This document shows, in pieces, positions 1-64,000 of a stretch of 64,000 nucleotides of DNA. The notes under the pieces are model-generated. The model made no database searches. It saw only the letters and a program-made list of their open reading frames with translations, and had not been told where the DNA came from. This DNA comes from an uncultured Alphaproteobacteria bacterium (lineage in GTDB: Bacteria; Pseudomonadota; Alphaproteobacteria; Rhizobiales; Aestuariivirgaceae). The first letter of the stretch is position 1. Every line of letters begins with the position of its first letter. The DNA lies in assembly GCA_963763635.1 (NCBI GenBank), contig CAVXPO010000014.1, positions 4,123 through 68,122 on the forward strand, written 5' to 3'. Both the position numbers and the translations under genes were made by a program.

Positions 1-2
1 CG

Positions 3-1628
3 ACCCTCTCCAAAGAGGACCAGATGAAGGAAATGCAATGGTTCATCAAGGCCGCTGAGCCCTTCAAGGGCATGGAAATCAACGTGTTGTCGGAAGGACC
101 GCTTCCTACCCACGACTATGAATCAGCAGTCCTGACCAAGGCCTTCGAGGAAATCACCGGCATCAAGGTGAACCATCAGGAACTCGGCGAGGGCGAAGTG
201 GTTCAGGCCGTACAAACCCAGATGCAGACCAACCGCAATCTTTATGATGCCTATGTCAACGATAGCGATCTTATTGGGACGCATTCGCGTCTGCAATCAG
301 CCGTGAACCTGACGGATTTCATGGCGGGCGAGGGCAAAGACGTCACCAATCCGATGCTTGATCTCGACGACTTCATGGGTAAGTCCTTCACCACGGGTCC
401 CGACGGCAAGCTCTATCAGCTGCCCGACCAGCAATTCGCCAATCTCTACTGGTTCCGCGCTGACTGGTTCGCCCGTCCTGACCTCAAGGAAAAATTCAAG
501 GCAAAGTATGGCTATGATCTCGGCGTACCCGTGAACTGGTCCGCCTATGAAGATATCGCGCAATTCTTCACGGAAGACGTGAAAGAAATCGACGGCGTCA
601 AGATCTATGGTCATATGGACTACGGCAAGCGCGCACCTGACTTGGGCTGGCGCATGACGGACGCCTGGCTTTCCATGGCAGGTTCAGGCTCTCCTGGTTT
701 GCCAAACGGACGCCCAATCGACGAATGGGGCATCCGTATGGAAAAAGATAGCTGCAACCCATCGGGTGCATCGGTCTCGCGTGGTGGCGAAACCAACGGA
801 CCCGCTTCGGTCTATGCAATCGCCAAGTGGGATGAATGGCTGCGCAAATACGCACCACCCAGTGCGGCCGACTACGACTTCTACCAGTCGCTGCCGGCCC
901 TCTCTCAAGGCAACATTGCACAGCAGATCTTCTGGTACACCGCCTTCACCGCTTCGATGGTTGCACCCAAGAGCGAAGGCAACAACACCGTTGACGACAG
1001 CGGAACACCGCTGTGGAAGATGGCGCCGTCACCCCACGGTCCCTACTGGAAGGAAGGCCAGAAGCTCGGCTATCAAGATGTCGGGTCTTGGACGCTGTTG
1101 AAATCAACCCCGCTCGAGAACCGCAAGGCCGCCTGGCTCTATGCCCAGTTCGTGGTGTCGAAAACCGTCGATGTGAAGAAGAGCCACGTCGGTCTCACCT
1201 TCATTCGCGACAGTACCGTCCGCCATGAATCCTTCACCGAACGGGCACCAAAGCTCGGCGGTATGGTCGAGTTCTACCGCTCGCCGGACCGGGTGAACTG
1301 GACACCCACCGGCATCAACGTTCCCGACTATCCGAAGCTCGCCCAACTCTGGTGGGAAAACATCGGTGACGTGAATGCCGGCGCCTTCACGGCGCAGGAA
1401 GCCATGGATCGTCTTGCCGAGCAGATGGACCAGATCATGGGCCGTATGCAGGCAGCCGACGAAACCAACAAGACCTATGGCGGTTGTGGCCCGCGCCTCA
1501 ACGAACCAAAGGATCCGTCAGCTTGGCTCGGTGTTGAGGGTGGCCCCCATGCCAAACTCGACAACGAAAAACCACCGGGTGAAACCATTGCTTACGATGA
1601 ACTCGTAAAGCGCTGGGCCACCAAGTAA
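3..1628 (+). CDS. glpV: ABC transporter substrate-binding protein, glycerol-uptake (GlpV-like) family; 5' end lies outside the window
   Basis: The frame is open to the window edge. It has CUT1-type SBP motifs (YDAYVNDSDLIGTH, PDQQFANLYWFR) and precedes two ATPases, two permeases and a DUF2160-like gene, as in rhizobial glycerol ABC operons. Confidence 0.8.
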   Translation, partial: TLSKEDQMKEMQWFIKAAEPFKGMEINVLSEGPLPTHDYESAVLTKAFEEITGIKVNHQELGEGEVVQAVQTQMQTNRNLYDAYVNDSDLIGTHSRLQSAVNLTDFMAGEGKDVTNPMLDLDDFMGKSFTTGPDGKLYQLPDQQFANLYWFRADWFARPDLKEKFKAKYGYDLGVPVNWSAYEDIAQFFTEDVKEIDGVKIYGHMDYGKRAPDLGWRMTDAWLSMAGSGSPGLPNGRPIDEWGIRMEKDSCNPSGASVSRGGETNGPASVYAIAKWDEWLRKYAPPSAADYDFYQSLPALSQGNIAQQIFWYTAFTASMVAPKSEGNNTVDDSGTPLWKMAPSPHGPYWKEGQKLGYQDVGSWTLLKSTPLENRKAAWLYAQFVVSKTVDVKKSHVGLTFIRDSTVRHESFTERAPKLGGMVEFYRSPDRVNWTPTGINVPDYPKLAQLWWENIGDVNAGAFTAQEAMDRLAEQMDQIMGRMQAADETNKTYGGCGPRLNEPKDPSAWLGVEGGPHAKLDNEKPPGETIAYDELVKRWATK

Positions 1629-1650
1629 GCGACAGCGTTTCCTCCCAAGC

Positions 1651-1690
1651 ATGCCGGGGTGTGTCGTCTTGATGCATCCCGGCATTTTAT
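1651..1690 (+). terminator. Stem-loop after the SBP gene (terminator or mRNA stabiliser)
   Basis: ATGCCGGGGTGTGTC-gtctt-GATGCATCCCGGCAT forms a 15-bp stem with G-U pairs, followed by TTTAT. Confidence 0.55.
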
Positions 1691-1736
1691 GCAAAGATCA
1701 ATTCTGTCAATGAAGTGGCGGGGCGGCGGATACGCA

Positions 1737-2801
1737 ATGGCGCTTGAACTCAAGAACATCTCCCAGCGCGTGGGCGCGGATACCTACATCCACGATACCA
1801 GCATCGTTTTTGAAAATGGCTCGTTCAATATTTTGCTGGGAACGACCCTGGCGGGAAAAACCACACTGATGCAGCTCATCGCCGGCATCCAGAAACCGAC
1901 ATCCGGTGAAATCTGGTTCAAGGGCAGGAACATCACCAAACTGCCGGTGCAGAAACGCAATGTGTCTGTGGTTTATCAGCAGTTCATCAACTATCCCAAT
2001 TTCAATGTGTATGACAACATCGCCTCGCCGCTCCGCGTGGCCGGCATGGACGCCGCGGAAATTGACGCCCGCGTGAACAAGGCGGCTGATCTGCTTCGCC
2101 TCACACCCATGCTGCAACGCAAGCCCTCCGAGCTTTCCGGCGGCCAGCAGCAGCGCACCGCCATCGCGCGCGCCGTGGTGAAGGACAGTGACATCATCCT
2201 GCTTGATGAGCCCCTCGCCAATCTTGATTACAAGCTGCGCGAAGAGCTGCGCGAGGAATTGCCGAAGCTTTTTGCGGGCCGCGACGCGGTCGTGGTTTAC
2301 GCCACGACCGAGCCTTCCGAAGCCTTGTTGTTTGGCGGCAATACGGCGACGATGCATGAAGGCCGCATCACCCAGTTTGGCCCCACCGCTAGCGTTTACC
2401 GCGCGCCCGCCAATCTGGTCTCAGCGCAAGTGTTTTCCGAGCCGCCGATGAACACCGCGAAGATCACCAAACGCGGCAAGGACATTGTCATTTTTGGAAA
2501 AACCAAGTGGCCCGCCGGCCGCGCTGAAAAGACCTTGCCCGATGGCGATTACACGATCGGCGTCCGTCCCCACAACATTGCAACGGTTGGCCATGGCAAG
2601 GCCGTGGGCGCCATTGAGGGCAGCGTGCTGGTGACGGAGCTTTCCGGCTCCGAGAGCATCATCCACTGCGATGTGGGCGGCCAAACCTGGATTTCCCAGT
2701 CCCACGGCATCCATCCCCATGACGTGGGCTCAAGAGCCAAGCTCTTTGTCGATATCGACCAGTCGCTGTTCTTCGGCGCCAACAATGAGTTCATCTTATG
2801 A
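1737..2801 (+). CDS. glpS: ABC transporter ATP-binding protein (GlpS-like)
   Basis: Walker A variant GTTLAGKTT, signature LSGGQQQR, Walker B ILLDEP and a C-terminal TOBE-like region. Start taken at the ATG at 1737 (MALELK). Confidence 0.8.
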   Translation: MALELKNISQRVGADTYIHDTSIVFENGSFNILLGTTLAGKTTLMQLIAGIQKPTSGEIWFKGRNITKLPVQKRNVSVVYQQFINYPNFNVYDNIASPLRVAGMDAAEIDARVNKAADLLRLTPMLQRKPSELSGGQQQRTAIARAVVKDSDIILLDEPLANLDYKLREELREELPKLFAGRDAVVVYATTEPSEALLFGGNTATMHEGRITQFGPTASVYRAPANLVSAQVFSEPPMNTAKITKRGKDIVIFGKTKWPAGRAEKTLPDGDYTIGVRPHNIATVGHGKAVGAIEGSVLVTELSGSESIIHCDVGGQTWISQSHGIHPHDVGSRAKLFVDIDQSLFFGANNEFIL

Positions 2802-2818
2802 TGGCTGTTTGCAGTATT

Positions 2819-2950
2819 CGCCTTCGCCCGTGCCTTGAGGCATGGGAGAAGGTGGCCGAAGGCCGGATGAGGGACCTTTCGTCGGCGCAAAAAGAGCCCT
2901 CACCCGCCCTGTCGGGCACCCTCTCCCATGCAAGGGCACGGGCGAGGGCG
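2819..2950. repeat. REP/REPIN-like inverted pair, family A (CCCTCATCCG..CCACCTTCTCCC type)
   Basis: The left arm 2819-2873 is an imperfect reverse complement of the right arm 2897-2950. A related copy lies at 51603-51728. Confidence 0.8.
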
Positions 2951-2985
2951 AATGCCGCAAGCGTCCTCGCGGGAAAGCAAAACTA

Positions 2986-4062
2986 ATGGCCAAGATCACC
3001 CTGCAAAATCTCAAGCACAGCTATTTTCCCTTCCCGACCGAGGAGAGCCACTACTCGTTGAAACGCATGTCGCTGGATTGGGCCGATGGCGGCGCTTACG
3101 CGCTGTTGGGTCCATCGGGTTGCGGCAAGACCACGCTGCTCAATCTCATCTCCGGCCTGCTGTTTCCAACCGAAGGCGAAATCCTGTTTGATGACGTTGA
3201 TGTGTCCCGCGCCACGCCGGAAGAGCGCAACATTGCGCAGGTGTTCCAGTTCCCGGTGATCTACGACACCATGACGGTGTACAATAACCTCGCTTTCCCC
3301 CTGCGCAACCGCGGCGTTGACGAGGCGGAAGTCGACAGGCGCGTGCGGGAGATTGCGGAGATGCTCGACCTCACCAAAACGCTCAACAATCGCGCTTCCG
3401 GCCTGACCGCCGATGGCAAACAGAAAATATCCCTCGGCCGCGGCCTTGTGCGTTCCGATGTGAATGTCATCATGTTTGACGAGCCGCTCACTGTTATTGA
3501 CCCCCATTTGAAATGGCAGCTTCGTTCCAAACTGAAAGAGCTGCACCAGCGCACCAGGCGCACCATGATTTATGTGACCCATGACCAGACCGAAGCGCTG
3601 ACCTTCGCTGATCAGGTCGTGGTGATGAAAGACGGTGAAGTGGTGCAGACCGGAACGCCGATCGAATTGTTTGAACGCCCCATGCACACTTTTGTGGGCC
3701 ACTTCATCGGCTCGCCCGGCATGAATGTTTTGCCCTGCGAAGTCACCGGCGGCAAAGCCATGTTTGCGGGGCAGGCCATCGCCACCGTGAATGCCAAATC
3801 CTACAAGGGTATTGGCCAGAAACTTGAACTCGGCGTGCGGCCGGAATTTGTGAGCTTTGCCAAGCAAGGCATTCCGGTTGATATCGTGAAGGTGGCTGAT
3901 GCTGGCCGCTTCCGTATTGTGGAAACGCGCGCTGCAAATAGCAGCATCAAACTGCTGGTGCCGGAAGGCGACAGCATTCCAGAAGGCAAAACCCACCTGA
4001 GCTTTGATGCCAGCCACACACAGGTTTACGAAAATGGTTGGATGGTGGGAGCGCGGCCATGA
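2986..4062 (+). CDS. ABC transporter ATP-binding protein (rhizobial GlpT-like, not the MFS GlpT)
   Basis: GPSGCGKTT, degenerate signature LTADGKQK and MFDEP. Start at ATG 2986 (MAKITLQ), downstream of the repeat. Confidence 0.85.
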   Translation: MAKITLQNLKHSYFPFPTEESHYSLKRMSLDWADGGAYALLGPSGCGKTTLLNLISGLLFPTEGEILFDDVDVSRATPEERNIAQVFQFPVIYDTMTVYNNLAFPLRNRGVDEAEVDRRVREIAEMLDLTKTLNNRASGLTADGKQKISLGRGLVRSDVNVIMFDEPLTVIDPHLKWQLRSKLKELHQRTRRTMIYVTHDQTEALTFADQVVVMKDGEVVQTGTPIELFERPMHTFVGHFIGSPGMNVLPCEVTGGKAMFAGQAIATVNAKSYKGIGQKLELGVRPEFVSFAKQGIPVDIVKVADAGRFRIVETRAANSSIKLLVPEGDSIPEGKTHLSFDASHTQVYENGWMVGARP

Positions 4063-4926
4063 GCAGCAAAACAGTCAATCAGAGGGCCTGGTTCCTCGTC
4101 GCCCCCGTTTTCGCATTGGTAGCTTTCAACGCGCTCATTCCGCTGATGACAGTGGTGAATTTTTCCGTGCAGGAAACCTTTCGGCGATAATGTTTTCACC
4201 TGGTCCGGCATCACCTGGTTTGAGCAGGTCTTGCATTCCGAACGCTTCCACGGCGCGCTGCTCAGGCAAATCATTTTCTCCGCCATTGTCCTGGCCATTG
4301 AAATTCCATTAGGCCTTGGCATTGCGCTGACGATGCCACGCAAGGGACCGTGGGTTTCCGTGTGCCTTGTGCTGATGTCGCTGCCTTTGCTCATTCCCTA
4401 CAATGTGGTGGGGGCCATGTGGAACATCATGGCGCTGCCGGATATTGGTTTGCTGGGAAAAGCCATCAACTCCCTCGGTATTGACTATAACTACACGCGC
4501 CAGCCCCTGTCGGCGTGGTTTACCCTGATCCTGATGGACATCTGGCACTGGACGTCGCTGGTCGCACTCCTCTGTTATGCGGGCCTCGTGTCCATTCCCG
4601 ATGCCTATTATCAGGCCGCCAAGGTGGATGGCGCAAAGACCTGGGCGGTGTTCCGCTATATCCAGTTGCCAAAGCTCAAGCATGTGCTCACCATCGCCGT
4701 GCTGCTGCGCTTCATGGACAGTTTCATGATTTACACGGAAGCCGTGGTGCTCACCGGCGGCGGCCCCGGCAGCGCCACAACATTCCTGTCCATCGATCTT
4801 GTGAAAACCGCCCTTGGCCAGTTTGACCTGGGGCCGGCGGCGGCCATGTCGATCATTTACTTCATCATCATTCTTGCCGTCTCGTGGCTGTTCTACACGC
4901 TGATGATGAAGAACGAGGAGGTTTGA
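4059..4926 (+). CDS. glpP: Carbohydrate ABC permease (GlpP-like) with a +1 frameshift at 4179-4181
   Basis: MSSKTVNQRAWFLV..ETF then continues in another frame as GDNVFTWSG..HSERF..EAA-loop (YYQAAKVDGA). Removing one T gives 289 codons. The ATG overlaps the upstream stop (ATGA). Confidence 0.8.
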
Positions 4927-4927
4927 G

Positions 4928-5728
4928 ATGAAATCCATTACCCGCTTTGTTCCTGTCATCTACATCATCTTCCTCATGCTGCCCATCTATTGGCTGCTCA
5001 ACATGAGTTTCAAGACGACCAATGAAATCCTCGGCGGCTTCTCGCTGTACCCCCGTGAGTTTACCACGGCGAGTTACGTGAAAATCTTCACCGATCCCTC
5101 ATGGTATAATGGCTACATCAATTCCATCACCTATGTGATCATCAACACGGTGCTGTCGGTTTCCGTGGCCTTGCCCGCAGCCTACGCCTTTTCGCGTTAC
5201 CGTTTTCTGGGTGACAAGCACCTGTTCTTCTGGCTGCTGTCAAACCGCATGGCGCCGCCTGCCGTGTTCGCGCTGCCCTTCTTCCAGCTCTATTCGGAAG
5301 TGGGCCTGTTTGACACGCCCTGGGCCGTGGCTTTGGCCCACACGCTGTTCAACATTCCCCTAGCCGTGTGGATTCTCGAAGGCTTCATGTCCGGCGTGCC
5401 AAAAGCCCTGGATGAAACCGCATTTGTGGATGGCTATTCCTTCCCGCGCTTTTTCTTCCGCATTTTCATTCCGACGATTGCCGCAGGCATTGGCGTTGCC
5501 TGCTTCTTCTGCTTCATGTTCTCCTGGGTGGAATTGCTGCTGGCCAAAACACTCACATCTGTTGCCGCAAAACCCATCGCTGCCGCGATGACGAAAACCG
5601 CCTCGACGTCGGGATATGAACTGGGCCTGCTTGCGGCGGCGGGCTCGCTCACCATCATTCCCGGCGCCATCGTCATCTATTTCGTGCGCAACTATATCGC
5701 CAAGGGCTTTGCCCTCGGCCGCGTGTAA
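4928..5728 (+). CDS. glpQ: Carbohydrate ABC permease (GlpQ-like)
   Basis: Multiple TM segments and an EAA motif (LDETAFVDGYS). Confidence 0.8.
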   Translation: MKSITRFVPVIYIIFLMLPIYWLLNMSFKTTNEILGGFSLYPREFTTASYVKIFTDPSWYNGYINSITYVIINTVLSVSVALPAAYAFSRYRFLGDKHLFFWLLSNRMAPPAVFALPFFQLYSEVGLFDTPWAVALAHTLFNIPLAVWILEGFMSGVPKALDETAFVDGYSFPRFFFRIFIPTIAAGIGVACFFCFMFSWVELLLAKTLTSVAAKPIAAAMTKTASTSGYELGLLAAAGSLTIIPGAIVIYFVRNYIAKGFALGRV

Positions 5729-5740
5729 GGAGGGAAAATC

Positions 5741-6034
5741 ATGGAACCCACCACATTTCTCTCCTGGATGGCGTGGACCTGGCCAACCATATTCTTCTTC
5801 CTGTTCGTGTTCGGCAGCATCGCCGCCATGGGCGTGTGGGAATATTATGTGCCGGGTGGTGACCCGCGCCACGGCATCTTCGGGCTCGACACCACCCGCG
5901 GCGACAGGCTTTTCATCACGCTTCTGGGCAGCTCCTTTATTTTCCTCGCCTGGCTTGGATTATTTGGCGTGCCACTGTGGGGCGGCCTGGTGCTGGCGCT
6001 GATCTGGGGTTTTGTGGTGTTTAAGTGGGTGTGA
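5741..6034 (+). CDS. glpU: Small integral membrane protein, DUF2160/GlpU-like
   Basis: WMAWTWPT..LDTTRGDRLFITLLGS motif, a good SD (GGAGGG) and the operon position. Confidence 0.75.
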   Translation: MEPTTFLSWMAWTWPTIFFFLFVFGSIAAMGVWEYYVPGGDPRHGIFGLDTTRGDRLFITLLGSSFIFLAWLGLFGVPLWGGLVLALIWGFVVFKWV

Positions 6035-6064
6035 GAAGTACTCACGCGCACACCTGCAAAAAAA

Positions 6065-6165
6065 CCCTCATGCTGAGGCGCATCGCACTTGCGATGCCTC
6101 GAAGCATCCGTCTCCGCATCCACCGGCCCTTCGAGGCTCGCGCTGCTCGCATCTCAGGGTGAGGG
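6065..6165. repeat. Palindromic intergenic repeat, family C (CCCTCAT.CTGAG..CTCGAAG type), inverted pair
   Basis: CCCTCATGCTGAGGCGCATCGCACTTGCGATGCCTCGAAGCA is followed by an imperfect reverse complement ending CTCAGGGTGAGGG, between convergent genes. Confidence 0.65.
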
Positions 6166-6169
6166 CAGA

Positions 6170-8563
6170 TCAACTCCGCAACGCTCCACCCGTCGCCTTC
6201 TGCACACCGGCAACAATCTTCTGCGACACGGCTTCAATCTCTTCGTCCGTGAACGTCTTGTCCTTCGGCTGCAGCGTCACTTCAATCGCGTAGGACTTTT
6301 TCGCACCTTCCAGTTTGAAAACATCAAACACCACCGCCTCGGCAATCAGCGCCTTGTCGGCGGCCCGCACGGCCTTGACCAGCTTGTCCGCTTCCACCGC
6401 ATCATCGACCACGAAGGCGAAGTCGCGTGACACGGCGGAGAAGGTCAGACGCATTGAGCGCCGGCCGTGTGGCCGATTTCGCTTTCGGCACCGGAATCGC
6501 ATTCAGCACCACTTCAAAGGCAACGATAGGCCCTTTCACATCCATCGCCGCCAGCACGCGGGGATGGATTTCGCCGAAGGTGGCCAGCTTGTTCTGCGGC
6601 CCCATCTGAATGGTGCCGGAGCGTCCGGGGTGATACCAGGAAGGCCCACCCGCCACGATCTGCAGGCTGGCAACCGCAGCGCCCGCCGCCTCAAGAACAG
6701 CCAGCGCGTCGGCCTTCGCGTCAAACGCGTCAACGGCGCGCGACGGCCTCCTGCCAATTGCGCGCGGCGGCCTGGCCCCGGCGAACACCGCCCGCCCGCA
6801 GGGTTTCATCTTGAGGCCTGTCGCCCGCATAGGCATGGCCGATTTCACTGAGGCTGAGATCACTGAACCCCCGCTTCCCATTGCGGCCAGCCGCCGCGAT
6901 GAGATTGGGGAGCAGCGAAGGCCGCATGTCGGTAAGTTCCGACGAAATCGGATTGGCGAGTTTGAGGTCGGCCTGCCCGCCGCCAAACAGTTTTGCGTGG
7001 GTCTCCGGAATGAAACTCCATGTTACCGCTTCATTGAAGCCCCGCGCGGCCAGCGTGCGGCGCGCCGCTAGCATGCGCTTTTGCAGCGTGTTGAGAACAG
7101 GTGCCGCAATGGGATGATCACGCTCCATGGCAACAGCGGGAATATTGTCCACGCCATAAATGCGGGCGACCTCTTCGACGAGATCAGTCTCGCTATGCAC
7201 ATCGGGCCGCCAGCTTGGCACGGAACATGCCAATCCTGCCGGCGTTTCCTTGCACACAAATCCGAGATCAGAGAGAATGCGCTTTTGATCCGTGAGCGGA
7301 ATATCAAGCCCGGCCAGCGCTTTCACCCGCGTTGCCCGCAAGGTGAACGAGCGGGTCGTATCCGGAGCGGCACCCGCCATAACGGGATGCGATGCCGCCC
7401 CGCCGCAGAGATCAAGGATCATCCGTGTCGCGATTTCAGCGCCGCGTTGCGTGAAGGCGGGATCAATGCCGCGCTCGAAACGGTAGCGCGCGTCAGACAC
7501 AATGCCGAGCTTGCGGCCCGTCGCCGCCGTGCGCAGGGGATCAAAATAGGCAGCTTCGAGGAACACGTTGGTGGTGGTGTCCGAACAGCCCGTCGGCGCG
7601 CCGCCGATAACGCCGGCAATGCCTTCTGCGGCATGATCATCGGCAATCACCGTCATGGCGGAGGTGAGCGTGTAGCTCTTGCCGTCCAACGCCAGCAAGC
7701 TCTTCGCCATCCCGCGCCATGCGGGCGCGAATGTTGCCCTTCACCTTGTCGGCGTCGAACACATGCAGCGGCCTGCCATAGGCGAAGGTGATGTAGTTGG
7801 TGATATCAACCAGCGCGGAAATCGGGCGCAGGCCAATGGCTTTCAATTGGCGCTGCAGCCATTCCGGCGACGGGCCATTCCTGACGCCCTTGATGTAGCG
7901 CCCGACAAACAGCGGGCAGGGCGTGTTATCGCCACCGAAATCCAGCGACACCTTGATGGGCGATTCAAATGCGCCAGCAACCGGCGTCGCGTTCAAGGGC
8001 TTGAGCTTGCCCAGCCCCTTGGCTGCAAGATCGCGCGCAATCCCGTAAATGCCCAAAGCATCGGGCCGGTTGGGCGTCACCTTCACATAAATCATCGGAT
8101 CATCAAGGCCCAGCGCCTTGACGGCAGGCGTGCCCACCGGCCAGTCGCCCTTGAGATCAATGATGCCGTCATGCTCCTCGGAAATCAGCAGCTCGCGCTC
8201 CGAGCACAGCATGCCCTGGCTTTCCGACCCGCGGATCACGCCAAGCTCCAGCGTCTCGCCACTCGACGGAATGACGGCGCCGGGAAGCGCCACAATGCCC
8301 TTCATGCCGGTGCGCGCATTGGGCGCCCCGCACACGACCTGGATAACGCCGCTCGCGGTTTCCACCTTGCACAGCCGCAGCTTGTCCGCATTCGGATGCT
8401 TGGCGGCTTCGATGACATAGGCCACCTTGAACGGCGCCAGCATCTTCGTCTTGTCTTCAACCTCCTCAACCTCAAGCCCAACACCAACAAGGCCGTCGAC
8501 AATCTGCTCAAGCGTCGCCGAAGTCTCGAGATAGTCCTTGAGCCAGGAGAGGGTGAATTTCAT
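6170..8563 (-). CDS. pheT: Phenylalanine--tRNA ligase beta subunit with three +1 frameshifts (about 7697, 6745, 6437)
   Basis: [19 protein letters not shown] and RFERGID motifs and a C-terminal FDX-ACB domain are spread over four ORF segments. Removing 3 nt restores 797 codons. Confidence 0.95.
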
Positions 8564-8992
8564 GACTGAACCACATTCCTTGTCTTGGGTGGCATCGGAA
8601 CTCCGTCGCCGCCGCGGGCGTGTTTCGCAACCGCTGCTTCCAGTTCGTAGTAGTCACCCTGATTGGGTGCAAAAATATGCGCAAGCGTGTGAAGGCCCGT
8701 TGCACCATCCAGCGAGCCAGCACTGATGGAGGTCTTGTCATCGCCATCACTGACGAAAAACAGAGGGCTTCCACATTTTTTGCAGAATCCTCGACGATTT
8801 CCCTCGCTCGATCCGTACCACTCAAGTCCATCAGACCTGATAATCTTGAATTCTTCGTTCCATGCTGCTGTGAAGGCCAGATAGTGACCAGTCCATTTCC
8901 TGCACATGGAACAGTGGCAGCCAACGACCTGCTTCACATTCTCCTGCAATTTCGTATGGAGAAGCGCCGCATAAACATGAGCCGGTTATCAT
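8560..8992 (-). CDS. GFA/CENP-V family Zn-binding protein with a +1 frameshift at about 8939
   Basis: [10 protein letters not shown] in one frame, then [20 protein letters not shown] in the next. ATGA overlaps couple it to both pheS and pheT; the corrected length is 144 codons. Confidence 0.8.
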
Positions 8993-10050
8993 GACAGGCC
9001 TCCCGGCAGGGTTGGCACTTGCAACGCCTTGAATCCATAATGCCGGAGCCAGCGCAAATCCGCTTCAAAGAAGGCGCGCAGGTCGGGGATGCCGTATTTG
9101 AGCATGGCGAGGCGGTCCAGCCCCATGCCGAAGGCGTAGCCCTGATGCTTGTCGGGATCAAGGCCGCCCGCCTTGATCACATTGGGATGCACCATGCCGC
9201 TACCCAGAATTTCCAGCCATGACGAGCCTTGGCCAATTTTCACCTGGCCGCCTTCCCATGAGCAGTTGATGTCGACTTCCAGGGAAGGCTCGGTGAAGGG
9301 GAAATGCGAAGCGCGGAACCGCATTTTCACGTCATCCACTTCAAAGAAGCTCTTGCAGAATTCCGCCAGGATCCATTTGAGGTGCCCCATGTGGGTCGTC
9401 TCATCAATGACAAGGCCCTCGATCTGGTTGAACATCGGCGTGTGCGTCATGTCGCTGTCGCAGCGGAAGGTGCGACCCGGTGCGATGATGCGGATGGGCG
9501 GTTTCGACGACAGCATGGTGCGGATTTGCACTGGTGACGTATGCGTGCGCAAAACCATGCGGCTGCCGTCGGGCTTCTCGTTGAAATAGAACGTGTCGTG
9601 CTCCTGCCGCGCCGGATGCTCCGGCGGAATATTGAGCGCCGTGAAATTGTGAAAATCATCTTCGATGTGCGGGCCTTCGGCCACGGCAAATCCGAGATCG
9701 CCAAAAATCTGCACCACTTCTTCCCACACCTGGGAAACCGGATGCACGGTGCCGCGCGGCTCGGCCCGCGTGGGCAAGGTCACATCAATTTTTTCAGACG
9801 CCAAGCGCTGCTCAAGCTGGGCTTCCTGCAACACGGCTTTGCGCGCAGCGATGGCTTCCGTCACCGTGTCTTTCAAAACATTGAGGGCGGCACCCGCGTT
9901 CTTGCGTTCATCCGGCGCCATGGCGCCCAATGATTTCATCTGCTCGGAGATCGAACCCTTCTTGCCAAGCGTTGCAATGCGAATGGCTTCCAGCGCCGCC
10001 TCATCGGAAGCGCCTGCAATCTGGTTCAGGATGTCTTGTTCAAGACTCAT
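8989..10050 (-). CDS. pheS: Phenylalanine--tRNA ligase alpha subunit
   Basis: [29 protein letters not shown] and GMVHPNV motifs. Confidence 0.98.
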
Positions 10051-10142
10051 GGCGGAGGGGTCCTTAAAACGGATTGGCCGGACCTCTCAAGTGTTGCACA
10101 CTTAACGGCCCGGCCAAGGAATTCGAAACGTGAGCTATCGAC

Positions 10143-10496
10143 TTATTGAGCAGCCTTGGCCTTTTCAACAAGGGCGGCAAAGCCAGCGGCATCATGGATC
10201 GCGAGATCCGAGAGAACCTTGCGGTCCACCTCGATGCCGGCCTTGCTCAAGCCATAGATAAATCGGCCATAGGTCATGCCGAGTTCGCGGGTCGCAGCGT
10301 TGATGCGCTGGATCCACAGGGCGCGGAAATTGCGCTTCTTGGTGCGGCGATCACGGTAGGCATATTGGCCGGCCTTTTCCACCGCCTGAACGGCAACGCG
10401 GAAAACGTTTTTGCGACGGCTGAAATAGCCCTTCGCGGCCTTCATTACTTTTTTATGGGACTTGCGGGCTACAACGCCGCCTTTTGCACGTGACAT
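10143..10496 (-). CDS. rplT: 50S ribosomal protein L20
   Basis: [33 protein letters not shown]. Confidence 0.98.
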
Positions 10497-10508
10497 CGCG
10501 GGCTCTCC

Positions 10509-10709
10509 TTAACGGGCGTAGGGCATGTGGATTCTGACGAGCCCGGCATCACCGGGTGACAAAATCATGGTGCCGCGCTGGTTGCGGAGCTGCTTGTTGG
10601 TGCGCTTGATCATGCCGTGTTGCTTTCCAGCTCCGGCGGCACGAATCTTGCCGGAAGCGGTCATTTTGAAGCGCTTCTTGGCTGAGGATTTCGTTTTCAT
10701 CTTGGGCAT
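10509..10709 (-). CDS. rpmI: 50S ribosomal protein L35
   Basis: [21 protein letters not shown]. Confidence 0.98.
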
Positions 10710-10819
10710 TTGGCTTAAGTCCTTTCAAAGCAACAGGAAGCCGCCATGGCATGCCCTTTACAGGCCAGGCGGCTTTGAGATGAGGTGTAAAGCAGAAATT
10801 TGGCGGAGGATGCAACAGG

Positions 10820-12139
10820 TTAGGGCCCTATCAGCAAAGTGACCTGTAATCCCCCCAGGTCTGACCGGCCGTAGCTCAATTCCAGCTCGTAAAGCTCGGC
10901 AATATCCTCAACGATGGCAAGTCCCAGGCCGAAACCCCGATCTTTTTCGTCCAGGCGGCGGCCGCGCTTTCGAATGGCTTGCAATTCGTCGTCGGGAACG
11001 CCTGGCCCATCGTCCTCGATGACAATGCTATTTGCCAAATACCCGATGCGCACCTCGGATTTGGCGTGTTTGCGTGCGTTATCAAGCAGGTTGCCGAGCA
11101 ATTCGAGCAGATCATTGCGCTCCAATGGCACCGTGACGTCGCGCGGCACATTATTGATAAGCAAAAGTTCGGTTCCCTTGGGCAAGCGACGCAATGTTGC
11201 AAATACGGCGTTGACTGTTTCCGCCAGCGGTGTTTTGTCATGCCCCCGGCCGGTTGCCAGTCGCGCCCGCACCAGCCCACGCTCGACATGCAGCCGCATG
11301 TTTTCAACCTGCTCGATGATTTCGCTGCTCTGCTTGTCAAGATGCTTCTTGCCTACGTCGCGCGCGATGGCTGAAAGGATTGTGAGGGGCGTCATCAATC
11401 CATGGGCCAGATCTCCGGCGCGGTGGCGCGCGCGCTCCAACGATTTGTCGCGCAGGTCCAGAACCTCGTTGAACTCTGAAACCAAGGGTTCAACTTCTGT
11501 CGGAAAATTCCCCTCAAGCCGGTTAGCGTGGCTTTGGCCAAGCAGTGCCAATTGGCGCCGCAACGCTTGCAGCGGGCGAAGCCCAATTGCAACCTGCAAC
11601 CACGCCGCCGCAGTGAGAGCAAGCCCGATCAACGAGAGGTACAGCACCAGCTGATTGCGGAAATATGCAATGGGCGACGTAATTTCCTCGTCGTGAGTGC
11701 TGACGATAAGATGCAGGTTAATGTTTTCATTATTATGCTTGATGATTATGCTGCGTTCGGTAGAAACCAGGACTTCATTTTCCGGCCCCAGGTTGGCGCT
11801 GATCGTTGCGGGGTCAGCGTCCCAGAGCGAGCGCGACCGCAACAGGTTGGCCGAGGTTGACGTTCTTGGCCCCAATTGGTCAATGCGCCAGTACTTGCCG
11901 CTAAAGGGCTGGTCAAAACGCGGATCTGCCAAATCGCGAACGATAACGACCTCGCCGGTTTTTGAAATTTCTATCGCACCCAGCAATTGCAGGAGATCGT
12001 TTTCCAACTCCTGCATGACACGGTTGCGTACCTGTTGTTCATATAAGGCAGTGAGTGCGACGCCCGCGAATATCAGCGCAGCGGCGATGGCGATTGCGGC
12101 GGCAATCAGCAATCGCAAACGCAGCGAGCCAGCCATCAT
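10820..12139 (-). CDS. Sensor histidine kinase (QseC/FeuQ-like)
   Basis: Two TM segments, HAMP region, H-box DLAHGLMTPL, N-box GNLLDNARK and G boxes (DDGPG, GFGLGLAI). Confidence 0.92.
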   Translation of the reverse strand: MMAGSLRLRLLIAAAIAIAAALIFAGVALTALYEQQVRNRVMQELENDLLQLLGAIEISKTGEVVIVRDLADPRFDQPFSGKYWRIDQLGPRTSTSANLLRSRSLWDADPATISANLGPENEVLVSTERSIIIKHNNENINLHLIVSTHDEEITSPIAYFRNQLVLYLSLIGLALTAAAWLQVAIGLRPLQALRRQLALLGQSHANRLEGNFPTEVEPLVSEFNEVLDLRDKSLERARHRAGDLAHGLMTPLTILSAIARDVGKKHLDKQSSEIIEQVENMRLHVERGLVRARLATGRGHDKTPLAETVNAVFATLRRLPKGTELLLINNVPRDVTVPLERNDLLELLGNLLDNARKHAKSEVRIGYLANSIVIEDDGPGVPDDELQAIRKRGRRLDEKDRGFGLGLAIVEDIAELYELELSYGRSDLGGLQVTLLIGP

Positions 12140-12804
12140 GGTTCGTCGGCAGCCGCGATATATCCAAAACCACGACGCGTTTCGATAACTTTTGCCTTGA
12201 TTTTTTTCCGCAGCCTTCCCACCAGAGCTTCAATCGCGTTGGAGTCGCGCTCATTGTCGTGGGAGTAAAGGGCGTCGCTTAATTCAGCTTGGGAAACGAC
12301 GCGGCCGCTGCTGTGAAACAGGTAGCTGATGAGGCGGAATTCAAGCGGTGTCAGGCCTACAGGAATGCCGTTTACGCTTACCTGCTGGGTGCGTGGATCA
12401 ACCATGACAGAACCGATGGTGATGGTAGGTTGCACTTGTCCTGATGAACGCCGCAATAGCGCACGCAGGCGCGCCATGAGTTCTTCCATCCGAAATGGTT
12501 TGGGCAGATAGTCGTCGGCGCCGGCGTCAATGCCATCAACCCGCTCAGCCCAGCTGCCGCGGGCAGTGAGGATGATAACAGGTGTGGCGAGGCCTTCTTG
12601 CCGCCAGCGCTTCAGAATTGTTAAGCCATCAAGTTTTGGAAGGCCCAGATCCAGCACAATGGCAGAATAGTTTCCCGTGCTGCCAAGAAACCACGCTTCT
12701 TCGCCGTCGCCGACAACTTCTGCGATGTAGCCACCACCGCTTACGGCATCGCGGATATCATTCGCGATGCGCGATTCATCCTCGACGACTAAGACGCGCA
12801 TCAC
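12136..12804 (-). CDS. OmpR-family response regulator
   Basis: Receiver domain (VVEDE, LDLGLP, DYLPKPF) plus winged helix (ETRRGFGY). Confidence 0.95.
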   Translation of the reverse strand: MMRVLVVEDESRIANDIRDAVSGGGYIAEVVGDGEEAWFLGSTGNYSAIVLDLGLPKLDGLTILKRWRQEGLATPVIILTARGSWAERVDGIDAGADDYLPKPFRMEELMARLRALLRRSSGQVQPTITIGSVMVDPRTQQVSVNGIPVGLTPLEFRLISYLFHSSGRVVSQAELSDALYSHDNERDSNAIEALVGRLRKKIKAKVIETRRGFGYIAAADEP

Positions 12805-13307
12805 GAGCCTTCAAAGAGGACAACCGCACGGCTCTTGGCGTTAATTTGAACTTCTATAAGGGTATTGTTTTTATCCAGCACCTTGATGCCGTAGATCAGG
12901 TCTTTCCCATAGCCGCCAAGGGAAACATTCACGACCTGGCCATCGTATTTTTGGCGAACGATATCAAGTATCTCCCGCAGAGACGCTGCGTTTTCATTTT
13001 TTACGGCAGTCAGCGCGCGCGTCTGGTCACTATCGCGGCCCTGTTTCCGCTTGCGTAAAATTTTGTGGCCGTCGCCGTCGACAACCCCTCCATCGTAACC
13101 GCCAGCTTGGCCACCATCCCCATTATCATTCCCGCTATCGCCACTATCATGATCATCGCCACTATCATGATCGTCGCCACTATCATGATCGTCATCACCG
13201 CTGTGATGGTCATCACCATAGTCGTCACCGCCCGCAAAAGCCGGTGTGGCCGTCAGTACAAGACTGCCAGCCAGCAAAAGCCAAAGGACGTAGCGCCGCG
13301 GGGTCAT
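12801..13307 (-). CDS. Secreted PepSY-like protein with a His/Asp-rich N-terminal tract
   Basis: Signal peptide ending TPAFA, GDDHDS repeats, and a C-terminal SLREIL..YDGQVVNV..YGIKVL..INAKS PepSY-like pattern. Confidence 0.7.
   Translation of the reverse strand: MTPRRYVLWLLLAGSLVLTATPAFAGGDDYGDDHHSGDDDHDSGDDHDSGDDHDSGDSGNDNGDGGQAGGYDGGVVDGDGHKILRKRKQGRDSDQTRALTAVKNENAASLREILDIVRQKYDGQVVNVSLGGYGKDLIYGIKVLDKNNTLIEVQINAKSRAVVLFEGS
13138..13191. repeat. 3 x 18-bp tandem repeat encoding (GDDHDS)n
   Basis: TCGCCACTATCATGATC[A/G] repeated three times, plus a degenerate fourth unit. Confidence 0.9.
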
Positions 13308-13385
13308 TTTTTCTTACTCAATACCTAAGGGGTAAACACATTCCCCAGAAACCCATTCATACACCAAAACTAAAGCAAATCAAAG

Positions 13386-13424
13386 CTGACAAAGCCATGA
13401 ATGAGTCTGTCAGCTTATTGTCAG
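13386..13424 (-). promoter_or_regulatory. CTGACA-N5-CTGACA direct repeat (candidate OmpR-family operator), overlapping a possible infC terminator hairpin
   Basis: TGTCAG at 13408-13413 and 13419-13424 (11-bp period), with an inverted copy at 13386-13391. Confidence 0.5.
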
Positions 13425-13427
13425 GTG

Positions 13428-13961
13428 CTACTTTGGGGCGATAATCATGACAATCTGACGGCCTTCAAAGCGGGCGTCGGATTCGACTTTGGCGATCTCT
13501 GCCGTATCGGCTTTAACCCGGTTCAACAGCCTGTGGCCAAGTTCCTGGTGGGCCATTTCGCGGCCCCTGAAACGGAGTGTAACCTTGACCTTGTCGCCTT
13601 CTTCGAAGAAGCGTTTGATGGCTTTCATTTTGACGTCATAATCATGATCGTCAATCATCGGGCGCATCTTGATCTCTTTGATTTCAATGACTTTTTGCTT
13701 CTTGCGGGCCTCTGCGGCCTTCTTCTGTTCCTGGAATTTGAATTTGCCGTAATCCAGTATTTTGGCGACTGGCGGAACGGCATCTGGCGAGATTTCAACC
13801 AGATCGAGGTTGGCTTCTTCCGCCATGGCGAGCGCCTGGCGGGTGGGGACGACGCCCACATTCTGGCCATCAGCTCCGATGAGGCGCACTTCGCGCGCAT
13901 CTATGCGGTGGTTAATCTTGTTGCCTTCTTCTTTTTGCGGGGGGGCGGCACCGCGCGTAAT
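13428..13961 (-). CDS. infC: Translation initiation factor IF-3, ATT start
   Basis: [34 protein letters not shown]. An AAGGAGG SD (13968-13974) lies 6 nt before an in-frame ATT at 13961. Confidence 0.97.
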
Positions 13962-14115
13962 TGTTGGCCTCCTTGGTGGTATGCTCAAGTGCTATTTTTC
14001 TCCATCTTGTGGCGGTTTTACATCAGTCGATATGTGCAGTCTGGGACTTAGTCGTGCAACTATGCCGCAACGGCAATACATATCGAATCCGAAAACGACC
14101 GGTTACGAACCCCGC

Positions 14116-14144
14116 TATAGACCTTGAAGCAGGGCCGCCGTCAA
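14116..14144 (-). promoter_or_regulatory. Sigma70-type promoter for infC
   Basis: TTGACG-N17-TCTATA on the minus strand. Confidence 0.6.
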
Positions 14145-14171
14145 GCGCTGGTGAGGGAATAGGTGAATTAG

Positions 14172-14969
14172 ATGGCAAATGTCGATTTCGAGCCGGGGCC
14201 AGGAGGCGCAAAACTGGCTTATACCCATGACGGCCCTGCTGATGATTTAGGCCGTTGCGGCTTTTTCTGGCTGGGTGGTTTCATGTCCGAAATGACCGGC
14301 GCCAAGGCTGAGGCGCTGGCAGCGCTGGCGCGTGAAAGCCGGAGACCCGGCTTGCGCTTTGACTATTCCGGCCACGGCCAATCCGCCGGCCTGTTTGTGG
14401 ACGGCACGATTTCGGCGTGGCTGGAACAGGCGCTTCACATGTTCATCGCCAAGACGAATGCCAAACGCATTATCGTGGGTTCCAGCATGGGCGGCTGGCT
14501 GGCACTTCTCCTGGCACGCGCCCTTCTGCGCGATGACCCGCGCCATGCCAAACGCATCGCGGGCCTCGTGCTCATTGCGCCGGCGGCTGACATGACAAAG
14601 AATTTGATGTGGGATGAGTTTTCGCCCGCCGCCCGTATGCAGCTTGAGGACCGCGGCGTTTACATGCGTCCGTCCGACTATGGCGAGCACTATCCCATCA
14701 CACTCAATCTATTGGAAGATGGGATGAAGCATCTGCTGCTTCAATCAGGCATGGAAGTGAACTTTCCCGTGCGCATTTTGCAAGGCAGTGCCGACCCAGA
14801 TGTGCCGCCTGCCCATGCCTTCAAGGTCTTTGAGGCGTTGAGCGGACCCGACATCGCGATGACGATCATCAAAGGTGGCGATCACCGCCTCTCAACACCG
14901 GGTCAGTTGAAACTCATCCGCGAAACGGTATTGCAATTGGCCGAAAGGTCTGATGGTGTTACGCTTTGA
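14172..14969 (+). CDS. Alpha/beta hydrolase
   Basis: FDYSGHG, nucleophile elbow GSSMGG and GDHRLS. Confidence 0.9.
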   Translation: MANVDFEPGPGGAKLAYTHDGPADDLGRCGFFWLGGFMSEMTGAKAEALAALARESRRPGLRFDYSGHGQSAGLFVDGTISAWLEQALHMFIAKTNAKRIIVGSSMGGWLALLLARALLRDDPRHAKRIAGLVLIAPAADMTKNLMWDEFSPAARMQLEDRGVYMRPSDYGEHYPITLNLLEDGMKHLLLQSGMEVNFPVRILQGSADPDVPPAHAFKVFEALSGPDIAMTIIKGGDHRLSTPGQLKLIRETVLQLAERSDGVTL

Positions 14970-15804
14970 GGGCGTTAAGGCCTTCACGGTAATTTTTGTA
15001 TTTAAGTTGATAGCCCAACTCGCTTTTTATGCGCCGGTTGGAAACACGCTTCGAGTCTTCGTAAAAACTTCTGGCCATTGGCGAAAGCTCCGCCTGCTCA
15101 AACGGAATTTCGGGCGGCAGCGGCAGCCCCAAAAGAGTTGCGGCGTAGGCCACCACGTCCTGCGGCGGGCAGGGCTCATCGTCACACACATTGTAGGCGG
15201 CACCCGGATTTGGCCTGGCGATGGAGGCCAGCACCACGCCCGCGATATCGTCCACATGAATGCGGCTGAAAATCTGCCCGGGCTTTACGATGCGTTTCGC
15301 CTTGCCTTCCCGAACCGGGATAAGCTGGTTGCGGCCGGGGCCATAAATGCCCGCCAATCTAAACAAATGCACAGGCAGGCCGAAATCCCCGTGAAATTTC
15401 AACCAGTCCTGCTCGGCAGCCAACCGCCTTTGCCCGCGCAAGGTTTTGGGTCCCAGCGGGCTGTCCTCATCAACCCAGTCGCCGCCCTTGTCGCCGTAGA
15501 CACCCGTCGTCGAAAGATAGCCCACCCATTTAAGCTGCGTGGAAACCCGCTGCAGTTGGGCCGATAACAGTCGCAATACGGGATCGCCATTTTCATCGGG
15601 TGGCGCGGAAATGAGAAGATGCGTCACATCGGGCGCAATATTCAATTGCGCGTCAAACATGTGGCCTTCAAATCCATGCGCGCGGATTTTCGCAACGCCT
15701 TCCGGCGTTCTGCTGGTGGCAGAAATCTTCCAGCCCTCGCGTTTCAATTGCCGGGAAATGGCGCGTGCAGAAAACCCGAAACCAAAGCACAGGAGATGAT
15801 TCAC
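14959..15804 (-). CDS. NAD-dependent epimerase/extended SDR (YeeZ-like)
   Basis: GFGFSA Rossmann start, YLSTTGVYGD, RLAGIYGP and FSRIHVDD. The GTG start overlaps the queG stop. Confidence 0.85.
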   Translation of the reverse strand: MNHLLCFGFGFSARAISRQLKREGWKISATSRTPEGVAKIRAHGFEGHMFDAQLNIAPDVTHLLISAPPDENGDPVLRLLSAQLQRVSTQLKWVGYLSTTGVYGDKGGDWVDEDSPLGPKTLRGQRRLAAEQDWLKFHGDFGLPVHLFRLAGIYGPGRNQLIPVREGKAKRIVKPGQIFSRIHVDDIAGVVLASIARPNPGAAYNVCDDEPCPPQDVVAYAATLLGLPLPPEIPFEQAELSPMARSFYEDSKRVSNRRIKSELGYQLKYKNYREGLNALKA

Positions 15805-16916
15805 GTTTGCCCCCATTCGGCTTTAACCGCCAGGTCAGTTTCGTGCTTTTCATTTTTGCCGCGTACCAATTCAAACGCTTCCTTGTTCAGCAATTGCAAT
15901 AGCGCCCACACCGCCATGGCCCGCACAAGGGGAGAAGCATCATTCAAAAGCTTGATGGCCGATGTGGCAAGCTCGCCATCACCACTATTGCCAATGGCAA
16001 TCAAAACATTGCGAATGAAGCGGTCGCGCCCAATGCGTTTCACGGGCGAACCGGAAAACAGTTTTCGAAACGCTGCATCGTCAAGCGCCGCCAGATATTC
16101 AAGCGAAGGCGAGATCAAATCCTCCCGCGCTTTCAGCTTTGCTTCGCTGGCGTCCTGCGCGAATTTGTTCCACGGGCAAACCGCAAGACAATCATCACAG
16201 CCAAAAATGCGGTTGCCCATGCTTCCGCGAAATTCCCGCGCAATGTGGCCCTTGTGCTCAATGGTGAGGTAGGAGATGCAGCGCCGCGCATCCAGCTTGT
16301 AAGGCGCGGGAAAAGCCTTTGTCGGGCAAATATCAAGGCAGGCGTGGCAGGAGCCGCAATGGTCAATTTCCGGCGCGTCGTAGGGCAGCGCGCTGTTCGT
16401 CAGCATGGCGCCAATGAAGAACCAGGATCCCAGCTCGCGCGACACCAGATTTGTGTGTTTGCCCTGCCAGCCCAAGCCAGCGCTTTGCGCCAACGGTTTT
16501 TCCATCAGCGGGGCCGTGTCGATGAAAATCTTGACCTCGGCCTTGTTCTCCGTGGCAAACCAGCCCGCAATTTTCTTCAGCTTGGATTTCACCACGTCAT
16601 GATAGTCGCGGTTCAGGGCATAGGCCGAAATGACGCCGGTTTGCCTGGCCTCAAGCCGCTTCAAGGCATCCAGACCTTGGCCATAATTCATGGCGAACAT
16701 GACGGCCGTTCGCGCCTCGGGCCACATCGCGCGCGGCGCAACGCGGCGTTCCGTCGTAGTTGCAAGCCATTCCATGTCACCCTGATACTGATGGGCAATG
16801 AATTCCCGCAGGCCTTCGCTGGCGCGCGGAAGGGCGTCGGCCGGCGCAATCCTGATGGCGCTGAAGCCTTCGTCCAGGGCCCGCGCGCGTAACGCCTCAG
16901 AAATCGAGGTCTGCAT
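15801..16916 (-). CDS. queG: Epoxyqueuosine reductase
   Basis: DTAPLMEK, GWQGKHTNL, and the Fe-S motifs CGSCHACLDICPT and GCDDCLAVCPWN. Confidence 0.96.
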   Translation of the reverse strand: MQTSISEALRARALDEGFSAIRIAPADALPRASEGLREFIAHQYQGDMEWLATTTERRVAPRAMWPEARTAVMFAMNYGQGLDALKRLEARQTGVISAYALNRDYHDVVKSKLKKIAGWFATENKAEVKIFIDTAPLMEKPLAQSAGLGWQGKHTNLVSRELGSWFFIGAMLTNSALPYDAPEIDHCGSCHACLDICPTKAFPAPYKLDARRCISYLTIEHKGHIAREFRGSMGNRIFGCDDCLAVCPWNKFAQDASEAKLKAREDLISPSLEYLAALDDAAFRKLFSGSPVKRIGRDRFIRNVLIAIGNSGDGELATSAIKLLNDASPLVRAMAVWALLQLLNKEAFELVRGKNEKHETDLAVKAEWGQT

Positions 16917-17580
16917 AGGCTGCTAAAGGCGGCATGCCGCGCAAGGTATCAGCCAGCAATGGCCGGAAGGAGGGCCGCGATTTGATGCGCTGATACCATC
17001 GCTTGGACACGGGAAAGTCCGTCCACGGAACATCGCCGAGATAGTCGATCACCGAAAGATGTGCGGCAGCGGAAAGATCGGCGATTGACAGCTCCTCGCC
17101 CGCCAGCCACGAGCGATGGTCAGCCAGTGTGCCAAGGTACTCCAGATGGTCGCGCAACCGCGACAGCCCATAGCGCACCCGCGCCATGTCAGGCGCGCCG
17201 CCGCCGGTTTCCCGCGTCATGAAACGTCGGATGATTTTTTCGGTGATGATGGGCTCGGAAACTTCGGCGTAGAATTTGGTGTCAAACCAGCCCGTCAGCC
17301 GCCGCACTTCGGCGCGTGCGCTTGCGGGGCCTGGAATGAGGCTCACGCTTTCCGAGCGGGTTTCCTCAAGATATTCCGTGATCGCCTCGATGCCGCTGAC
17401 AGCAGCGCCGCCTTCCTCGACAAACACCGGGACGACGCCGGCAGGATTGAGATCAAACAGCTTCTGGCTCGGCGTCCACGGCCGTTCCTCGATAAGATTG
17501 AAAGCCACCCCATACTCAGCCAGTGCCAGGCGCACGCGGCGGCTGAAGGGATCAAGTGGAAATTGCAAAAGATTGGGCAT
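16897..17580 (-). CDS. Glutathione S-transferase family protein
   Basis: PFSRRVRLAL, LNPAGVVPV, SIADL and WYQRIKSRPSF. Confidence 0.9.
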   Translation of the reverse strand: MPNLLQFPLDPFSRRVRLALAEYGVAFNLIEERPWTPSQKLFDLNPAGVVPVFVEEGGAAVSGIEAITEYLEETRSESVSLIPGPASARAEVRRLTGWFDTKFYAEVSEPIITEKIIRRFMTRETGGGAPDMARVRYGLSRLRDHLEYLGTLADHRSWLAGEELSIADLSAAAHLSVIDYLGDVPWTDFPVSKRWYQRIKSRPSFRPLLADTLRGMPPLAAYADLDF

Positions 17581-17702
17581 GCCTAAACTTATACCATAGT
17601 TGAAAACCACGCCACGTTGCCGTGGCTGCCCCAACCCTTTAAGACCGCTGGGCATTTGGCGGCAAGCAATTCGCGCGCCGGTTTTTTCCGAGGTTTGTTG
17701 GA

Positions 17703-18524
17703 ATGTCAATCGAACAGATAATTGTGTTGGCCCTCATTCAGGGCATAACCGAATTTCTGCCCATCTCGTCTTCCGGCCATCTCATTCTCGTTCCCGCTTT
17801 CACCGGTTGGGCCGACCAGGGCGTGGTGACCGACATGGTCACCAACCTCGGGACACTTGCCGCCGTCATCATCTATTTCTGGCGCGATATGGTGGCGATG
17901 TTTTGGGGGGCATTTGATATCATCAAGCGGCGCACTACAGCCAATTCGCAATTGATCTTGCACGTGCTGATCGGCACCATACCCATCATCGCCGTCGGCA
18001 TCCTGTTGAAGCTCACGCACCTGGATGAGCATATCCGAAGCGCCACCTTGGTGGCGGTCAACGCCATCGTCTTTGGCATTCTGCTTTACGCAGCGGACGC
18101 TTACGGTCTGATGCGCCGTATGGTGGTGGACATGACCTGGAAAACCGCGCTCATCATTGGCGGTGCACAGGCTCTGGCACTCAGCCCTGGCACCAGCCGT
18201 TCGGGCATCACCATGACCGCCGCCCGCGGCCTTGGCTTTGTGCGCCCCGAGGCAGCGCGCTTTTCATTTCTGCTGTCAATCCCGGCTAATGGCGCTGCTT
18301 CGGCGCTGGTGATCGGTGACGCCTTGCAAAGCGGCCAAAGCATTTCAGGCCCCGTCATCCTGACAGGCTTTCTCACATTCTTTGTGGCCCTTGGCACCAT
18401 CACGGTTTTGATGCGCATGGTGCGGCACATGACGCTGCTGCCCTTTGTGGTCTACCGCGTCATTTTGGGCGGCGCACTTTTGGGCCTGATTTATTCGGGA
18501 ATGCCCTTGGGCGCGGTGAATTGA
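17703..18524 (+). CDS. uppP: Undecaprenyl-diphosphatase
   Basis: QGITEFLPISSSGH and PGTSRSGIT BacA motifs. Confidence 0.96.
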   Translation: MSIEQIIVLALIQGITEFLPISSSGHLILVPAFTGWADQGVVTDMVTNLGTLAAVIIYFWRDMVAMFWGAFDIIKRRTTANSQLILHVLIGTIPIIAVGILLKLTHLDEHIRSATLVAVNAIVFGILLYAADAYGLMRRMVVDMTWKTALIIGGAQALALSPGTSRSGITMTAARGLGFVRPEAARFSFLLSIPANGAASALVIGDALQSGQSISGPVILTGFLTFFVALGTITVLMRMVRHMTLLPFVVYRVILGGALLGLIYSGMPLGAVN

Positions 18525-19472
18525 CCCTCTTTGCGGTAGCGGTAGAGATAGCTCGGCACAATGCCCTGAACGCTGTGCGGCGTGATGCCCAGGCCGGGAA
18601 GATCGCGGCCCTCGCGCGCCGCATCGGCACTTGGCACATTGTCTGACTTCAGCAGTTCAACCTGATCCGCCGTCAGGGGTGAGCCCGGCAATACGCCCAA
18701 CACGGTTCCCAGCAGCCTGGCAAGGGTCCACGGAACCGGCATCAGCAGCCGCTTGCGCCCGATCGTCTCCAGCGTGAATTCCAAAAGCTGCTTGAAGGTG
18801 AAAATTTCAGGGCCGGCAAGCTCATAGGTCTTGCCCGTTGCAGCGCCTGCATCGACAAGCCTTGCCATGGCCTCTGCCACATCACCCACAAACACGGGCG
18901 CAAATTTCGTCATGCCGCCGCCGATCAAGCGGAAGCGCCGGGGAAAGCCGGCTCATGCCGGCAAACTGGTTGAAGAAATTGTCTTCGGGCCCAAACACGA
19001 TGGAGGGCCGCACGATAATGGCACCCGGAAAAGCCGCCTTGGCCCGTGCCTCGCCCTCCGCCTTGGTGCGGGCGTAGGCGCTTCTGCCTTCAGCGTCCGC
19101 ACCCAAGGCTGACATTTGAATGAACACCGCCGCTCCTGCAGCTTTCGCTGCCTTGGCCGCAGCCTCCGCCCCGAACACATGCAGCGCGTCAAAACTCTGC
19201 GTGCCCTTGCTCACCAGAACGGCCGGCAGGTTGATCACCGCGTAAGCGCCTTCACAAGCCGCAGCAAGCGAGGCGGGATAACGCACATTGGCCTGCACCG
19301 GCATGATCTGCCCCGGCGTGCCCAAGGGCTGCACATGGCCCGCCAAATCCGGCCTGCGGCACGCGACGCGAATGCGGTAGCCCCGCTTGGCAAGGGCGCG
19401 CACAATATGCCGCCCGATAAAGCCCGAGCCGCCAATAACCGTTACAATCTTTTCCGGGTTTTCTGAAATCAC
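18491..19472 (-). CDS. Complex I NDUFA9-like NAD(P)-binding SDR with a +1 frameshift at about 18927
   Basis: GGSGFIGRHIV..RPSIVFGPEDNFFN..LP[L]IGGG..PVFVGDVA. The corrected length is 327 codons; the GTG start is tentative. Confidence 0.88.
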
Positions 19473-19667
19473 AAGTCCAAATCCGATGCAAAAAGGGTTT
19501 CGCGCTGCTTTTAGCCGGGGCAGGGGCCGTTGCAAAGAGGTTAGTGTCTCGGTTAGTCTTGCGATGCTGCAAAACCGCGAGCCTTCAATTGGCCCTCTTG
19601 TCGGGCTTTTGTACAATTCGCTGAGGCGTATATCCAGCGCCAAACCAGCAAAATTTTTTGGCGCGCG

Positions 19668-19696
19668 TGAACCAATTGAGGCCCCGCTGCGACTAA
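19668..19696 (+). promoter_or_regulatory. Candidate ECF-sigma autoregulatory promoter TGAACC-N16-CGACTAA
   Basis: The same -35/-10 boxes and spacing recur at 23181-23209 on the minus strand. Confidence 0.7.
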
Positions 19697-19730
19697 GGAG
19701 CAAGGAAAGCGTTTAGGACACCAGGTTCAA

Positions 19731-20294
19731 ATGATTGAGAGCGCGGATGATAGGGCACTTTTCAGGCGTCTGGCAAACCAGGAGCAGGCCGCCATAAAGC
19801 TGTTGTTTGAGAGGCATCACGTGCGGGTTTTTCGCTTTGTCCAACGCGTCGTCCGCAATGAAGCGGTTGCCGATGAAATAACAAACGAGGTTTTTCTGGA
19901 TGTGTGGCGCAAGGCAAATACCTATGAAGGCCGCTCTGCGCCGCTGACCTGGATGCTCGCAATCGCTTACAACCGGGCAAGCAGTGCGTTGCGTCGAAAA
20001 CGCGAAGAGAGTTTGGACGATGACCAGTCGCAAGAACAGTCAGACGAATCGCCAAATCCTGAAGTGGCGCTGCTTGCGGAAAACAAATCCATACTGCTGA
20101 GAAACTGCATTGAAAACCTGTCTGCTGACCAGCGCACGATCATTGATCTGGTTTATTATCAGGAACTATCGGTTTCGGAAGCGGGTCAAGTCTTGGGGAT
20201 ACCGGAAGGCACCGTGAAAACCAGGCTTTTTAACGCGCGCAAGCGCCTTTCTAAATCATTATTGGAAGTTGGAGTTGATAGAGGGTGGCCATGA
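19731..20294 (+). CDS. ECF RNA polymerase sigma factor
   Basis: Region 2 (DEITNEVFLDVW..TWMLAIAYN) and region 4 (LSADQR..GIPEGTVKTRLFNARK). Confidence 0.95.
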   Translation: MIESADDRALFRRLANQEQAAIKLLFERHHVRVFRFVQRVVRNEAVADEITNEVFLDVWRKANTYEGRSAPLTWMLAIAYNRASSALRRKREESLDDDQSQEQSDESPNPEVALLAENKSILLRNCIENLSADQRTIIDLVYYQELSVSEAGQVLGIPEGTVKTRLFNARKRLSKSLLEVGVDRGWP

Positions 20295-20962
20295 CAAGCA
20301 ATTCAAGCACTGAACTCGAAAATATCGAGCAGCTTCTGCCCTGGTATGCGACTGGAAAGTTGCAGGACGGCGAACGGCTCGAAGTGGAAAGCGCATTGGA
20401 GCAGTTTCCGGAGTTGCGCAAACAACTTGAAATCATTCGTGGTGAAATCACGCAGACCATCGCCTCGAACGAGGCGGCTGCGATGCCGCGGGCTGATGCC
20501 GCCAAAAGATTCATGGCGCTCCTGCCGCGGGAGTCAAAACCCAGCACTGCTGGACAAACTATGAATTTCAAGAGCCTGAAGGAATGGTTGACTGCGCAAT
20601 TGGCGGGAACCCCGCGCTGGGCCGTTGCCGCAGGTGTGATGGCGATCGTTTTGCAATCTGGCGTGATTGGCGCACTCCTCTTTGAGCGGCCGGCGGGCGG
20701 CTATCACACCGCAACTGGCGGTGCCGGACAAGTCGTCGATGGCACGCTTGTGCTGGCCCGCTTCACCGACACGGCAAGCCTCGCAGTGGTGGCTGCAAGA
20801 TTGGCTGCGCTCGACATCACGATCGTGGACGGGCCAAAAGCCGGTGGCATGTTTACGCTGCGTATTGGGCCAGACCAGATGCCTGTTGCGGATCGTGACC
20901 GGAAGACCGCTGCACTCAAGGCGGCAACAGACATCGTCTTGTTTGTCGGTCCCGTTCAGTGA
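20291..20962 (+). CDS. Membrane anti-sigma factor (ASD-like N-terminus, one TM, periplasmic domain)
   Basis: LLPWYATGKL..VESAL anti-sigma N-terminus, TM WAVAAGVMAIVLQ, and an ATGA overlap with the sigma gene. Confidence 0.85.
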   Translation: MTSNSSTELENIEQLLPWYATGKLQDGERLEVESALEQFPELRKQLEIIRGEITQTIASNEAAAMPRADAAKRFMALLPRESKPSTAGQTMNFKSLKEWLTAQLAGTPRWAVAAGVMAIVLQSGVIGALLFERPAGGYHTATGGAGQVVDGTLVLARFTDTASLAVVAARLAALDITIVDGPKAGGMFTLRIGPDQMPVADRDRKTAALKAATDIVLFVGPVQ

Positions 20963-20990
20963 GTTTGGATGACATGAAAAGGTGGGTGTC

Positions 20991-22605
20991 ATGATGCATG
21001 TAGGGAAAAAGTTTGCGTTAGGCCTTCTGATGCCATTGCTATTTGCAAGTGCAATGACGGTGCCCGCACGGGCGAGCGTCATGGATTTCATTCCCGGTGC
21101 AAAACTTGCTGGTATGGCGACGCATTTTCTGGGGTTCGAGGAAGTCGTCGTAAAGCGCAAACTGAAACGCAAGCGTGGCCAGCACGCAGGCAAACCGCAT
21201 CAGAATAATCCTGGCCAGACGCCGGATAATCCGGGGCAAACGCCGGACAAGCCAAAGCAGAAACCGGACACGAAAATAAACAACACAAAAAGACCGGCTA
21301 TTATCAAAATCCATACGCAGGCCATACGGCCCGGTGGCATTTGCATTGGCGGAAAAATTATAAGGCAGCGCTGCCGGTGTCAGGCAGGTGAAGTCAGGGT
21401 TGTGGTTGGCAAGGGCATATTTTCCTGCAATCAAGCCGATAAGCCCTCACCAGCCAGCCCAGGACCCAGCCCCATTGCCCGCGCGGCTTCTGCCGCTGCG
21501 GCAACCCAACCAGATGAACAATATGTGCCTAACGAGATATTGCTGATTTTTCCCATCAGTAGTGCATTGCAAATCGCAGATCAGGTTGCGGCAAATTATG
21601 GCCTGGAGATTATGCAGCGCACGGACATTGCCTTGCTGGAAAGGCGCATTATCCGCTGCCGCATTCCTGATGGCCGTTCGGTGAACACAATACTTGTCGG
21701 CATTGCGAAACGACGGCCGCATCAGCCTTTCACAACCCAATTATTACTATCGCCGCCAGGCCGCAGGCCAGGGCGCCACCGCCAGCAGCATTCAGTATGC
21801 GCTGGAAAAACTTGGAATTGCCGCTGCCCATTCTGTGGCAACCGGCAGGGGTTCGCGTATTGCTGTTGTTGATACGGGCATTGACCAATCCCATCCTGAT
21901 CTGAAAGCATCTGTTGCTAAAGCCTTCGACGCGGCGGGCGATGGGCAACAGCTCGCCGATCCCCATGGCACAGGCATTGCGGGCATCATTGCAGCCCACG
22001 GAGCCATTGCAGGTGTGGCGCCGGCGGCCAATCTCCTCGATGTCAGGGTCTTCACGACGGATAAAAGCGGAACCGGTTCAATTGCGACCACCATGGCATT
22101 GCTGCGCGGATTGCAGTGGTCTGCCGATAATAAGTCGCGCATTGTAAATTTGAGTTTGGCCGGCCCGCGCGATGAAGTGATAGGCGAGATCCTGGCGGCG
22201 ATGATTGCGAAAGAAATTGTCATCATCGCTGCGGCTGGCAATGCTGGTGCAACGGCGCCTAATGCTTATCCGGCGGCCTTTGAGAATGTGATTGCGGTAA
22301 CTGCAACCGATTCAATCGATGCCCTTTATGCGGAAGCAAATCATGGCAGCTATATAGCGCTTGCCGCTCCCGGCGTTGACGTCATAACGCCAGCGCTGCA
22401 CGAAGCTTACCTGATGAATTCAGGAACCTCCTTTGCCGCCGCCCACGTCAGCGGGGTAATTGCCTTGATGCTGGAACATGATCCCGGTTTATCGGTTCAG
22501 AAGATCCGCGCCGTGCTGCAGTCTGGTGCGATAGATTTGGGTCCCCATGGGATAGACGACCAATTTGGTGCGGGCCGCGTCAATGCGCTCGCCGTGCTGC
22601 AATAG
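20991..22605 (+). CDS. Secreted S8 (subtilisin) serine peptidase with a +1 frameshift at about 21694-21710
   Basis: Signal peptide and prodomain (YVPNEIL..QPNYYY), with catalytic VVDTG, HGTGIAG and SGTSFAA. The corrected length is 538 codons. Confidence 0.9.
21207..21269 (+). repeat. 3 x 21-bp imperfect tandem repeat (NPGQTPD)
   Basis: AATCCTGGCCAGACGCCGGAT / AATCCGGGGCAAACGCCGGAC / AAGCCAAAGCAGAAACCGGAC. Confidence 0.75.
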
Positions 22606-22799
22606 CTGGGCTGAACTGCTTTATAAGACAAGGAATGGACGAAAGGCTACAACATTCAATGTCGTTGAGTTTCATCGCTACAATGGCAGATGATAGCAAA
22701 TGAGCGAAGCCAGAGGGGGAAAAGCGAAACCGGACGCGGTGGGGAAACGCGGCCGGTCTCTTCACATCCAATTCGGTCTCCGTAGCAGGCCCAGACTCT

Positions 22800-23096
22800 T
22801 CAGTGTTTCTTGTTGTAGATCAACACGGACTGATAATTCAGTGCCTGATCGATTGCAAAGCGTTCCAGCGGATTAATAGAACCGTTTGCGCGCGCCCGGC
22901 TCTCCAGTTTCCGGATCATTGCCTGAGCCTTGGCGAGCTTAAGGAACTCGGCATAGGTAAGCGAACCGTTGGCAACACCTTTGAAGATGCGGTGAACCTG
23001 GTTATGTTCCCGCTGATTGATGCTGCCTGCGAACGACGCGTTGGCAGTCATAAGGATCAATCCGACACCGATCATGGTCTTTGATAAGATATTCAT
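22800..23096 (-). CDS. Small secreted helical hypothetical protein (INQRE.NQ..RI..GV..GSLT motif)
   Basis: GGAG SD, a signal peptide ending NASFA, and two internal repeats (GSLTYAE / GSINPLE). Confidence 0.75.
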   Translation of the reverse strand: MNILSKTMIGVGLILMTANASFAGSINQREHNQVHRIFKGVANGSLTYAEFLKLAKAQAMIRKLESRARANGSINPLERFAIDQALNYQSVLIYNKKH

Positions 23097-23180
23097 TTTC
23101 GTCTCCATATAGTTAGCTTTGTAAGCTCGCTCATGGCGCCTGGTGCGTCATTGCACCTCTTGCTGCTGGCCTACATGGAG

Positions 23181-23209
23181 TTAGTCGCGCCAGCACGGAT
23201 TTCGGTTCA
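23181..23209 (-). promoter_or_regulatory. Second copy of the candidate ECF promoter TGAACC-N16-CGACTAA
   Basis: The minus strand reads GTGAACC gaaatccgtgctggcg CGACTAA, pointing into the 22800-23096 gene. Confidence 0.7.
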
Positions 23210-23342
23210 CGCCAACCGGTTCAACATTGCCGCAAAATTGGCAGGCTGCTCCCAAACTTCTCATGAATCTGCTGTTGCAATGGCGGTGCGTTCGGAGTTT
23301 TATCTACGGGCTTGGGGGCTGTCTCAACGAGGAGGATTCTCC

Positions 23343-24743
23343 ATGAACATCCGTCCTGATCCCACCTTCCACCCCTCGCCCAAGCTGGCGATGGAGGCCC
23401 CGGTTGAAAACTTCGCCTATGTTCTCATGCTCAGTCCGGACTTTTCGCAAGCCGACGGGCTCGGCGTCGTCGACGTAAAACCCGGCTCGAAAAATTACGG
23501 CAAGATCGTCCACAAGGTGATGATGCCCAACAAGGGCGACGAGTTTCACCATTTTGGCTGGAACGCCTGCTCGTCTGCGCTGTCGCCGTTATCGGGCCAC
23601 GCCTTCCTTGAGCGGCGCTATCTGATCATCCCCGGCATCCGCTCGTCGCGCATCTATGTGATCGACACCAAGCCCTCGCCCACCAAGGCCAAGATCCACA
23701 AGATCATCGAGCCCGAGGAAGTGTTCCGCAAGACCGGTTATTCCAGGCCGCACACCATCCATTGCGGGCCGGATGGCATCTATGTGAGCACGCTGGGCGG
23801 CGGCGGTCCCGACGGCACCGATGGCCCGCCCGGCATCTTCATCATGGACTGCCAGACCTTCGAGATACTCGGCAAATGGGAGATCGACCGGGGCCCACAG
23901 AAACTCCACTATGATTTCTGGTGGAACCTGCCGCGCGACTACATGGTGACCAGCGAATGGGGCCTGCCGCCGCAGTTCGAAAAAGGCATCGTGGCCGAAG
24001 ACCTGCTTGCCAACCGCTATGGCCATCAGGTGCATTTCTGGGACCTGCGCGCCCGCAAAAATGTCCAAACCATCGATCTCGGCGCCAATCACCAGATGGC
24101 GCTGGAAATCCGCCCCGCCCATGATCCGGTGAAGGAATATGGCTTCCTGGGCGTCGTCGTCGATACGACCAATCTCGAGGGCTCGATCTGGACCTGGTGG
24201 CGCGAGGGCGGCAAGTTCCACATTGAGAAGACCGCCACCATCCCGCCCGAACCAGCGGAGAAGGATATGCTGCCGCCCTTGCTCCAGGGCTTCGGTGCCG
24301 TGCCGCCGCTGATCTCCGATATCGACCTGTCGCTCGACGACCGTTACCTCTACGTCTCCTGCTGGGGCACTGGCGAAGAGCGGCAATACGATGTCAGCGA
24401 TCCGCGCAAGCCCCGGCTCAACAGCTCGGTCAGGATTGGTGGCATCGCCGGCCGCGTCAAGCACCCCAATGGCAAGGCTTTCCAGGGCGGCCCGCAGATG
24501 GTGGAGATCAGCCGCGATGGCAAACGCGTCTATTTCACCAACTCGCTCTATTCGGCTTGGGATACCCAGTTCTATCCAGATGGCGTGTCAGGCGCCATGG
24601 TAATGGCCAATGTCGGCGCCGACGGCAAGCTGGAACTGGCCAAGGACTTCTGGGTTGAGTTCCCCAAAGGCTATGGCGCGCATCAGGTGCGCCTTGAAGG
24701 CGGCGACTGTTCGACCGATAGCTTCTGCTATCCCTCCGCCTGA
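23343..24743 (+). CDS. Selenium-binding protein SBP56 family (SELENBP1 / methanethiol-oxidase-like), no signal peptide
   Basis: GDEFHHFGWNACSS, PHTIHC, YDFWW, GGPQMVEISRDG..YFTNSLYSAWD and C-terminal GGDCSTD. SD GAGGAGG. Confidence 0.92.
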   Translation: MNIRPDPTFHPSPKLAMEAPVENFAYVLMLSPDFSQADGLGVVDVKPGSKNYGKIVHKVMMPNKGDEFHHFGWNACSSALSPLSGHAFLERRYLIIPGIRSSRIYVIDTKPSPTKAKIHKIIEPEEVFRKTGYSRPHTIHCGPDGIYVSTLGGGGPDGTDGPPGIFIMDCQTFEILGKWEIDRGPQKLHYDFWWNLPRDYMVTSEWGLPPQFEKGIVAEDLLANRYGHQVHFWDLRARKNVQTIDLGANHQMALEIRPAHDPVKEYGFLGVVVDTTNLEGSIWTWWREGGKFHIEKTATIPPEPAEKDMLPPLLQGFGAVPPLISDIDLSLDDRYLYVSCWGTGEERQYDVSDPRKPRLNSSVRIGGIAGRVKHPNGKAFQGGPQMVEISRDGKRVYFTNSLYSAWDTQFYPDGVSGAMVMANVGADGKLELAKDFWVEFPKGYGAHQVRLEGGDCSTDSFCYPSA

Positions 24744-24763
24744 CGAGCGGGGGCGAAGGGCAC

Positions 24764-25402
24764 GTGGCGTTGTGGCTGGCAGTGATCGCGAGCGGCCTTT
24801 ATCACGGGCTGAACCCCGGCATGGGCTGGCCGCTCGCCGTTTCGGCAGGATTGTGGGAAAGGCGTGAGGCGGCGCTGTATGCCGCGATTCTATGGTTGGC
24901 GGCTGGCCATTTTGCCGCCATGGCGGTGGTCCTGCTGCCCTTCGCCTTTCTGACCTGGCTCGTCGAGCGCAATATGGAAATTCGTGCAGGCGCTGGATTA
25001 CTCGTCATGGGCTTTGGGCTGTGGCGTTTTTTCGACCGGAGGCACCCCCGCGCCTTGGCCCGCATCAAGCCATCGCAGTTGGCACTCTGGTCTTTCCTGG
25101 TGGCGATCGCCCATGGCGCCGGCCTTCTGCTCGTGCCGATCTATCTCGGCATGGCGGCGTTTGGCGGGCACGCCACCCATGCCGGCATGGGCCACGCCAT
25201 GGCGGGCACGATTGCCACGGCCATGATTGTCGCCGTCGTCCACACCCTCGCCATGATCTTGGGCGGCGGCGCTATCGCCTGGGCGGTTTACAGATACCTT
25301 GGGCTGCAATTTATCAAGAAAACCTGGTTCAACCTCGAAGCCCTATGGGCCCTCAGCCTCATCGCCGCCGGCGCAGCTGGGCTATGGTCGGCGCTTGTTT
25401 AG
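24764..25402 (+). CDS. Integral membrane protein accompanying SBP56 (HGLNPGMGW motif)
   Basis: Hydrophobic segments with His-containing motifs (HG, GH, AHG, HT), directly downstream of the SBP56 gene. Confidence 0.75.
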   Translation: MALWLAVIASGLYHGLNPGMGWPLAVSAGLWERREAALYAAILWLAAGHFAAMAVVLLPFAFLTWLVERNMEIRAGAGLLVMGFGLWRFFDRRHPRALARIKPSQLALWSFLVAIAHGAGLLLVPIYLGMAAFGGHATHAGMGHAMAGTIATAMIVAVVHTLAMILGGGAIAWAVYRYLGLQFIKKTWFNLEALWALSLIAAGAAGLWSALV

Positions 25403-25567
25403 TCGCTGCATGGCGCGGTGTATCCGTCAGCCTACGGATTAATTATGGTTTGCACACTTTCCAAGGAAACTTGCCATTTTGGCAATGGCCCTGCCTGTTT
25501 TGGCCGCGCTGCAGAGGCCGCAAAAATCCGCTATAACCGTTCGCGCCGCCCGGCAAAATCGGCCTGC

Positions 25568-25697
25568 CTAGCGCATGATCAGGTTAAGTGGAATCCGGTT
25601 AACGGTCCGGTCGCGCGCCAGAATTAATGCGACGATCATGTTTATCACTTTGGGATGTCCCATCCCAAAGTGATCGTGATCTTGATCGCGCGCGCTG
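25568..25697. repeat. Palindromic intergenic element resembling rhizobial RIME/Bru-RS-type repeats
   Basis: Begins CTAGCGCATGATC..AAGTGGAATCCGGTT, has a perfect 14-bp hairpin at 25644-25674, and imperfect terminal inverted repeats. Confidence 0.5.
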
Positions 25698-25743
25698 TGA
25701 TACAGGGCTTGTAACAGGGGCAGGCCCGGGAGAATCCATTGCA

Positions 25744-25772
25744 TTGACAAGTTATAGCGACGCCGCTTAAGA
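25744..25772 (+). promoter_or_regulatory. Sigma70 promoter of tRNA-Leu
   Basis: TTGACA-N17-TTAAGA, 11 nt upstream of the mature tRNA. Confidence 0.65.
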
Positions 25773-25783
25773 GACACGCCGTT

Positions 25784-25868
<85 letters not shown>

Positions 25869-25937
25869 TGCTTCGTTCCCAAGGGAGCTACGCATGGCTC
25901 AGCCAAGTGGGGATAATTTGCCAGGCGGAAACTGCCC

Positions 25938-26126
25938 ATGCGAATCTCAATCATACGGGACGATGAGCTTGTGGTGAAAGCCCAGGACTTTACGGGAATC
26001 ATGAATAAATCAAGGCTCGTGCATGAAGTGCTCAAGGCCCTGGTTGCCCGCGAAAGCGGATGTCGGCTTGCATTGCTTGGAGGCAGTGAAGCTGAACTGA
26101 CCGGCATTGTTAAGCGCACCAACTAA
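25938..26126 (+). CDS. VapB-family antitoxin-like protein, orphan and probably degenerate
   Basis: MR..I..DDEL..KAQ..TG...KS.LV.E.LKALVARE...RLA.LGGSE matches a widespread VapB pattern. No PIN toxin ORF follows. Confidence 0.65.
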   Translation: MRISIIRDDELVVKAQDFTGIMNKSRLVHEVLKALVARESGCRLALLGGSEAELTGIVKRTN

Positions 26127-26207
26127 AGCCATCGACCCAAGCCTTGAGTATTCCTCCCTAGTCTTGTAAGCCTCGGTTTTTCAAATGGACAAGGATTAGC
26201 CGACGCA

Positions 26208-26819
26208 ATGGCCATAAAGCTTTACAAGGGCGATCTGCCCGCAGGCATGGATTTCGGCAGCTCCGTTGCCATTGATACGGAAACCCTGGGGCTGCTTCCG
26301 CGCCGCGACAAGCTTTGCCTCGTTCAGCTGTCATCGGGTGACGGCAATGCCCATCTCGTGCAGGTTGATCGCGCGAAATACGACGCGCCAAATCTCAAGG
26401 CATTGCTGACTGATCCGAAAGTGACCAAGATTTTCCACTTCGCCCGTTTCGATGTGGCTGTGTTGAAGCACTATCTTCAGATTGACACGTTTCCCCTCTA
26501 TTGCACCAAGCTGGCCTCCAGGCTCACCCGCACCTACACGGACAGGCATGGCCTCAAGGATCTGGTAAAGGAATTGCTCGGCATCGAATTGAACAAGCAA
26601 CAGCAAAGTTCCGACTGGGGCGCCCATGTGCTGAGTGATGCGCAGAAGCAATATGCGGCGCAGGATGTGTTGTATCTCCATGAACTGAAAGCGCGCCTCG
26701 ACCAGATGCTGGAACGCGAAGGCCGTGGCGCGCTGGCCAGATCCTGCTTCGATTTCATTCCCACGCGGGCTGGCTTGGACCTTGCAGGGTGGACTGAAGA
26801 AGATGTCTTCGCACACTGA
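26208..26819 (+). CDS. rnd: Ribonuclease D (short alphaproteobacterial form)
   Basis: DEDDy motifs AIDTET, FHFARFD and YAAQDV. Confidence 0.92.
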   Translation: MAIKLYKGDLPAGMDFGSSVAIDTETLGLLPRRDKLCLVQLSSGDGNAHLVQVDRAKYDAPNLKALLTDPKVTKIFHFARFDVAVLKHYLQIDTFPLYCTKLASRLTRTYTDRHGLKDLVKELLGIELNKQQQSSDWGAHVLSDAQKQYAAQDVLYLHELKARLDQMLEREGRGALARSCFDFIPTRAGLDLAGWTEEDVFAH

Positions 26820-27459
26820 CCTCTATCCCGACCAGACCGACAAGCTGCTTAAAGCCGCTGCTAGGCGTGCCCGCTTGGCACCCCTGTTGAGCCGCGCCAT
26901 GCTTGCTTTGGCGGTGGGCCTTGTCGCCACTTTCATCTACCAGTCCGGTCTTGTCGGTGCCCTTTTGCCGAAAGCTGAAAAAGACCCGCTGGTTGTTGCA
27001 AAACCGGAGCAGATAACCGGCCAGTCGGCAAGGCTTGCCGGCTTTGACCGCGAACAGCAGCCCTATGAGCTCACCTCCAAGCGGGGCTATCAGGACAAGG
27101 ACAAGCCCAACCTGGTTCACATGGAAGAAGTCATCGGCACTTTCAGGAAAGCGTCCGGCAAGGTCTATCACATGACCTCAGGCACCGGCCTCTACGACTC
27201 CAAAACCAGGGAAATGGACCTCGAAGGCAGCGTAAAAATTGAGCAGCCTGGAAAATTCACGGCCCGCATGGACAAGGCCCATGTGAGTGTAGAGAATAAG
27301 GATTTGGTGTCGGATGTTCCGGTTGTGATTGAACTGCCCTCTGGCAGAATAACCGCGAACGGACTTCGCGTCAGCAATAACGGAAAAAACATTCTGTTCC
27401 TGAATGGGGTGAAAGCCCATTTTAAACAATCGGCAAAAAAGGGAGGCGAAGGCCAATGA
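26803..27459 (+). CDS. lptC: LPS export periplasmic protein LptC
   Basis: N-terminal TM followed by a beta-jellyroll-like region (GFDREQQPYEL), directly upstream of lptA-lptB. Confidence 0.8.
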   Translation: MSSHTDLYPDQTDKLLKAAARRARLAPLLSRAMLALAVGLVATFIYQSGLVGALLPKAEKDPLVVAKPEQITGQSARLAGFDREQQPYELTSKRGYQDKDKPNLVHMEEVIGTFRKASGKVYHMTSGTGLYDSKTREMDLEGSVKIEQPGKFTARMDKAHVSVENKDLVSDVPVVIELPSGRITANGLRVSNNGKNILFLNGVKAHFKQSAKKGGEGQ

Positions 27460-27931
27460 CTAGGAAATTCGTGGTGTCGGCAGCGGTTCTGGGAATGCTT
27501 GCGGGTCCAACCCAGGTGGCCCATGCCCAACAGCTGCCGTTGACATTGAAGCCAATGAAATGGAAATTCTCGACGCCGACAAGAAGGCAATATTTCGTGG
27601 CACTGTGGTGGCGGTGCGCGGCACCGACACCATCAAGAGCGACGAGATGGTTGTCGATTATGCCGATACCAAGCAGGCGGACGGCACGTCGAAATCCGAA
27701 GTCAGCAAATTGGATGCCACGGGCCATGTGACCATTGTCACCAAGTCGCAGGTAATCACCGGCACGGCTGCAATGATGAACATCAAGGCCAATACCTTGC
27801 TGGTCACTGGGGATGTAAAAGTCGTGCAGGGGAAGACCGTGCTGCGTGGCCAAAAACTCAATGTCGATCTCAATTTGAACAAAACGGTTATGTCGGGCGG
27901 TCGCGTAAAGGGCAGTTTTGTTCCGAAATAA
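27456..27931 (+). CDS. lptA: LPS transport protein LptA (OstA) with a -1 frameshift at about 27529
   Basis: A signal peptide in one frame, then VDIEANEMEILDADKKAIFRGTVVAVRG in another. Adding one A gives 159 codons. Confidence 0.85.
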
Positions 27932-27971
27932 CGCGGTTCATCGAAAATTAACATAAATAGGCGGTAATCAC

Positions 27972-28826
27972 GTGACGCAGAATGGTGAAGTTGGACGTTA
28001 TCCGCGTTCTGGTGCAGTGAGAAACGCGCCAACACGGGAGAGGGTTGCAGTGCCCAGGGGCCGGTTGCCCCGGTCAGGCGCAGCGTTCCAAAGCCAGCCG
28101 GCGCGCGAAGGGATCGTCGCTCACATGCTCGCCAAGAGCTACAAGAGCAGGCCCGTTGTGCGCGGGGTGACACTTACCGTTCGGCGTGGTGAAGCCGTAG
28201 GTCTTCTCGGACCCAATGGCGCCGGCAAAACAACGGTGTTCTACATGATCATCGGCCTGATTGCCGCCGACCAGGGTACGATCAGTCTTGACGGGGCAGA
28301 TATTACCCATCTGCCAATGTACCAGCGGGCGAGGCTGGGGATTGGCTATCTGCCCCAGGAAAGCTCGATCTTCCGGGGACTTTCGGTTGAGGATAATATT
28401 CGCGCTGTGCTTGAGCTCGTCGAGCCCAACAAATCCAGACGCGAAAGTGTGTTGCGTGAGTTGTTAGATGAGTTCCAGATCAACCATATCCGGCATTCGC
28501 CGGCTGTTTCACTCTCTGGCGGAGAGCGTCGCCGCGTGGAAATCGCCAGAGCCGTTGCCACCGATCCCAAATTCATGCTCCTCGACGAGCCTTTTGCCGG
28601 AATCGACCCGATTGCGATCAGTGATATTCGCCACATGGTGCGACAGCTCACCGCTCGGGGAATCGGGGTGCTTATTACGGATCACAACGTACGCGAAACC
28701 CTCGAACTTATCGACCGCGCGCTCATTATCCACGAGGGCAAGGTTCTGACCGAAGGTACGCCCCATGAAATCGTCAATAACCCGGACGTGCGCCGCTATT
28801 ATCTCGGCGAAGAATTCTCGTTGTAG
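27972..28826 (+). CDS. lptB: LPS export ABC ATPase LptB
   Basis: GPNGAGKTT, GIGYLPQESSIFRGL, LSGGERRR, LDEPFAGIDP and TDHNVRETL. The start is uncertain. Confidence 0.96.
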   Translation: MTQNGEVGRYPRSGAVRNAPTRERVAVPRGRLPRSGAAFQSQPAREGIVAHMLAKSYKSRPVVRGVTLTVRRGEAVGLLGPNGAGKTTVFYMIIGLIAADQGTISLDGADITHLPMYQRARLGIGYLPQESSIFRGLSVEDNIRAVLELVEPNKSRRESVLRELLDEFQINHIRHSPAVSLSGGERRRVEIARAVATDPKFMLLDEPFAGIDPIAISDIRHMVRQLTARGIGVLITDHNVRETLELIDRALIIHEGKVLTEGTPHEIVNNPDVRRYYLGEEFSL

Positions 28827-28841
28827 GAAAGGCGCTGCGTA

Positions 28842-30344
28842 ATGGCATTGATGCAGCGCATGGATTTGCGTCAGGGCCAGTCCCTGGTGATGACGCCGCA
28901 ATTGCAGCAGGCCATCAAGCTGCTGCAAATGTCGAACATCGAATTGCAGGCCTACGTGGAAACCGAGCTTGAGCGCAATCCGCTGCTGGAGCGCGATGAG
29001 CGCAATGAAACAACCAATGTGGAAACGCCGGAAGCGCCTGCCAGTGACATGGTCACGGCACTTGGCGCCAATGAATCCCAGGAAGACCGTCTGCGCACCC
29101 TCGATACGGATCTCGATAATGTCTACACCCATGAGGCGCGCGCCGATGCAAGCAATCGCGAAAGCCTTGGCCCAACTGATTCAGGCTGGGCATCTCTTCG
29201 CCCGGCGGGCGGCATTTCACTGGACAGCGAAGATTATGATTTCAGTGCCTCGCTCACCAAGACGCAAACGCTGGCCGAACACCTGACCGATCAATTGAAT
29301 CTCAATATTGTGGCGCCAGCCGACCGTATCATTGGCCAAAACCTTATTGGCATGGTGAATGAGGCGGGTTATCTGACATCCAACCCGGCTGACATCGCGG
29401 CCTACCTTGGCACCACGGAAGACCATGTGGCGCGCGTTCTGCAAACTCTTAAGACTTTCGACCCCGTCGGTGTTTTCGCCGCTGATCTGGCGGAGTGCCT
29501 GACACTGCAGTTGCGCGAAAAAAACCGCCTCGACCCTGCCATGGCAATATTGGTTGCCAATTTGGGTCTTGTGGCCAAGCGCGATTTCATGGCGCTAAAA
29601 AATCTCTGCAAGCTTGACCTTGATGACATCAAGGAAATGATCGCCGAGTTGAAACATCTCAATCCGAAACCGGGCAATGCTTTTGGGTCCGAGCCGGTGC
29701 AGCCTGTGGTGCCGGATATTTTCGTACGCGCCGCCCAGGATGGTTCGTGGCTGGTTGAGCTCAATAGTGAAACGTTGCCCCGCGTGCTGTTCAGCAACCA
29801 GTATTTGAGCAAGGTGTCGCGCACCGCTTCGCGTGAGGCAGACAAAAACTATCTCAATGAATGCCAAGCCAATGCCACATGGCTGATCAAGAGTCTGGAT
29901 CAGCGCGCCAAGACAATTTTGAAAGTGGCGCGCGAAATTGTGCGCCAGCAAGATGCCTTCCTGGTTCTGGGCGTGCAGCATTTGCGCCCGATCAACTTGA
30001 AAACGGTGGCAGAGGCCATCGAAATGCACGAATCAACCGTAAGTCGTGTGACCTCTAACAAGTATATGGCAACGCCCCGCGGAACCTATGAACTGAAATA
30101 TTTTTTTACCACAGCCATCGCCTCTTCAACGGCAGGTGGTGATAGCCACTCCGCTGAATCCGTGCGTCAGCGCATCAAGGACATGATCGGGCTGGAGAAC
30201 GCAAAAAGCATTCTTTCCGACGATGCAATTGTTGACAATCTAAAATCTGAAGGCATTGAAATTGCCCGCAGAACGGTCGCTAAATATCGAGAATCGCTGC
30301 ATATTCCTTCATCCATCCAGCGTCGCAGGATAGCCCGGTCATAA
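28842..30344 (+). CDS. rpoN: RNA polymerase sigma-54 factor
   Basis: MTPQLQQAIKLLQ, MHESTVSR and the RpoN box ARRTVAKYRE. Confidence 0.98.
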   Translation: MALMQRMDLRQGQSLVMTPQLQQAIKLLQMSNIELQAYVETELERNPLLERDERNETTNVETPEAPASDMVTALGANESQEDRLRTLDTDLDNVYTHEARADASNRESLGPTDSGWASLRPAGGISLDSEDYDFSASLTKTQTLAEHLTDQLNLNIVAPADRIIGQNLIGMVNEAGYLTSNPADIAAYLGTTEDHVARVLQTLKTFDPVGVFAADLAECLTLQLREKNRLDPAMAILVANLGLVAKRDFMALKNLCKLDLDDIKEMIAELKHLNPKPGNAFGSEPVQPVVPDIFVRAAQDGSWLVELNSETLPRVLFSNQYLSKVSRTASREADKNYLNECQANATWLIKSLDQRAKTILKVAREIVRQQDAFLVLGVQHLRPINLKTVAEAIEMHESTVSRVTSNKYMATPRGTYELKYFFTTAIASSTAGGDSHSAESVRQRIKDMIGLENAKSILSDDAIVDNLKSEGIEIARRTVAKYRESLHIPSSIQRRRIARS

Positions 30345-30357
30345 GCCCGCAAGCCAA

Positions 30358-30386
30358 TTGACTTGGCAGGGTGGCGCGGCTAGTTT
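30358..30386 (+). promoter_or_regulatory. Candidate sigma70 promoter for hpf
   Basis: TTGACT-N17-TAGTTT. Confidence 0.45.
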
Positions 30387-30446
30387 CCGCCGCGTTTTAG
30401 GGGATGGCACGCCGGCCACAATTTCCACAAGGTAATTCTCAAATCA

Positions 30447-30475
30447 GTTGACGTCAGCAATGCGCAAGCCCATGT
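30447..30475 (+). promoter_or_regulatory. Candidate RpoH (sigma32) promoter for hpf-ptsN
   Basis: GTTGAC-N16-CCCATGT, the same spacing as the Hsp20 promoter. Confidence 0.45.
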
Positions 30476-30514
30476 CTAATAAAGTAGGGATGGCGAAGAA
30501 GGACTTTCACAGCC

Positions 30515-31087
30515 ATGCAAATTAAAGTTACCGGCAAGAACCTCGATATTGGCGAGGCCCTCAGAGCCCATGTCACCGAACGCCTTCAGCAGTTTCGCGA
30601 AAAATACTTTGATGGCACCGTTCACGCCCATGTGACAATCGAAAAGCAGCGCTCAAGTTTCCAGGCGGACTGCAGTTTGCATTTGGCAACCGGGCTTGTC
30701 CTGCAGGCCCATGGCAGCGCCCAGGACGCGCACCCGAGTTTTGATGCGGCCGCCCAGCACCTCGAAAAGCAGTTGAAGCGTTACAAGCAGCGCCTCAAGG
30801 ACCATCACAAGGAACGCCGTGAACCGGTGCGCCAGTCGGAGGCCGCGAGCTATGTGATCCAGGCCGCCGATGACGAGGCTGAGGAAAACGGCGCGCTCAA
30901 TCCCGTCGTGATTGCTGAAAGCCTCACCAGCGTTCCTGAACTTTCAGTCGGCGAAGCCGTCATGCAGCTTGAAATTTCCAGCATCCCGTTTCTGCTGTTC
31001 CGGAATACAAACGGTGGCCAGACCAGTGTTGTCTATCGCCGCAGTGACGGCAACATCGGTTGGGTTGATCCTCGGCCTGCCGCTTGA
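30515..31087 (+). CDS. hpf: Ribosome hibernation promoting factor (long HPF)
   Basis: MQIKVTGKNLDIGEAL..LEKQLKRYK and a C-terminal VYRRSDGNIGWVDP. Confidence 0.95.
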   Translation: MQIKVTGKNLDIGEALRAHVTERLQQFREKYFDGTVHAHVTIEKQRSSFQADCSLHLATGLVLQAHGSAQDAHPSFDAAAQHLEKQLKRYKQRLKDHHKERREPVRQSEAASYVIQAADDEAEENGALNPVVIAESLTSVPELSVGEAVMQLEISSIPFLLFRNTNGGQTSVVYRRSDGNIGWVDPRPAA

Positions 31088-31103
31088 GTGAGGAGCTGCA
31101 TGA

Positions 31104-31574
31104 ATGACAGATCTCGCTGATATTATCGATGCCCGGGCTATTTTGCCAAGTGTCAAAGCCCAGGGAAAAAAGCAGTTGCTGCAGGAGCTTTCGCAGGCTT
31201 TCGCCAAGCTTGTCGCGATCGACCACCGCATTATTTTTGAAACGCTCTTCACGCGCGAGAAGCTTGGTTCCACCGGTATCGGGCAGGGCATTGCCATTCC
31301 GCACGGTAAACTTCCCACCATCAACCGCGTCTACGGTCTTTTTGCCCGATTGACCACGCCAATCGCCTACGACTCGCTGGATGGCCAGCCTGTCGATCTC
31401 GTATTTGTGCTGCTCGCGCCAGACCATGCGGGGGCTGATCATTTGAAAGCGCTGGCCCGTATTTCAAGATTGCTGCGGGAAAACGATACGATCGCAAAAC
31501 TGCGCGGCACAGATACGGCTGAAGGTCTCTATTCGATTTTGACCGAACCATCGGCGACAGCTTCGGCGGCTTAG
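31104..31574 (+). CDS. ptsN: PTS IIA-like nitrogen regulatory protein
   Basis: REKLGSTGIGQGIAIPHG and DHLKALARISR. Confidence 0.96.
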   Translation: MTDLADIIDARAILPSVKAQGKKQLLQELSQAFAKLVAIDHRIIFETLFTREKLGSTGIGQGIAIPHGKLPTINRVYGLFARLTTPIAYDSLDGQPVDLVFVLLAPDHAGADHLKALARISRLLRENDTIAKLRGTDTAEGLYSILTEPSATASAA

Positions 31575-31629
31575 TGCAAACTATCGCCACCAACTCATGC
31601 TCGGCAGCACTATCAGCTACGGCGTCGTG
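31571..31629 (-). pseudogene. Decayed copy of the DUF1150 gene 3' end (left island boundary)
   Basis: Hand alignment to 36990-37049 gives about 44/60 identity starting at the stop codon. It reads HDAVADSAAEHELVAI-SLH* versus RQAAAESAEEHELLAISLH*. Confidence 0.7.
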
Positions 31630-31790
31630 GGCTATGACAGCAGCACATCCAAATAACTCCTAGGATAATTAAATGCGCTGGCACCGTCATTCATATGACA
31701 AAAGATGAAACTGAAACTGCAAGACATGATCTGTTGGCTTACCGCCGATTTGATACAATGATGATGGTCTTAACGTTGAAAGAGTTGGTG

Positions 31791-32590
31791 CTACTTACCA
31801 AATGGTAGCCAAGTTTCCTGCGTACGTTTTCCTTGGACAATTTTTCCAACTATTGATTTTTTGGCTATTGAATAGACGAATCCAGCGTAGTGTTTACGCA
31901 TGCCAAGCATGGTCTTCACCTCGGCACAAATAGCTAAATAATGACCGCTTGGTGAGAGTTCAGATGATTGAATTTGATTCCGTGATGTCCCAATTGCCGA
32001 TGACAGCAATGGCTCAATTATGCGCCAACTGGTGGGGTGGTCAGCAGTGCGAAGATGTCCCTTCAGTTGTTCCAAAAGGGGAACCAGCATGGGAGGGTTT
32101 CCACTTGTATAATCAACGTGTATTGAAATGCCGGTCAAAGAGCATGTTCTGGTGTCTTCTGGATGCCAACGTTCACCGCTCCAAAGACAGACAATTCCTT
32201 CTCTTGGGGTGCAATAAGCCCCCGACGCGGCACGAAGTGCGTAGTTACTTATCATACGAGATTCTGAAATACTGCTACGCACAAAGTATTTTTTAAGCGC
32301 CTTTGTTTCGGAAACAGAGCAGGTCTCCAATTCTTTTGGCATGACCATTTGCTCGGTCACTGAGCACCTCTCCAAAACCCCTGGAGCGACTAGAGTCTTG
32401 GTGACGGCGCACCGTTCTCCTTCAGATTCTAAAAAGGTCTTTTTGCTAATAGGGCATTTAACAAATTCAGTTTTGTGACCAAGTACCCCTGAAAAATCCG
32501 AGGCTTGTTGTTCATCTGAACGATACATTTTGCCTGATACTTCACTTTTCGCTAACTCAGTAACAAGCACGTCGGCAGAGGTGAACGCAC
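31791..32590 (-). pseudogene. C-terminal part of the SNF2 helicase gene, separated by the IS
   Basis: Continues the 15-aa [C/S]xx[T/S] repeat register of the helicase end. Confidence 0.8.
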
Positions 32591-32629
32591 TGAACCGCAC
32601 CGGGATTGCCGGAGGCATTTTTGTTTAAG

Positions 32630-33561
32630 TTATGCTGCCATGGCTGGAAAGTCCAACATGTCGTAGTAACGCTGCTCGGCTTCGGCGGGCGGAATGTAGC
32701 CGATGGGTTCAAGCAGGCGGCGGTTGTTGAACCAGTCAACCCATGTGAGAGTTGCCAGTTCGACCTGTTCGAATGACTGCCATGACGAGCGGCGGTGAAT
32801 GACTTCGGCCTTGTAGAGACCATTGATCGTCTCGGCCAACGCATTATCGTAACTGTCACCCACGCTGCCCACTGAGGGTTCAATGCCGGCTTCAAGCAGC
32901 CGGTCGGTGTATTTGATCGAGACATATTGGCTGCCAAAATCAGAGTTGAGGTTCAGCCTTTTTCGATGTCCTCCTTTACTCATATTGGATTTCTTAGGTA
33001 CTTCGTTGAGGAAGTGCCTGCTCCAGTGCATCGAGCACAAAGCTGGCATGGGCAGTACGGCTTGCCTTCCAGCCGACGATGCGCCGGGCAAAGGCATCGA
33101 TGATGAAGGCGACATAAACGATCCCTGACCACGAAGCGACATAGGTGAAGTCCGACAGCCACAGCCGGTTCGGTGGTGACCCATGTAACTGTCGGATGAC
33201 GTGGTCATCCGGAAAAGCACACGTTTTGCCACTGAAAGTACATATTGACTTGTTTGCCGCGGATAACGCCGCGCAAACCCATGCCGCGCATCAACCGTTC
33301 CACCGTGCAGCGGGCAACGTCACGACTCTCGCGCTTGAGCTGGCGCCAGACCTTGCGCGCGCCATAGACCTCGAAGTTCTCAGCGAAGACGCGGGCGATC
33401 TCGGACTTCAAAATCTCATCCCGCTTCGCCCGAGCTGAAAGCTTCTCAGGCTCCGTGCGCTTGGCCACGTGGTCATGATAGGTGGAAGGGGCAATCGGCA
33501 GAACCCTGCAGATCGGCTCGACCCCATGAGACACACGATGATCATCAATGAAGCTGATCAT
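32630..33561 (-). pseudogene. IS3-family transposase OrfB, disrupted
   Basis: HTH_21 part (GVEPICRVL), a frameshift near 33240, LWLSDFTYV..ALEQAL then a stop, and finally SDFGSQYVS..SYDNALAETINGLYKAE in another frame. Confidence 0.9.
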
Positions 33562-33884
33562 TTTTTGAACGGGCGGTCGAGCTCCGCCTGGGCAAAATAT
33601 GCTGACGCCTTGCGCAGGATCTCATTGGCTTGCCGCAGCTCACGGTTCTCGCGTTCAAGCGCCTTCATGCGCTCTGCCATGTCAGTCGTCACACCGGCGC
33701 GTTTGCCGCTGTCGACTTCGACTCGCTTCAGCCAGCCATCCAACGATTGCGCCGTACAACCGATCTTGGCGGCAACCGATGTGATCGCAGCCCATCTCGA
33801 TGTGTGTTCATGCTCATGCTCCAGAACCAGGCGAACCGCCCGCTCCCGGACTTCAGGTGAAAACCTGTTCTTTGTATTGCTCAT
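33558..33884 (-). CDS. IS3-family transposase OrfA
   Basis: [45 protein letters not shown], with an A6 slippery site at the orfA/orfB overlap. Confidence 0.92.
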
Positions 33885-33937
33885 CGTGGCTCCTCTTTCT
33901 CAAGATTAGGAGCCTCCGGCAATCCCGGTGCGGTTCA

Positions 33938-36709
33938 ATCTGGCAAAGCAAGGCGGGCCGAGAAGTCGGATTTTGCAAGTCGATCCTTAATAGCCCAGGA
34001 ACCAGTAATTTCACATTCCGCAAGGCAATCCACAGGAACAATTGAGCCAGTGATTTCACACTTCTCCAAGTCAGGTTCACTGACAATTTCGCCGGTGGAA
34101 GGAAGAATCTGCACCTCACTGTTGTAGATGGCTGGCGATCCAAGTGTGTAAGCTATCCGAACGGACACAATTCTGTGCACAGAGCCATTTAGCCCCACCA
34201 GCGTGGGTTCAAGTCGAGGCGTAAATTCGTCCTCTAAGCGCTTCCGCTTCCGTTCGTCATCCCCGGCAGCGTTTACTTCGTCAACCATTCTCTCGGAATA
34301 GAAACGACAAAATTCCTCTATAGCAGGATCAAGCTTCGCGGCCGATAGTAGCTTGTTGGCATCAATACCTACGTTAGTTGGATTTTCGATTGTCGATTTT
34401 ATATCCTCGGGATTTGAGCCCTTCAAATAATGGTTATGATCGAGCGGATTGCATTGAAGTGGCATGAGACGCTCATAGGCATCATGGGCGACCGTCGCCC
34501 TAATTCTCACTAAGGCAGTTCCATCGAAATGAATGGAAGTGCCTTCTGTATCAGTAGACTTCGCAATACCACCAAAACGCTTTACCCAATTGCGAGCTTG
34601 TATATGTGATGTCACATTTGGCTCGGCATCGAGATCAATAATTCTCTGCAAACTTGAGGCCGTCAGCCTGCTCGCTAAACGATCAAAAGCCGGACTCCCA
34701 GCGCGATAGTCTATGTATTGGACATTGGCAGGTGGCGTAAGATCACCAACAAGAATTACTTCGTGCCTCCGCTCTATCCCACAAAGATATGTTCCGTCAG
34801 GTCGCTTTTGGAGCTGTCCACCCAATGATTGTAATCCCTGAATCGCAAAAGCGGCCGCGTCCATCGAACGTTCAATTGGAGGTAAATGGGGAGCTTTTGG
34901 ACTTGACACTCCAGCGTCGCCCATTGCACCGAGTAGTGAGTTAATATTTTTTTCTTCTTGCTCCAAAGTCGCTTTTGCATTTTCAATGCTTTTGACCTCG
35001 AGTTCTGTTGCTCGCTTAACATCCTTTCCGGCCAGTGAATCCAAAACGAGTTTCCGAATTTTCTCCTCCAAACCACCCACGCCTTCATCTTCATCTCCAA
35101 TATTGGCAGCTTCAAGAAGAGCTTCAATGTCCCCGATAGCGTGGGAAGCCATTTGTAGTTTCTGCATCAGTCTACCGACGATATATTCTTCAAATGTACC
35201 AGCCAAAATAATATTGTAGATGGCGACGGTAGCGTGTTCGGAGCCCAATCGTTGAATTCTGCCAATTCGCTGTTCAACGATCATCGGATTCCATGGCAGG
35301 TCGAAATTAATGAGTATGTTTGCCGCCTGTAAGTTCACACCTTCCGAACCCGCTTCTGTTGAGACAATTACGTGCAGTTCTGGCGGCGATGCTTTAAACT
35401 TTGAAATCGTCTCTTGATTGCGTCCACCGGAGGTTCCGTTGATTGTTCCAACCTTTATGCCCTGGGAGAGTAGGTAGTCCTCAATCGTCGTTTGTGTCTC
35501 TCGACGTCCCGTGAATACAACAAGCCTCCAATCTTTAGGACGATCAGCACGCAATTGCTTAACCAGAGCCGCAAGGCCAGTAAGCTTGGCGCTTGCCCCC
35601 ATCGATTGGACAAGATTGCGCACATCGTTCGCCAACGGCTGAGGAACTGTAGCATTTCGTGCCATATTCTGTAGTTGAGCTGATAGCGCATGAGGACTAC
35701 TGGTAAGCCCCTGCAGGATTGAAATTTGGGCAAGTATGCCAAGTTTTTGAATTGGCCCCTTGATAATTTCAATAAGCCGTAGTTCGTCGGCAGTAGGTTG
35801 AACGCGATGCAGAAGGACACTTCGCTCGGGAAAGCTGAGATTGGCGTCGCCACGCCTAATGCGCGACATATAACTATAGATTATTGATCGAAATTGATCA
35901 CACATCTCTGTGCGGAGCTGGCGAGCATCAGTTTGTTTATCAGCAATATAGTTCCGAGCGAACATACCCGGCGTTCCAAAAGGGTTTTCGTGACCCCGTG
36001 CCACCGTTAGAAGATCAACAAGGGAATAGAGATCCCAAAGTCGATTCTGAATTGGCGTAGCCGTAAGCATCAATACATATTTAAAGAAACGATCGGTTAA
36101 TACTTTTTGAAAAACTCTTGCGACCATTGGAACCGACGCAACCCCGTAAAGATTTCTAAGTTTATGGGCTTCATCCAATATGAGCATTTGATACCGGTCT
36201 TCGGGTATTTGAGAGAGGTATAGACGTGCGGAATTATATGTCGTGATTATTGCACCCCGGTCGCCCTGTGGTTTTGCTTTAATCAAGTCCTTGCCCGTGA
36301 CAACGTCAGCAGAAATATCAAATTTGCTTTCCAATTCCTCTTTCCACTGTGGGCCGAGAATTTTTGGACATACAACCAAAATGTTTGAAAGCCGCCTTCG
36401 TGCCATTAGCTCACTGGCAATCAAACCGGCACTTATTGTCTTGCCTAGACCAACGTCATCAGCAAGCAATGTAACAGGGAGGCGACGACAGAAGGTAATA
36501 AGGTTTGTAGTTTGATGCTCGTATGGCTTGACCAAACTTCGCCATTTTTGCTCAGATTTGAGGTCTTCTGGGCCATCGATAACTATCGGATCGTCAAGTG
36601 ACCATTCCAAAGCGGCCTGATAGAGTGTGTACTCTTCATCAGTTTTTGCACGTCTAAGTGACGCGTATTTCAGCTTTTGTTCGGAAGAATCCCGCAATTT
36701 GTAGTCCAT
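33938..36709 (-). pseudogene. SNF2/RapA-like helicase-ATPase with a long C-terminal extension, interrupted by the IS3 element
   Basis: LADDVGLGKT, LDEAH, LTATPIQN, STEAGSEGVNLQ, and FDLPWNP..EQRIGRIQR. The frame runs into the IS end. The start at 36709 is tentative (the ORF is open to 36853). Confidence 0.9.
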
Positions 36710-36805
36710 ATGAGTACGTATAAGCGTATATGAAGAACTCCCTTTTCCGCAAGGTTTTTGGATTCTTCTAAGTTTGATGTACTCGGCTAATTGGGGGGTA
36801 CGGTG

Positions 36806-36843
36806 ACAATAATCCCGCGCTTGTACAATAATCCCGCGCTTGT
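36806..36843. repeat. Perfect 19-bp tandem duplication
   Basis: ACAATAATCCCGCGCTTGT repeated twice. Confidence 0.9.
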
Positions 36844-36942
36844 GTTGTACCATGGCCGCAGCCCATCAGATTTTAGCGATGTTCCTGTCTCAAGGAACAC
36901 TTGCGCCCACGAAGCGATACTTACAATTTTGGAGGATGCTTA

Positions 36943-36971
36943 AATATAGCCCATCCACCGCACGGTGTCAA
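36943..36971 (-). promoter_or_regulatory. Near-consensus sigma70 promoter for the helicase
   Basis: TTGACA-N17-TATATT on the minus strand. Confidence 0.65.
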
Positions 36972-36989
36972 GCATTAAATTCCTAGACC

Positions 36990-37238
36990 TTAGTGCAGGC
37001 TGATCGCCAGCAATTCATGCTCTTCTGCGCTTTCAGCGGCCGCCTGGCGGGTTCCCGAAATTGAAATCGGCGAACCGTTGGCGTTAAACAGGCAGAACAG
37101 TTTTGCGTCTGGTGAAACCTGGGCTTGCGCCCCCACCATGCGGATAATGTCGCGGCCTTCAACTTCGCGGATGTAGGACAACGCCCCATTGCCAAGCTGG
37201 GCCAGCTCTTCGACACTGACGTGCAATTCCTTGTTCAT
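36990..37238 (-). CDS. DUF1150 family protein
   Basis: LAQLG.G.LSYIREV..LFCLFNANGSPI..HEL..ISLH, directly downstream of the Hsp20 gene. Confidence 0.8.
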   Translation of the reverse strand: MNKELHVSVEELAQLGNGALSYIREVEGRDIIRMVGAQAQVSPDAKLFCLFNANGSPISISGTRQAAAESAEEHELLAISLH

Positions 37239-37243
37239 AAAAC

Positions 37244-37666
37244 TTACTCCTTAATCTCTATACGGCGGATAATGCTGTTTGGTTCCGGCCTTCTGAGATT
37301 GATCATCAAAAGTCCGTTCACAAGCCTGGCATCAACCACATCCATTCCATCAACCAGGACAAAGGCGCGCGCAAAATGGCGGCCCGCAATGCCCCGGTAC
37401 AAAAATTCCTTGCTGCCTTCCTCCTTGGAACGCCCGCGTATGTTCAATTGGTTGTCTTCGACCGTTATTTCAAGGTCCGACCCGGTAAAGCCCGCCACCG
37501 CAATGGTAATCCGCAATATTTCGGGGCCGCCTTCGGCAGGGGTCAAACGCTCGATGTTATAGGGTGGATAGCCTTCGCCGGAGGTTTTGGCGGCCCGCTC
37601 CAGCAGGCGCTCCACATCCTCAAAGCCCAACAACAGCGGCGACGAAAATACCGAAATTCTGCTCAT
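37244..37666 (-). CDS. Small heat-shock protein (Hsp20/IbpA family)
   Basis: SSPLLLGF, YPPYNIE, IAVAGF, FLYRGIAGRHF and NGLL. Confidence 0.95.
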   Translation of the reverse strand: MSRISVFSSPLLLGFEDVERLLERAAKTSGEGYPPYNIERLTPAEGGPEILRITIAVAGFTGSDLEITVEDNQLNIRGRSKEEGSKEFLYRGIAGRHFARAFVLVDGMDVVDARLVNGLLMINLRRPEPNSIIRRIEIKE

Positions 37667-37731
37667 CTCAATGCCCCGGTCAAAGCGGCGATTTTCCCCG
37701 CGGCCCATCTGGCACCGCGGCTCGAAAGCTA

Positions 37732-37760
37732 ATATGAGAAAGCTAACGGATTGTTTCAAG
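37732..37760 (-). promoter_or_regulatory. RpoH (sigma32)-type promoter for Hsp20-DUF1150
   Basis: CTTGAA-N16-CTCATAT on the minus strand. Confidence 0.65.
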
Positions 37761-37762
37761 GG

Positions 37763-38515
37763 ATGGCGAAGGTGTGGACGGGCAAGACAGTCCTGATCGT
37801 GGGCGGCGCAGGCGGCATGGGCCGGGCGACGGCGGAAGAGTTTGCCAAAGCGGGCGCGAACATCGCAATTGCTGACATCAGCATCGACCGTTTGCCATCG
37901 CGATACTTTGCCATCCAAGGCGACATCACGCGGATTGCCGATTGCGAAGACATGATTGCAAAAACGGTCAGGCGCTTCGGCGGGTTGGATGTTTTGATTA
38001 ACGCGGCAGGCGTGTGGGTTGAAGGAGCAAGCGCTGACATGACCGAAGCCCAGTGGGACCGCACCATTGACATTAATCTCAAAGGCACATTCTTTGCGTG
38101 CCGCTATGCCATTCCCGAACTGGAAAAAACCGAAGGCCAGATCATCAACATCGCATCCGACGCAGGCCTCATGGGAAATGCCGGTGCGGCTATTTATTGC
38201 GCTTCCAAGGGCGGCGTGGTGCTGCTTACCAAGGCGCTGGCATTGGAACTCGCGCCCAAAGGCATTCGTATCAACGCCATATGCCCCTGCGATGTTGAAA
38301 CGCCGATGCTGGAATTCCAGGCGGAAAAATTTGGGCAAGGCAAACCCGAAGAATATTTGGCGAAACTCAAATCCATCTATCCCCAGGGCAAGCGCCAGCG
38401 CTTTGCAAAACCTGCCGAAATCGCGGCCTTTATTTTCGCCATTGCCTCACCAGATTTGGCGCCGATAACCGGTGCAGCCTTGGCCATTGATTTTGGGACA
38501 ACCGCCGGAAGATGA
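37763..38515 (+). CDS. Short-chain dehydrogenase/reductase
   Basis: GGAGGMG, INAAG, and YCASK catalytic motif. Confidence 0.93.
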   Translation: MAKVWTGKTVLIVGGAGGMGRATAEEFAKAGANIAIADISIDRLPSRYFAIQGDITRIADCEDMIAKTVRRFGGLDVLINAAGVWVEGASADMTEAQWDRTIDINLKGTFFACRYAIPELEKTEGQIINIASDAGLMGNAGAAIYCASKGGVVLLTKALALELAPKGIRINAICPCDVETPMLEFQAEKFGQGKPEEYLAKLKSIYPQGKRQRFAKPAEIAAFIFAIASPDLAPITGAALAIDFGTTAGR

Positions 38516-38601
38516 TGGTTCCCCACTTGCAAATGACAGGGATTTAGCGTCAATTGGGCCAAGGCTTGATCAGCCAGTCAAAAAAATCAGGGAGACATTA
38601 T

Positions 38602-39600
38602 ATGATCAAGAAATTACTCGCGACCGCTGCGATGACAGCAATGATGGCGGTTTCCGCCTTCGCCGCCGACGACAAGCCAGCCATCGTTTTTGATATTGGC
38701 GGCAAGTTCGACAAGTCTTTCAATGAAAGCATGTTCAACGGCTCTGAAAAGTTCAAGACGGAAACCGGAACAGCCTATGGCGAGTTTGAAATTGCCAACG
38801 AAGCCCAGCGCGAACAGGCCATCCGCAACTTCGCTGACCAGGGCTATAGCCCGATCATCGCCGCGGGCTTTGCCCAAGCCGCCGCTGTCGAAAAAGTCGC
38901 CAAGGAATATCCCGATCTCAAGTTTGCCATCGTTGACATGGTTGTTGACCTGCCAAACGTGCAGTCCATCGTGTTCAATGAACATGAAGGGTCTTATCTC
39001 GTCGGCATGATGGCTGCCATGGCATCCAAATCCGGCAAGGTTGGCTTCGTGGGCGGCATGGATATTCCGCTCATTCACAAGTTTGCTTGCGGCTATGTTC
39101 AGGGCGTGAAGGCCGCCAAGGCCGACGCCACCGTATTCCAGAACATGACCGGTGATACGGGTGCGGCCTGGAACGATCCTGTAAAGGGCGGCGAAATCAC
39201 CAAGGGCCAGATGGCCCAGGGTGCTGACGTGGTTTACGCGGCAGCCGGTGCCACCGGCCTCGGCGTGTTGCAGGCAGCAGCCGATGGCGGTGCGCTGTCA
39301 ATCGGCGTCGATGCCAACCAGAACTTCCTTCACCCCGGCAAGGTTTTGACCTCCATGCTGAAGCGGGTGGACGTTGCGGTTTACAATGTGATGAAGTCCG
39401 GCAAGGACGGCACCTTCAAGGGTGGCATTCAGGCTCTCGGCCTCGCCGAGGATGGCGTGGGCTATGCCATGGACGACAACAACAAGGCGCTTGTCACGCC
39501 TGAAATGACAGCCGCCGTTGAAAAGGCCAAGGCTGACATCATCGCCGGCACCGTGAAGGTGCATGACTACATGTCGGACAACAAGTGCCCGGTTGAATAG
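38602..39600 (+). CDS. BMP-family (nucleoside) ABC substrate-binding protein
   Basis: GGKFDKSFNE, GFVGGMDIP, IGVDANQ and TSMLKRVD. Confidence 0.92.
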   Translation: MIKKLLATAAMTAMMAVSAFAADDKPAIVFDIGGKFDKSFNESMFNGSEKFKTETGTAYGEFEIANEAQREQAIRNFADQGYSPIIAAGFAQAAAVEKVAKEYPDLKFAIVDMVVDLPNVQSIVFNEHEGSYLVGMMAAMASKSGKVGFVGGMDIPLIHKFACGYVQGVKAAKADATVFQNMTGDTGAAWNDPVKGGEITKGQMAQGADVVYAAAGATGLGVLQAAADGGALSIGVDANQNFLHPGKVLTSMLKRVDVAVYNVMKSGKDGTFKGGIQALGLAEDGVGYAMDDNNKALVTPEMTAAVEKAKADIIAGTVKVHDYMSDNKCPVE

Positions 39601-39622
39601 CCGCTAACTTTGTAACCATTGG

Positions 39623-39645
39623 CCCTTCCCCTTTGCGGGGAAGGG
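39623..39645. repeat. Short REP-like hairpin (family B core)
   Basis: CCCTTCCCC-tttgc-GGGGAAGGG. Confidence 0.55.
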
Positions 39646-39655
39646 TCGAATTCAA

Positions 39656-41179
39656 ATGACAATGACCCCCGCCATTGAACTCATCGGAATTGACAAGCGC
39701 TTCGGCGCTGTTCACGCCAACAAGGACGTGACCCTGTCGATTGCGCAAAGCTCCATCCACGGCATCATCGGTGAAAACGGCGCGGGCAAATCCACCCTGA
39801 TGTCGATCCTCTTCGGCTTCTATGCCGCTGACAAGGGCGAGATCCACGTCAAAGGCCAGCCAGTCAAAATCAAATCATCATCGGACGCCATCGCCCTTGG
39901 CATTGGCATGGTGCACCAGCACTTCATGCTGGTTGATAATTTCACTGTCCTTGAAAATGTCGTGCTGGGTGCCGAAGGCGGCAGGCTCATCGGCCCCGCC
40001 CTTGCCAAGGCCCGCGAAGAGCTCACGCGGCTGGCCCGCGATTACGAGCTGGATGTTGACCCCGATGCCATCGTGGGTGAGCTGCCCGTGGGCCTGCAGC
40101 AGCGCGTTGAAATTCTCAAGGCCCTGTTCAAGGGTGCCGAAACCCTGATCCTTGACGAGCCAACCGGCGTGCTCACCCCCGATGAAGCCGATCACCTCTT
40201 CCGCATCCTGGGCCAGCTTCGCGACCAGGGCAAAACCGTGATCCTCATCACCCACAAGCTGCGCGAGATCATGGCGATCACCGACCATGTATCCGTCATG
40301 CGGCGCGGCGAGATGGTGGCCACGAAAGAAACCAAGCGCACCTCCGTTGAAGAGCTCGCCGAATTGATGGTGGGCCGCCGCGTGCTGCTGCGCGTTGAAA
40401 AGGGCAAGGCCAAGCCCCGCGAAGTGGTGCTCGAAGTGAACAACCTGACCTGGCGCGACCGCAAGGGAACGCCCCGCGTCGACAATGTTTCCTTCAATGT
40501 GCGCAGCGGCGAAATCGTCGGCATTGCGGGTGTTTCCGGCAACGGGCAATCGGAACTCCTTGATCTCATCGCCGGGATCACCAAGCCCGCATCGGGCGAA
40601 ATCATTTTTGAAGGAAAGTCCATTGGCATGCTGGGCGATCCCCAGCATTTGCGCAAAGAGGGCCTGGCCCACGTGCCGGAGGACCGCCAGCACCGCGGGC
40701 TGATCGCGACATTTGACGCGTCTGAATCCAGCATCCTGGGCTGGCACTATGACGAGGCGCTGGGCAAGGGTTTCAGGCTGGATCGCGAAGCGGTGGTGAA
40801 CCGCTGCAAGGCGGAGATGCAGGAATTTGATGTGCGCCCCGGCGACCCGCTTCTGAAAAGCGCCAAATTCTCCGGCGGCAACCAGCAGAAAATTATCCTC
40901 GCCCGCGAGCTTGAGCGCGACCCGGATTTGCTGATCGTCGGCCAGCCCACCCGCGGCGTTGATATCGGCGCCATCGAATTCATCCACAGGCGCCTCATCG
41001 AACTCCGCGACCAGGGCAAAGCCGTGCTTCTGGTCTCGGTGGAGCTTGATGAAATCCGCTCCCTCTCAGACCGCATCCTTGTCATGTTTGCGGGAAAAAT
41101 CATGGGCGAGCGTGATGCAAGTGCTGATGAACGCGAGCTTGGCCTGTTGATGGCTGGCGTCTCGAAGGATGCCGCGTGA
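39656..41179 (+). CDS. Nucleoside ABC transporter ATP-binding protein (CUT2, two domains)
   Basis: GENGAGKST, LDEPT, FSGGNQQK and QPTRGVD. Confidence 0.94.
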   Translation: MTMTPAIELIGIDKRFGAVHANKDVTLSIAQSSIHGIIGENGAGKSTLMSILFGFYAADKGEIHVKGQPVKIKSSSDAIALGIGMVHQHFMLVDNFTVLENVVLGAEGGRLIGPALAKAREELTRLARDYELDVDPDAIVGELPVGLQQRVEILKALFKGAETLILDEPTGVLTPDEADHLFRILGQLRDQGKTVILITHKLREIMAITDHVSVMRRGEMVATKETKRTSVEELAELMVGRRVLLRVEKGKAKPREVVLEVNNLTWRDRKGTPRVDNVSFNVRSGEIVGIAGVSGNGQSELLDLIAGITKPASGEIIFEGKSIGMLGDPQHLRKEGLAHVPEDRQHRGLIATFDASESSILGWHYDEALGKGFRLDREAVVNRCKAEMQEFDVRPGDPLLKSAKFSGGNQQKIILARELERDPDLLIVGQPTRGVDIGAIEFIHRRLIELRDQGKAVLLVSVELDEIRSLSDRILVMFAGKIMGERDASADERELGLLMAGVSKDAA

Positions 41180-42276
41180 TGGCCAATGCGCGGGGCGAAC
41201 TGCCAACCTGGGTTGATATCGGCGTGATCCCGCTCCTCAATCTTTTTGTGGCCCTTGTGGTTGCAGGCCTCGTTGTTCTCATCATCGGCGAAAATCCGCT
41301 GGAAGCCATGTGGATCATGCTGAAGGGTGCGGTGGGTTCCATCAAGGGCTGGGGCTACCTGCTTTATTACGCGACGAACTTTGTTTTTACCGGGCTTGCC
41401 GTTGCCGTCGCCTTTCACGCGGGCCTCTTCAATATCGGCGGCGAGGGCCAGGCCTATTTTGCGGGCCTTGGCGCTGCAATCATGGGCCTTGGCCTTGAAT
41501 TTCTGCCCTGGCCCCTCGTCATCCCGCTGGCCATTCTGGCATCGATGCTGTTTGGCGCGTTCTGGGCCTGGATACCGGGCTACCTGCAAGCCAAGCGCGG
41601 CAGCCACATCGTCATCACCACCATCATGTTCAACTTCATCGCCGCAAGCCTGATGGTCTATCTCATCAACTACTGGTTCAGGCCTGTTGGCAAAATGGCG
41701 GTGGAGAGCCGCGAAATCACCGGTGCCTATATCCTGAGTTTCCGCGAAATCGCGCGCATGTTCTTTGACGTGCGGTTGCCGTCGACGCCGCTGAACCTCA
41801 CCGTGTTCCTCGCAGTCATTGCCGCCTATATCGTGTGGTATCTGCTGTGGCGCACCAAGCTCGGCTATGAAATCCGCGCCGTTGGCGCCAACAGCGAAGC
41901 GGCAATTTACGCCGGCATCAAGCCGGAGCGCATCATCATCATTGCCATGGCAATTTCAGGCGCGCTGTCAGGCCTTGTGGCGGTGAATGAAGTCTTGGGC
42001 GTGCAGCATCGCCTGCTGCTGGAATTTGTCGGCGGTGCGGGATTTGTCGGGATAGCTGTGGCGCTTATGGGCCGCTCGCATCCCGTTGGCATCGTGTTTG
42101 CCGCCATGTTGTTTGGCATGCTTTATCAGGGCGGAGCTGAGCTGTCTTTCGCCAAACCTCTCATCTCGCGCGACATGATCGTGGTTATCCAGGGCCTTGT
42201 CATCCTTTTCATGGGCGCGCTTGAATATGCCTTCCGCCCCACCCTTGCGGCAATCTTTGTGAAAGCGGAGGACTGA
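41176..42276 (+). CDS. Nucleoside ABC permease
   Basis: GLFNIGGEGQ and GFVGIAVALMGR. Confidence 0.92.
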   Translation: MMANARGELPTWVDIGVIPLLNLFVALVVAGLVVLIIGENPLEAMWIMLKGAVGSIKGWGYLLYYATNFVFTGLAVAVAFHAGLFNIGGEGQAYFAGLGAAIMGLGLEFLPWPLVIPLAILASMLFGAFWAWIPGYLQAKRGSHIVITTIMFNFIAASLMVYLINYWFRPVGKMAVESREITGAYILSFREIARMFFDVRLPSTPLNLTVFLAVIAAYIVWYLLWRTKLGYEIRAVGANSEAAIYAGIKPERIIIIAMAISGALSGLVAVNEVLGVQHRLLLEFVGGAGFVGIAVALMGRSHPVGIVFAAMLFGMLYQGGAELSFAKPLISRDMIVVIQGLVILFMGALEYAFRPTLAAIFVKAED

Positions 42277-42278
42277 GC

Positions 42279-43241
42279 ATGGATTTTTCGCTGATCTCTG
42301 AAGTTCTGGCTTCCACCATCAGGCTTTCCGTGCCGCTGGTTCTCGCCTGTCTCGCAGGCCTGTGGTCGGAGCGTTCAGGCATCGTCGATATTGGGCTTGA
42401 AGGGAAGATGCTGGCCGCGGCTTTCGCGGCGGCGGCGGCAGCGTCTTACTACCAGTCGGCTTGGGCAGGCCTGCTGTTTGCCATTCTCGTATCCCTCGCG
42501 CTGGCGCTTGTGCATGGCTACGCATCGATCAATCAGCGCGGCAATCAGGTTGTGTCCGGTGTGGCGATCAACATGCTGGCGGCGGGCCTTGCCGTGGTGC
42601 TGGGCAATACCTGGTTCAGGGAAGGCGGCCGCACACCGGCGCTGCCCGTAAATGCGCGCTTCATGCCGGTTGATCTTCCAGGTGCGCAAGCGCTCGCGGG
42701 CGTGCCGCTCCTTGGCGATCTTGCCAAAATCATTTCGGGCCATTCAATCATCACTTATGCAACGGTTTTGCTGGTGCCTTTAACGGCCTGGGCGCTGGCC
42801 AAAACCCGCTTTGGGTTGCGGCTTCGCGCCGTTGGCGAAAATCCCCATGCGGTGGATTCGGCGGGCATTTCGGTGGCCAGGCTCCGCTACCAGGCCGTAA
42901 TCATTGCAGGCATTCTATGCGGCATCGCGGGCGCATTCCTGTCCACGTCCCTGTCAGCAAGTTTTGTGCGCGACATGACGGCAGGCCGTGGCTTCATGGC
43001 GCTTGCTGCCTTGATCTTTGCGAACTGGCGGGCCTGGCCAGCACTTTACGCCTGTCTGCTGTTCGGCTTCCTGCAGGCCAGCGGCAACTATATGCAAGGT
43101 GTCCGCATCGCTGGCTTTGAAGTGCCCGTGCAGTTCATCAACATGCTGCCCTATCTTTTAACCGTTGTCCTGCTTGCAGGCTTCATCGGAAAATCCATTC
43201 CGCCCAAAGCCAGCGGCATCCCCTACACCAAGGACAGATGA
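42279..43241 (+). CDS. Nucleoside ABC permease
   Basis: SERSGIVDIGLEG, AVGENP and GRGFMALAA. Confidence 0.92.
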   Translation: MDFSLISEVLASTIRLSVPLVLACLAGLWSERSGIVDIGLEGKMLAAAFAAAAAASYYQSAWAGLLFAILVSLALALVHGYASINQRGNQVVSGVAINMLAAGLAVVLGNTWFREGGRTPALPVNARFMPVDLPGAQALAGVPLLGDLAKIISGHSIITYATVLLVPLTAWALAKTRFGLRLRAVGENPHAVDSAGISVARLRYQAVIIAGILCGIAGAFLSTSLSASFVRDMTAGRGFMALAALIFANWRAWPALYACLLFGFLQASGNYMQGVRIAGFEVPVQFINMLPYLLTVVLLAGFIGKSIPPKASGIPYTKDR

Positions 43242-43242
43242 C

Positions 43243-43635
43243 ATGAATGAATTGATTGCGGCGGCAAAGTCGGCCCGCCTCAAGGCTTACGCGCCCTATT
43301 CAAAATTTCTGGTCGGCGCTGCGGTGCTCGATGAACGGGGGCAAATCCATGGGGGTTGCAACATTGAAAACGCCGCGTACCCGCAAGGCTGGTGCGCGGA
43401 AACTTCCGCCATCGCCGCCATGATCATGTCGGGCTCGCGCTGTATTGCCGAGATGGCCGTGATCGGCACGGGCGATTTGCTGTGCACGCCCTGCGGCGGC
43501 TGCCGCCAGAAAATCAGGGAATTCGCCAAAGGCAATGTTAAAATCCACATGTGCGGCGAAGATGGAAAAGTGAAACAGACATTCACACTTGATGAATTGC
43601 TGCCCGCCTCATTTGGTCCGGAGAATTTGGCATGA
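43243..43635 (+). CDS. cdd: Cytidine deaminase
   Basis: AYAPYSKF.VGA, NIENAAY, CAE and PCGGCRQ. Confidence 0.95.
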   Translation: MNELIAAAKSARLKAYAPYSKFLVGAAVLDERGQIHGGCNIENAAYPQGWCAETSAIAAMIMSGSRCIAEMAVIGTGDLLCTPCGGCRQKIREFAKGNVKIHMCGEDGKVKQTFTLDELLPASFGPENLA

Positions 43636-44417
43636 GTGGACTCCTCAAACACTTTGAAGGCCGAGCGCCAAAAATCGCAATCATTCTGGGGTCGAGCCTT
43701 GGATCGTTCGCCGATGCGGTGCAAGATGCAATTCGCATTCCCTACAGTGAACTCAACGATTTCCCCGTCCCAAAAATCTCCGGCCACGCCGGCGAGCTTG
43801 TTGTTGGCAAGGTGGGCGGCAAAGAGATTGCAGTATTGGCAGGCAGGGCCCACGCCTATGAAAGCGGCAATCCCGCCATCATGCGCCCGGTGATTGAAGC
43901 GCTGAAAGCGGCTGGCATTGAAATTTTAATCCTTACCAATGCCGCAGGTTCGCTCAATCCCAAAATGCGCCCCGGTTCGATCATGCTGCTGACGGACCAC
44001 ATCAATCAGGCCGGCATGAACCCGCTGATTGGCAGCCATGGCGATGAAAATTTCGTTCCCATGACAAATGCCTATGACCCCAAATTGCAGAAGGCCTTGA
44101 TGGCCGCGGCTAAGAAGGAAAAGCTGAAGCTGCATCAAGGCGTTTACGTCTGGTATTCCGGACCGTCATTCGAAACGCCCGCCGAAATAAAAATGTTCCG
44201 GCTTGTCGGCGGCACCGCCGTTGGCATGTCCACCGTGCCGGAAACAATTCTGGCGCGGCGCTTTGGCCTGCGCGTGGCCGCTCTTTCCGTTATCACAAAC
44301 CTTGCGGCAGGCATCGAAGGCGCATCGCCTTCCCATGAAGAGACCAAGCGCGAAGGGGCCAAGGCTGCCGAGCGCATGAAAACCCTGCTCATCCGCTTTT
44401 TCAAAGACTTGAAATAA
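43632..44417 (+). CDS. Purine-nucleoside phosphorylase (trimeric PNP/XapA type)
   Basis: IILGSSLG, GRAHAYE, LTNAAGSL, GPSFETPAE and VGMSTVPE. Confidence 0.94.
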   Translation: MSGLLKHFEGRAPKIAIILGSSLGSFADAVQDAIRIPYSELNDFPVPKISGHAGELVVGKVGGKEIAVLAGRAHAYESGNPAIMRPVIEALKAAGIEILILTNAAGSLNPKMRPGSIMLLTDHINQAGMNPLIGSHGDENFVPMTNAYDPKLQKALMAAAKKEKLKLHQGVYVWYSGPSFETPAEIKMFRLVGGTAVGMSTVPETILARRFGLRVAALSVITNLAAGIEGASPSHEETKREGAKAAERMKTLLIRFFKDLK

Positions 44418-45721
44418 TGCTGCCGCAGGAACTCATCCGCAAGAAGCGCGATGGCCAATCGCTTACCGCGAATGAGGTGAAGGACTTTATTGCAGGCCTC
44501 ACAACAGGTGAAATTTCCGAAGGCCAGGTTGCGGCTTTCGCCATGGCGGTGTTTTTTAACGGCATGGAGCCACAGGAAGCCGTGGGCCTGACGCTGGCAA
44601 TGCGCGATTCCGGCACCGTGCTGAAGTGGGATCTGCCCGGCCCCGTTGTGGACAAGCATTCAACCGGCGGCATTGGCGATAATGTGTCCCTTATGCTCGC
44701 TCCCATGCTGGCTGCCTGTGGCTGTTACGTGCCGATGATTTCAGGCCGCGGCCTTGGCCACACCGGCGGCACATTGGACAAGCTCGATTCCATTCCAGGC
44801 TATGTGACCCAGCCGGATCTCGCTCTCTTCCGTAAAACTGTAAGGGACACGGGCGCTGCCATCATCGGCCAAACCGCTGACTTGGCACCCGCTGACAAGC
44901 GGCTTTACGGCATCAGGGATGTGACAGCTACGGTGGAATCCGTGCCCCTGATCACCGCCTCAATTCTTTCAAAAAAGCTCGCAGCCGGACTGCAAATGCT
45001 GGTGCTCGATGTGAAAACCGGCTCCGGCGCTTTTATGGCAAAGAAAAAGGACGCGGTTATTCTCGCCAACAGTCTGGTGAAAGTGGCCAATGGCGCCGGC
45101 CTCAAAACCTCGGCGCTGATCACGGATATGGATGAACCCTTGGCGTCTGCCGCAGGCAATGCCGTCGAAGTCAGGAACGCCGTCGATTATTTGACAGGCA
45201 CCCACAGGGATGCGCGTTTGCATGAAGTCACTGTTTCATTGGGGGCCGAACTTCTCGTGCTGGCGAAAATCGCCACCGCCAAAACAGCGCGCGCCCGACT
45301 GGAAAAAACCTTGGGCACAGGCGAGGCGGCAGAAAGATTCCAGCGCATGGTGGCAGCCCTTGGCGGCCCCCATGACTTTATGGAGAAAGCTGAAAAATAT
45401 CTACCCCAAGCCCCCATCATCCGTGCCGTTCACGCGACAAAATCCGGCAAGATTGAATCCATTGATACCCGCGCTTTGGGCCTCGCCGTCATCGAACTCG
45501 GCGGTGGCCGCCGCGTCGCAGCCGACAGGATCGACCATGCCGTAGGCTTGACTGCGCTTGCTGGCAAAGCATCAATTGCCGACAAGTCGCATCCCCTCGC
45601 CATTATCCACGCGCGAGACGAAGCGAGTTTCGAACGCGCGCAAAAAATTATCCGTAGCGCTTACGTCTTGGGCAAGCCGAAGCGGGCAACCCCAAGCGTC
45701 ATCGGGCGTATCGGAAAATGA
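44417..45721 (+). CDS. deoA: Thymidine phosphorylase
   Basis: [26 protein letters not shown] and [10 protein letters not shown]. Confidence 0.96.
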
Positions 45722-46899
45722 GCCGCGCCTTTCTCTTCATACTCGACAGCTTCGGCATCGGCGGCGCGCCCGATGCCAAGAAGTATGGCGATGAAGGCGC
45801 CAACACTTTTGTGCATATCGCCGAAGCCGTGAAACTGAGCCTTCCAACCCTGGCATCCCTCGGCCTGGGCCTCGCCGCTGAAGCTTCCAGCGGGAAAAAT
45901 CCGTTTGCCCCCACAGCCTTGCAAGGGCAATGGGGAGTGGCGCAGGAAATTTCAAATGGCAAGGACACGCCATCCGGCCATTGGGAAATCGCCGGCGTTC
46001 CCGTGCTGTTTGACTGGGGTTATTTCCCCAACACCATCCCGGCTTTCCCGAAATCCTTCACTGAAGCATTCATTGCGCAAGCCAAGCTCCCGGGCATTCT
46101 TGGCAACAAGCACGCCTCTGGCACGGAAGTCATCGAAGAACTTGGTGCGGAACATATGGCGAGCGGAAAGCCGATTGTCTATACAAGTGGTGATAGCGTC
46201 ATCCAGATTGCGGCGCACGAACAGAGCTTTGGGTTGGAGCGGCTCTATAAGATCTGCACAATTGCCCGCGAACTTTCCTATGACATGAACATCGGACGCG
46301 TCATCGCGCGGCCCTTTGTCGGCACCGACGCTTCAAATTTCACACGCACGGGCAACCGCAAGGACTACACCGTGCTGCCGCCATCGCCTACCCTGCTGAA
46401 TGTACTCACCAAAGCCAAGCGCGATATCATCACCATCGGCAAGATTGGCGACATCTATGCCCATTCCGGCACCGGCCGCGAAGTGAAGGCATCCGGCAAC
46501 GCCGCATTGTTCGATACGACATTGAAGGAAATGCCGAACCTGCAAGACGGTGGATTCCTGATGACCAACTTTGTCGACTTCGACATGCTCTTTGGTCACC
46601 GCCGCGACCCCAAGGGTTATGGCGCAGCGCTCGAATATTTTGACCAGCGCCTGCCCGAAGCCATGGCGCTGATGCGCGAAGGCGATCTGATGATCCTCAC
46701 CGCCGATCACGGCAATGACCCGACCTGGAAAGGCACCGACCACACCCGTGAATGCGCACCCATTCTGATTTATGCAAAGGGCATAAAGTCTGGTTCGGTC
46801 GGCATCCGCAAAACCTTCGCCGACATTGGTCAGACTATTGCAAGCCACCTCGGCATTCCGTCCCTCGGCACCGGAACGAGCTGGCTGGTACAGACCTAA
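45718..46899 (+). CDS. deoB: Phosphopentomutase
   Basis: [35 protein letters not shown] and DHTRE. Confidence 0.96.
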
Positions 46900-46987
46900 T
46901 CAGATTTTGTGTTAGTGATTTACACGATGGCAGGTAGCCCCTAAATTCAACTTTACTGGGGAATCACGGCGGAGATAAAATAAAATT

Positions 46988-47347
46988 ATGAAGAAGCTTG
47001 CAATCGCGCTTACCATGCTAGCCAGCCTTGCCCTTCCTGCGACGGCTCAATCCATCGGCGGCCGTTACACGGTTGAAGGCACCAACATCAACGGCACGAC
47101 CTATTCGGGCGAAGCCGAGATCACGCTCACCTCGGACACGACTTGCGACATCAAATGGGTCACGGGCCCCACCGAATTGAACGGCATCTGCATGCGCAAT
47201 GACGCTTCCTTTGCCGCTGGTTATGTCATCGGTGATCAGGTGGGTCTGGTCATCTACAAAATCATGCCGGATGGCACGCTTGCCGGATTATGGACCCTTG
47301 CAGGCAACGGCGGCAATGGAACAGAAGTGCTAACACCCGTCCAGTAG
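46988..47347 (+). CDS. Small secreted beta-rich hypothetical protein
   Basis: Signal peptide ending PATA, then GRYTVEGTN.NG..YSG..GLVIY..DGTL.GLW..G.E.L. Confidence 0.75.
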   Translation: MKKLAIALTMLASLALPATAQSIGGRYTVEGTNINGTTYSGEAEITLTSDTTCDIKWVTGPTELNGICMRNDASFAAGYVIGDQVGLVIYKIMPDGTLAGLWTLAGNGGNGTEVLTPVQ

Positions 47348-47353
47348 TCAATT

Positions 47354-48544
47354 CTACTCCGACCTTCTCAACACCGCCTGCAACACGTCCCTGACGCCGA
47401 TCGCACCTGCAAAGGTGTTGTCGTCGTTGAACAGGGCCACAGGTGCCGTGTCCGCCTTGTGCATGGCGAGCATCACGGTTTTGAGCGATGTTCCAGGCGT
47501 TGCCCAGAACACCGGGTGATCGCCCTTGCCCAACGCCTTGTCAGCATCAGCGCAGGAAACCCAGGTGGCAACCTGGCCATTGCGCTCAACGGCTGCAACT
47601 TTTCCAGCCTTGTCCAGTTTGAATTTTGTCGTCCGGCGGCGGTCAAGCCATGTCCAGCCCCGCCCAGCGGATTCCAATTCATGCTTGGCCCGCATCACAT
47701 TCCAGGCGGTAAGCACACTCAACGGATTCACATTCGCAATGAATTCGCGCACATAGTCGTTGGCAGGGCGTAGCACGATATCTTCCGGCCGCCCCGTTTG
47801 CACAATGTGGCCGCCTTCCATGATGGAAATGTGATTGCCGATTTTCAGCGCTTCTTCGAGATCATGGCTCACGAAGATGATGGTTTTCTTCAATGTCTTT
47901 TGCAGTTGCAAAAGCTCATCTTGCAGCTTGGTGCGGATAAGCGGGTCAAGCGCCGAGAAAGGCTCATCCATCAACAGGATGGGCGCTTCCGTGGCAAAGG
48001 CCCGCGCCAACCCCACGCGCTGTTGCATGCCGCCTGAAAGTTCATGCACATATTTTCCAGCCCACTGGTCGAGCCCCACCAGCTTCAACTGCTTGTCGAC
48101 TTTAACTTTACGCTCCGCTTCCGGCATGCCGGCAAGCTCGAGCCCGAAGCCTACATTTTCCGCCACCGTGCGCCACGGCAGCAAAGCGAATTGCTGAAAC
48201 ACCATGGCAACCTGGCCTTGGCGCACATGGCGCAGCGTGGCTTCATCGCAGGTGACGACATCAACCATCTTGGCGCCATCGCGCACCAGCACATTTCCGC
48301 GTGATACCTGGTTGAGGCCGTTCACGGCGCGCAGCAGCGTGGATTTTCCCGAACCCGAAAGACCCATGAGAACGCTGATTTCGCCTTCCTTGACAATGAG
48401 GCTGGCCCCGGCTGAACCCAGCACCGCGCCGGTTTTTTCAAGAATTTCCGAGCGGCTCTTGCCCGCGTCGAGCATGGCAAGCGCCTCGCGGATGTCCTTG
48501 CCGAACAGGATGTCGACATTCTTGAATTCAACAGCAGTGCTCAT
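47354..48544 (-). CDS. choV: Choline ABC transporter ATP-binding protein
   Basis: GLSGSGKST, LSGGMQQRVGLARA and MDEPFSALDP. Confidence 0.88.
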   Translation of the reverse strand: MSTAVEFKNVDILFGKDIREALAMLDAGKSRSEILEKTGAVLGSAGASLIVKEGEISVLMGLSGSGKSTLLRAVNGLNQVSRGNVLVRDGAKMVDVVTCDEATLRHVRQGQVAMVFQQFALLPWRTVAENVGFGLELAGMPEAERKVKVDKQLKLVGLDQWAGKYVHELSGGMQQRVGLARAFATEAPILLMDEPFSALDPLIRTKLQDELLQLQKTLKKTIIFVSHDLEEALKIGNHISIMEGGHIVQTGRPEDIVLRPANDYVREFIANVNPLSVLTAWNVMRAKHELESAGRGWTWLDRRRTTKFKLDKAGKVAAVERNGQVATWVSCADADKALGKGDHPVFWATPGTSLKTVMLAMHKADTAPVALFNDDNTFAGAIGVRDVLQAVLRRSE

Positions 48545-49398
48545 TTCTTTGCCCCCGTGCGCACCGCAAGCACCCGGTCAAGGATGATTGCCAGGATGAC
48601 AATCGCCAGACCGGCTTCAATGCCCAAGGGAATGTTGCGGTTGTTGAGCGCGCGGTTCACCGGATTGCCCAGCGACGGCGCGCCGATCAGCGTGGCAATT
48701 ACAACCATGGAAAGCGACAGCATGATGCATTGCGTGAGGCCCGCCATGATGGTGGGCAATGCCGCTGGCAATTCCACCTTCCACAAAAGCTGGCGCTTGG
48801 TGGCGCCAAAAGCCTCGCCCGCTTCCAGCATGGGCTTGGGGATGGAGGTAAGCCCAAGATAGGTCATGCGCACCGGTGCCGGCATAGCAAAAATGACGGT
48901 TACGATGAGGGCAGGAGCGGCACCCAAGCCGAACAGGATCAGGATCGGAATGAGATAGACGAAGGTCGGCATGGTCTGCATGAGATCGAGAATGGGCTGC
49001 ATGGTTTGCCATACGCGCGGCTTATGCGCTGCCCAAATGCCCAGCGGCACGCCAATCACCATGGAAGCCGAGGTGGCCGCGATGACGATCACCAGCGTCT
49101 GCACCGTCTCCTTCCACAGCCCCTGATTGATGATGAACAGGAAGCCCGCGAACACAACAAGTGTGAGGATTTTTGATTTCTGGATGCTGTAGCTGATGCC
49201 GGCGAGCGCAAGTGCCAGCAACACGGGCGGGCACAGCAACAGCAGATAGGTCGATCCCTCGATCACCCATTCAATGCCGTTTGAAAGCCCGTCAAAAAAC
49301 CAGTCAAAATAGGTGATGATGAAATCAATGACGGCCTTGCCCCATTGGCCAACTGGAATTTTCCAGGCTGCAATGAACTTCGAAATGGGATCGATCAT
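48541..49398 (-). CDS. choW: Choline ABC transporter permease
   Basis: PILDLMQTMPTFVYLIP, EAGEAFGAT and IMLSLSMVV. Confidence 0.88.
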   Translation of the reverse strand: MIDPISKFIAAWKIPVGQWGKAVIDFIITYFDWFFDGLSNGIEWVIEGSTYLLLLCPPVLLALALAGISYSIQKSKILTLVVFAGFLFIINQGLWKETVQTLVIVIAATSASMVIGVPLGIWAAHKPRVWQTMQPILDLMQTMPTFVYLIPILILFGLGAAPALIVTVIFAMPAPVRMTYLGLTSIPKPMLEAGEAFGATKRQLLWKVELPAALPTIMAGLTQCIMLSLSMVVIATLIGAPSLGNPVNRALNNRNIPLGIEAGLAIVILAIILDRVLAVRTGAKK

Positions 49399-49478
49399 GT
49401 TGCGCCCCGTCCCTCATTTTTTATTATCGTCCGGCGCAGCGTTGCTGCCGCGCCGGCGTAGAAATGTTTTAGCCGCTC

Positions 49479-50423
49479 TTACTGGATGGCAGCAGAAACC
49501 GCAGCCATCGCGTCGCCGCCGTCCATGGTGGTAACGCCATCAAGCCAGGACTTGATCGAATCGGGATTGGCCTTGATCCAATCCTTGGCCACAACCTTTG
49601 GATCCGCGCCATCCTTCAGGACGGGCGCCATCATGGCGCCTTCCATGGCGAGGTTGAATTTCAGGTTGCTTACGAGCTTGCCCGCATTGGGGCATTCCGC
49701 CAGGTAGCCGGCGCGTACGTTGGTGTGAACCGTTGCGCCGCCAAAGCCATACTCGCTGACGCCATCGAGATAATGGATTTTCATGTCGCCCATGATGGGA
49801 TGTGGCGTCCAGCCGAGGAACAGGATCCATTCATTGTTCTTCATGGCCTTCTCGGCTTCGGTCAGCATGCCCGCTTCCGAGCTTTCAACCAGTTCAAATC
49901 CTGCGAGATTGTTCTTTGCATCGGCAATCATCGTTTGAATGATGCGGTTGCCGTCATTGCCGGATTCAATGCCATAGAACTTGCCGTTGAATTTGTCCTT
50001 GTTGGCGGCGAGATCCGCAATGCTTTTGACGCCTGCATCAGCCACATATTGCGGAACCACAACGCCGTAGCCCGCACCTTCAAGGTTTGGCGGCAGCTGC
50101 TCAACTGACTTGTCATCAAAATAAGGCTTAACGTCCGCCGTCATGCTGGGCATCCAGTTGCCAAGGAATACGTCAACATCCTTGTTCTTCAGCGAAGCAT
50201 AGGTGACAGGAACCGAAAGTGTTTTCACTTCCGAAGTGTAGCCCAAGGCGTCAAATAGGTTGGCGGCAATGCCGGTGATCACCTGGATGTCGGTCCAGCC
50301 CACGTCGGCAAAACGCACCGCCTTGCAGCTTGCGGCGTCCGCCGCCGAAGCTGATGTGGCCGAGGCAAACAGGCCAACGCCTACCGTTGCAGCGGCCAAA
50401 AATTTGGTCACGATTGAAGTCAT
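49479..50423 (-). CDS. choX: Choline ABC transporter substrate-binding protein
   Basis: VRFADVGWTDI, DVFLGNWMP, YGIESGNDGN and FLGWTPHP. Confidence 0.9.
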   Translation of the reverse strand: MTSIVTKFLAAATVGVGLFASATSASAADAASCKAVRFADVGWTDIQVITGIAANLFDALGYTSEVKTLSVPVTYASLKNKDVDVFLGNWMPSMTADVKPYFDDKSVEQLPPNLEGAGYGVVVPQYVADAGVKSIADLAANKDKFNGKFYGIESGNDGNRIIQTMIADAKNNLAGFELVESSEAGMLTEAEKAMKNNEWILFLGWTPHPIMGDMKIHYLDGVSEYGFGGATVHTNVRAGYLAECPNAGKLVSNLKFNLAMEGAMMAPVLKDGADPKVVAKDWIKANPDSIKSWLDGVTTMDGGDAMAAVSAAIQ

Positions 50424-50606
50424 CTGTATTCTCCCTGTTTATTTCCGCGCATGTTGTAATTTATGCGGAAGATGGCAAGAGACTAGCGCGAAACACCCAT
50501 TGCTCGTCAAGATAAGTATTGCGCCACTGTGGGTTAAAAGCGACATTTCATGTACTTATCGGGGCAGCCTGCCTATAGTCAGACAAAACAGCCAAGAGGG
50601 GCAACC

Positions 50607-51596
50607 ATGAAACCTGTGAAATGGGGAATTATCTCAACCGCCAACATCGGCATGGAAAAAGTCATTCCCGGCATGTTGAAAAGCAGTGAAATTGAGATCG
50701 TTGCCATCGCCTCGCGCAAGCTCAAATCCGCCCAGGCCGCAGCCGCCAAACTTGGGCTTCCCAAGGCCTATGGCTCCTACGAGGAAATGCTGGCCGATCC
50801 TGAAATCGAAGCCGTCTATAATCCGCTGCCCAACCATTTGCATGTGCCGCTGACGCTTGCCGCCGCTAAGGCTGGCAAGCATGTGTTGTGCGAAAAGCCC
50901 ATGGCGATCACCGCCAGGGAAGCCATCAAGCTCCGCAAAATTCCCAAAGGCATCCATGTCGCCGAAGCTTTCATGGTGCGCCATAATCCGCAATGGATTG
51001 ACGCCCGTGCCCGCGCCAAAAAGGGCGAAATTGGCGAACTGCGCGCCATGCAGGTGTTCTTTACTTACTTCAACCGCGACCCCAAAAATGTGCGCAACAT
51101 GGCCGACATCGGCGGCGGCGGCCTCTATGACATCGGCTGTTATCCCATTACCGTGTCGCGCTTCATGTTCGGCGCTGAGCCCAGGCGCGTCATCGCGACG
51201 TTTGACCGTGATCCCAAATTCAAGACCGACCGCACCGCCAGCGGCATTGCCGATTTCGGTGAGGGCCGCCAGCTCACCTTCGTTGTTTCAACCCAGATGG
51301 CGCCGTATCAGCGCGCCCACATCGGCGGCACCAAGGGCCGCATTGAAGTGGAAATTCCCTTTAACGCCCCGCCCGACAGGCCCAACCGCATCTTTGTGCA
51401 AGGCGCGGAAATGAACGTGGGCGAGTGGCACGAACTGCCGGTGTCCGATCAGTACCAGATGCAGGCCGAAGCCTTCGGCCGCGTTATCCGCAAGAAGGAA
51501 AAACTGGTATGGGGCATTGAAGACGCCATCCAGAACATGAAAATCATCGACGCGTTCTTCAGGTCGGAGAAAAGCGGCAAGTGGGAGAAGCCATAA
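50607..51596 (+). CDS. Gfo/Idh/MocA oxidoreductase
   Basis: WGIISTANIG, YNPLPNHLH, HVLCEKP and GGGLYDIGCY. Confidence 0.93.
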   Translation: MKPVKWGIISTANIGMEKVIPGMLKSSEIEIVAIASRKLKSAQAAAAKLGLPKAYGSYEEMLADPEIEAVYNPLPNHLHVPLTLAAAKAGKHVLCEKPMAITAREAIKLRKIPKGIHVAEAFMVRHNPQWIDARARAKKGEIGELRAMQVFFTYFNRDPKNVRNMADIGGGGLYDIGCYPITVSRFMFGAEPRRVIATFDRDPKFKTDRTASGIADFGEGRQLTFVVSTQMAPYQRAHIGGTKGRIEVEIPFNAPPDRPNRIFVQGAEMNVGEWHELPVSDQYQMQAEAFGRVIRKKEKLVWGIEDAIQNMKIIDAFFRSEKSGKWEKP

Positions 51597-51602
51597 GCAA
51601 GA

Positions 51603-51728
51603 CCCTCATCCGCCCGTTGGCCACTTTCTCCCATTCTGCGAACGGGCGAAGGCCATCATCCAATTATCGCCTTCGCCCGTGCTCGGGTTGCCCGAGTATG
51701 GTGAAGGTGGCCGAAGGCCGGATGAGGG
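51603..51728. repeat. REP/REPIN-like inverted pair, family A
   Basis: CCCTCATCCGCCCGTTGGCCACTTTCTCCC..GGGCGAAGGC followed by its imperfect reverse complement ending GAAGGTGGCCGAAGGCCGGATGAGGG, which is shared with 2819-2876. Confidence 0.8.
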
Positions 51729-52229
51729 ACCCTTCTGTTAACATCCCCAGCCTTTCCCACTGCTCGACAGTCCTAAAAAGAATATTTTTTACAGAGATAG
51801 GCAGAAGTGAGTTAAGTGCGGTGCCACTGCAATTCCAGAATGTTGACTTCCATGCGAACGACCGAAAACTTTAACAACTTAAACAGTGAGACAGGCCAGG
51901 TAATCGTCATTGTGGCTGTGCTGATTACGTTGGTTATATTTGTGCAACCAATTCGCAGGATAGCAGATGAATTGAGGTTTTATCGCACGAGCAATTGGGA
52001 TCATTGGCTCGACAGTCAGAATGAGTGATGGATGCAGGACTTTTTTGTCCAGCGTTTTCCTCATTGGCCCATTGGAAGGGTAAAATTTTTCGCTGAATCT
52101 CTGTTTCTGTGATCACAGCTAGCAGTAATCATCATACTGCTTGTTGCAGCCTTTGCTTGACATCAAAAGAAGAGAAAGTGCGCTGCTCTTTACGCAATAC
52201 ACGAACGTGATGATTGAAGACCTCACCTC

Positions 52230-53113
52230 TTAACCCCACAACCTCGCCGCGCCGCGTACGCCGCTCTTTTCGCCGTGTTTGGCGCGCATCACTTTCACTT
52301 CAGCAGCGCCCGAAAAACTGTAGCGCGTGAAATAAGCGGCGGCATTTCTTCAACCAGTTCCGGCAATTCATTCAGCCCGCCGCCAATTACAAAAACATCG
52401 GGATCAACCACACAGGCGATATTCGCCGCCACGCGCGCGAAGCGGTCTTGTAATCGATGTAGCGAGGCCCGCGCACCCGCATCGCCGCTGCGTGCGCGCG
52501 TGACAATTTCCTTGCCCGAAATATCTTCACCCGTTGTTTTCAAATGATCGCGCTGCAGTCCTGTTCCCGATACATATTGTTCGGCGCAGCCCGATTTGCC
52601 ACAGAAGCACGGCAGCAAGGGCCATTCGCTTTCTTGCGGCCAGGGCAGCGCGGTATGGCCAAATTCAGCGGCCTCGCCATTGGCGCCGCTGATCAGCTTG
52701 CCATTGATCACCAAGCCGCCGCCCAAGGCCGTTCCCACCGTAAAGAACGCGACAATGGCAAAGCCTTGCCCCGCGCCGTCAATCGCCTCGGACAATGCAA
52801 AGCAATTTGCATCATTCTCCATTTTTACGGGGCGGCCAATCGCGGCTTCCAGATCTTTTTGAAACGGCTTGCCATTGCAGAACGTAATATTTGCATTGCG
52901 CCACAAACCGGTTTTTCGCGAAGCCGAACCTGGCGAACCAATGCCAACAGTGCCATCTCCGGCCTGCATCACCAGCGCATAGATGGCCGCAATGACCTCA
53001 TCATAGGATTTTGGCGTGGCAACGCGCTTCTCGAACGTGATGTCGCCTGAGGGCGAAAATGAAACAGCATCAATCTTGGTGCCGCCGAGATCAATGCCGA
53101 TGCGGTTTGTCAT
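52230..53113 (-). CDS. ROK-family sugar kinase (fructokinase Mak-like) with a frameshift at about 52321-52328
   Basis: GIDLGGTK, ENDANCFALSEA, EFGH and CFCGKSGC.E. The C-terminus YSFSGAAEVKVMRAKHGEKSGVRGAARLWG* is in another frame. Confidence 0.9.
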
Positions 53114-53451
53114 GTCCGGTTGTAAACATCATCGTAACGGATGATGTCATCCTCACCAAGATAATCACCAAACTGGACTTCAATAATCTCGACAACATCC
53201 GTGTGGTTGTTTTCCAGCCGGTGCCTGTCGCCTTGCGGAATATCGATGGATTGCGCCCGCGTGAAGTCTTTCACCGTTTCACCCACCGTCACCGTCGCAA
53301 TGCCGGATACGACAGTCCAGTGCTCGCCCCGGTGCTTGTGGCTTTGAAGGGAAAGGCGGCCACCGGGATTAACCGCGATGCGCTTTACCTTGAAGCCTTT
53401 GCCTTCATCCAGGACATAAAATGCGCCCCAGGGCCGTATCTCACTATACAT
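53110..53451 (-). CDS. Cupin, mannose-6-phosphate isomerase type II C-terminal-like
   Basis: RPWG, RLSLQSHKHRGEHWTVV, HRLEN and EVQFGDYLGEDDIIR. Confidence 0.9.
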   Translation of the reverse strand: MYSEIRPWGAFYVLDEGKGFKVKRIAVNPGGRLSLQSHKHRGEHWTVVSGIATVTVGETVKDFTRAQSIDIPQGDRHRLENNHTDVVEIIEVQFGDYLGEDDIIRYDDVYNRT

Positions 53452-53973
53452 GTGCGTTTTCCTCCCAGAGAGCCGCAGTAAATTATCACCTGATCTTCTA
53501 CAGGCGTTCCCAGCATTTGCCCATGGGGACACGTTCGCTGTTGAATCACGACTATGCAGATATGCCAATCAGCTATTTTATGACGTAAGTCCTCACATAT
53601 TTTTCAGCGTCACAATTAAGCCATATTTTATGCCAAATTTTTCCAATAAAAATAATAACTTAGTGATTTGATACCTCGCCCTGGAAGACCATTTGGAATT
53701 GGGGCCTTGTCAATGCAGTGCTTTTCCGAATGTTGAAACATTGAACTTGTTGATCTTACGGCGTTCTTTTTCTGCGAAATGTGAATCAATTCCAGATTTG
53801 GTTGGTCCGTTCCCCGACGACAGGTTCATGCTGATCAGTTCGGTCTTGAATAGGGGTAAAGTCGAACCAGTAAAGCGTTTAAGGTGATTTCGTGTAACAT
53901 GATCGGCATCATATGATCCTATTATTATCAGGAGGAAACATCGTAAGCCCAAAATTGCGTTGCTCTGACCGTA

Positions 53974-55557
53974 ATGATTGCAACTGGGTTGCTCTTTGCC
54001 GAAATGACTCCAGCGGGCGCGCAGGGCATGATTTCTGCCCCTTCAGCGGAAGGTGACATCGCCGAAATTGAACTTGAGGGCCTCGGAAAAACTGATGCGC
54101 AAGTAATATCTACTATTCAACGCCTGCTCCGCCGGCTTGGCTATCTCAAGAATGAAAACATGACCCGCAAATTGGACGCGGCGACGACCTCGGCACTCAT
54201 CAATCATCTGCAGACTGTGAAAATTTCCACCAAGGGTTTAACTGGCGACACGATTTTGCTATCGCTGTTCTCCTCAGTTTGGATTAAGGAGGGATGGGCG
54301 ACGGGCAGTGTCAATGGTCAGGACCTGGTGGTGGACAAACCGGATGTTCTCTCTGCCCAGGATGCGCTCAAGAAACTCGGTTATGCGCCTGGTCCCGTTG
54401 ACGGCGTATTTGGGCCAGCAACGCTCTCTGCAATCGAGATATTTCAGGAAGATAACGGAATGAAGATCACGGGCCTTCTGACCCGTAACATATTGCAGAA
54501 CCTTACAAGGGCCGTGAAGTTCGTCGGCCAGACCCCCGCAAGTGTCGTTCGCGTTTTGAATTGGCCGGATTACATCAACCCCGAGGTGCTTGAAAATTTT
54601 GAGAAGGAAACAAAAATCCGGGTCCTGCATGATGTTTTTGATAACTCGGCTGAGACAAAGGAACTGCTCCAGCAAGGCTCCGCGCAGTACGATGTGATGG
54701 TACAAACAGGAGATCAGTTGCGCCAAATTATTGAAACCGCTAACGCCGTCGAGCCGCTCGACCCTGCCAGACTGCCTAATGCCCAATATCTCGATCCTGC
54801 GGCTCTCAACTACACTGGGGATCTCGATCCCGGCAACGCGCATTCGGTACCTTATTTGTGGGGTACAGTTGGAATTGGCGTGAACAAGGAAAAGCTGGCG
54901 AAGATAGCGCCAAATGTGAAGCTTGATAGCTTGTCCCTGATACTTGATCCGGCGATCGCTGCCGAAGTGTCGAAATGTGGCATTGCGATTGTCGATGAGC
55001 CGAACGACATGATCCCGGCATTAGTCGCTTACGTTGGCGGCGACATCCGCAATATTGGCATTACCGATCTGGAAACGGTGTGGGAGGCTCTTTCAGCAGT
55101 CTCAAGCTATGTCAAAATAGTATCTGTGGAGAGCTATATCGATAGCTTCGCTGAAGGAAAGTATTGTGTCGTCCTGGGTTATTCGGGCGATATTTTTCTT
55201 GCACGCGACACGGCGGCGAAAAATAAGACGGGTACAATTGTTTATAGTGTTCCCAAGGAAGGCAGCCTGCTCTGGTTTGACTTACTCGTTATTCCGGGCG
55301 CAGCGAAGAACAAGGAAGCTGCTTACAAGTTTCTCAACTACCTGATGAAACCTGAAGTGGCTGCAGCCAACACGAACTTCATCCAGTATGCCAATCCCAT
55401 TTCGGCTTCGGCGCCATTCATCGACAAGGAGCTGTTAAACGATCCGGCACTGTATCCTCCGAAAAGCGTATTGAAGAGGCTGGCCGTCCAGGCTCCTTCC
55501 GGTATGATCGCTGAAAACCAAATCAAACGTATTTGGGCTAAACTTACCAAGGAATAG
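53974..55557 (+). CDS. PotD/PotF-like polyamine-binding protein with N-terminal peptidoglycan-binding-like domains
   Basis: QRLLRRLGY.. and QDALKKLGYAPGPVDGVFGPAT..FQEDNGMKITG, then LNWPDYI..VPYLWGTVG..YSGD..PKEG..WFD. Confidence 0.85.
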   Translation: MIATGLLFAEMTPAGAQGMISAPSAEGDIAEIELEGLGKTDAQVISTIQRLLRRLGYLKNENMTRKLDAATTSALINHLQTVKISTKGLTGDTILLSLFSSVWIKEGWATGSVNGQDLVVDKPDVLSAQDALKKLGYAPGPVDGVFGPATLSAIEIFQEDNGMKITGLLTRNILQNLTRAVKFVGQTPASVVRVLNWPDYINPEVLENFEKETKIRVLHDVFDNSAETKELLQQGSAQYDVMVQTGDQLRQIIETANAVEPLDPARLPNAQYLDPAALNYTGDLDPGNAHSVPYLWGTVGIGVNKEKLAKIAPNVKLDSLSLILDPAIAAEVSKCGIAIVDEPNDMIPALVAYVGGDIRNIGITDLETVWEALSAVSSYVKIVSVESYIDSFAEGKYCVVLGYSGDIFLARDTAAKNKTGTIVYSVPKEGSLLWFDLLVIPGAAKNKEAAYKFLNYLMKPEVAAANTNFIQYANPISASAPFIDKELLNDPALYPPKSVLKRLAVQAPSGMIAENQIKRIWAKLTKE

Positions 55558-55626
55558 GGTCTGACGCGATGGCCCGGCCCGGGTCAAGGCGGCAATTCAA
55601 ACGGGGCCGCTCCCTCTTTGCCCCGA

Positions 55627-55655
55627 TTGACGCCAGCCCCGCACCTCGATATAAG
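55627..55655 (+). promoter_or_regulatory. Sigma70 promoter for rpsT
   Basis: TTGACG-N17-TATAAG. Confidence 0.65.
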
Positions 55656-55758
55656 CCCGCTATCTCATAGCACGAGAAATCACATGGCCATTGGCGAGTT
55701 GCCGATAGCTTCTTGATATTCCCGTGCAATTGAACAAAATTTAGATCAGGAAAAATAA

Positions 55759-56025
55759 ATGGCCAATACCAAATCTGCAAAAAAGGCAACACGCGTTTCG
55801 GCGCGCCGCGCTGCGGTGAACAAGAACCGCACCAGCCGCGTGCGCAGCTCGCTCCGCAAGGTTGAAGAGGCAATCGGCGCTGGCGATAAGGAAGCCGCCG
55901 TCATTGCAATGAAGTCGGCAGAGCCAGAGCTGATGCGTGGTGCCCAGAAAGGCATCCTTCATAAGAACACGGCGTCACGCAAGATTTCACGCCTCACCAG
56001 CCGCATCCGGGCCCTCTTCGCCTGA
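55759..56025 (+). CDS. rpsT: 30S ribosomal protein S20
   Basis: [25 protein letters not shown]. Confidence 0.98.
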
Positions 56026-56047
56026 TAACTATCCACATAAATGGTTC

Positions 56048-56085
56048 AAAACGCGCCGGGGAAACTTCCGGCGCGTTTTTGTTTG
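56048..56085 (+). terminator. Rho-independent terminator after rpsT
   Basis: AAAACGCGCCGG..CCGGCGCGTTTTTGTTT. Confidence 0.85.
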
Positions 56086-56638
56086 TCCGATGACGGACCG
56101 TTTTTGTCAAATTTAATCAATGTATTTCAACGTGTTGGCGCCATTGCTTGATACATGGGTGAAAATTGCAGCCGTTCGCCCTTCTGCAGCCTCGCAATTT
56201 TGATGTGCCTGCCTCGCTGCGGGCGATTGCGCGGCACTGAAATGGGCCGGATTCACAAAGCCGCATCAGGGAGTTAGCAAAATATCCAAAAAACCGGTCC
56301 AAACCACTTAGTTTACCGGCGCGCTCCGTGTACGGAATAATGACGGATTCATCTTGCAGTGTGACGCCGGCCTTTTGTAGGTTCCCCCCAACGCCGCAAA
56401 CCTGAGATCATGGAGCGGCAAAAAAACCGGCGTTATGGCAGTAACGTTAAGTGTGAGGCGGCATTTCTGATGTGGGGGCATAACAGAAGTTTAGGGGCGG
56501 GATTTTATCCCAAAGTGTAGGTAGCAAGTGTTGGGCGTGAGCAAGTTGTTCTTTGGCAGGAACCACTGCGAAAAACTGTGTCTTAAAACGACAGGTGTTG
56601 ACATGAAACCAATGCAACAAAAGGGTGCGGAAACGAAG

Positions 56639-58078
56639 ATGACGAATATTGCATTAAAAATGGATCTCACACAGACAGTGGATCTCACGCAAAAATGGCA
56701 GCGTGTTTCTCAAAGGCTGCGTGCCGAACTCGGCGATGACCTGTTTACCAGCTGGTTTGGCCGCATGAATGCGGAAGACCACAGCAATCTTCGCCTTATT
56801 GTTTCCGTGCCGACCCGTTTTCTCAAGAGCTGGATTGAAAACCACTATGTTGCCAAGCTGCAAAAAATTGCGGAAACCGAGTTTGGCCAGCTTGATTCTG
56901 TCCTGGTGCGGGTGCGCGGGCAGGTAGCGGCGCCGCGTGCTGTTGAAACAGTTGAAAGCGCGCGCCCCAGTTATGAAGAGACGCGGGCAAATATCCCTGC
57001 AAATTCGAATTTCCTGGTCCAGGGCGAGCGCAACACGCCGCTTGATTCATCCCAGACCTTCGACAGTTTCGTGGTTGGAACTTCCAATCAGTTGGCTCAC
57101 GCAGCCGCCTGCCGGGTAACGGACGCCATTCACGGCGCGCCTGTTACCTTTAATCCGCTGTTTGTTCATTCAGCGGCGGGCCTTGGCAAAACCCATTTGC
57201 TCAATGCCATGGCGCACCGTATCCGTGAAAGGCACCCGGAGCGCAAGGTGCTGTTCCTCACCGCCGAGCGTTTCATGTACAGTTTCATCCAGGCGCTGCG
57301 CCAGCGTGACACCATTTCTTTCAAGGACCAGTTCCAGTCGGTTGACGTGCTGCTGATTGATGACTTCCAGTTCCTGCAGGGCAAAACCATGCAGCAGGAA
57401 TTCTGCCACACCTTCAATTCCTTGGTCGACTCGAGGAGGCAGGTGATTGTGGCGGCAGACGTGCCGCCCTCTCAGCTTGACACCATCGACCAGCGCATGC
57501 GTTCGCGTCTCATGGGCGGCCTTGTCATCGACATTGAGCTGCCTGATCTCGAACTCCGCCGCAAAATCGTGCTCAGCCGCTACATCGCCATGAATATGCG
57601 TGATCATTCCATCATGATCCCCGACGATGTGCTGGAATTTGTCGCTAACCGCATTACCGGCGGCGGCCGCGAATTGGAAGGCGCCCTCAACCGTGTTGTC
57701 GCCTACCAGCAATTCAACAAGGCGCCGATCACGCTGGACCTGGCTTCCATGGTGTTGCGCGACATGTCGGCCAACCCGGACCAGTGCCGCATCAAGATTG
57801 ACGACATCCTGAAAATCGTCGGCCGCCATTTCAACGTGGCGCGCACCGATTTGCTGTCGCCGCGCCGCGCCCGCTCCATCGTGGTGCCGCGCCAGGTTGG
57901 CATGTATCTCGCCAAGAAAATGACCTCGCGGTCGCTGCCGGAAATCGGCCGGCGTTTTGGCGGGCGTGACCATTCAACCGTGCTCCACGCCGTGCGCAAG
58001 ATTGACGACCAGATCAAGACCGACGACCGCCTGGCCAAGGAAGTGGCCCTGTTGATAAGGTTGGTCGAGCAGCAATAA
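56639..58078 (+). CDS. dnaA: Chromosomal replication initiator DnaA
   Basis: [37 protein letters not shown] and [12 protein letters not shown]. An alternative start lies at 56603. Confidence 0.98.
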
Positions 58079-58170
58079 TTTCCGCCGGATGTCTTGAACG
58101 CCGCCGCTATTCGGGCCATTGTTTGCGGCCCGTTCCGGGGCGGGCTTTCTAAGACAGGGAATTATCAGTT

Positions 58171-59283
58171 ATGCGTGTGACGATTGAACGAAGCTCATTT
58201 CTCAAAGCGCTCAATCATGTGCAAAGTGTTGTTGAACGGCGCAACACCATTCCGATATTGTCCAACGTGCTGATCCAGGCGGCAGGTTCCAACCTGCGCC
58301 TCACCGCCACCGATCTCGATATTGAAATCGTGGAAACCGTCGGCGCCGAAGTGGCGCGTGAAGGGGCGGCCACCGTGCCCGCCCACATGCTCTATGACAT
58401 CGTGCGCAAATTGCCCGAAGGCGCCCAGCTTGAGCTCGATCAGGGGCCCGATTCAACCCGCGTCTCCATTTTCGCCGGAAAATCCCGCTTCGCCTTGCAA
58501 GCCCTGCCGCCGGAAGATTTCCCCGATCTCGCCAGTGGCGAAATGCCGAATACATTTTCCCTCTCGACCGCGGACTTGAAGGGCCTCATCGATAAAACCC
58601 GCTTTGCGATTTCGACCGAAGAAACCCGTTACTATCTGAATGGCATTTACCTGCATGAGGTAAAGGCCGGTGGCTTGCTGCGCGCCGTGGCGACCGATGG
58701 CCACCGCCTGGCGCAGGCGCAGGTGCCACTGCCGAAAGGGGCGGCTGGCATGCCCGGCATCATCATTCCCCGCAAGACGGTGCTGGATGTGGTGAAACTT
58801 GTCGAAGGCGAGGAGGGCGATGTTGAAGTGGCGCTCTCATCCTCCAAGATCCGCTTCACCGTCGGCAATCTGGTGCTCACCTCCAAACTCATTGACGGCA
58901 CCTTCCCGGATTATGAGCGCGTCATTCCCCGCCACAATGACAAGGTGCTGGATGTGGATGCCAAGACCTTCTCGTCCGCCGTGGACCGCGTCTCCACCAT
59001 TTCGATGGAAAAGGGCCGCGCCGTGAAACTCAATATTTCCGCCGGAAAATTGACCCTCACCGTCAATAATCCAGACTCAGGCTCGGCCGAGGAAGAATTG
59101 GTGGTGGACTATAACCACGAGCCCATCGATATCGGTTTCAACGCCCGCTATTTGCTGGATGTGGCAGCCCAGGTGAAATCCGATAACATCCATTTCCACC
59201 TGGCCGATGCGGGCTCCCCCACCATCGTGCGCGACCCCGCAGACGAACAGGCCCTCTATGTGCTGATGCCCATGCGGGTGTAA
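58171..59283 (+). CDS. dnaN: DNA polymerase III beta clamp
   Basis: ERRNTIPILSNV, ATDLD, EETRYYLNG, ATDGHRL, IDGTFPDY and VLMPMRV. Confidence 0.98.
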   Translation: MRVTIERSSFLKALNHVQSVVERRNTIPILSNVLIQAAGSNLRLTATDLDIEIVETVGAEVAREGAATVPAHMLYDIVRKLPEGAQLELDQGPDSTRVSIFAGKSRFALQALPPEDFPDLASGEMPNTFSLSTADLKGLIDKTRFAISTEETRYYLNGIYLHEVKAGGLLRAVATDGHRLAQAQVPLPKGAAGMPGIIIPRKTVLDVVKLVEGEEGDVEVALSSSKIRFTVGNLVLTSKLIDGTFPDYERVIPRHNDKVLDVDAKTFSSAVDRVSTISMEKGRAVKLNISAGKLTLTVNNPDSGSAEEELVVDYNHEPIDIGFNARYLLDVAAQVKSDNIHFHLADAGSPTIVRDPADEQALYVLMPMRV

Positions 59284-59292
59284 ACGGAACGC

Positions 59293-62897
<3,605 letters not shown>

Positions 62898-62900
62898 TTA

Positions 62901-62986
62901 ACTTTCCCTCGCCCCTATTTATAGGGGAGAGGGTTGGGGCCCGTCCTGCGAAGCTTTAGCGAAGCAGGATGGGAGGGTGAGGGGCT
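62901..62986. repeat. Palindromic repeat, family B (CCCTC.CCCC..GGGGAGAGGG..GGGAGGGTGAGGGG), copy 1
   Basis: A near-identical copy lies at about 63644-63726. Confidence 0.8.
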
Positions 62987-63010
62987 CTGCTTCACGGATG
63001 GAGGAGTATC

Positions 63011-63385
63011 ATGACCGACCTTTATCTCAGTCTTGCGCAGCTTTGTGATGCATTCAACGAGCACAACCTCGACAAGATCATGAATCATTTTGCCGAAGAT
63101 TGCGTTTTGGAAATGCCTCGCGGCAATCATCCATGGGGTTCGCGTTTTGAAGGCCGTGAAAATGTACGAAAAGGCCTTGCAGCGCGCTTCGAGGGGCTGC
63201 CGGATGTTCATTATGGGAACGGGCAGCACTTTGTCGATAACACTGCCAACACCGGTATCTCGAAATGGACGCTGACAGGAACCCGGCGTGACGGGCAACG
63301 CATCGAAGTTTGGGGTTGCGACTTCTACACATTTCAAGGAGGGAAAGTTACCCGAAAGGATTCCTACTGGAAAATCGTGGAATAG
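63011..63385 (+). CDS. NTF2-like / SnoaL-like protein
   Basis: [44 protein letters not shown], with a GGAGGAG SD. Confidence 0.88.
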
Positions 63386-63415
63386 AACCAGCTGTAGGCA
63401 CCTCATCCGCGCCAA

Positions 63416-63641
63416 CCGCAAGGGCATCTCCATGCAGCGCTACAAGGGGCTGGGCGAAATGAACCCCGAGCAGCTGTGGGAAACCACGCTGGATTCCAAC
63501 GTCCGCTCGCTGCTGCGGGTAAAAGTCTCCGAACTCGACGAAGCCGACGACATCTTCACCAAACTCATGGGCGACGTGGTGGAGCCGAGAAGGGATTTCA
63601 TCCGCGAAAACGCGCTGAACGTGGCGAACCTCGACGTCTAA
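63416..63641 (+). pseudogene. Duplicated 3' end of gyrB (last 74 codons plus stop)
   Basis: 226-bp copy of 62672-62897 with 16 mismatches by hand count. It has no start codon of its own that yields a full gene. Confidence 0.95.
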
Positions 63642-63643
63642 TC

Positions 63644-63726
63644 ACTTTCCCTCTCCCGCTTCAGCGGGGAGAGGGTTGGGGCCCGTCCTGCGAAGCGCGC
63701 TAAGGCGGATGGGAGGGTGAGGGGCT
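63644..63726. repeat. Palindromic repeat, family B, copy 2
   Basis: Follows the duplicated gyrB stop just as copy 1 follows the real stop. Confidence 0.8.
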
Positions 63727-63864
63727 ACCCTCAACGTCAACTAGATAAGTGCATGAAAGACATGAGAAATGCCTTAACCAGAGTGTGCAAACGGGCTTGC
63801 GTCTACATCAATTACGAGCAAAGATAATAGTGAGGGACTGAGACTTTTGGCAAAGGCAACTCTT

Positions 63865-64000
63865 GTGAGTATCTCGGGTTTCGTCGGCAAACTTAGAAGA
63901 ATTGCTGCTTATTGTGCGGTTCTGACTTACTTTGCACTGATTTCCAATAGCGCATTAGCAGACTACCAACAGGCAAAGAGCTACTTTGATAGTCTGGATA
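63865..64000 (+). CDS. Possible secreted protein, truncated by the window end
   Basis: An open frame with a signal-peptide-like stretch, KLRRIAAYCAVLTYFALISNSALA|DYQQAKSYFDSLD. Confidence 0.35.
   Translation, partial: MSISGFVGKLRRIAAYCAVLTYFALISNSALADYQQAKSYFDSLD

Follow-up and report, generated by a model that had tools for sequence, protein, structure and literature searches.

A displaced larA gene end beside ptsN in an uncultured alphaproteobacterium, read as a probable scar of homology-anchored illegitimate recombination

Homology-facilitated illegitimate recombination was reportedly described in 2002 by de Vries and Wackernagel and by Prudhomme and coworkers, and work by Jackson and coworkers from 2009 is said to belong with gene-end displacement at Rhs, CDI, and T6SS loci. 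The larA locus described here, together with similar loci in the same genome, resembles both processes: a conserved gene serves as anchor, a new 3' end arrives with downstream genes, the old end is shifted downstream, arrays accumulate, and no integrase is involved. This kind of scar is already known. However, the C-terminal or sequential displacement at Rhs/CDI/T6SS loci (Kirchberger et al. 2017, PMC5361080) affects polymorphic toxins under diversifying selection, whereas the targets here are housekeeping genes (larA, gyrB, glnA, sdaA, phoB, and ptsN) and the new end is functionally equivalent. In both cases the mechanism is inferred.

A second class is insertion with long target duplication (Nobusato et al. 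2000; Furuta, Abe, and Kobayashi 2010), which was defined on R-M systems (PMC2853133). The larA locus shares with it an insert of 5.4 kb (<20 kb), direct repeats of 47/48 nt (>30 bp) in a setting where repeat length varies, the lack of a responsible mobility gene, a single copy of the repeat at the empty site of relatives, defense-related cargo, and repeats that span the stop codon and so leave the target gene intact. It differs in that the cargo is an SNF2 helicase/DUF2779 fragment instead of R and M genes (R-M genes are found in the sdaA scar) and in that the repeats behave as two alleles, with a pooled dN/dS of ca. 0.16.

Integrative elements at gene ends are the third point of comparison. 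As with e14 or phage 21 in icd and its icdC pseudogene (PMC13626634), the gene continues directly into its replacement end, the displaced C-terminal piece is found at the opposite boundary, most differences are conservative, and homology does not extend past the stop codon. In contrast, e14 has its own integrase and a fixed attachment core and excises, whereas the present locus lacks an integrase and has a truncated fragment as its cargo. CIMEs, the decayed remnants of ICEs and IMEs (PMC7563491), also consist of integrase-less cargo between direct repeats of gene 3' ends and may form tandem arrays. Nevertheless, their att sites are those of known ICE/IME families inserted into the same gene of that taxon, while no such family was found at larA in the genus and the analogous loci have repeats of differing length. 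Of the hallmarks of an integrative element, direct repeats that complete the gene are present, while an integrase gene, an identical core at a fixed and reused crossover, and ends that spare the cargo genes were not found.

The larA end displaced against ptsN

The locus lies in a 64,000-nt stretch of a genome of the Aestuariivirgaceae, hereafter the window, and its features are listed in Table 1. Proteins of the DUF1150 family correspond to LarA, the product of a heat-shock gene, whose C-terminal degron binds Lon, LarA thereby activating this protease (PMC10665427). The C terminus encoded by the intact larA gene is hydrophobic, reads ...AISLH, and ends in His, and by analogy with that study it would represent the Lon-binding degron.

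Table 1. Features of the ptsN-larA region, in positions of the window
Feature	Coordinates	Strand	Evidence or remarks
ptsN (EIIA-Ntr), native convergent neighbor	31104..31574	+	Pfam PF00359, E 1.5e-32
Relic of the larA/DUF1150 3' end	31571..31617	-	Last 15 codons and stop, one base lost; 39/48 identity
Junction stretch from relic to cargo (74 nt), origin unexplained	31618..31691	.	Only weak likeness to larA
DUF2779-family gene, 3' fragment (38 codons and stop), cut cargo edge	31692..31808	+	tblastn
SNF2 helicase pseudogene, C-terminal part	31791..32590	-	78% nt identity to L043 6583-7452; no Pfam domain
IS3-family IS, decayed secondary insertion	32591..33937	-	HTH_Tnp_1, HTH_21, rve in broken frames
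SNF2 helicase pseudogene, N-terminal part	33938..36709	-	SNF2-rel_dom E 1.2e-25, Helicase_C E 9.4e-20
Non-coding, island-specific stretch (280 nt), helicase start to larA stop	36710..36989	.	
Working larA 3' end, probable imported replacement allele	36990..37037	-	Contiguous with intact ORF; clade-unique ELL, TRQ
larA (DUF1150 family), intact 82-aa ORF	36990..37238	-	Pfam PF06620, E 4.6e-20, residues 8-82, full length
hsp20 small heat-shock gene, upstream partner of larA	37244..37666	-	tblastn synteny in relatives, 54-80% identity

Local alignment of the stretch at 31571-31617 with the larA end at 36990-37037 gave 39 identities over 48 columns with a single 1-nt gap. The score of 44 was compared with those of 2,000 dinucleotide shuffles (mean 13.8, SD 2.3, maximum 30), none of which reached it, and the best non-self match of the larA end within the 64-kb window is this relic, located 5.4 kb away with the insert in between. 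The match begins precisely at the larA stop codon, where homology ends, and the TTA of the relic is overlapped by the TAG of ptsN (cTTAg). One base has been lost and the peptide is retained, with ADSAAEHELVAI, a frameshift, and SLH before the stop in the relic versus AESAEEHELLAISLH before the stop in the working end. The earlier note, made from the letters alone, had already described this repeat, its start at the stop codon, its contact with ptsN, the preserved peptide, and the missing base, and all of these features were recovered, the repeat now being backed by the shuffling. Its estimate of about 44 matches in 60 positions was roughly right for the whole, but the solid part is limited to the 48 nt, beyond which similarity falls to 9 of 18 over the following 18 nt (hand count). 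The longest identical runs measure 8, 7, and 8 nt.

That an unrelated sequence resembles the larA end by chance is a negligible prospect, favored by the short length only and refuted by the shuffle test, the score lying 13 SD above the shuffles with 0 of 2,000 reaching it; besides, the match is in register with the stop codon, occupies the exact native position, and encodes the C-terminal peptide of the family. The displaced larA end is thus confirmed as real and as lying at its native position against ptsN.

In this genome, ptsN comes after hpf, as in relatives. A ptsN match was listed for 145 genus genomes, of which 113 carry ptsN and DUF1150 convergently on one contig, with <200 nt between the aligned ends in 88 of the 113, in agreement with the suggestion that ptsN convergent with DUF1150-Hsp20 is a common arrangement. 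The two stop codons are 0 to 6 nt apart in many relatives, and in G061, G155, G044, G166, G052, and others a single larA end is found 5 to 42 nt from the ptsN stop. These are empty sites, the relatives devoid of the island having one larA end and not two, and the ancestral state is shown to be convergent ptsN and larA genes with touching stop codons.

Across the 113 genomes the junction is either tight or occupied by unrelated cargo. Neither a relic of larA nor an integrase, whether as a domain or as a similar ORF, was seen in any of the inserts opened among these genomes (Pfam was run on the inserts of G077 and G149, and the rest were judged from ORF translations). The relic was absent from the 335- to 4,700-nt inserts of G012, G014, G017, G002, G077, G154, G074, G168, G141, and G156, and also from the 3' side of ptsN in seven genomes with ptsN and larA on separate contigs, for which the alignment covered only the sequence downstream of ptsN. 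A second larA insertion with a repeat was not found in the genus. The 18.9-kb gap at the junction of G133 was considered as an island and rejected, since it consists of a housekeeping gene block and thus reflects a rearrangement.

A comparison of both larA ends with 20 clade orthologues gave no answer as to which of them is native, likeness to relatives being uninformative: the relic was nearest to G077 (40/47 nucleotides at the end of its orthologue) and the working end somewhat nearer to G021, and neither was an outlier. The peptide of the relic is identical to the C terminus of the G147 orthologue. The relic carries clade-typical residues, while the working end has clade-unique ones (ELL, TRQ). 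A relic almost undecayed in coding terms, together with a working end containing residues unique in the clade, suggests that they represent different alleles of the clade. On the two sides of the island, identity to G021 is alike (81% and 78%), and no long imported tract was visible in flank identity against G021, G077, G061, G044, or G012.

Cargo between the two larA ends

The island has a GC content of 0.43 to 0.49, versus 0.53 to 0.58 in the flanks, and is AT-richer as had been noted. Its description as holding only a helicase and an IS was nearly complete; missing from it were the 38 terminal codons of a DUF2779 gene (31692-31808) and a non-coding stretch of 280 nt. The true start of the helicase is the ATG at 36709, and homology to L043, the locus of its closest homologue, starts at 36700. 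The N-terminal part shows 90% identity to P0001 (1235 aa) and 85% to P0002. This helicase family is present in only 3 of 156 genus genomes, the other two members being 53 to 54% identical and located elsewhere, and none of the relatives has this helicase at the ptsN-larA site. As the closest relatives of the helicase occupy defense islands of unrelated metagenomes, a foreign origin of the island is supported. PADLOC returned only generic SNF2-core matches with partial coverage (DrmD, BrxHI, and ZorD), for which reason the helicase was assigned to no named defense system.

In L043, an intact 500-aa DUF2779 gene is convergent to a helicase 90% identical to that of the island. The DUF2779 fragment is 64% identical to this gene (tblastn, E 7e-12), and nucleotide homology to it begins sharply at 31692. 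The cargo was therefore cut within the DUF2779 gene, so that it is a fragment and the imported DNA ends at an arbitrary point. The stretch at 31618-31691 has no homology to the L043 DUF2779 gene and none to larA beyond weak similarity, and 28 nt at 31665-31692 occur once more elsewhere in the genome; any illegitimate joint must lie in this stretch. At the other side, 36710-36989 contains a 19-nt tandem repeat (36806-36843) and matches neither the close helicase loci nor any of the relatives whose sequences were aligned over the region.

The IS3 copy comprises orfA (HTH) and orfB (DDE rve) domains and 26-bp terminal inverted repeats, with no target duplication seen, which in the IS3 family would measure 3 to 4 bp. 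Its ends do not coincide with those of the island, and since it sits inside the helicase, it is a secondary insertion. Compared with two other genomic copies, which are 2 nt apart from each other, it has 34 private differences, among them two frameshifting 1-nt insertions that break orfB, and the helicase has lost ca. 145 to 148 nt at the insertion site. Three later events are shown, namely, the insertion of the IS3 into the helicase with removal of ca. 147 nt, the decay of the IS3 copy, and the loss of one base from the relic. The cargo as it stands is a dead fragment of a foreign defense island.

Across 31571-37049, ORFs and Pfam revealed no recombinase except the IS3 transposase fragments within the helicase, which agrees with the earlier statement that the island has no integrase. 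That statement had been accompanied by a proposal that an element integrated long ago into the gene end and that its recombinase was lost or supplied in trans. In its fuller form, a site-specific element of the e14/icd type, whose attachment site duplicated the larA end, would have integrated at the larA 3' end, the integrase and most genes then being deleted (a CIME-like remnant) or the integrase acting in trans. The geometry agrees with such an element: as in icd/icdC around e14 (PMC13626634), the gene runs straight into its replacement end, the old end marks the other boundary, and no homology continues beyond the stop codon. Integrase-less remnants with two att sites are common in streptococci (PMC7563491), the short identical runs (8, 7, and 8 nt) could be used as a core, and the 85% helicase relative P0002 adjoins a large serine recombinase in L044. 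Against this, no integrase or serine recombinase was found within or beside the island, and the far edge cuts the DUF2779 gene, although a deletion within a once-complete element could also leave a cut gene. The opened junction inserts of the 113 convergent genomes had neither integrase domains or integrase-like ORFs nor the relic, which was also missing downstream of ptsN in the seven genomes with separate contigs. Moreover, none of the ca. 160 to 164 helicase loci examined (metagenomes and genomes), nor the two closest proteins, had DUF1150 or ptsN as a neighbor.

Paired gene ends elsewhere in the genome

The same bracket architecture was found in this genome at gyrB (three copies), sdaA, phoB, glnA, and a monooxygenase gene, with a further candidate scar at a moaB-like end (gene named from the translation only), and in another species (G149) at ptsN. 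Beyond larA, there are at least five such scars in the genome. No integrase-like or serine-recombinase-like ORF was seen between the repeats of these other loci, and the sole recombinase-type domain, detected by Pfam on selected ORFs, belonged to an IS-type DDE transposase (rve) within the cargo at phoB. Within arrays the repeat length varies, with 226 versus 186 nt at gyrB and 299 versus 105 or 30 nt at sdaA, which speaks against a fixed crossover site. An origin by site-specific integration would require as many lost integrases as there are analogous scars (six or seven genes in this genome) and has to accommodate the differing repeat lengths. Given also the cut cargo and the missing recombinase, we consider the integrative element proposed in the earlier note quite unlikely at larA.

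The differences between the paired ends were pooled over 8 pairs, giving 44 synonymous and 23 non-synonymous changes (dN/dS of ca. 0.16). The non-synonymous share of 34% compares with 61% expected for a neutrally decaying copy formed in situ (P = 7e-6 for the pooled set), while the larA pair alone, with 5 synonymous and 4 non-synonymous changes, was not significant. Taken from the sequences of all pairs, this argues for paired ends that are probably different alleles and not the duplication of one target, a case that is weak for larA on its own. Duplication in situ followed by neutral decay was rejected on the pooled codon test.

These data bear on long target duplication, in which foreign DNA would enter larA at a double-strand break, staggered or processed, within its final ca. 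50 nt and repair synthesis would duplicate the target; the copies, identical at birth, would diverge later, aided by allelic replacement of the working gene via homologous recombination with relatives. Such a process has been put forward to explain R-M insertions that lack mobility genes and have long direct repeats of variable length, in many cases across a stop codon (PMC2853133). The sdaA locus here has an R-M cassette of this kind, and the synonymous excess is not significant for larA alone. Nevertheless, we regard it as unlikely, since the pooled codon differences reject neutral decay in situ (P = 7e-6) and clade-typical residues in the relic with unusual ones in the selected copy are the opposite of what decay would produce. 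In addition, the ends diverge by 19% in 48 nt versus ca. 2.5% private divergence in the later-arriving IS copy, and at sdaA the gene end travels between species together with the cassette.

The cassette at this last locus comprises Dcm, Vsr, and a GIY-YIG gene. G000 and G074 share it, along with 297 nt of the gene end, at 93% identity, compared with 79% for the whole sdaA genes, and the junction between cargo and relic is common to both genomes; in G074, the unit has been displaced further by a newer insert. The higher identity of the unit and its being pushed back in G074 indicate that units of gene end plus cargo move between relatives and stack. The common junction at 93% identity also indicates that finished scars pass between species as units. 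By the same token, the whole larA-island-relic-ptsN block could have been built in another lineage and imported by double homologous recombination in the conserved flanks, with nothing unusual having happened in this one. We find this very unlikely for larA. The sdaA precedent favors it, but such an import only relocates the making of the scar to a different genome; neither the larA scar nor this helicase was seen at the junction of any other sampled genome, and the flank identities to relatives show no imported tract.

A proposed homology-anchored scar and its implications

We favor, with a probability of roughly 0.55, the reading of the locus as a scar of homology-anchored illegitimate recombination with DNA of a related species rather than an island made by an integrase. 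A linear piece of ca. 4.2 kb, derived from another, related species in the clade, would have entered the cell, carrying the donor larA end and the downstream part of a defense island, that is, the 280 nt, the SNF2 helicase gene, and the tail of the convergent DUF2779 gene, within which the fragment would have happened to end. Its homologous end would have paired with the resident larA/hsp20 region, hsp20 being a possible homologous anchor, and crossed over, while the non-homologous end would have been joined illegitimately within the last ca. 50 to 70 nt of the resident larA. After that, larA would end in the imported allele with the C-terminal degron preserved, and the last 15 resident codons would be stranded against ptsN.

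The locus has the feature expected of 3'-end displacement, a resident end kept downstream of the imported DNA at its native position next to ptsN. It is supported that the working larA end behaves as a replacement allele rather than a copy made in situ, and the view that a replacement end sits on the gene with the old end at the far boundary is among the parts of the earlier interpretation that have held. Counted against the favored reading are the flank identities, which lack a long imported tract, the 74 nt at the joint that are unexplained, and the absence of a Ku gene from the genome, on which ground Ku-dependent end joining was rejected. The donor arrangement (larA, 280 nt, helicase, and full DUF2779) was not found in the 156 genus genomes, ca. 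160 helicase loci, or the protein database, and therefore the homologous crossover and a microhomology at the joint remain proposals.

More tentatively, and with appreciable doubt, the genus might have a recombinase-independent route of gene addition behind core genes, at their 3' ends. Fragments from relatives would bring a replacement end together with the genes that follow it, displace the resident end, and accumulate as arrays. They may be of gene-transfer-agent size; the cargos measure 0.5 to 6 kb, and the genome has an RcGTA-type GTA_TIM gene. If true, at least six scars in a single 3.4-Mb genome would mean that genes, defense genes among them, are gained in this way to a major and as yet unquantified extent. 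An insertion in the degron-coding end of larA would kill the gene unless a replacement end came along, and this locus would illustrate how that can happen without an integrase. Islands bracketed by gene ends are usually read as footprints of integrases, and homology-anchored capture of DNA from a relative would give the same signature, affecting how the output of island predictors and att-site callers is read. With their variable repeats, synonymous-biased differences, arrays, and a cassette found across species, these loci would provide a natural set of scars of additive recombination in alphaproteobacteria.

The displaced larA end and the DNA behind it

The DNA directly abutting the ptsN stop proved to be a second copy of the end of the DUF1150 gene (larA). 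Positions 31571-31617 matched the last 48 nt of that gene (36990-37037) with 39 identities and one 1-nt gap, and this was the best non-self match to the larA end in the whole window. The local score was 44, while 2000 dinucleotide shuffles gave a mean of 13.8 (sd 2.3) and a maximum of 30, so the duplicated end proposed in the earlier note is real. As that note had also described, the match begins at the stop codon, in register with it, and keeps the peptide: the relic, whose TTA overlaps the ptsN TAG, reads ADSAAEHELVAI, a frameshift, and then SLH*, and the working gene ends in AESAEEHELLAISLH*. By hand count, the similarity drops to about half upstream of the 48 nt. The island between the two ends is AT-richer than its surroundings, again as claimed (GC of 0.43-0.49 versus 0.53-0.58 outside).

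Features of the larA island and of repeat-bounded loci elsewhere (C, contig; L, fetched locus; source genome unless stated)
Feature	Position	Strand	Size or repeat	Remarks
ptsN	31104-31574			leftmost feature
Relic of larA end	31571-31617			after ptsN
Stretch between relic and DUF2779 fragment			74 nt	matched to no source
DUF2779-family 3' fragment	31692-31808	+	last 38 codons + stop	E 7e-12 vs intact gene of locus L043
SNF2 helicase gene	31791-36709	-		SNF2-rel_dom + Helicase_C domains
IS3-family element	32591-33937		26-bp inverted repeats	splits helicase
Non-coding DNA between helicase and larA stop			280 nt
larA stop	36990			right edge of island
gyrB scar, 3 end copies	62672-62897; 63416-63641; C14:69623-69803 (L264, past window end)		226 nt (copy 2, 93%); about 186 nt (copy 3, 89%, with indels)	SnoaL gene, then about 1.9 kb
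sdaA scar	C8:55440-59277 (L263)		105 nt	Vsr, GIY-YIG gene, C5 methylase (restriction-modification cassette)
phoB-type regulator scar	C25:68539-73757		55 nt	5.1 kb: RTX gene, IS-type DDE transposase (rve) gene
Flavin monooxygenase scar	C9:18327-24463		62 nt	6-kb ABC transporter + amidohydrolase
glnA scar	C28:178716-182103		45 nt + terminator	3.2-kb efflux system
moaB-like end (candidate)	C21:57665-58604		157 nt	small secreted protein
ptsN scar of genome G149	2044-2249; 5416-5621 of L082 (C9:229000-236500)		206 nt	3.2 kb, AT-rich: HTH gene + nitroreductase-like gene

The cargo is foreign, since relatives of the helicase are scattered over several phyla and rare in the genus. The family (proteins of about 1230 aa) shows a nearly uniform 55-60% identity in Patescibacteria, Nitrospirota, Acidobacteriota, Bradyrhizobium, and others, and it occurs in 3 of 156 genus genomes, the other two copies being 53-54% identical and located elsewhere. 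Only two helicases were much closer: P0001 (90% identity), from a metagenomic defence island with GmrSD, a convergent 500-aa DUF2779 gene, and SIR2, and P0002 (85%), whose neighbours include a large serine recombinase and a ThiF/E2/JAB system. Neither DUF1150 nor ptsN lay beside the helicase in any of 164 loci. DUF2779 was directly beside it in 23 of them, in several orientations, and likewise at the loci of P0001 and P0002, which suggests that the helicase and the adjoining DUF2779 (PD-(D/E)XK-like) gene form a two-gene module. PADLOC returned generic SNF2-core hits only. Homology to the intact DUF2779 gene starts abruptly at 31692; the cargo is only part of a larger island, with the cut lying within DUF2779. 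At the P0002 locus, the helicase was called as two overlapping ORFs (978 and 266 aa), split near the position of the IS in the window.

The IS3 copy is a secondary arrival and not the maker of the island. It lies without a target duplication where the helicase lacks about 145-148 nt, and it carries 34 private differences, two of them frameshifting single-base insertions, whereas only 2 nt separate two further full-length copies of the genome from one another; the helicase has therefore long been dead. A perfect 19-nt tandem duplication (ACAATAATCCCGCGCTTGT twice, 36806-36843) lies within the 280 nt of non-coding DNA that precede the helicase start. At the left joint, 28 nt (31665-31692, ATAATTAAATGCGCTGGCACCGTCATTC) that resemble a sigma-54 -24/-12 box recur at 26 of 28 positions in an intergenic site on another contig (C16:171079-171106, L002), there succeeded by a second TGGCACCGCAATTC. 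On the other flank, a short-chain dehydrogenase gene beside hsp20 (37751-38515) is missing in G044, where homology resumes at 38522; G021 aligns without a break across this region, and the difference in G044 is a small indel beside the locus.

The ptsN-larA junction among relatives

The ancestral order is hpf-ptsN convergent with larA-hsp20. Matches to ptsN were listed for 145 genomes of the genus, and 113 of these had ptsN and larA convergent on one contig, in agreement with the arrangement that had been called common. The gap between aligned ends was under 60 nt in 61 of the 113, 60-200 nt in 27, 200-1000 nt in 17, 1-10 kb in 6 (the source genome having the largest), and over 10 kb in 2, and in many genomes the two stops are 0-6 nt apart. 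Between its two convergent genes, this junction generally collects insertions. The larger gaps held unrelated sequences, including RTX protein genes (G077), a regulator with a dehydrogenase-like gene (G154), small genes (G074, G168, G141, and G156), and in G012 a 335-nt MITE-like element whose termini are long inverted repeats (L005 reverse complement, 1163-1497), placed exactly between both stops. Palindromic repeats related to this element are numerous throughout the genus; the units after each gyrB end are one instance. The gap in G133 holds a housekeeping block and was rejected as an island, being a rearrangement. No relic of the larA end, integrase domain, or integrase-like ORF turned up in the inserts opened (Pfam for G077 and G149, ORF translations for the others), nor was there a relic beside ptsN in seven genomes with the two genes on different contigs. 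Among the genus genomes examined, the larA relic is unique to the source genome.

The C terminus of the G147 orthologue has the same peptide as the relic, and the nucleotides of the relic agree with the end in G077 at 40 of 47 positions, versus 38 of 47 for its own working end; the former value at least equals the 82% identity of the remaining larA gene between the two genomes. The working end matched relatives at 34-39 of 48 positions and has residues found nowhere else in the clade (ELL for ELV/ELI, TRQ for TRE). In a sliding comparison neither end stood out, and the flanks on both sides of the island were identical to G021 to a similar degree. We conclude that these are probably two alleles from the same clade and, from its position and lack of decay, that the relic is likely the resident end, a direction unproven by sequence alone.

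Scars of the same form at other genes

A whole-genome scan for local direct repeats showed that the source genome holds at least six such scars and the moaB-like candidate (identified by eye from translation, the annotated host ORF not being recovered), and related scars occur in two other species. In these structures the gene with its first end copy is followed by cargo, a second end copy, and the native downstream region, and in most of them the stop codon, give or take a few bases, is where the homology ends. Among the ORFs examined between the repeats, none was an integrase or serine recombinase. At gyrB, the working end and a palindrome are followed by the SnoaL gene, copy 2 with its palindrome, about 1.9 kb, and copy 3; thirteen close relatives matched had a single gyrB end, and three had SnoaL on a contig other than that of gyrB. 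In G149, the same ptsN-larA junction shows the mirror image, a repeated ptsN end whose three differences are all synonymous by eye, with homology ending at the stop and no integrase in the cargo.

Neutral decay of an in-situ duplicate, with selection on the other copy, would make 61% of the differences non-synonymous. Eight pooled repeat pairs (two of them, at gyrB, not independent) gave 44 synonymous and 23 non-synonymous differences over about 212 and 673 sites (dN/dS about 0.16), a non-synonymous share of 34% (P = 7e-6), and a neutrally decaying duplicate was rejected; larA alone (5 versus 4) was not significant. From this synonymous excess, the paired ends appear to be mostly different functional alleles. 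One end of each pair would then have been imported with the cargo.

At sdaA, G074 (L271, C91:9000-18500) carries an array: its own gene is followed by 3.3 kb of different cargo and then by a fragment of 299 nt from the 3' end of sdaA, behind which come the Vsr/GIY-YIG/methylase cassette seen in the source genome, a relic of 30 nt, and the next gene. Since fragment and cassette are 93% identical between the two genomes, versus 79% for the whole sdaA genes, and the cargo/relic junction is common to both, gene ends together with their cargo pass as units from one species to a related one via recombination in the conserved gene, and later arrivals push earlier units back.

Mechanism and relation to known systems

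The earlier note had read the larA island as an old integrase-type integration, with the recombinase lost or supplied in trans. Its replacement end with a displaced old end stands, but integration by a recombinase is not supported. Integrase-based look-alikes exist (e14 in icd with icdC, PMC13626634; CIME remnants, PMC7563491). However, the locus has no integrase and no reused fixed core, and, unlike in an integrative element, the island ends cut a gene. Repeat lengths also vary within arrays (299 versus 105 or 30 nt at sdaA, 226 versus 186 nt at gyrB), and therefore do not mark the fixed crossover point of a site-specific recombinase.

All observations fit illegitimate recombination anchored by homology, or a one-ended repair of a related type. 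A linear piece of DNA from a relative, presumably a clade member, would pair via the conserved gene, with the crossover in larA/hsp20, and its non-homologous far end would be attached at some arbitrary point within the terminal part of the resident gene, here probably within 31618-31691; the donor allele would complete the gene and leave the resident tail stranded. Because the touching stops of ptsN and larA leave no intergenic room, a joint that is tolerated must fall in the gene end replaced by the donor, and the homology would end at the stop codon because the DNA beyond it differs in the donor. DUF1150 is LarA, a heat-shock activator of Lon, and the degron that activation requires consists of its last five residues (PMC10665427), which explains why only an intact replacement of the larA end will do. 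The searches gave no donor genome for the island and no Ku gene in the source genome. Delivery by a gene transfer agent is conceivable, given an RcGTA-type GTA_TIM gene and a heterologous insert of about 4.1 kb once corrected for the IS and the deletion. This gene (C2:10325-11222, L262; RcGTA g15-like, E 3e-127) is broken into two frames overlapping at 11040-11074, owing either to a frameshift or to misassembly of the gene transfer agent cluster.

The larA locus is thus probably a recombinational scar of an already known kind. The closest class is "insertion with long target duplication," described for restriction-modification systems, with long variable direct repeats, often lying across start or stop sites, and no mobility genes, mostly in competent species and by an unknown mechanism (PMC2853133); the larA locus shares its structure except for the restriction-modification cargo. 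For the C-terminal or sequential displacement of Rhs/CDI/T6SS genes, homology-facilitated illegitimate recombination has been proposed (PMC5361080). The wider interest lies in the recurrence of these scars in one genome and in the evidence for xenologous alleles at their paired ends.

Follow-up and report, generated by a model that had tools for sequence, protein, structure and literature searches.

The window analysed here, a 64,000-nucleotide stretch of alphaproteobacterial DNA, carries a gene that joins peptidoglycan-binding domains to a PotF-type solute-binding protein, and Pfam profiles, a structure model and homologues agree that the fusion is real. The fused proteins are a conserved, lineage-restricted and uncharacterised family. 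In the reading that we prefer, to which we give about an even chance, they are wall-tethered polyamine receptors that dock to a membrane-anchored partner instead of serving an importer, and the copy in the window is a solo duplicate. The architecture, the family, the synteny, conservation of the pocket and a lesion at the 5′ end of the gene are shown directly, whereas wall binding, the identity of the ligand, the physical complex and a role in signalling or tethering are inferred. New in this analysis are the fused paralogues of the source genome alongside a separate potFGHI operon, the synteny with a partner gene, a predicted docking interaction and the loss of the 5′ end from the solo copy.

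Architecture and binding pocket

The fusion and its parts, with the evidence for each, lie at the following positions:

53974..55557, + strand: fusion open reading frame P0001, PG_binding_1 units followed by a PotF-like binding protein, 527 codons and a stop
54097..54291, + strand: wall-binding unit 1, residues 42–106, a divergent PG_binding_1-like three-helix bundle (below the Pfam cut-off; model)
54337..54516, + strand: wall-binding unit 2, residues 122–181, a canonical PG_binding_1 (Pfam, 56.5 bits alone; model)
54517..54540, + strand: short linker, residues 182–189, from the wall-binding units to the binding-protein domain (model and alignment)
54541..55554, + strand: PotF/SpuE-type polyamine-binding domain, residues 190–527 (Pfam, NCBIfam, alignment and Foldseek)
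55042..55086, + strand: family-specific loop and start of a helix, residues 357–371, with the motif N-I-G-I-T-D-L-E, the predicted dock for the partner (complex model; pattern of motif and partner)

Pfam matches PG_binding_1 in two stretches of the protein (66.7 bits in total, the best being residues 123–175) and SBP_bac_8 at residues 206–492 (87 bits). Taken alone, unit 2 (residues 110–192) scores 56.5 bits against the PG_binding_1 cut-off of 23, whereas unit 1 (residues 30–118) remains below the threshold at 17.6 bits (E = 0.004) and covers only profile positions 5–34. An earlier reading, made from the sequence only, had described two PG_binding_1-like units of which the second was canonical, and these scores make that description accurate. 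Residues that are invariant across the fused family are also present in unit 1. BLASTP detected no similarity between the two units of the window protein, and we rejected an internal duplication on this ground. The units would bind peptidoglycan.

The AlphaFold2 model (pLDDT 84.2, pTM 0.80) contains two three-helix bundles, at residues 42–106 (helices 42–54, 69–81 and 91–106) and 122–181 (helices 122–134, 148–160 and 171–181), followed by a two-lobed binding-protein fold. Foldseek aligns this fold with PotF and SpuE at target TM-scores of 0.85–0.92 and, together with the SBP_bac_8 match, upholds the earlier claim that a complete polyamine-binding fold follows the wall-binding units. Against the NCBIfam model of PotF (NF007962), the protein scores 242 bits, well short of the equivalog cut-off of 636 that marks PotF orthologues.

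The pocket of the window protein is formed by W197, D199, T245, E342, D345, Y403, D406, W434 and D436. With residues assigned to PotF numbering by motif, and in part from what we take the PotF sequence to be, the aromatic box W197/Y403/W434 is equivalent to W37/W244/F276 of PotF, and the key carboxylates D199, D406, D436 and D345 are the counterparts of D39, D247, D278 and E185 (a change of Glu to Asp); E342 and D247 of the window protein are further distal acids. In the alignment of the fused family, the pocket residues are invariant or nearly so, D406 excepted, and the cysteine pair C335/C398 is invariant. Many members of the family have Ala or Gly in place of D406, the equivalent of D247 of PotF, and ligands may thus vary within it. 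The functional roles of the pocket residues of PotF have been described, and an F276W-type state favours spermidine (PMC8666671). W434 places the window protein in this F276W-type state, and, judged from its pocket residues, its ligand is probably a spermidine-like triamine more than putrescine.

A family usually coupled to FGE/PvdO-like proteins

The architecture had been called unusual from the window alone. It is no one-off, being common to more than 580 homologue clusters (at 90% identity), mostly from Aestuariivirga-like Hyphomicrobiales, and it takes in WP_124088509.1 from Pseudogemmobacter humi as well as a 75-member cluster of the ESM Atlas. The names are generic throughout (solute-binding or putrescine-binding proteins), so that of the refuting outcome named beforehand, a common and annotated architecture, about half applies. 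At least 120 listed homologues are colinear with the window protein, at 63–99% identity over 97–100% of the query. Two of about 389 genomes of the order outside the family carry the fused form, and in the wider class none of 400 sampled alphaproteobacterial genomes does so at E ≤ 1e-85, a threshold that more distant fused forms would escape. The 153 plasmid records with a match are similar to the binding-protein part only, and in all of them the match spans less than 80% of the query. Among the papers searched, we found none on the fused architecture or on the pairing of such a receptor with an FGE/PvdO-like protein, and on caspase–FGE fusions there were generic notes only.

The main clue from genome context, missed by the sequence-only reading, is that the family is, for the most part, paired with a membrane-anchored FGE/PvdO-like protein. 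In 16 of 26 fused loci, a gene with an FGE-sulfatase domain directly precedes the fused gene on the same strand; these include all seven fused genes of three same-genus genomes. The anatomy of the partner is conserved: an Arg-rich cytoplasmic tail, one membrane helix, a Pro/Ala/Glu-rich spacer some 200 residues long and, at the C terminus, a PvdO/FGE-like domain, the closest solved relative of which is PvdO (5hha, E = 2e-23). The segment that holds the catalytic Cys pair in true FGE is gapped in the partner and contains no Cys, no DinB-type metal domain was found in it, and on the cytoplasmic side we saw no signalling domain, only the short Arg-rich tail. In a relative of the partner from a ‘Nordella’ contig, a signal peptide and a caspase-like Peptidase_C14 domain replace the membrane anchor; this caspase–FGE architecture is known only as uncharacterised (PMC3501461).

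The complex was modelled, with custom alignments, on a relative that is 66% identical to the window protein. The natural pair reached an ipSAE, a measure of model confidence, of 0.65 (median of three runs) compared with 0.00 for the best of three controls; the 0.65 mark is reached by 58 of 80 solved complexes and by 2 of 110 mismatched pairs. The runs had at least 59% of contacts in common, and the pLDDT of the partner was at least 84. The interface residue numbers, which are ambiguous between the cut chain and the parent protein, were read as cut-chain numbers because of the pattern of the motif across partnered and solo proteins. Evidence that does not depend on the model comes from the motif G-[IVL]-[TAS]-D-[LI]-E, which occurs in 15 of the 16 partnered proteins, the exception being a frameshifted paralogue on contig C26 of the source genome, which has S for G, and the window protein matches it with G-I-T-D-L-E at residues 362–367. 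It is replaced in the five members of an old solo clade and lost in L025, and a partner-type gene is missing, at E ≤ 1e-10, from two solo-clade genomes. As this clade is monophyletic, the correlation of motif and partner reflects few independent events. The complex model supports binding of the PvdO/FGE-like domain to the binding-protein domain of the receptor, and a physical complex of the two proteins is its prediction.

We propose that the two N-terminal PG_binding_1-type three-helix units would hold the periplasmic protein on the cell wall, while the PotF/SpuE-type receptor at the C terminus would bind a polyamine that is probably a triamine similar to spermidine, and would not do so for an ABC importer. 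The partner would clasp, through its C-terminal domain, the family-specific loop of the receptor domain, and the two proteins together would form a membrane-to-wall link that carries a polyamine-binding site. Such a pair may act in signalling or in tethering. A wall-tethered ligand sink or sensor, or an orphan binding protein, had been suggested before; the intact pocket makes a receptor or sensor tethered to the wall the natural interpretation, and the protein is an orphan with respect to transporters, whereas a passive sink has no specific support. We consider it improbable, although worth stating, that the pair is an undescribed connector between inner membrane and wall, with an assembly or geometry gated by polyamines and no transporter or classical signalling domain, so that it would be a ligand-gated tether or an envelope sensor; in some relatives it would recruit a periplasmic caspase-like protease.

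The window copy and competing readings

In the phylogenetic tree, the window copy belongs to a genus-level clade (support 100/99) whose other members nearly all have a partner. The source genome has three fused paralogues, and its sole partner-type gene is on C26. An FGE/PvdO-like gene directly upstream, the majority state of the family, is lacking at the window copy; upstream lie divergent cupin and ROK genes, and a tblastn search for vestiges of a partner gene ahead of the window copy and of the copy on contig C8 found none (best E 0.73 and 0.54, respectively). The window copy is, as far as tree and sequence can tell, a derived solo duplicate. Its pocket and docking loop are both retained, so it could use the C26 partner gene in trans. 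We dropped the idea of a conserved alternative neighbour for solo copies, as both candidates are absent from the window: a protein of 145–170 amino acids without a Pfam family, found downstream of the fused gene in the old solo clade only, and a GGDEF-EAL gene upstream at two solo loci. The flanks (52500–57000) contain no structured RNA with an Rfam match at E ≤ 0.1, and promoters or terminators near the gene do not exceed shuffled expectation, except for a strong hairpin after rpsT.

The 5′ end of the window copy is damaged, an observation that the sequence-only reading had not made. Three features mark the region:

53930..53935, + strand: Shine–Dalgarno-like AGGAGG, spaced for the ancestral start at 53941 and not for the ATG at 53974 (sequence)
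53941..53973, + strand: remnant of the ancestral 5′ end, with the GTG start and the Lys-bearing n-region lost (alignment with three contigs)
53974..54027, + strand: residual signal peptide, residues 1–18, with the invariant A-Q-G site (comparison with relatives)

The three aligned contigs encode relatives of 538 amino acids with 98–99% protein identity to the window protein. These relatives begin 11 codons upstream (M/V-K-N-Q-N...), at a GTG that comes 5 nt after the AGGAGG motif. In the window copy, the remnant is 2 nt shorter, has substitutions and contains an in-frame TAA at 53944–53946, and just 18 residues are left before A-Q-G. These residues, of low confidence in the AlphaFold2 model, include about eight hydrophobic ones and no basic n-region; aligned with its relatives, the window protein lacks the Sec signal peptide with a basic n-region that they possess. 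With the ancestral start codon gone and only half of the signal peptide left, expression and export of the window copy are doubtful. The lesion could be an assembly error, and if the protein remains cytoplasmic the receptor and tether reading does not apply to this copy.

In the most probable of the competing readings, to which we assign a real but minority chance, the window gene would be a non-functional or decaying duplicate, a nascent pseudogene with a poorly translated or unexported product. The loss of the ancestral GTG, the in-frame TAA, an AGGAGG spaced for the lost start with no comparable motif before the ATG at 53974, the missing partner gene and the state of the C26 paralogue, which has a +1 frameshift inside wall-binding unit 2, are all in keeping with decay. 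However, the frame is open over 527 codons that remain 98–99% identical to intact relatives, and codon differences are divided between synonymous and non-synonymous (4:3 and 8:8) as they are when two intact relatives are compared (10:9), which gives no hint of prolonged relaxation. The remaining N terminus also retains a hydrophobic stretch and the A-Q-G site, and the lesions could have arisen in assembly. The earlier remark that the region is AT-richer than the core is true (GC of 0.509 for the gene against 0.552 for the genome, at the 6.5th percentile of 1.6-kb windows), but the deviation is modest. As the fused paralogues (0.514–0.516) and the canonical potF (0.522) share this composition, low GC is no sign of foreign origin, which we ruled out.

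No permease or ATPase genes adjoin the window gene. The nearest ABC genes (47354–50423, minus strand) belong to a system of glycine-betaine type that has an OpuAC binding protein of its own, and a complete canonical potFGHI operon, with a binding protein of 388 amino acids, is located elsewhere in the genome, on contig C30. The lack of an adjacent transporter, noted before in the window, extends to the family loci that we examined: PotH/I-like permease genes are absent near the fused genes at all 26 loci examined (the window gene and 25 others). This distribution, the adjacent binding protein that PotGHI already has, a linker to the wall anchor of about eight residues that would hold the receptor off the inner membrane, and the conserved coupling to another partner, with a co-varying surface loop, together make it unlikely that the fused protein is an accessory of PotGHI that captures polyamines at the wall and passes them to the canonical transporter. 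That possibility draws on the intact pocket and on the PotGHI system encoded in the genome; moreover, several binding proteins can share one permease, and in Gram-positive lipoproteins an N-terminal tether does not prevent a binding protein from functioning.

A slightly lower probability still attaches to an enzyme–substrate pair, in which the PvdO/FGE-like protein would chemically modify the receptor or its bound ligand without a structural complex. Although the FGE superfamily has enzymes (FGE and EgtB), PvdO is needed for a periplasmic oxidation step and the predicted contact involves the segment homologous to the catalytic-cysteine region of true FGE, the partner has neither the catalytic Cys pair nor the DinB-type metal domain, the contacted loop has no C/S-x-P-x-R motif, and structural proteins with the FGE fold exist (PorK/GldK, among the matches of the partner domain).

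We regard as very unlikely an orphan receptor that, like NspS with MbaA in Vibrio cholerae and Sinorhizobium meliloti (PMC8079147, PMC9993111), reports periplasmic polyamines to a GGDEF-EAL protein for c-di-GMP signalling. A GGDEF-EAL gene does lie upstream on the same strand at the distant solo loci L043 and L035, but PAS domains occupy the N-terminal region of the L043 protein from near residue 35 onwards, so that an MbaA-like periplasmic domain would not fit, and adjacency at two loci may be chance because GGDEF-EAL genes are numerous in the class. They are absent near most family loci and from the surroundings of the window gene (within about 6 kb upstream and 8 kb downstream). Finally, the chance that two genes were merged by sequencing or assembly error is negligible: nothing was found in favour beyond other small lesions in the draft assembly, and the idea is refuted by the same colinear order in more than 100 listed full-length homologues, in two paralogues and in three independent metagenome contigs that run across the junction (about 54517–54540) at 96–98.5% DNA identity.

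Relation to known systems

The textbook role of periplasmic binding proteins is that of shuttles for ABC importers, although a few serve as sensors instead. The fused family would represent a third arrangement, a wall-fixed receptor coupled to a membrane-anchored protein with an FGE fold. If the complex is real, it is a simple two-protein system that would give a diderm cell a new way to read or use periplasmic polyamines and would open a first way into the function of the widespread non-catalytic FGE/PvdO-like domains, those of the unexplained caspase–FGE fusions among them. For annotation, the name of putrescine transporter subunit should be withheld from the window gene, and its 5′ end should be checked. 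Other proteins also fuse wall anchors to binding proteins: a second ESM Atlas cluster (421 amino acids, 53 members) combines PG_binding_1 with SBP_bac_1/SBP_bac_8 at a lower feature score of 0.90; its proteins are shorter than the fused family and have at most one wall-binding unit.

PotF of E. coli and SpuD/SpuE of Pseudomonas aeruginosa share the two-lobed fold with the window protein (33–38% identity in Foldseek alignments). With PotF and SpuE it has in common the aromatic box, the key carboxylates and cysteines at the disulfide positions, and like SpuE it has W at the F276 position. Relative to PotF, its pocket differs by S38 to P, A182 to E, E185 to D and S87 to D. Unlike these transporter subunits, it has about 190 extra N-terminal residues with two wall-binding units and the family-specific conserved loop at 357–371, and its gene is not encoded with a permease or ATPase.

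NspS–MbaA unites a polyamine-type binding protein with a membrane partner that is not a transporter (PMC8079147, PMC9993111), and in both NspS–MbaA and the fused family such a partner replaces the importer. NspS, however, is PotD-like and free in the periplasm and has a GGDEF-EAL partner, whereas the fused proteins are PotF-like and have wall anchors, and their usual partner has a short Arg-rich tail in place of a cytoplasmic signalling domain. PvdO and PorK/GldK resemble that partner in having an FGE fold without the catalytic Cys pair; the partner differs from them in its one-helix membrane anchor, its long Pro-rich spacer and its pairing with a binding protein.

TolA–Pal and TonB-type connectors have an inner-membrane anchor, a spacer that spans the periplasm and a C-terminal domain that contacts a wall-associated protein. 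The analogy to the receptor–partner pair is one of logic only, with no relationship in sequence or fold. In the fused family, genes for a motor (ExbBD/TolQR) are absent alongside, and the wall-associated component is a ligand-binding receptor.

Architecture and distribution of the fused family

The fused gene is a single open reading frame of 527 codons on the forward strand, from an ATG at 53974 to a stop at 55555-55557. Pfam matches PG_binding_1 in two stretches of its protein and SBP_bac_8 over residues 206-492. Scanned separately, wall-binding unit 2 is a canonical PG_binding_1 (56.5 bits versus a cut-off of 23), and unit 1 falls below that cut-off (17.6 bits, E 0.004). An AlphaFold2 model built from 27 family sequences (pLDDT 84.2, pTM 0.80) divides the protein as follows:

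Residues 1-33: disordered N-terminus
Residues 42-106 and 122-181: two three-helix bundles
From residue 190, after a short linker: two-lobed binding-protein fold

PotF of Escherichia coli and SpuE and SpuD of Pseudomonas aeruginosa align to the receptor fold with target TM-scores of 0.85-0.92 (Foldseek), and SpuE matches the protein at E 8e-72 (phmmer). The NCBIfam PotF equivalog model gives it 242 bits versus a cut-off of 636; it is PotF-like, and not a PotF orthologue. The structural description in the sequence-only reading, of two PG_binding_1-like units (the second canonical) and a complete polyamine-binding fold, is correct at every point. The motif A-Q-G-M-I-S-A-P (residues 16-24, window 54019-54045), around and just past the predicted signal-peptidase site, is invariant or nearly so in homologues only 40% identical overall, an unusually high level for a mature N-terminal stretch modelled as disordered.

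The same reading had called the architecture unusual, and it is not unique: a sequence search of 5.8 billion proteins returned 584 matches, and all 120 of those listed are 509-555 amino acids long, 63-99% identical and carry both the PG_binding_1 and binding-protein Pfam families. Among the fused members further away are a protein on a ‘Nordella’ contig (45% identity) and, at 40%, WP_124088509.1 of Pseudogemmobacter humi. In the ESM Atlas the family forms a 75-member cluster, beside a second, shorter cluster that joins PG_binding_1 to a binding protein. Across whole genomes the distribution is patchy. The fused form occurs in 15 of 101 sampled genomes of the organism’s own family (this one included), in 6 of 20 genera and often as two or three paralogues, in 2 of about 389 genomes from the remainder of the order and in none of 400 from the remainder of the class at E <= 1e-85. 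No plasmid record carries it. The feature is real, not unique and not mobile. The fullest names among the 120 listed matches are ‘extracellular solute-binding protein [Aestuariivirga sp.]’ and ‘putrescine transport system substrate-binding protein’; ‘putrescine transport’ is a generic label that serves the gene badly.

Residues of the PotF pocket (PMC8666671) were mapped through a gap-free SpuD/SpuE alignment and the family alignment. The aromatic box becomes W197/Y403/W434, with P198, D199 and D406 in the proximal pocket and T245, D247, E342, D345 and D436 in the distal pocket. The fused family shows little or no variation at the carboxylates D199, D345 and D436, and part of it has Ala or Gly in place of D406. 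C335 and C398, at the positions of the PotF disulfide, are invariant, which fits a periplasmic protein. Judged by these residues, the pocket is intact. Where PotF has F276, the window protein has W434, equivalent to the F276W-type state that moves preference towards spermidine (PMC8666671). The extra distal acids and W434 together suggest a triamine, rather than putrescine, as the ligand.

Neighbourhood, paralogues and a damaged 5′ end

The fused gene lies among the following genes:

Upstream, divergent: cupin/ManC-like gene and ROK-family gene
47354-50423, opposite strand: the sole ABC system nearby, of glycine-betaine type with its own OpuAC binding protein
Downstream: rpsT, dnaA, dnaN, recF and gyrB

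The claim that permease and ATPase genes are absent beside the fused gene therefore holds. We found no structured RNA in its flanks. Its GC content (0.509 versus 0.552 for the genome) bears out an AT-richer region, but the difference is modest and, because the paralogues and the canonical potF are likewise AT-richer, uninformative on origin. Downstream, within 55759-56098, rpsT (88 amino acids) is followed by a strong terminator-like hairpin of 14 pairs (56048-56079) just 5′ of dnaA, and is overlapped by a probably spurious 109-amino-acid open reading frame without a family (55544-55873, reverse strand). On L001, a near-identical contig, a hicA/hicB toxin–antitoxin pair lies past the ROK gene (L001:116-705); when compared with window 51600-52295, L001 aligns only from 52230, so the two strains differ in a hicA/hicB insertion.

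The genome (3.36 Mb, 31 contigs) holds three fused copies, none with a permease or ATPase gene beside it:

Copy 1: the window gene
Copy 2, contig C8: intact, 535 amino acids, 59% identity, good signal peptide
Copy 3, contig C26: split by a +1 T insertion within wall-binding unit 2

Canonical transport is represented by a complete potFGHI-type operon on contig C30, with two permeases, an ATPase with a TOBE domain and a 388-amino-acid binding protein that is 35% identical to the receptor part of the window protein. The C26 copy (L013:9485-11102) reads as open reading frames of 195 and 364 amino acids with the extra T at about L013 10011; it is a genuine pseudogene or else an artefact of assembly.

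The window copy is itself damaged. Its closest relatives, on three independent metagenome contigs with identical neighbours, have 538 residues and 98-99% protein identity, and start at a GTG 5 nt past an AGGAGG motif. In the window the corresponding stretch falls 2 nt short and has substitutions; no GTG remains, and an in-frame TAA stands at 53944-53946. The earliest start still usable is an ATG matching codon 12 of the relatives. A protein begun there has a signal peptide without its Lys-bearing n-region and with half its hydrophobic core missing, and inspection found no ribosome-binding motif before this ATG. The rest of the gene differs from L001 by four synonymous and three non-synonymous codons and from L002, another such contig, by eight and eight. 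Two intact relatives differ from each other in a like ratio (10:9), so that either any inactivation is recent or the lesion is an assembly error. The window gene is a solo and perhaps decaying member of its family.

A membrane-anchored partner and its predicted docking

Precomputed annotations of long contigs place an FGE-sulfatase-domain gene directly upstream of fused genes and in the same orientation, separated by -4 to +40 nt, as is also the case for the C26 paralogue. A PF03781 search of five genomes found all FGE-family genes but two exactly upstream of a fused gene. Among 26 distinct fused loci, 16 are paired with this partner and 10 are solo. The partner’s anatomy is conserved:

Arg-rich cytoplasmic tail with an L-P-M-A-P-R-like motif at its start
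A single transmembrane helix
Pro-, Ala-, Glu- and Val-rich spacer, about 120-265 residues long
C-terminal FGE-fold domain

The domain is closest to PvdO (E 2e-23) and, at the site of the catalytic Cys pair of true FGE, shows a gap and contains no cysteine. The conserved L-P-M/L-A-P-R motif stands at the likely N-terminus of the tail at L013, L022, L028-L032 and L036, and at least one public gene call (P0272) starts downstream of it. The only partner-type gene of this genome, intact and encoding 560 amino acids, is on C26 (L013:7761-9443). In the ‘Nordella’ relative (L024:6074-7966), the partner is a secreted protein in which a signal peptide, a caspase-like Peptidase_C14 domain and a coiled coil replace the anchor; the Peptidase_C14–FGE architecture is on record as uncharacterised only (PMC3501461), and this locus ties it to a wall-anchored polyamine receptor.

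In a maximum-likelihood tree of 26 rows (midpoint drawing, canonical PotF as a long outgroup), the window protein falls in a 12-row clade (support 100/99) made up, bar one metagenome contig, of copies from its genus, almost all others partnered. Its nearest non-identical relative (P0004, 71% identity) is solo too, in a context different again, and no partner remnant is left upstream of the window copy. Nesting within an almost wholly partnered clade indicates that the solo state is derived, by duplication of the receptor gene alone or by loss of the partner. In a single observation, an Orn/DAP/Arg decarboxylase gene of polyamine-synthesis type (L048:5804-7010, opposite strand) lies about 3.8 kb 3′ of the P0004 gene.

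An old solo clade is separate in the same tree (support 96/100). At four of its loci (L039, L042, L043 and L044) a conserved 145-170-amino-acid protein without a Pfam family is encoded directly 3′ of the fused gene (same strand, gap -43 to +93 nt), and may be an alternative partner in lineages that lack the FGE-like gene. Two solo fused genes are preceded on their own strand by PAS-GGDEF-EAL genes (L043:1373-3481 and L035:1-2100), with an EAL response regulator also downstream at L035; this adjacency recalls NspS–MbaA but may be due to chance.

We modelled a natural pair, giving both chains as alignments: the mature receptor P0030:46-555, which shares 66% identity with the window protein, and the C-terminal domain (250 residues) of the partner encoded directly upstream. 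The median ipSAE was 0.65 (runs of 0.65, 0.50 and 0.69) versus 0.00 for the best of three controls. In the calibration, 58 of 80 solved complexes attained this mark, as did 2 of 110 mismatched pairs; it is only rough with self-made alignments. At least 59% of contacts agree between runs, and partner pLDDT is at least 84. No solved structure of such a complex is known to us, so the model seems unlikely to have passed by reproducing a known one. The model supports receptor–partner binding, although it does not show it.

If chain 1 is numbered as the input chain, on which the interface positions hinge, the receptor contacts (model residues 340-354 and 494-495) are window residues 357-371 and 511-512. 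This loop and helix start are strongly conserved in the fused family and not in PotF, SpuD or SpuE. The Ile equivalent to window I363 is placed between two invariant partner tryptophans, and the contacted partner segment is, by homology, where the catalytic cysteines of true FGE lie. The motif G-[IVL]-[TAS]-D-[LI]-E occurs in 15 of 16 partnered proteins, the exception being the frameshifted C26 copy with S for G. It is retained in the recently solo window copy and L035, altered in the C8 copy and lost in the Pseudogemmobacter protein. The old solo clade (five loci, three families) has K-x-E-D-L-Q-like sequences in its place, and a search of two genomes of that clade (completeness 99% and 91%) found no partner-type gene at E <= 1e-10. 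The segment implied by the alternative numbering has no partner-tracking pattern. This correlation backs the modelled interface, supportively rather than conclusively because independent losses are few.

A proposed membrane-to-wall connection

What the window feature represents is a putative polyamine receptor that carries wall anchors and whose partner is not a transporter; we found no description of the gene pair or the predicted complex in the literature searched. The analysis establishes the architecture, the family, the gene order, the conservation of the pocket and the 5′ lesion. Beyond these, we propose that the fused protein is exported and held on the cell wall by its wall-binding units, and that its receptor domain binds a spermidine-like polyamine. 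The inner-membrane partner, with its long Pro-rich spacer, would extend to the wall layer and clasp the family-specific receptor loop, making a membrane-to-wall connection that bears a ligand site. The linker from anchor to receptor is 8 residues long, which speaks against shuttling to a permease by the wall-bound protein. The window copy, which retains the loop, could use the single C26-encoded partner in trans, an uncertain prospect given its truncated signal peptide. The connector logic would be like that of TolA–Pal, a system with no homology to the receptor–partner pair.
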